DNA of 24,501 bases, from the IMG/VR virus record IMGVR_UViG_2700989161_000006; one strand, given 5' to 3'. Both the position numbers and the translations under genes were made by a program. This stretch comes from a virus. Its lineage: Duplodnaviria > Heunggongvirae > Uroviricota > Caudoviricetes. This document shows positions 1-24,501 of the stretch, one piece after another; the stretch's first letter is position 1, and each line of letters begins with the position of its first letter. The notes beneath the pieces were generated by a model. That model did no database searches. It saw only the letters and a list, made by a program, of their open reading frames with translations, and was not told where the DNA came from.

Positions 1-8758: not shown

Positions 8759-9127
8759 TCAGACGGCTTTGATAGTCATATCATCTGAATCAAATATTCC
8801 TGATGTATCGATATCGGTAATTCTTATTCCTTCGCTACCATCCATTGGAGGCCATCCTTCCTGACCATTTCCATCATTCCAGTCGAACTCACACACAACA
8901 CCATATGCATTTAAGTCGCTTGAAATTGCTATAAGCAGAGCATGTTGCGCCAGCATGATTAATACAGCATTTAATACAGAGCCGTGTTTATTGAGTCGGT
9001 GTTCAGAGTCTGACCAGAAATTATTAATCTGGTGAAGTTTTTCCTCTGTCATTACGTCATGGTCGATTTCAATTTCTATTGATGCTTTCCAGTCGTAATC
9101 AATGATGTATTTTTTGATGTTTGACAT
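8759..9127 (-). CDS. Hypothetical AT-rich protein (122 aa) with one long hydrophobic segment
   Basis: ATG at 9127 with GAGGA upstream; hydrophobic stretch VLNAVLIMLAQHALLIAISS; acidic C-terminus; intrinsic terminator 20-45 nt upstream. Confidence 0.55.
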   Translation of the reverse strand: MSNIKKYIIDYDWKASIEIEIDHDVMTEEKLHQINNFWSDSEHRLNKHGSVLNAVLIMLAQHALLIAISSDLNAYGVVCEFDWNDGNGQEGWPPMDGSEGIRITDIDTSGIFDSDDMTIKAV

Positions 9128-9145
9128 CTATTCATATCCTCATAG

Positions 9146-9173
9146 ATAAAAAATCGCCCTCACACTGGAGGGC
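9146..9173 (-). terminator. Intrinsic terminator (minus strand) just upstream of gene 8759..9127
   Basis: Minus strand gcccuc-cagugu-gagggc followed by GAUUUUUUAU. Confidence 0.5.
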
Positions 9174-9235
9174 AAAGAAGATTTCCAATAATCAGAACAA
9201 GTCGGCTCCTGTTTAGTTACGAGCGACATTGCTCC

Positions 9236-9263
9236 GTGTATTCACTCGTTGGAATGAATACAC
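9236..9263. repeat. Perfect 9-bp inverted repeat with 10-nt spacer
   Basis: gtgtattca (9236-9244) / tgaatacac (9255-9263); no flanking U-run on either strand, so a protein-binding site or RNA structure rather than a clear terminator. Confidence 0.5.
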
Positions 9264-9280
9264 AGAGCAGTGTTTATTCT

Positions 9281-9318
9281 GTTTTTTATGGCAAAAATAA
9301 AAGCTGCCATTAGGCAGC
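9281..9318 (-). terminator. Intrinsic terminator (minus strand) downstream of small acidic ORF
   Basis: gctgcc-atta-ggcagc hairpin (9303-9318) followed on the minus strand by UUUUAUUUUU. Confidence 0.5.
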
Positions 9319-9390
9319 CTTGTTGTTCTGTTTACCAAGTTCTCTGGAAATCATTGCCGTCGTTCGTATTGTCCACACCATTGATTTTTA

Positions 9391-9477
9391 TCAATAGTCG
9401 TAGTCATACGGATAGTCCTGGTATTGTTCCATCACATCCTGAGGATGCTCTTCGAACTCTTCAAATTCTTCTTCCAT
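9391..9477 (-). CDS. Candidate micro-ORF (28 aa, highly acidic, Tyr-rich)
   Basis: ATG at 9477 preceded by GAGGTG 6 nt upstream; MEEEFEEFEEHPQDVMEQYQDYPYDYDY; bracketed by two minus-strand terminators. Could be non-coding. Confidence 0.25.
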   Translation of the reverse strand: MEEEFEEFEEHPQDVMEQYQDYPYDYDY

Positions 9478-9587
9478 ATATCACCTCAAATAAGTGGTTT
9501 GCTGCCTAATTTCATTTTCTGGCGACCAACACAAGTCACACCCATTTCACTGCGTGGCTTGCGGTAGTAAATTAGGTTTGTTCAGAC

Positions 9588-9610
9588 AATAAAAAACCCA
9601 CCGAAGTGGG
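9588..9610 (-). terminator. Intrinsic terminator (minus strand) after gene 9611..9949 (tL1-like position)
   Basis: cccac-uucg-guggg immediately followed by UUUUUUAUU on the minus strand, starting 1 nt after the stop codon. Confidence 0.6.
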
Positions 9611-9949
9611 CTATGACCATTTTTTATTTGGATTTCGTTGGTGAGCGTGATTAACAACTCTGTGCATTACATCCTCATATTTTTCATCTTCAATTTTTTC
9701 GACATCGCGAGGAAATGGTGTTGCTAATGCTTTGTCAACTTTGTCCATTGGGTCTTCATTAATCTTATATTCAGGGCCATCATCTATAGCATTAAATCCA
9801 GGTGTTACACCGTTTTTTAATGCATATGCTATCCTTTTTTCCCATCTCGCTATTCTCCTCCTGTCTCGAGATGTAAGACCTCTATCAGATACTTTTCTGT
9901 TTTGTCCGCGGTCAGGATTAACATAAATAGTCTTTTTCACCATAAGCAT
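9611..9949 (-). CDS. Hypothetical basic protein (112 aa) immediately downstream of N
   Basis: ORF track 9611..9955 starts at TTG; first ATG at 9949, 2 nt after N stop. No family recognised. Confidence 0.45.
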   Translation of the reverse strand: MLMVKKTIYVNPDRGQNRKVSDRGLTSRDRRRIARWEKRIAYALKNGVTPGFNAIDDGPEYKINEDPMDKVDKALATPFPRDVEKIEDEKYEDVMHRVVNHAHQRNPNKKWS

Positions 9950-9951
9950 AC

Positions 9952-10257
9952 TCAATAAGCACCGTACGGTAGTTTACTGTACAATTTTATTTTTTGGACT
10001 GCATGTATTTTGTTTCCTAATGGGTTTGAATCTTTGTAATAAATACTTCTATTTTTTCGAACGACTTCTTCTTTCTTCTTGCAGCAAAGGCATCCTAGCG
10101 ATGCTGCTTTGTCTGCTCTGACGCAACCAGAGAGCTTTAGCGCAATTTTTCGCGCCAGTGCTTCATTACTGCGTCGCTCGGCAATAAGTTCTGCTCTGCG
10201 AGCTTTGTAGCGGCTTTTTGCCGTACCTTTGGATTCTTTCCAGACAATGGTTACCAT
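9952..10257 (-). CDS. N: N-type transcription antiterminator with phi21-like arginine-rich motif
   Basis: ATG at 10257 with AAGGAG 6 nt upstream; GTAKSRYKARRAELIAERR near the N-terminus matches the phi21 N boxB-binding peptide as I recall it; sits between pL/nutL and the terminator cluster. Confidence 0.7.
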   Translation of the reverse strand: MVTIVWKESKGTAKSRYKARRAELIAERRSNEALARKIALKLSGCVRADKAASLGCLCCKKKEEVVRKNRSIYYKDSNPLGNKIHAVQKIKLYSKLPYGAY

Positions 10258-10367
10258 GATGGTCTCCTTTAAGTGGCTTTGGCGCATGACGCGTCGAGGT
10301 GCTTATCTTCTCGATCGCTGTCTTGCAGCTGCAATTCGCGCCATCCCCAAAACCACTCAAGTTCTGG

Positions 10368-10407
10368 TCTCAACGGTTAGGTTGAGAGTCCGTCGATGTT
10401 AAAGAGC
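10368..10407 (-). promoter_or_regulatory. nutL (boxA + boxB)
   Basis: Minus strand: boxA GCTCTTTAACA (10407->10397), 9-nt spacer, boxB hairpin ucucaac-CUAACC-guugaga (10387->10368); same boxA and same loop as nutR. Confidence 0.55.
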
Positions 10408-10449
10408 CTGCCAATCTGTTCCGTTTGGCTTCCAGCGTCCTGCTGATGG

Positions 10450-10485
10450 CTTAAATTTAAGACTTCTTAATTTATTGGTCAAGTG
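10450..10485 (-). promoter_or_regulatory. pL promoter with OL operator
   Basis: Minus strand -35 TTGACC (10481->10476), 17-bp spacer, -10 TAAATT (10458->10453); overlapping 18-bp operator-like palindrome AATTTAAGACTTCTTAAT (10453-10470) similar to the OR operators. Confidence 0.4.
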
Positions 10486-10545
10486 TATTTTTGAAGAAAA
10501 CTTAATTTTATGGGCGTGAATTTAGTTTGTCTTTGATTTTTAACG

Positions 10546-10571
10546 GGAAATAAAAAAGGGGCGAAAGCCCC
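10546..10571 (-). terminator. Intrinsic terminator after the repressor gene (minus strand)
   Basis: ggggc-uuuc-gcccc directly after the c2 stop, followed by UUUUUUAUUU. Confidence 0.55.
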
Positions 10572-11222
10572 TTAAGGAAGGTTTGCTAGCTTGGCATCAA
10601 CGACAACGCCAATGATTTTACAGTTCCCATTGATTTCAATCATTGGGTATTGTGGATTGAGTGGTTTCAGGAATTTTCTACCGGCATCAATAACTAACTT
10701 TTTGAATGTCGCCTCGTTTTCTCCTTCAAGTTTGGCGACTACCAACTTTCCATTACGTGGTTCGACTTCTGGGTCGACGAGAATAATCATCCCCTCAGGA
10801 ATACTCAGTCCTGCCGGGGCAGTCATTGAATCGCCTTTAACGTCGAGCCAAAAAGAGTCTTCAGAACAATCTACCGTTGTGTCGTACCAGTTATCTATTG
10901 CACGCCTATGATATGGCTCTACAGCTTCCATCCAACATCCTGCGCTTACCCAACTAATTAGAGGATACGAACCTCTTGGATCATGCCTGCTGTGATAGGC
11001 AATGTTTGAAAGACTATCCTCTCCTTTCAACAGGTAATCAGGGGAGCACTGCAAAGCCTTGGCTAAGGCCAATAGGTTTTCGCCATTGGGCTCAGTTTCA
11101 GATCGCTCCCATTGGGAAATAGCAACATTAGACACGCCAACCATCTTGCCAAGGGCAGCCTGCCTAATCTTGAGTTCTTTTCTGCGAGCGCGAATACGCT
11201 CACCCATCAGTTGTGTATTCAT
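10572..11222 (-). CDS. c2: Phage repressor, P22 C2-like (LexA/S24 peptidase fold)
   Basis: 216-aa ORF; MNTQLMGERIRARRKELKIRQAALGKMVGVSNVAISQWERSETEPNGENLLALAKALQCSPDYLL... matches my memory of P22 C2 nearly residue for residue; N-terminal HTH plus C-terminal autocleavage domain (Ser in GDSM, Lys in KL). Confidence 0.9.
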   Translation of the reverse strand: MNTQLMGERIRARRKELKIRQAALGKMVGVSNVAISQWERSETEPNGENLLALAKALQCSPDYLLKGEDSLSNIAYHSRHDPRGSYPLISWVSAGCWMEAVEPYHRRAIDNWYDTTVDCSEDSFWLDVKGDSMTAPAGLSIPEGMIILVDPEVEPRNGKLVVAKLEGENEATFKKLVIDAGRKFLKPLNPQYPMIEINGNCKIIGVVVDAKLANLP

Positions 11223-11290
11223 AGTTAAGACATCTTAAATAAACTTGACTTAAGATTCCTTTGGTGGATAATTTAAGTGTTCTTTAATTT
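11223..11290. promoter_or_regulatory. OR operator region with divergent PR/PRM
   Basis: 18-bp operator-like palindromes AGTTAAGACATCTTAAAT (11223-11240) and ATTTAAGTGTTCTTTAAT (11271-11288); PR -35 TTGACT (11245-11250), 16-17 bp spacer, -10 GATAAT/ATAATT (11267-11273) reading into cro. Confidence 0.6.
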
Positions 11291-11302
11291 CGGAGCGAGT
11301 CT

Positions 11303-11488
11303 ATGTACAAAAAAGATGTTATTGACCACTTCGGAACCCAGCGTGCTGTTGCTAAAGCACTAGGCATTAGCGATGCAGCAGTCTCTCAGTGGAAAGAAGT
11401 TATCCCAGAGAAAGACGCCTATCGATTGGAAATCGTTACAGCTGGCGCCCTGAAGTATCAAGAAAGTGCTTACCGCCAAGCGGCATAA
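11303..11488 (+). CDS. cro: Cro repressor (P22-like)
   Basis: 61-aa ORF transcribed from PR, GGAG RBS; MYKKDVIDHFGTQRAVAKALGISDAAVSQWKEVIPEKDAYRLEIVTAGALKYQESAYRQAA matches my memory of P22 Cro. Confidence 0.85.
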   Translation: MYKKDVIDHFGTQRAVAKALGISDAAVSQWKEVIPEKDAYRLEIVTAGALKYQESAYRQAA

Positions 11489-11495
11489 GCAAATT

Positions 11496-11535
11496 GCTCT
11501 TTAACAGTTCTGGCCTTTCACCTCTAACCGGGTGA
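11496..11535 (+). promoter_or_regulatory. nutR (boxA + boxB)
   Basis: boxA GCTCTTTAACA (11496-11506), 11-nt spacer, boxB hairpin ucaccu-CUAACC-ggguga (11518-11535). Confidence 0.55.
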
Positions 11536-11603
11536 GCAAACATCAGCGGCAAATCCATTGGGTGTGCCGCTATAACTCAATATCAATATAGGAAAATTAA
11601 CAA

Positions 11604-11900
11604 ATGGCACAAGCAAGCTACAGCAAGCCAACACAGCGAGAAATTGATCGCGCTGAAACTGATTTACTCATCAACCTGTCAACGCTTACCCAGCGCGGTC
11701 TGGCAAAGATGATTGGCTGTCATGAATCGAAGATAAGCAGAACGGACTGGAGATTTATTGCTTCGGTCTTGTGTGCTTTCGGAATGGCATCAGACATCAG
11801 TCCGATTAGCAGGGCTTTTAAGTATGCGCTTGATGAAATCACAAAGAAAAAATCCCCGGCCGCCACCGAGGATTTTAAGCAAATTGATATGCAATTCTGA
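11604..11900 (+). CDS. cII: CII-like transcriptional activator
   Basis: 98 aa; C-terminus ...[18 protein letters not shown] resembles lambda CII ...KKRPAATERSEQIQMEF (from memory); HTH in the middle; position after cro/nutR. Confidence 0.6.
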
Positions 11901-11932
11901 GGGAATTACTGGATCAATCCACAGGAGTAATT

Positions 11933-12079
11933 ATGACAAAACAACTCAGTCCTTACCAGGACAAAATTCACAAACACATACTACGTGATCGCTTCCTGTC
12001 CAGCTTCAAGCAGCCTGGTCGATTCCGGGCTGAGTTGGAAAAAGTGAAGCTGATGCAGAAGGAGAAAGGTCATGAGTAA
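11933..12079 (+). CDS. Hypothetical small protein (48 aa), not in ORF track
   Basis: ATG 11933 preceded by AGGAG; stop overlaps the start of the replication gene (ATGA); [48 protein letters not shown]. Confidence 0.3.
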
Positions 12080-12971
12080 CATATCTAATCTAGCCGAAGC
12101 CAGAGAGGCCAGAAGGCTACAACAACCGCATCAAAGCAGCGGTAAGGGGTATGCCTTGCTGCACCGTAAAATTATGGATGTGCCGTTTTACAAGGATGCA
12201 GAAGCAGCGCATCTGTGGGTTCACTTAATCCTCAAAGCAAAGCATACGCCTGAGTATGTAATGACTGACGCAGGAGAAATTCTGGTAGGCAGAGGGAAGC
12301 TACTTGGCGGTAGAAACTCTCTGGCGTTTGAAACAGGACTCAAACCAGATCGCGTTCAGTACCTGCTTAGAAAGTTCAAAAAACTCGGCATGATTGACTG
12401 GGTTTCACACGGTAAATTCTCAGTTTTCTCAGTAGAGAAATATGACGATTATCAGTCAAATTTTGTACCAGCAGATTACCAGCAAATTACCACCTCAAAG
12501 CCAGCAATACCAATGCCTGTAAGCAATGCTGTACCAGCAGATTACCAGCAAATTACCACAGATAAAGAATATAATAATATTATCTCTAATACTGACGTAT
12601 TAGAGAGTGCCACAGCAGACAAAAAGTCTGACAAGAAAAAACCTTCCGTCAGCTGTCAGGATGTTGTCGATGCTTACCACGAAATCCTTCCTGAAGCTCC
12701 AAGAATCCGCGCACTGAATGACAAGCGTAAAAACCAGATCCGAACGTTCTGGCGCAAAGCCGGAGTGATAACCCGCCAGCTTGACGGGCATGGGTTCACG
12801 ATGCAGGACTGGAGAAATTATTTGAGCTACGTTGGCGAAAATTGCCGATGGATGTTCGAAGAGCGCCCAAACCATCAACGCGGAACCGTCTGGCACAAAA
12901 AGGGATTTGATTTCCTGCTTAACGATAATACCTACCTGAAAGTTCGTGAGGGTGAACACGATGACCGATAA
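12072..12971 (+). CDS. Replication initiation protein (O-like, P22 gene 18-type) containing the origin iterons
   Basis: 299-aa ORF upstream of and overlapping the helicase gene; contains two 29-bp direct DNA repeats (tandem [10 protein letters not shown] in the protein) followed by an AT-rich stretch, like lambda ori inside O. Confidence 0.6.
12465..12559 (+). repeat. Putative replication origin iterons inside the O-like gene
   Basis: gtaccagcagattaccagcaaattaccac at 12465-12493 and again at 12531-12559, each holding two CCAGCA(G/A)ATTACC sub-repeats; AT-rich segment 12560-12600 follows. Confidence 0.5.
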
Positions 12972-14397
12972 TTTTTATGCGCCGCCCCATAGCATCGAGG
13001 CAGAGCAGGCGGTGATTGGTGGATTGCTTCTGGATGATGACAGCAGTGAGCGCGTCCAGAAAGTTCTGGCGATGCTGAAGCCCGATTCATTTTACAGCCG
13101 ACCACACAAAATCCTTTTCGAAGAAATAACCAGAATGCACCGGGAGCAAAAGCCAGTAGATGGCCTGACGCTTTTCGATGAACTGGAGCGTAAATCGTTA
13201 ACGGCGTCTGTTGGCGGTTTTGCTTATATCGCTGAGATCGCAAAGAACACGCCGAGCGCCGCAAACATCGTTGCCTATGCAATGCAGGTTCGCGAAACCG
13301 CAATGGAACGCTACGCCATAAACCGCATGACTGAAGCGACGGAATTGCTCTATTCCCGCAACGGAATGACTGCAACGCAGAAGTACGAAGCTATTCAGGC
13401 GATTTTCACGCAACTGACAGACCATGCAAAAACCGGATCGCGTCGCGGCCTTCGCTCATTTGGTGAGGTCATGGAAGACTGGGTTAGCGACCTTGAGAAG
13501 CGATTTGACCCGTCAGGCGAACAACGAGGAATGAGCACAGGGATCCCATCTCTGGACAGGATGCTGTCACCGAAAGGTCTGGTGAAAGGCTCTCTGTTCG
13601 TCATTGGCGCTCGCCCTAAGATGGGGAAAACGACGCTATACAGCCAGATGGCAATCAACTGCGCAGTGCATGAGAAAAAGCCCGCTCTGATGTTCAGTCT
13701 TGAAATGCCAGGCGACCAGATACTGGAAAAGCTGGTAGGACAGAAGTCAGGTGTTAACCCGAATATTTTTTACCTTCCGGCGACAAATGACGCTGATGAC
13801 GGCTATCAGGGTGATTACGATGGTGACTTCAACAGGGCGATAGAAACAGCAAATCGCTTGAGTGAAATCGACATGCTTTACATCGACGACACGCCGGGAT
13901 TATCTCTGGCTCAAATCGTCAGCGAAAGCCGTCGAATCAAGCGAGAAAAAGGATGTGTTGGCATGATTCTGGTCGATTACCTGACACTAATGACCGCTGA
14001 GAAGGCCGATCGCAACGACCTTGCTTACGGTATGATCACCAAAGGACTGAAGAACCTTGCCAAAGAGCTTGATTGCGTTGTTGTGCTTCTGACACAGCTT
14101 AACCGCGCACTGGAAAGCCGAACCAATAAACGCCCATTACCAAGTGACTCACGAGATACAGGGCAGATTGAACAGGATTGCGATTATTGGGTCGGGATCC
14201 ATCGTGAAGGCGCTTTTGATGACAGTGTTCCACCTGGTGAAACTGAACTAATCCTTCGTCTCAATCGTCATGGCAATACCGGCACGGTGTATTGCATTCA
14301 GGCAAATGGCGCTATTTATGACACAGACCAACAGTCTGCTGAAATGCGCCGCCGTGAACGCGAGGAACCGCAGTCCAAGAAGAAAGGAGGATTCTGA
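12961..14397 (+). CDS. DnaB-family replicative helicase
   Basis: ORF track 12946..14397 begins at GTG; ATG at 12961 with GAGGG RBS overlaps the O-like stop; Walker A GARPKMGKT and DnaB-like C-terminal domain. Confidence 0.85.
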   Translation: MTDNFYAPPHSIEAEQAVIGGLLLDDDSSERVQKVLAMLKPDSFYSRPHKILFEEITRMHREQKPVDGLTLFDELERKSLTASVGGFAYIAEIAKNTPSAANIVAYAMQVRETAMERYAINRMTEATELLYSRNGMTATQKYEAIQAIFTQLTDHAKTGSRRGLRSFGEVMEDWVSDLEKRFDPSGEQRGMSTGIPSLDRMLSPKGLVKGSLFVIGARPKMGKTTLYSQMAINCAVHEKKPALMFSLEMPGDQILEKLVGQKSGVNPNIFYLPATNDADDGYQGDYDGDFNRAIETANRLSEIDMLYIDDTPGLSLAQIVSESRRIKREKGCVGMILVDYLTLMTAEKADRNDLAYGMITKGLKNLAKELDCVVVLLTQLNRALESRTNKRPLPSDSRDTGQIEQDCDYWVGIHREGAFDDSVPPGETELILRLNRHGNTGTVYCIQANGAIYDTDQQSAEMRRREREEPQSKKKGGF

Positions 14398-14426
14398 TGA
14401 CATCTACATCACTGAGATAATAACAG

Positions 14427-14455
14427 GGGCTATTTACACAGTAGCCCTTTTTTAT
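14427..14455 (+). terminator. Intrinsic terminator after the helicase gene
   Basis: gggcta-uuuacacag-uagccc followed by UUUUUUAUU. Confidence 0.55.
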
Positions 14456-14480
14456 TGGATTAAGAACGAGGGGGCTTCTG

Positions 14481-14693
14481 ATGGACACCGTTAACGGAAT
14501 GTGTTCAGACGCACCGCATGCCAAAAAATGTAAATGCGGAAAATCACCGACAATATTCGACATGGAGAACGGGTGCCAAATCTACTGCGCTAACCATGCC
14601 GCTGTGGCGGCCGCGAATTATCGCAGTGCGGTAACGGAGTGGAATAACCTGAAATCTGTTAGAGAGGGGAGTCATGAAAAAACTAACCTTTGA
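14481..14693 (+). CDS. Hypothetical Cys-containing small protein (nin region)
   Basis: 70-aa ORF with GAGGGGG upstream; overlaps ninB start by 20 nt. Confidence 0.4.
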   Translation: MDTVNGMCSDAPHAKKCKCGKSPTIFDMENGCQIYCANHAAVAAANYRSAVTEWNNLKSVREGSHEKTNL

Positions 14694-15114
14694 AATTCGA
14701 TCTCCAGCACATCAGCAAAACGCTATTCACGCAGTACAGCAAATCCTTCCAGACCCAACCAAGCCAATCGTAGTGATCATTCAGGAGCGCAACCGCAGCT
14801 TAGACCAGAATCGGAAGCTTTGGGCTTGCCTTGGTGACGTCTCTCGTCAGGTTGAATGGCATGGTCGCTGGCTGGATGCAGAAAGCTGGAAGTGTGTGTT
14901 TACCGCAGCATTAAAGCAGCAGGACGTTGTTCCTAACCTTGCCGGGAATGGCTTTGTGGTAATAGGCCAGTCAACCAGCAGGATGCGTGTAAGCGAATTT
15001 GCGGAGTTATTAGAGCTTATACAGGCATTCGGTACAGAGCGTGGCGTTAAGTGGTCAGACGAAGCGCGACTGGCTCTGGAGTGGAAAGCAAGATGGGGAG
15101 ACAGGGCAGCATGA
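14674..15114 (+). CDS. ninB: NinB (Orf-family recombination mediator)
   Basis: 146-aa [34 protein letters not shown]... recognised as lambda NinB/Orf-like from memory. Confidence 0.8.
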
Positions 15115-15284
15115 TGCGATGTTATCGGTGCGGTGAATGCAAAGAAGATAACCGCTTCCGACCAAATCAACCTTACTGGAATCGATGGTGTCTCCGGTGT
15201 GAAAGAACACCAACAGGGGTGTTACCACTACCGCAGGAAAAGGAGGACGTGTGGCGAGACAGCGACGAAGTATCACCGACATAA
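15111..15284 (+). CDS. ninD: NinD-like small zinc-ribbon protein (57 aa)
   Basis: ATG 15111 overlaps ninB stop (ATGA); [34 protein letters not shown]... has two CxxC pairs. Confidence 0.4.
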
Positions 15285-15427
15285 TCTGCGAAAACTGCAA
15301 ATACCTTCCAACGAAGCGCTCCAGAAATAAACGCAAGCCAATCCCAAAAGAATCTGACGTAAAAACCTTCAACTACACGGCTCACCTGTGGGATATCCGG
15401 TGGCTAAGAAATCGTGCGAGGAAATGA
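15251..15427 (+). CDS. ninE: NinE-like protein (58 aa, GTG start), not in ORF track
   Basis: GTG 15251 after AAGGAGG; translation (V)[57 protein letters not shown] resembles lambda NinE from memory; overlaps NinD-like 3' end in another frame. Confidence 0.45.
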
Positions 15428-15789
15428 CAATGGATTATTCACAGTTAAGTGATTTTGAAATTAACGTGGCGGTATTCGAAGCCATTCATAACGGATCACC
15501 GGATTACAAAGAAGGTAAGAATGGCGCGATGGTGTTTATCTCATTTGAGGGAGACATTGTAAACGGAGACGCAGTTGAAGTAGAGGTTGAGCGCGGATCC
15601 TTTAACCCATGCGCAAACCCAGCAGACGCATGGCCGATTATTGAAAAATACAGGATTAGCATTATCAATCTCGATGAAGACGAGTGGGGTGCACGCGGTG
15701 TGACCTACCGTAAATCTAAGCGAGCTATACATGAAAATCCCCTTCGCGCCGCCATGATTGTCTTTCTCATGATGCAGAGAATCCAATAA
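15424..15789 (+). CDS. Hypothetical nin-region protein (121 aa)
   Basis: ORF track 15388..15789; ATG 15424 overlaps NinE stop (ATGA); [31 protein letters not shown]... Confidence 0.5.
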
Positions 15790-15962
15790 TGCTTAGCCCA
15801 TCCCAATCCCTTCAATACCAGAAAGAAAGCGTCGAGCGAGCTTTAACGTGCGCTAACTGCGGTCAGAAGCTGCATGTGCTGGAAGTTCACGTGTGTGAGC
15901 ACTGCTGCGCAGAGTTAATGGCAGACCCTAACGGACAAATGCTGGAGGAAGATGATGAGTGA
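15789..15962 (+). CDS. ninF: NinF-like small protein (57 aa), not in ORF track
   Basis: ATG 15789 at the preceding stop; [57 protein letters not shown] resembles lambda NinF from memory. Confidence 0.5.
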   Translation: MLSPSQSLQYQKESVERALTCANCGQKLHVLEVHVCEHCCAELMADPNGQMLEEDDE

Positions 15963-16257
15963 GTTACGCGCAGGTGGCATCGCAATAGTCATTTTTTCAG
16001 AAAACAAACCCGAAATTGGCAGATGCGTTGAGTTAATCGAAAAAGTAACAAACGGATATGTATTTAATTTTCCTGGTGCAGGTAAGCATAGTTGGCGTGA
16101 TGACACCCCTGGGTGGCTAGTTAAAGGCGATGTATCGATTTATACAAACGAGCCTTCAGGTGGTTTCTCTTATTTTTACAGTGATGAACTCATGCCAATC
16201 GACGGAGAAGACTTCTCTCACGAAGATGAGCAACAGAAGGAGCTGGCAAATGGCTAA
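15952..16257 (+). CDS. Hypothetical nin-region protein (101 aa)
   Basis: ORF from the track; start overlaps NinF-like 3' end; no family recognised. Confidence 0.5.
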   Translation: MMSELRAGGIAIVIFSENKPEIGRCVELIEKVTNGYVFNFPGAGKHSWRDDTPGWLVKGDVSIYTNEPSGGFSYFYSDELMPIDGEDFSHEDEQQKELANG

Positions 16258-16540
16258 TCTACGCAAAGAAGCGCGCGGAAGAGAATGTCAGGTGCGTATT
16301 TACGGCGTATGCAATGGCAATCCTGAAACTACAGTTCTGGCACATTACCGGATGGCTGGAATTTGCGGAACGGGAATGAAGCCTGACGACCTGATCGGCG
16401 CATGGGCTTGTAGCGCGTGTCACGATGAAATCGACCGACGCACCCATAATCTCGACAACAAAGACGCCAGACTTTACCACCTCGAAGGCGTGATCAGGAC
16501 GCAGGCGATACTGCTGAAGGAGGGGAAGATTAAGCCATGA
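16250..16540 (+). CDS. Hypothetical Cys/His-rich nin-region protein (96 aa)
   Basis: ORF track 16130..16540; ATG 16250 overlaps the preceding stop; MANLRKEARGRECQVRIYGVCNGNPETTVLAHYRMAGICGTGMKPDDLIGAWACSACHDEIDRR... conserved Cys/His suggests a metal-binding fold. Confidence 0.5.
   Translation: MANLRKEARGRECQVRIYGVCNGNPETTVLAHYRMAGICGTGMKPDDLIGAWACSACHDEIDRRTHNLDNKDARLYHLEGVIRTQAILLKEGKIKP

Positions 16541-24501: not shown

Follow-up and report, generated by a model that had tools for sequence, protein, structure and literature searches.

The stretch of DNA analysed here at its full length of 24,501 nucleotides, referred to below as the window, is a mosaic lambdoid (pro)phage to which no full-length match was found in the phage collection. 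Its pL operon runs from the repressor and Cro genes (which we take to be P22-type) through a candidate pL, nutL, N, a Nun-like gene, orf28, a remnant of ral, an sRNA/terminator element, ea10 and a further terminator to cIII and a recombination module of the Erf type (Table 1). Relative to phage lambda, N is phi21-type, Nun is HK022-type, Erf replaces Red and ral is deleted. An Rfam search of the window returned three tRNAs only, all on the plus strand, at 2727-2799, 17663-17734 and 17743-17815, with no family match for the PreS region. The first of these may mark the prophage attachment or boundary region, and the other two form a tandem pair (17663-17815) within the late-regulatory region, an arrangement shared with many lambdoid and Stx-type phages.

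Table 1. Features of the pL operon of the window, listed in the direction of transcription
Feature	Position	Strand	Basis
Candidate pL promoter	10454..10482	-	TTGACC, 17-nt spacer, TAAATT; promoter scan, consensus match only
nutL	10368..10407	-	boxA GCTCTTTAAC (10398-10407), boxB hairpin TCTCAACCTAACCGTTGAGA (10368-10387); read from sequence
N-type antiterminator gene	9952..10257	-	ORF; arginine-rich motif GTAKSRYKARRAELIAERR; longest ORF would start at 10287
HK022 Nun-like gene	9611..9949	-	phrog_5632 'Nun-like transcription termination factor', E=4.8e-71, full length
Terminator after Nun-like gene	9595-9612	-	terminator scan, folding
orf28 (28 aa)	9391..9477	-	identical to lambda orf28 over aligned DNA; lambda 34271-34357
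ral remnant (18-aa ORF, MTTTIDKNQWCGQYERRQ)	9351..9407	-	alignment to lambda
Terminator just after ral stop codon	9291..9321	-	perfect 9-bp stem; terminator scan, folding
sRNA PreS (LPR1), Hfq-dependent, ~88 nt, approximate extent	9146..9233	-	5' end inferred from published size
Intrinsic terminator tL2a, 3' end of PreS/LPR1	9148..9175 (hairpin 9154-9175, T-run 9148-9153)	-	terminator scan, folding, lambda identity, bioRxiv 10.1101/2024.10.31.621285
Shine-Dalgarno GAGGA of ea10	9137..9141	-	read from sequence; 9 nt before ATG
ea10 CDS (122 aa, DUF2528 family)	8759..9127	-	ORF with ATG start, PF10800, lambda Ea10 alignment, pN/pS
Intrinsic terminator between ea10 and cIII	8711..8735	-	terminator scan; fold -9.9 kcal/mol, z -3.9
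cIII	8512..8682	-	phrog_550 'CIII', E=1e-22

The ea10 gene and its neighbours

The open reading frame between the ral remnant and cIII is, as nearly certainly as such assignments can be, the lambda early gene ea10, carried in an E. coli (pro)phage that is a lambdoid mosaic. Its product matches Pfam PF10800 (DUF2528) along the whole profile (positions 1-104 of 104, E=1.1e-46, 158 bits against a cut-off of 22), and also phrog_646, a family without an assigned function (E=3e-70), with a weak second match to phrog_35963, likewise of unknown function. In DNA, 8706-9347 of the window corresponds to lambda 33483-34124 at 97% identity, and the segment matches 326 phage records. The gene annotated as ea10 (lambdap45) in the lambda record, at 33536-33904 between ral and cIII, aligns with the open reading frame, and the two proteins are identical at 120 of 122 residues, the window protein differing at Y43H and A122V. 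Shared with lambda, besides the slot between ral and cIII, are the Shine-Dalgarno sequence and the upstream tL2a/PreS element. An earlier note on this DNA had not recognised the family; the Pfam, phage-record and protein matches supply the identification. The finding is in this respect ordinary, with ea10, the DUF2528 family, tL2a and PreS/LPR1 all previously described, and the piece that comprises ea10 and the terminator is present in 1515 of 5426 complete E. coli genomes (28%), almost always at an identity of at least 95%.

What had been singled out in the earlier note was an AT-rich gene between N and cIII, encoding a protein of 122 aa with an acidic C-terminus and a hydrophobic stretch of about 20 residues, and all of this is present. 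The GC content of the open reading frame is 38.5%, compared with 47.7% for the window, which puts it among the bottom 2% of windows of 369 bp. The last 40 residues of the protein include 9 that are acidic and 2 that are basic, and the protein overall has 22 D+E (18% of its residues), 8 K+R and a pI of 4.4. The hydrophobic stretch spans residues 50-69 (SVLNAVLIMLAQHALLIAIS), and its best Kyte-Doolittle mean over 19 residues is 2.05. Among 20 distinct ea10 alleles pN/pS is 0.08 and third codon positions hold 13 of the 19 segregating sites, from which it follows that ea10 is a protein-coding gene under selection. On the plus strand over the same region there are only two overlapping ORFs, each of 31 aa, neither of which was judged credible.

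Upstream, ral has been disrupted by an internal deletion that, in comparison with lambda, removes 103 bp out of frame and has its junction near 9372, between the repeats GGACAAT and GGGCAAT. The same deletion is present in 4 of 80 close viral loci (L006-L009), and these are the only ones whose Ea10 is 100% identical to that of the window. Just beyond the ral stop codon the window has a terminator that folds at -15.6 kcal/mol (z -3.6), as against -6 kcal/mol (z ~0) in lambda, and this strong variant is confined to the 4 loci with the ral deletion. At the corresponding spot other lambdoid loci have different good hairpins, so that the terminator position immediately ahead of PreS is a variable one.

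The Nun-like gene begins 2 nt after the phi21-type N gene, in the same pL operon, and the C-terminus of N looks divergent. HK022, as we take it, has Nun in place of N. The presence of N and Nun together may serve self-antitermination plus exclusion of lambda. On the other side of ea10, between cIII and erf, are two overlapping ORFs of 52 and 56 aa on the minus strand (8266-8515) that match phrog_2123 and phrog_1723 'recombinase' and hold the position of kil and gam in lambda.

Proposed transcription from pL and the tL2a/PreS element

Several features bear on how ea10 is expressed. The N gene has only a weak Pfam N_peptide match (E=0.0045, below the family cut-off), and its ATG at 10257 is preceded by a Shine-Dalgarno sequence, AAAGGAG. 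Assignment of boxA and boxB in nutL draws on what we take to be established knowledge of lambdoid nut sites, and the boxB hairpin and the arginine-rich motif of N are both presumably phi21-type. In the interval from N to ea10 there are three intrinsic terminators on the coding strand, after the Nun-like gene (9595-9612), after ral (9300-9321) and at tL2a (9154-9175), each scoring well in comparison with shuffled sequence, and over 8000-10700 generally 11 terminator-like sites were found where 2.6 +/- 1.5 were expected. Between 9127 and 10454 the promoter scan gave no promoter-like site on the minus strand. With an N gene, a nutL, three terminators and no promoter between, N-dependent delayed-early expression of ea10 is to be expected, and such dependence, as in the established lambda model, is plausible. 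The earlier note had drawn the same implication from the upstream terminator, and judged from the sequence it was a reasonable expectation.

Transcription would begin at pL, and at nutL RNA polymerase would be modified by the phi21-type N protein, enabling it to pass the terminators after nun and after ral and then tL2a. Being made only past tL2a, ea10 would be a delayed-early, N-dependent gene, with the polymerases that halt at tL2a yielding PreS. A further terminator (8716-8735) lies 23 nt past the ea10 stop codon, inside the segment (from 8706) that is 97% identical to lambda, and ea10 is thus bracketed by terminators. This downstream site is perhaps, on our assumption, another member of the lambda tL2 cluster.

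The intrinsic terminator that the earlier note placed some 20-45 nt upstream of the gene is there, with a stem of 8 pairs, 5 of them G-C, followed by TTTTTT. It folds at -12.9 kcal/mol (z = -3.9), none of 200 shuffles folding as well, and 20 nt separate the end of its T-run from the ea10 ATG. (An end coordinate of 9173, as given earlier, cuts 2 nt off the stem.) Hairpin and T-run are identical to the lambda site, tL2a, and the likeness to lambda takes in the entire upstream segment of ~88 nt, the spacer between ral and ea10 being essentially identical in the two. A 101-nt piece spanning the spacer (9140-9240) folds at -32.8 kcal/mol, z = -3.8. What differs is that the window lineage has its extra strong terminator, following the ral stop, ~115 nt further upstream, where the lambda hairpin is degenerate.

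In lambda the spacer between ral and ea10 encodes an Hfq-bound sRNA of ~88 nt, LPR1, since renamed PreS, whose 3' end is tL2a; it is a product of the lytic cycle and up-regulates host dnaN (bioRxiv 10.1101/2024.10.31.621285), an account restated in a 2025 review (PMC12197685). The hairpin doubles as terminator and as the Hfq-binding 3' end of PreS/LPR1. The PreS/terminator element is kept at 94-100% identity in all 78 of the close ea10 loci having upstream sequence. The search of viral contigs for related loci returned near-identical copies only, of use for counts of conservation, not for diversity. The gene and the sRNA/terminator are one conserved module, moving together. The notion in the earlier note of a dedicated gate for the downstream gene did not hold up, because tL2a is the terminator of an sRNA and because in a distant lambdoid relative the DUF2528 gene begins 3 bp after N with no terminator between. 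Calling the hairpin the terminator of the sRNA in the ea10 module is more apt than calling it a gate purpose-built for ea10.

Predicted fold of Ea10 and the question of a membrane anchor

The AlphaFold2 model of Ea10, from a 52-sequence alignment, is a very confident one, its pLDDT being 95.2 and its pTM 0.87. Its elements are beta strands at 4-11 and 15-22, helices at 28-37, 41-48, 51-70 and 74-80, a long ordered loop, and a final strand at 101-107. As modelled, Ea10 is a small, strongly acidic alpha/beta domain, in the order beta-beta-alpha4-long conserved loop-beta, and the hydrophobic stretch is predicted to be the central, buried helix of a globular domain and not a transmembrane anchor.

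A different view of that stretch, and the one behind the SieB-like reading in the earlier note, is that residues 50-69 anchor Ea10 in the membrane as a superinfection-exclusion or abortive-infection protein comparable to SieB or Rex. The Kyte-Doolittle mean of 2.05 does exceed the classical threshold of 1.6, and the pL region is lambda's home of sieB and ral. The family does not share the property, however. Among 147 non-redundant members, less than 70% identical to each other and 25-70% identical to the query, the median best 19-residue value is 1.22 and only 15% exceed 1.6; the other 85% fall short of it. The helix aligned to the Ea10 stretch contains a median of 4 charged residues in these members, with K, R and E in the hydrophobic-segment position of relatives (e.g. 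VLKMLAREIMYIQF), and pI is below 5.5 in 98% of them. Ea10 itself is acidic throughout, with no signal peptide-like N-terminus and no flanking cluster of positive residues, and the model is a compact globular domain centred on the helix. With lambda SieB and Rex it has in common a general neighbourhood and, in sequences of the lambda clade, one hydrophobic stretch, but there is no sequence similarity to them, nor any to exclusion proteins in Pfam, PHROG and PADLOC. In addition, lambda sieB is on the opposite strand, between N and orf28/ral; the window lacks sieB, its interval being occupied by the Nun-like gene on the pL strand.

Lambda Ea10 is historically an 'abundantly produced' early protein, formerly mistaken for Kil (PMC3961180). 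The charged helix of the relatives, the AlphaFold2 model, this abundance in lambda and the acidity point to a soluble cytoplasmic protein that is not SieB-like. That Ea10 is soluble and globular is very probable, and a membrane-anchored exclusion protein is correspondingly very improbable. The transmembrane reading was rejected on the family-wide hydropathy and charge statistics and the AlphaFold2 model. Peripheral association with the membrane is a separate matter and may occur, the lambda-clade helix being hydrophobic enough for it.

Conservation is highest at D22, F37, W38 and R44 and in the loop E90-G-W-P-x-M-D-G-S-x-G-I101. All of the motif EGWPxMDGSxGI and the four other residues are present in the window protein, and their frequency among the 147 members is 0.73-0.98 (0.62 for M95).

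Relatives, genomic settings and possible roles

Searches for relatives that might reveal a function were largely unproductive. No solved structure was retrieved from the PDB below E=0.85 by phmmer and profile search, nor by Foldseek with the Ea10 model, and a fold search of BFVD gave one viral protein, 24% identical, that is probably a member of the DUF2528 family. The family comprises 593 clusters at 50% identity, nearly all of them single-domain and ~120 aa. Its longer members offered no informative fusion, the one weak match, to DUF5405, being in a protein whose own DUF2528 match is below the cut-off, and the 50 most divergent members matched DUF2528 alone in Pfam. PADLOC and NCBIfam returned no match for Ea10, and there is no similarity to Ral, the Pfam and PHROG matches being limited to those given above.

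No functional study of Ea10 was found in the searchable literature, where its role 'is not fully understood' (bioRxiv 10.1101/2024.10.31.621285) and the lambda interactome includes a single two-hybrid interaction for it (PMC3224144). It is nonessential by CRISPRi (PMC10695390), insertions of IS10 and oxa in the gene are viable (PMC2327257), and (sieB-ea10)<>cat prophages exist, ea10 being routinely deleted in prophages used for recombineering (PMC3961180). The CRISPRi result, the viable insertions and the substituted prophages indicate that ea10 is dispensable.

The genomic settings of DUF2528 genes are diverse. In lambdoid pL operons the gene follows N and precedes KilR/GamL/RecT, and in Mu-like transposable prophages its place is immediately behind the MuB-like ATPase, ahead of Mu Gam/GemA/Mor. 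A P2-like phage has it after the primase, a replication module of virulent type has it between DNA polymerase A (PolA) and ligase, and a large phage has it in the early region. The common denominator is an early accessory position proximal to replication or recombination, and this early-operon placement may reflect timing and not a link to DNA transactions. Mu-like prophages of Salmonella, Serratia and Oceanobacter have DUF2528 as a regular early accessory component, and the Mu-like genes often overlap start and stop codons with small neighbours of unknown function; several (loci L002, L003 and L004, at 6001-6378, L005, L086 and L091) encode proteins ~40-50% identical to Ea10.

The recurrence of the family beside Bet/Exo, Erf, RecT, Mu Gam, PolA, ligase and primase would suit a single-stranded DNA-binding protein that aids Red- or Erf-mediated recombination or replication, and an 'ssb' label for ea10 does persist in database records. 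Primary evidence for the label was nevertheless not found in the searchable literature, and the RefSeq name is now 'DUF2528 family protein' only. There is no SSB or OB-fold match in Pfam, the predicted fold of three strands and four helices has no OB barrel, and a pI of 4.4, in a family of which 98% is acidic, makes ssDNA binding unlikely. A role as ssb is, on this evidence, quite improbable.

A connection with the neighbouring cIII has also been considered, in the form of Ea10 as a soluble mimic of the SPFH domain (HflK/HflC, stomatin) that, with cIII, tunes the FtsH-HflKC protease, which degrades CII and CIII, in the lysis-lysogeny decision. It is tempting in that HflKC regulates FtsH, the target of cIII, but a comparison by hhalign with E. 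coli HflC and HflK was negative, and most DUF2528 members are not beside a cIII. For the SPFH/Band-7 proteins at large (HflK, HflC, stomatin, flotillin, prohibitin) Foldseek gave no match and the profile comparisons no similarity, and Ea10, in contrast to them, is a 122-aa single domain without a membrane anchor, a coiled-coil extension or any sign of assembly into large rings. The chance that this idea is right is very slender indeed.

The role proposed instead is that of an abundant, dispensable accessory protein, cytoplasmic, that would bind a host or phage protein, with a target that probably has to do with DNA replication, recombination or defence. Binding as the mode of action is suggested by the acidity, the abundance, the neighbourhood and the conserved loop, and its neighbours in the pL operon (Gam, Kil, CIII and Ral) likewise act by binding proteins. 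The most conserved surface is made up of the EGWPxMDGSxGI loop, D22, F37/W38 and R44. As a statement about mode of action this is tentative. The wider explanation, in which the gene is ea10, its expression depends on N and its product is a soluble binder of a host or phage protein, is the one to which, on balance, we incline.

Within the class of host-factor binders is the narrower case of a counter-defence role, in which Ea10 would mimic DNA or inhibit nucleases or restriction, much as Ocr, ArdA or Gam do. Ea10 resembles lambda Gam, T7 Ocr and ArdA in early expression, small size, net negative charge (its pI being 4.4), laboratory dispensability and proximity to gam or ral; it is abundant, it adjoins ral and is near gam in lambda, it is near Mu Gam in Mu-like phages, and the strains in which ea10 proved dispensable in the cited studies were laboratory ones. 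Against this, no similarity in fold or sequence to those three was detected, no known DNA mimic or anti-defence protein gave a structural match, and no phenotype has been reported. The acidic share of 18% is, we presume, well short of that in Ocr-like mimics. This specific case is unlikely. A broader form, slightly less doubtful, would have DUF2528/Ea10 as an uncharacterised fold class of phage host-factor inhibitor (e.g. anti-defence or anti-nuclease), acting via the invariant EGWPxMDGSxGI loop in lambdoid, Mu-like, P2-like and some virulent phages.

Few early proteins of lambda still lack a function, and Ea10, which has no solved relative, is among them. The options are now narrower, in that it appears to be neither a membrane protein nor an OB-fold SSB and is under strong purifying selection in a family present in very different phage types. 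It is a reasonable, though non-urgent, candidate for a partner or anti-defence screen. If true, a role as host-factor inhibitor would assign a function to a gene that is among the last orphans of the lambda pL operon.

Follow-up and report, generated by a model that had tools for sequence, protein, structure and literature searches.

Hfq-dependent small RNAs (sRNAs) such as CpxQ and SroC are processed out of the 3′ regions of longer mRNAs. In bacteriophage lambda, the spacer between ral and ea10 encodes an Hfq-dependent sRNA originally described as LPR1 and renamed PreS (Silverman et al., bioRxiv 10.1101/2024.10.31.621285; PMC12197685). This RNA is expressed in the lytic cycle only, as a species of ~88 nt accompanied by a processed form of ~68 nt, and its 3′ end is the terminator tL2a, for which there is experimental support in lambda (bioRxiv 10.1101/2024.10.31.621285). 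The PreS seed activates translation of dnaN and represses alaS (bioRxiv 10.1101/2024.10.31.621285; PMC12197685), and deletion of the seed or of the full sRNA reduces both phage DNA replication and spontaneous phage release (bioRxiv 10.1101/2024.10.31.621285). Upstream of PreS, lambda carries a cassette made up of orf28 (lambdap47) and ral (lambdap46; PF11058). Knock-down of orf28 gave no plaque phenotype, and for its function the searchable literature holds nothing beyond the description “hypothetical, non-essential” (PMC10695390).

Here the interval 9146–9610 of a 24,501-nt stretch of viral DNA, referred to below as the window, was compared with these systems. Very probably, the interval belongs to an imm21-type lambdoid prophage of E. 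coli and forms the N-distal portion of its early leftward (pL) operon; it is a mosaic joint of known lambdoid pL-operon modules, all on the minus strand. The presence in the window of proA and a tRNA-Thr(CGT) gene, with 99.4% identity to E. coli, identifies it as E. coli chromosome, and the lambdoid prophage adjoins thrW, which is its integration site in E. coli. In a megablast search against phage records, positions 9100–9500 aligned to lambda 33877–34381 in two pieces, and the stretch was resolved by alignment with lambda, phage 21 and PDP110P1, with ORFs and terminator-like sites read over 8700–10300. Conservation in relatives, proposed earlier as a check on the basis of the letters alone, was confirmed: homologous DNA was found in lambda, in phage 21 and in 2253 of 5426 complete E. 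coli genomes (~40%).

Upstream of the interval, the imm21 immunity region matches the annotated phage 21 record exactly at the cI terminator, OL/pL, boxA and boxB. The pL promoter, located by promoter scan and alignment at 10482–10454, boxA at 10407–10400 and the nutL boxB at 10387–10368 all lie on the minus strand and are identical to annotated phage 21. They are followed by a phage-21-type N gene at 9952–10287 (minus strand; phrog_271, E 9e-31), while ea10 (DUF2528) forms the downstream flank at 8759–9127 (minus strand; PF10800, E 1e-46; phrog_646; lambda annotation). As judged from sequence identity and published lambda work, the stretch is under pL/nutL/N control. The sequence-only reading had described it as a regulatory or small-RNA/micro-protein locus under N antitermination, not simple spacer DNA. 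This was borne out in part, as the DNA is not spacer, an imm21 pL and nutL lie upstream, and PreS and orf28 lie inside; however, the sRNA had been misplaced and two gene remnants between the terminators, an N 3′ fossil and a ral pseudogene, had been overlooked. Together this gene debris (9486–9581 and 9310–9407, respectively) accounts for ~190 bp of the interval. The contents of the stretch are already known, as lambda tL2a/PreS, orf28, ral and the nun terminator, and the only additions of the window itself are a deleted ral allele and a strengthened hairpin. In annotation the stretch deserves labels for PreS, orf28, the ral pseudogene and the N fragment instead of “intergenic”.

The sRNA lies at 9148–9234 (minus strand), between the ral remnant (9310–9407) and ea10 (8759–9127) within the pL operon. 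Its +1 (GAGCAATG...) and the deletion ends were set from primers P810, P969, P970 and P971 of the lambda study (bioRxiv 10.1101/2024.10.31.621285), and from this +1 to the U-run of tL2a the window is identical to lambda at 87/87 nt. The seed at 9183–9199 (minus strand; TGTTCTGATTATTGGAA) is unchanged, including the bases altered in M1 (CTG) and M2 (GAA), and the terminator tL2a (stem 9175–9154, 8 bp; U6 at 9153–9148; minus strand) forms within the PreS fold. The window copy thus shares with PreS of lambda the ral–ea10 position, the sequence, the seed and the GC-rich hairpin followed by U6, and the RNA shows no differences; the surroundings do differ from lambda, with an extra hairpin pair upstream and a deletion in ral. 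Given this identity, equal function is expected in this prophage, a transfer from lambda made by identity alone: the tL2a hairpin and U-tail would form the 3′ end and bind Hfq, and the seed would raise dnaN and lower alaS expression, aiding phage DNA replication. In Rfam searches at gathering and permissive thresholds, only tRNAs were recovered in the window; matches in the region were at chance level (E 1–5), and the PreS interval 9148–9234 had no family at gathering score. Automatic pipelines therefore miss PreS in ~40% of complete E. coli genomes, since it has no match in the Rfam copy searched.

Neither the scan nor inspection by eye revealed a sigma-70-like promoter upstream of PreS on the minus strand, and the origin of the PreS 5′ end is not discussed in the preprint (bioRxiv 10.1101/2024.10.31.621285). 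Immediately upstream, the perfect 9-bp inverted repeat pointed out in the sequence-only reading is present as GTGTATTCA/TGAATACAC at 9236–9244 and 9255–9263, and it turned out to be part of a larger RNA hairpin at 9231–9268 (minus strand) with 17 uninterrupted pairs, including two G.U pairs. On the pL-sense strand this hairpin has a predicted energy of -25.6 kcal/mol (z -10.2; 0 of 200 shuffles folded as well), compared with -19.0 kcal/mol for the antisense strand and -20.2 kcal/mol for the lambda version; the 6.6 kcal/mol advantage of the pL sense over the antisense is due to the two G.U pairs. At one position the window hairpin pairs U-A where the lambda version has A.A, which gives it one base pair more. 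Across 23 haplotypes, the stem shows no variation in its central ~14 bp, and differences are confined to the loop and the basal pairs. Folding of 9230–9330, which had been put forward as a check, thus did return strong hairpins, of 17 bp and 9 bp, but the sRNA itself sits at 9148–9234.

The first 4 nt of PreS fall within the 3′ arm of the 17-bp hairpin, an arrangement suggestive of a processing site. Most likely, cleavage at the foot of the hairpin would free PreS from the N-antiterminated pL transcript: we infer release by cleavage because the +1 falls 4 nt inside the 3′ arm, and excision from the pL transcript because an upstream promoter was not found and the RNA is lytic-only in lambda. 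PreS would in this respect resemble CpxQ and SroC, with which it shares a terminator hairpin and U-tail as Hfq module, the lack of a detected promoter of its own and a shorter processed form; unlike them, it is located at an antiterminated terminator within an operon, and the 17-bp hairpin abuts its 5′ end. The hairpin might instead act as a 3′ stabiliser of the orf28–ral mRNA, as a pause or termination element, or as a protein-binding DNA palindrome, and not as a processing signal. Its location 3′ of ral, like that of mRNA-protecting hairpins, would fit the first of these roles, it is not followed by a U-tract, and its 9-bp core is a perfect DNA palindrome; however, the two G.U pairs and the 6.6 kcal/mol gain on the pL-sense RNA point to a role at the RNA level, and the position of the published PreS +1 4 nt inside the 3′ arm is hardly a coincidence. 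This set of alternatives is therefore considered rather unlikely, although well within reach, and the +1 position is compatible with a dual role in which the hairpin serves both as stabiliser and as the processing site favored here. That a conserved hairpin coincides with the 5′ end of a phage sRNA offers a testable lead on the biogenesis of this RNA.

The 28-aa acidic micro-ORF with a GAGGTG ribosome-binding site that had been spotted from the letters was found as such. It corresponds to orf28 of lambda and extends over 9391–9477 (minus strand), encoding MEEEFEEFEEHPQDVMEQYQDYPYDYDY, with a computed pI of 4.05 and a charge of about -12 at pH 7. At the nucleotide level it is identical to lambda J02459 34271–34357 (87/87 nt), and its product matches a PHROG family of its own, phrog_16060, over 28/28 positions (E 7.1e-19). 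The Shine-Dalgarno (SD) sequence GAGGTG at 9482–9487 (minus strand) lies 4 nt before the ATG and overlaps the stop of the fossil N. As in the lambda orf28–ral cassette, whose orf28 is identical, the last 17 nt of orf28 overlap the start of ral, including its ATG. The position of the cassette after N is common to the window, lambda and phage 21; in phage 21, 8 nt separate the N stop from the orf28 ATG that follows it.

Variation within orf28 was examined at two levels of divergence. A first scan of viral contigs returned only Ral loci with 100% identity and served for haplotypes, not divergence; in 84 close loci, the frequent orf28 polymorphisms were all at synonymous third positions. Divergence was sampled through Ral homologues and their contigs. 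In the scan of genome contigs for Ral, most matches were lambda DNA contamination in unrelated assemblies, and the informative ones came from Providencia, Kluyvera and Escherichia. Across loci from six genera, in which Ral is 61–79% identical, ral is preceded by an acidic ORF of 22–28 codons that has its own SD and ends 11–17 nt inside ral. The predicted products are of 28 aa in Escherichia (MEEEFEEFEEHPQDVMEQYQDYPYDYDY), Providencia (MEEDIEEFDEHPDDDMRQYQDYPYEYDY) and Proteus ((V)EDDIEEFDEHPDDDMSQYQDYPYEHDY), 26 aa in Pantoea (MDEEEFDEHPADDMSQYQDYPYEFDY), 22 aa in Erwinia (MEEFDQHPDDDMSQYQDYRYEY) and 23 aa in Kluyvera ((V)EDEFDEHPDDDMSRYQDYPYDH). The six genera share a motif, EF[DE]EHPxDDMxxYQDYPY, as well as the acidic character, and a SD-like GAGG or GGGG is kept upstream of all six divergent homologues. 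The pooled pN/pS of the six sequences was about 0.15 for codons 2–18, a segment that precedes the ral SD, and 0.11 in the overlap, with synonymous sites near saturation in this comparison. These values are good evidence that orf28 is a translated peptide under purifying selection, as far as can be judged from sequence comparison.

The arrangement of the cassette also suggests that orf28 would feed ribosomes to the ral start by translational coupling, since the stop/start overlap is conserved in the six genera. It is possible, if doubtful, that this is all orf28 does, i.e. that it is merely a leader ORF whose translation unmasks or feeds the ral start and whose peptide has no function. The conserved overlap would be explained in this way, and so would the Salmonella P22-like loci, which retain only a 13-codon version covering the ral SD and ATG (MNKYQDYPYGYDY), and one Citrobacter locus in which ral is joined through ATGA to an unrelated upstream gene of 66 aa; the knock-down without plaque phenotype (PMC10695390) is likewise in its favor. 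On the other hand, the low pN/pS is found at codons 2–18, before the ral SD is reached, where synonymous sites are near saturation, and both motif and acidity persist in six genera at a Ral identity of 61–79%. The ORF is furthermore open in four diverged ral-deleted alleles, an observation that weighs little given the few substitutions involved. The deviating Salmonella and Citrobacter loci indicate that the acidic peptide is not required for ral everywhere and that the universal feature would be the coupling of ral to some upstream ORF. Against this background, we tentatively propose, as one possibility, a two-part reading in which orf28 encodes a functional acidic micro-protein conserved with ral in Enterobacterales, acting as a partner or modulator of Ral against type I restriction or on another host target, and the 17-bp hairpin is a nuclease site that frees PreS. 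If the hairpin is such a site, PreS output would be coupled to the processing of the orf28–ral mRNA. Neither the conservation of orf28 with ral nor the hairpin at the PreS 5′ end appears to be covered in the searchable literature, and a 28-aa acidic peptide that is under purifying selection and, as predicted, invariably coupled in translation to an anti-restriction gene is in itself a testable lead.

Upstream of the orf28–ral cassette, the gene next to the interval is not N, as had been stated, but nun, encoding a Nun-like termination factor (9611–9955, minus strand; phrog_5632, E 4.8e-71, 112/112 full length). N and nun stand in tandem over 9611–10287 (minus strand), and the N–nun–terminator block is 98.7–99.2% identical to phages mEpX1 and mEp235, where the pair is annotated as N plus Nun; the likeness to these phages, whose Nun is of the HK022 type, extends over the whole block and includes a full-length Nun. 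HK022 carries nun in place of N, whereas the window has both N and nun, followed by a second, dead N 3′ end. Because the Nun-like gene directly follows N, the first “terminator downstream of N” is in fact the nun terminator (stem 9612–9595, 7 bp, -10.3 kcal/mol; U-run 9594–9589; minus strand; pattern scan and fold), and the nun stop TAG (9613–9611) sits at the foot of its stem.

All three minus-strand intrinsic terminators claimed for the interval were recovered by pattern scan and folding, each as a GC-rich stem-loop with a U-run behind it on the transcribed strand. The remaining two are tL2a and a hairpin after ral (stem 9321–9300, 9 bp, -14.5 kcal/mol; feature 9290–9321, followed by UUUUAUUUUU; minus strand). 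The three belong to three separate mosaic modules, namely the nun cassette, the allele-specific post-ral hairpin and tL2a. The post-ral hairpin has energies of -14.5 kcal/mol in the window, -15.2 kcal/mol in PDP110P1 and -4.3 kcal/mol in lambda, where it is no better than shuffled sequences, so that lambda lacks the strong hairpin carried by the window. The window form is a unique haplotype among 23, and the variants keep pairing through G.U, A-U and G-C changes. Upon induction, RNA polymerase would start at pL, become N-modified at nutL and pass all three terminators, a read-through inferred from the identity of pL and nutL and the established biology of lambda and phage 21. The read-through transcript would carry orf28, to be translated from its GAGGTG site. 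In the absence of N, transcription arriving from upstream would halt at the nun terminator, and the downstream genes would be insulated.

Between the nun terminator and orf28 lies the fossil 3′ end of a phage-21-type N (9486–9581, minus strand), which reads ...LIYYRKPRSEMGVTCVGRQKMKLGSKPLI* with the stop TGA at 9488–9486. This remnant of ~95 nt was recognised by alignment and by translating both the window and phage 21 N; with LIYYRKPRSEMGVTCVGRQKMKLGSKPLI* being the C-terminal end of phage 21 N, the fossil represents a second, dead copy of the N 3′ end. The fossil contains one copy of the 9-mer reported in opposite orientation in two hairpins. The match exists and is in fact a 10-mer, with ATTAGGCAGC at 9309–9318 and GCTGCCTAAT at 9501–9510, but the second copy lies outside any hairpin and the match is at chance level. 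The 9-mer TTAGGCAGC corresponds to the K-L-G-S codons of the N fossil, 17% of dinucleotide shuffles of the region yield a perfect inverted 10-mer pair, and in other haplotypes the shared match is only 7 nt. A functional pairing of the two copies was rejected on account of this chance rate, the fossil coding location and the lack of conservation.

It would be conceivable that the three terminators, the inverted repeat and the 9-mers together form one attenuator/anti-terminator switch controlling read-through into ea10 and beyond, and the density of terminator-like sites in 8000–11000 is indeed above chance (11 found by pattern scan against 2.4 ± 1.6 in shuffles). The 10 nt at 9501–9510 are perfectly complementary to the 5′ half of the 9300–9321 stem, and, in the window only, a duplex of -24.5 kcal/mol is predicted between the PreS seed and the ral 3′ remnant (p about 0.002 compared with shuffles). 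However, the elements belong to separate mosaic modules that differ in their distribution, lambda has no middle hairpin, the 10-mer has the fossil N location, shuffle frequency and 7-nt match elsewhere given above, and the seed–ral duplex is not significant in lambda (p 0.22). A coordinated switch of this kind is therefore regarded as very improbable. Sequestration of the PreS seed by the ral 3′ end in the precursor, with the same p values of 0.002 in the window and 0.22 in lambda, was not adopted because the duplex depends on a window-specific SNP.

The ral gene itself is a pseudogene (9310–9407, minus strand; ATG 9407–9405), 103 bp shorter than lambda ral and frameshifted, and the gap is visible in the alignment to both lambda and phage 21. 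The deletion breakpoints are GGACAAT|TCAAG and GGGCAAT|ACGAA, leaving the junction CAAT at 9368–9371. The original frame stops after 18 codons (MTTTIDKNQWCGQYERRQ*), short of an intact PF11058 frame of ~66 aa, and the 20 C-terminal Ral codons are out of frame; they are fused to an out-of-frame ATG in a new ORF of 23 codons at 9310–9381. The old ral stop, now TAA at 9312–9310, lies in the loop of the 9300–9321 hairpin. With ral non-functional in this prophage, the anti-restriction output of the cassette is lost, while orf28 and PreS stay intact.

Judging from the dead ral and the fossil N, the prophage may have decayed in part. It is nevertheless improbable that all of the stretch is prophage DNA in decay, without present function and with its hairpins and ORF as leftovers. 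The frameshifting 103-bp deletion in ral and the ~95 nt of dead N fragment would fit decay, and the prophage sits in the chromosome without sign of inducibility; yet PreS and orf28 are base-for-base equal to functional lambda, pL, nutL, N, nun, cI and cro are all intact, and homologous DNA is present in 2253 of the 5426 complete E. coli genomes. The ral-deleted allele has also persisted and diversified: 22 of 5426 complete E. coli genomes carry the identical deletion junction, which was seen in none of the phage records, and these 22 genomes have differing neighbourhoods and 93–98% mutual identity. In genomes with the deleted-ral allele, PGAP calls only Ral remnants of 14 or 23 aa.

The 103-bp deletion in the anti-restriction gene ral creates a new 23-codon ORF (MVWTIRTTAMISRELGKQNNKAA; window 9310-9381, minus strand), in which an out-of-frame ATG is joined to the Ral C-terminus. 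Only 9 nt separate this downstream ATG from the stop codon of orf28, the 28-aa acidic micro-ORF that overlaps the ral start, so that reinitiation at the 23-codon ORF after translation of orf28 is conceivable. Among 5426 complete E. coli genomes, 22 carry the deletion allele, which has diversified. PGAP labels such remnants "antirestriction Ral family protein" where they are 23 aa long and "hypothetical" where they are 14 aa long.

A second, independent instance of a broken ral with its leader ORF intact is provided by Kluyvera genomosp. 1 (L107 1198-1394), where the ral homologue is also frameshifted, near a WAIRTTAM motif, and the orf28-like ORF upstream stays open. In a Citrobacter contig (L112 604-804), orf28 is replaced by an unrelated 66-aa gene that is coupled to ral via an ATGA overlap. 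The Ral start appears always to lie within an upstream ORF or at its end. Database matches with 100% identity to lambda ral were also present in species-representative assemblies of unrelated taxa, including Pseudoxanthomonas, Nocardioides, Shewanella, Paenibacillus, Bradyrhizobium and Vibrio, among others (L085-L100, L103, L105, L106 and L108). The contigs concerned had low coverage and were either short or about 48.5 kb in size, and these matches look like contamination by lambda control DNA.

The ral 3' remnant (9316-9352, minus strand) is complementary to the seed region (9183-9207) of PreS, the Hfq-dependent sRNA also known from lambda. The predicted duplex has an energy of -24.5 kcal/mol (p about 0.002 against shuffled sequences) and is aided by a SNP specific to the window that places GAUUUCC opposite GGAAAUC; the same complementarity between the PreS seed and the ral 3' region was tested in lambda and was not significant there. 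In some relatives, the body of PreS is retained and its 3' end is swapped for another, as shown for L111, in which PreS nt 1-68 are 100% identical (526-593) and the sequence diverges beyond, and for PDP110P1, in which nt 1-79 are retained (L003 1209-1287) with a different tail. This pattern places a mosaic breakpoint within the PreS terminator or immediately past it.

Elsewhere in the prophage, a phage-21-type N antiterminator and a full-length Nun-like termination/exclusion factor are arranged in tandem with overlapping ends (9611-10287, minus strand). Phages mEpX1 and mEp235 have the same N-nun block as an annotated feature, and it is present without such annotation in Kapi1, PA28 and Stx1a phages. 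The rightward part contains a pair of adjacent tRNA genes that are phage-borne, Asn-GTT and Thr-TGT (17663-17818, plus strand). The integration point adjoins the host tRNA-Thr(CGT) gene thrW, which is located downstream of proBA, and next to it is an ORF of integrase size (window 2727-2802 and 2817-3977).

Follow-up and report, generated by a model that had tools for sequence, protein, structure and literature searches.

Which phage supplied the immunity region at positions 9952–11535 of this stretch of DNA (the window, 24,501 nucleotides in all)? A sequence-only reading had described the region as a mosaic, in which repressor, Cro and operators of P22 type lie beside an N antiterminator and nut sites of the phage 21 (phi21) type. 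Positions 9000–12600 were read and their open reading frames listed; they form a standard lambdoid early-control region, and the repressor, Cro, operators, N, nutL and nutR of that reading were all present where it had placed them. The elements of the repressor system, in order of position, are as follows.

10447–10536, minus strand: PL start with OL1 (10455–10472), OL2 (10490–10507) and OL3 (10519–10536), transferred from the OL657228 annotation
10556–10573, minus strand: intrinsic terminator after the repressor gene, also annotated in phage 21
10572–11222, minus strand: cI (P22 c2-like), LexA-type repressor of 216 aa with HTH_3 and Peptidase_S24 domains
11223–11288, plus strand: OR3 (11223–11240), OR2 (11248–11265) and OR1 (11271–11288), with PRM and PR
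11303–11488, plus strand: cro, 61 aa (Pfam P22_Cro, 5.7e-28)

By its motifs the repressor is assigned to the Peptidase S24 LexA/lambda-cI type: an HTH domain (HTH_3, 6.4e-17), an S24 domain (Peptidase_S24, 1.2e-30), an Ala-Gly site (Ala94-Gly95) and a Ser/Lys dyad (Ser132 in GDSM, residues 130–133; Lys174/175 in KKLV, residues 174–177) are all present, and its structure matches were PDB 1ADR and 2R1J. The likeness to P22 on which the mosaic reading was built is genuine as far as it goes, with 202/216 aa shared between the repressor and P22 C2 (93.5%; only two differences in the first 68 residues), 60/61 aa in Cro (98.4%) and 76/80 positions in OR. It is not, however, the closest likeness. Phage 21 matches the window at 216/216 aa in cI, 61/61 aa in Cro and 80/80 positions in OR (nucleotide identity 99.8% for cI and 100% for cro), and all six 18-bp operators, OL1–3 and OR1–3, are those of phage 21; when c2, cro and operators were compared with P22 immC, phage 21 proved closer. 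Exact copies of the operator core TNAAGNNNNCTTNA number four, all in OL/OR, where 0.46 were expected (0/100 shuffles reached four). Promoter-like sequences lie at 10482–10454 on the minus strand, in the PL region, and at 11245–11272, where a PR-like TTGACT-16-GATAAT was found.

The identity to phage 21 extends well beyond these genes. Across window positions 10097–11810 the two sequences are collinear, with 6 mismatches in 1714 nt, a span that begins at N codon ~55, takes in nutL, OL, cI, OR, cro and nutR and ends at cII codon ~70. A sliding identity profile stayed at 98–100% from 10097 to ~11800 and dropped on both sides; blastn against phage 21 aligned 10035–11940 at 97.6%, and megablast of positions 9900–11600 against the phage collection returned phage 21, lambda imm21 and DE3 at 98.7% over query positions 136–1701. 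The OL-nutL segment and the nutR segment match phage 21 except at single bases. Phage 21, for which the genome reference is OL657228 (Feiss et al. 2022, PMC9119081), shares with the window the order N-nutL-PL/OL-cI-OR-cro-nutR-cII, as do lambda imm21 and DE3. Seen against this, the earlier contention that the repressor is of a different phage type than N falls away, since phage 21 itself has these same cI, Cro, OR and OL, and with it goes the mosaic immunity region. In all probability the interval represents the coliphage 21 immunity region (imm21), carried as one contiguous inherited block in a P22-like E. coli prophage at thrW next to proA. The arrangement is an ordinary one that was already known, and no new mosaic; imm21 has been familiar since the 1960s–80s.

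What, then, is to be made of P22? A recent recombinant, in which a P22 immunity module (c2, cro, operators) had been joined to a phage 21 N/nut module of different phage type, would explain the protein and operator likenesses given above, and would find something resembling a module boundary in the extent of the P22 homology, which covers boxA-L to boxA-R only (10393–11506 at 83.6% nucleotide identity; query positions 494–1604 at 83.7% in the phage collection search) and ends exactly at the boxA elements. In phage 21 (OL657228), though, the repressor, Cro, operators, N N-terminus and nut sites are identical to these and follow one another in the same order, and the P22 homology bounded by boxA belongs to phage 21 rather than to the window prophage. 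Moreover, nucleotide identity to P22 is only 81% in c2 (90% in cro), and c2 differs from that of P22 by 97 silent codons as against 14 amino-acid-changing ones, which bespeaks an old relationship and argues against any recent P22 donor. A recent recombinant of this kind is extremely improbable.

Rather, alignment indicates an old homologous segment, by now diverged, that is common to phage 21 and P22 and extends from the boxA of nutL to the boxA of nutR, and it is because of this shared segment that the repressor resembles P22 C2. P22 immC (c2, cro, OL/OR, gene 24, nutL/nutR) has the same architecture as the window, with homologous repressor, Cro, operators and boxA; OR1 is identical in the two, whereas OR2 and OR3 differ by 1–2 bases. 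Outside the segment, boxB and N are, as far as sequence comparison can tell, unrelated between phage 21 and P22: the P22 nutL boxB, GCGCTGACAAAGCGC, has nothing in common with the CUAACC hexaloop hairpins of the window, and P22 c1 is unrelated to the window's cII (21%). By their sequences, P22 and phage 21 would share an operator specificity. Botstein and Herskowitz are said to have related P22 immC to coliphage 21 immunity in 1974, and Franklin reportedly described, in 1985, how the N/nut determinants keep their form but diverge in sequence between lambda, 21 and P22. An explicit statement on the relationship of P22 and 21 immunity was not found in the literature searched. The P22 likeness is already recorded in the annotations of mEp235, DE3 and phage 21 ('similar to C2 [P22]', 'C2', 'similarity to P22 Cro'). 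Likeness to the best-remembered model phage is no proof of origin; it is the other candidate parent that decides.

The antitermination half of the region comprises five further elements.

9952–10257, minus strand: N antiterminator, 101 aa, its ATG 3′ of an AAGGAG Shine-Dalgarno sequence
10368–10387, minus strand: nutL boxB hairpin, 7-bp stem UCUCAAC/GUUGAGA, loop CUAACC
10397–10407, minus strand: nutL boxA GCTCTTTAACA, identical to the boxA-L annotated in OL657228
11496–11506, plus strand: nutR boxA GCTCTTTAACA, identical to the annotated phage 21 site
11518–11535, plus strand: nutR boxB hairpin, 6-bp stem UCACCU/GGGUGA, loop CUAACC

N is identical to its phage 21 counterpart over residues 1–55, a stretch that takes in the arginine-rich motif GTAKSRYKARRAELIAERR, and residues 8–29 agree at 22/22 positions with the phi21 N peptide of the boxB co-crystal (PDB 1NYB chain A), bearing out the phi21-type motif that had been read from the sequence. 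N also matched PHROG 271 (N-like, 3.9e-30), while its match to Pfam N_peptide was below the cut-off (18.1 vs 27.9 bits). Over its full length, identity is 74.5% to phage 21 N, 98% to mEp235 N and 21% to P22 gp24. The sequence-only reading was to be abandoned if N proved closest to P22 gp24, which it did not; this was nevertheless the wrong test, the decisive comparison being that of the repressor with phage 21. The lower figure for phage 21 reflects residues ~56–101, an alternative 'HK022/mEp235-type' tail of ~45 aa common to mEp235, mEpX1 and the HK022 remnant. The protein is not a full-length phage 21 N, in that its C-terminal part, the presumed RNA polymerase contact, differs; with the C-terminal ~45 aa being of non-phage-21 type, contacts with the polymerase could differ too. 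The same N is found in the plaque-forming phages mEp235, mEpX1 and Kapi1. A longer N reading frame from 10287 (111 aa, as annotated in mEpX1) was rejected, because the ATG at 10257 has the AAGGAG and corresponds to the start annotated in phage 21.

As had been noticed, nutL and nutR have the same boxA and the same CUAACC loop on different stems, which was upheld by the folds and by the recovery of two exact boxA copies only, one after each early promoter. A boxA followed by CTAACC was matched twice where 0.00 matches were expected; a third boxA-like match, at 18671 on the minus strand, has no boxB and was taken as chance. The nutL boxB is the phage 21 nutL stem-loop (L001 2834–2853), and the nutR boxB is that of phage 21 nutR (L001 3984–4001). 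Single-hairpin fold energies were no better than those of shuffled sequences (z = −1.2 and 0.0), and the support for the hairpins therefore lies in their identity to the characterised phage 21 sites. An Rfam scan of 9000–12500 at E ≤ 1 returned one chance snoRNA match and none at the nut sites. Among 140 matches in a boxB pattern scan of IMG/VR, known stems alone were recovered (29 nutL-type, having the same stem as the window's nutL, and 17 nutR-type); 93 matches had no stem of ≥5 bp beside CTAACC and look like chance, as does one further 5-bp stem, and no independent covariation was seen in that scan beyond the difference between nutL and nutR. N and both nut sites are, on these comparisons, of phi21 type and matched, the classical phage 21 pair; the co-adaptation proposed for them is borne out in so far as the N motif is the 1NYB peptide and the nut sites are the annotated phage 21 sites.

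A true junction within the interval does appear from alignment, at the 3′ end of N (~10035–10097), and it involves an apparently inserted nun cassette of HK022 type, whose parts are listed here.

9485–9582, minus strand: non-coding remnant of a phage-21-type N 3′ end, downstream of the nun cassette
9595–9612, minus strand: predicted intrinsic terminator directly 3′ of nun
9611–9943, minus strand: nun, HK022-type transcription arrest factor, 110 aa, just outside the interval and in the same PL operon
9976–10004, minus strand: nun promoter (−10 TACAGT, 9976–9981; −35, 9999–10004), transferred from the phage O276 annotation

The cassette consists of the alternative N C-terminus, the nun promoter, nun and the terminator, and positions 9594–10069 are 96.8% identical to the HK022 nun locus. 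Nun itself shares 109/110 residues with HK022 Nun (PDB 6ALG, 2.3e-71; also PDB 1HJI; PHROG 5632, Nun-like, 2.2e-69), and has the two marks of HK022 Nun, an arginine-rich motif and, at the C-terminus, the HxxxxHxH...KKWS segment. The nun promoter, which lies inside the alternative N 3′ coding sequence, has a conserved sequence in the window and HK022. In phage 21, N is followed directly by ral; in the window it is followed by this cassette and then by the remnant of the N 3′ end, which on alignment and translation reads ...LIYYRKPRSEMGVTCVGRQKMKLGSKPLI* (or ...IYYRKPRSEMGVTCVGRQKMKLGSKPLI*), in a stretch that is 95.7% identical to phage 21 L001 2291–2521 by blastn. The cassette has a diverged copy of the N 3′ end on either side. 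A dead phage-21-type copy is left downstream, and HK022 keeps a truncated alternative tail; on these grounds the cassette appears to have been inserted into the N 3′ end. Nun, the upstream promoter-bearing sequence and the terminator are common to HK022 and the window, but HK022 lacks an N gene: of N it keeps, upstream of nun, just a truncated piece of this alternative C-terminus, and put RNA takes the place of nut sites. In the window, by contrast, that C-terminus completes an intact N, and the nut sites are of phi21 type. The HK022 nun locus looks like a degraded derivative lacking the 5′ part of N. No explicit statement of nun as an inserted cassette was found in the literature searched.

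The same N-nun-imm21 module, including the alternative N C-terminus and nun, occurs in mEp235 (JQ182731, 99.5%) and vB_EcoP_Kapi1 (MT813197, 99.4%) over the whole of 9900–11600, with few point differences from the window (N S56C, N C101Y, Nun E66D); the paper on Kapi1 does not discuss the region. Although mEp235 belongs to the Hendrixvirinae, the packaging end of the window is P22-like.

On the right, the block ends in the next gene.

11604–11900, plus strand: cII (Pfam Phage_CII, 2.7e-33)

Residues 1–77 of cII are those of phage 21 cII, after which the two diverge (88.9% overall), the last ~20 aa in the window being of another type, as are the last ~45 aa of N; this C-terminus is HK022/HK97-type, and HK022 is 99.2% identical over 11598–12100. 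Alignment places the right edge of the imm21 block at ~11810, in the 3′ end of cII, and locates recombination joints in or near the interval at two places only, this one and the N 3′ end at ~10035–10097. On a wider scale the window is, by gene content, a mosaic P22-like prophage with an imm21 cassette. From its left end it carries proB, proA, thrW (tRNA-Thr, 2727–2802), int, early-left genes and imm21; to the right of imm21 follow replication genes of P22/HK620 type, nin, a Q21-like region with tRNA-Asn and tRNA-Thr, lysis genes and a P22-like terminase (85% identical to that of P22).

Prophages at thrW are often mosaic, and comparison of the whole window with complete E. coli genomes gave no full-length match (best coverage 66%). 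Together with the dead N 3′ fragment at 9485–9582, these points might suggest a decaying, non-functional remnant of a cryptic prophage. Against such decay, the ORFs of N, cI, cro, cII and nun are intact and essentially those of the plaque-forming phages 21, mEp235 and Kapi1, the operators, promoters and nut sites are unchanged, and beyond the block the window goes on with genes for replication, nin, Q, lysis and terminase. That the block is a decayed remnant is consequently very unlikely; the reading retained is that of an inherited imm21 block.

Sequence identity, collinearity and hairpin folds were observed in the window itself; how the block works is taken over from what is established for phage 21, P22, lambda and HK022, from which binding and antitermination would be expected as follows. 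The LexA-type repressor dimer would bind OL1–3 and OR1–3, shutting off PL and PR and keeping lysogeny, and RecA-stimulated self-cleavage at Ala94-Gly95 in the SOS response, through the S24 domain, would lead to prophage induction, while Cro would occupy the same operators in lytic growth. The transcripts from PL and PR would carry nutL and nutR, each with boxA and a boxB of CUAACC loop. Through its arginine-rich motif (residues ~8–29), N is predicted to bind the boxB hairpins and, with boxA and host Nus factors, to render RNA polymerase terminator-resistant, so that tR1 would be read through rightward, and the nun terminator and others leftward.

The correct label for the locus is imm21 (phage 21 cI, cro, N, nutL and nutR) and not a P22/phi21 hybrid, a correction of little import beyond annotation. 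Because repressor and operators are identical, cross-immunity with phage 21 and lambda imm21 is expected, and co-immunity is predicted with these and with DE3-type prophages; strains of BL21(DE3) type and lysogens of the window prophage may be predicted to exclude each other's phages. HK022 Nun excludes lambda by arrest at lambda nut sites (PMC5386594), and lysogens carrying the window's Nun would be predicted to do likewise.

In the phage collection search the same block was found in lambda imm21, DE3, mEp235, Kapi1 and HK629, and the N-nun-imm21 arrangement was present in at least 198/5426 complete E. coli genomes (counted at ≥80% of the query covered). The imm21 cassette is carried both by phage 21 (genus Jouyvirus) and by mEp235 (Hendrixvirinae). 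The sample of IMG/VR held 32 loci with phi21-type boxB. In about 16 of them cI and Cro were 98–100% identical in amino acids to the window's, and 12 of these also carry nun; at others with phi21-type nut, the repressor was only ~40% identical or absent. Mosaics of a phi21 N with a foreign repressor do exist, then, by this survey, and the window is not among them.

Nun is encoded in 30 phage records. Among the records examined, those possessing N (mEp235, mEpX1, PA28 and PDP110P1) all have a phi21-type nutL, and where the N gene is annotated, in mEp235, mEpX1 and PA28, it has the phi21-type N motif too; Kapi1, also a Nun record, is 99.4% identical to the window across N and nutL. Repressors differ among the Nun phages examined, HK022 and HK75 use put, and lambda boxB was found in none of the Nun-bearing records examined (of 30). 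This linkage of nun to phi21-type N/boxB or to HK022 put suggests that carriers need an antitermination system invisible to Nun. It is a tentative proposition, put at a little under an even chance, that the N-nun tandem records the origin and spread of nun, which would be tolerated only alongside Nun-invisible antitermination, phi21 N/nut and nun then forming a co-selected unit. Were this so, phi21 N/nut and nun would travel together across immunity types (imm21, mEpX1-type and Stx1a/PA28-type). The linkage of N and nun is a side observation of modest weight on a locus whose immunity genes are otherwise those of phage 21.

In the prophage, an HK022-type nun cassette lies within the 3′ end of N (window 9583-10069, the whole region being 9485-10095), made up and bordered as follows.

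9583-10069: cassette, including an alternative N C-terminus that contains the nun promoter
9611-9943: nun
9595-9612: terminator of the cassette
9485-9582: phage 21-type N 3′ remnant, a dead copy just downstream of the cassette

In HK022, just a truncated fragment of this alternative tail of N remains upstream of nun. Throughout the Nun-encoding phage records examined (mEp235, PDP110P1, mEpX1, PA28, HK022 and HK75), nun was accompanied either by phi21-type N and boxB or by HK022 put, and in none of these records was it found with a lambda-type boxB, which suggests co-selection of nun with the phi21 N/nut module. The linkage persisted across differing repressor types in these records, the nun-bearing mEpX1 having a VT1-Sakai-like CI and the nun-bearing PA28 a 933W-like Cro.

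Repressors adjoining phi21-type nut sites in IMG/VR loci (L019, L025, L052, L069, L095, L097 and others) were approximately 40% identical to the phage 21 repressor, cI21, or undetectable; true mosaics of phi21 N/nut with a foreign immunity therefore exist elsewhere. In the phage 21 GenBank record itself (OL657228, 3038-3754), the cI start is set at an internal Met, giving 190 aa, even though an intact 216-aa ORF of P22 C2 length is present; the three right operators are labelled ‘OR2, OR2, OR3’ in place of OR3, OR2, OR1. This looks like an annotation slip.

Resemblance to phage 21 recurs in other parts of the window:

8759-9127 (-): 122-aa DUF2528/PHROG 646 protein, homologue of the phage 21 gene annotated ‘ssDNA binding protein’ (lambda Ea10)
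17663-17737: tRNA-Asn
17743-17818: tRNA-Thr

The interval containing the DUF2528 gene (8659-9375) is 93.9% identical to phage 21. Within window 17066-17880, a region with 88% identity to the phage 21 Q/late-promoter segment is followed by the two tRNA genes. Phage 21 has the same tRNA pair behind its late terminator, so prophage and phage 21 have a further, distinct segment in common.

The window opens on host sequence:

1-2802: host proB and proA, then tRNA-Thr(CGT), with the integrase next
2727-2802: thrW, the tRNA-Thr(CGT) gene

The prophage sits at thrW, a site also used by P22, whose attP-int region has its match at window 2757-3283.

A third boxA-like sequence, GCTCTTTAAT, at 18671 (-), has no boxB hairpin after it and is probably a chance match. 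Within the O-like replication gene (12072-12971) lie two identical 30-bp direct repeats containing CAGCAGATTACCAGCAAATTACCAC (12464-12493 and 12530-12559, 66 bp apart), which are probably origin iterons.
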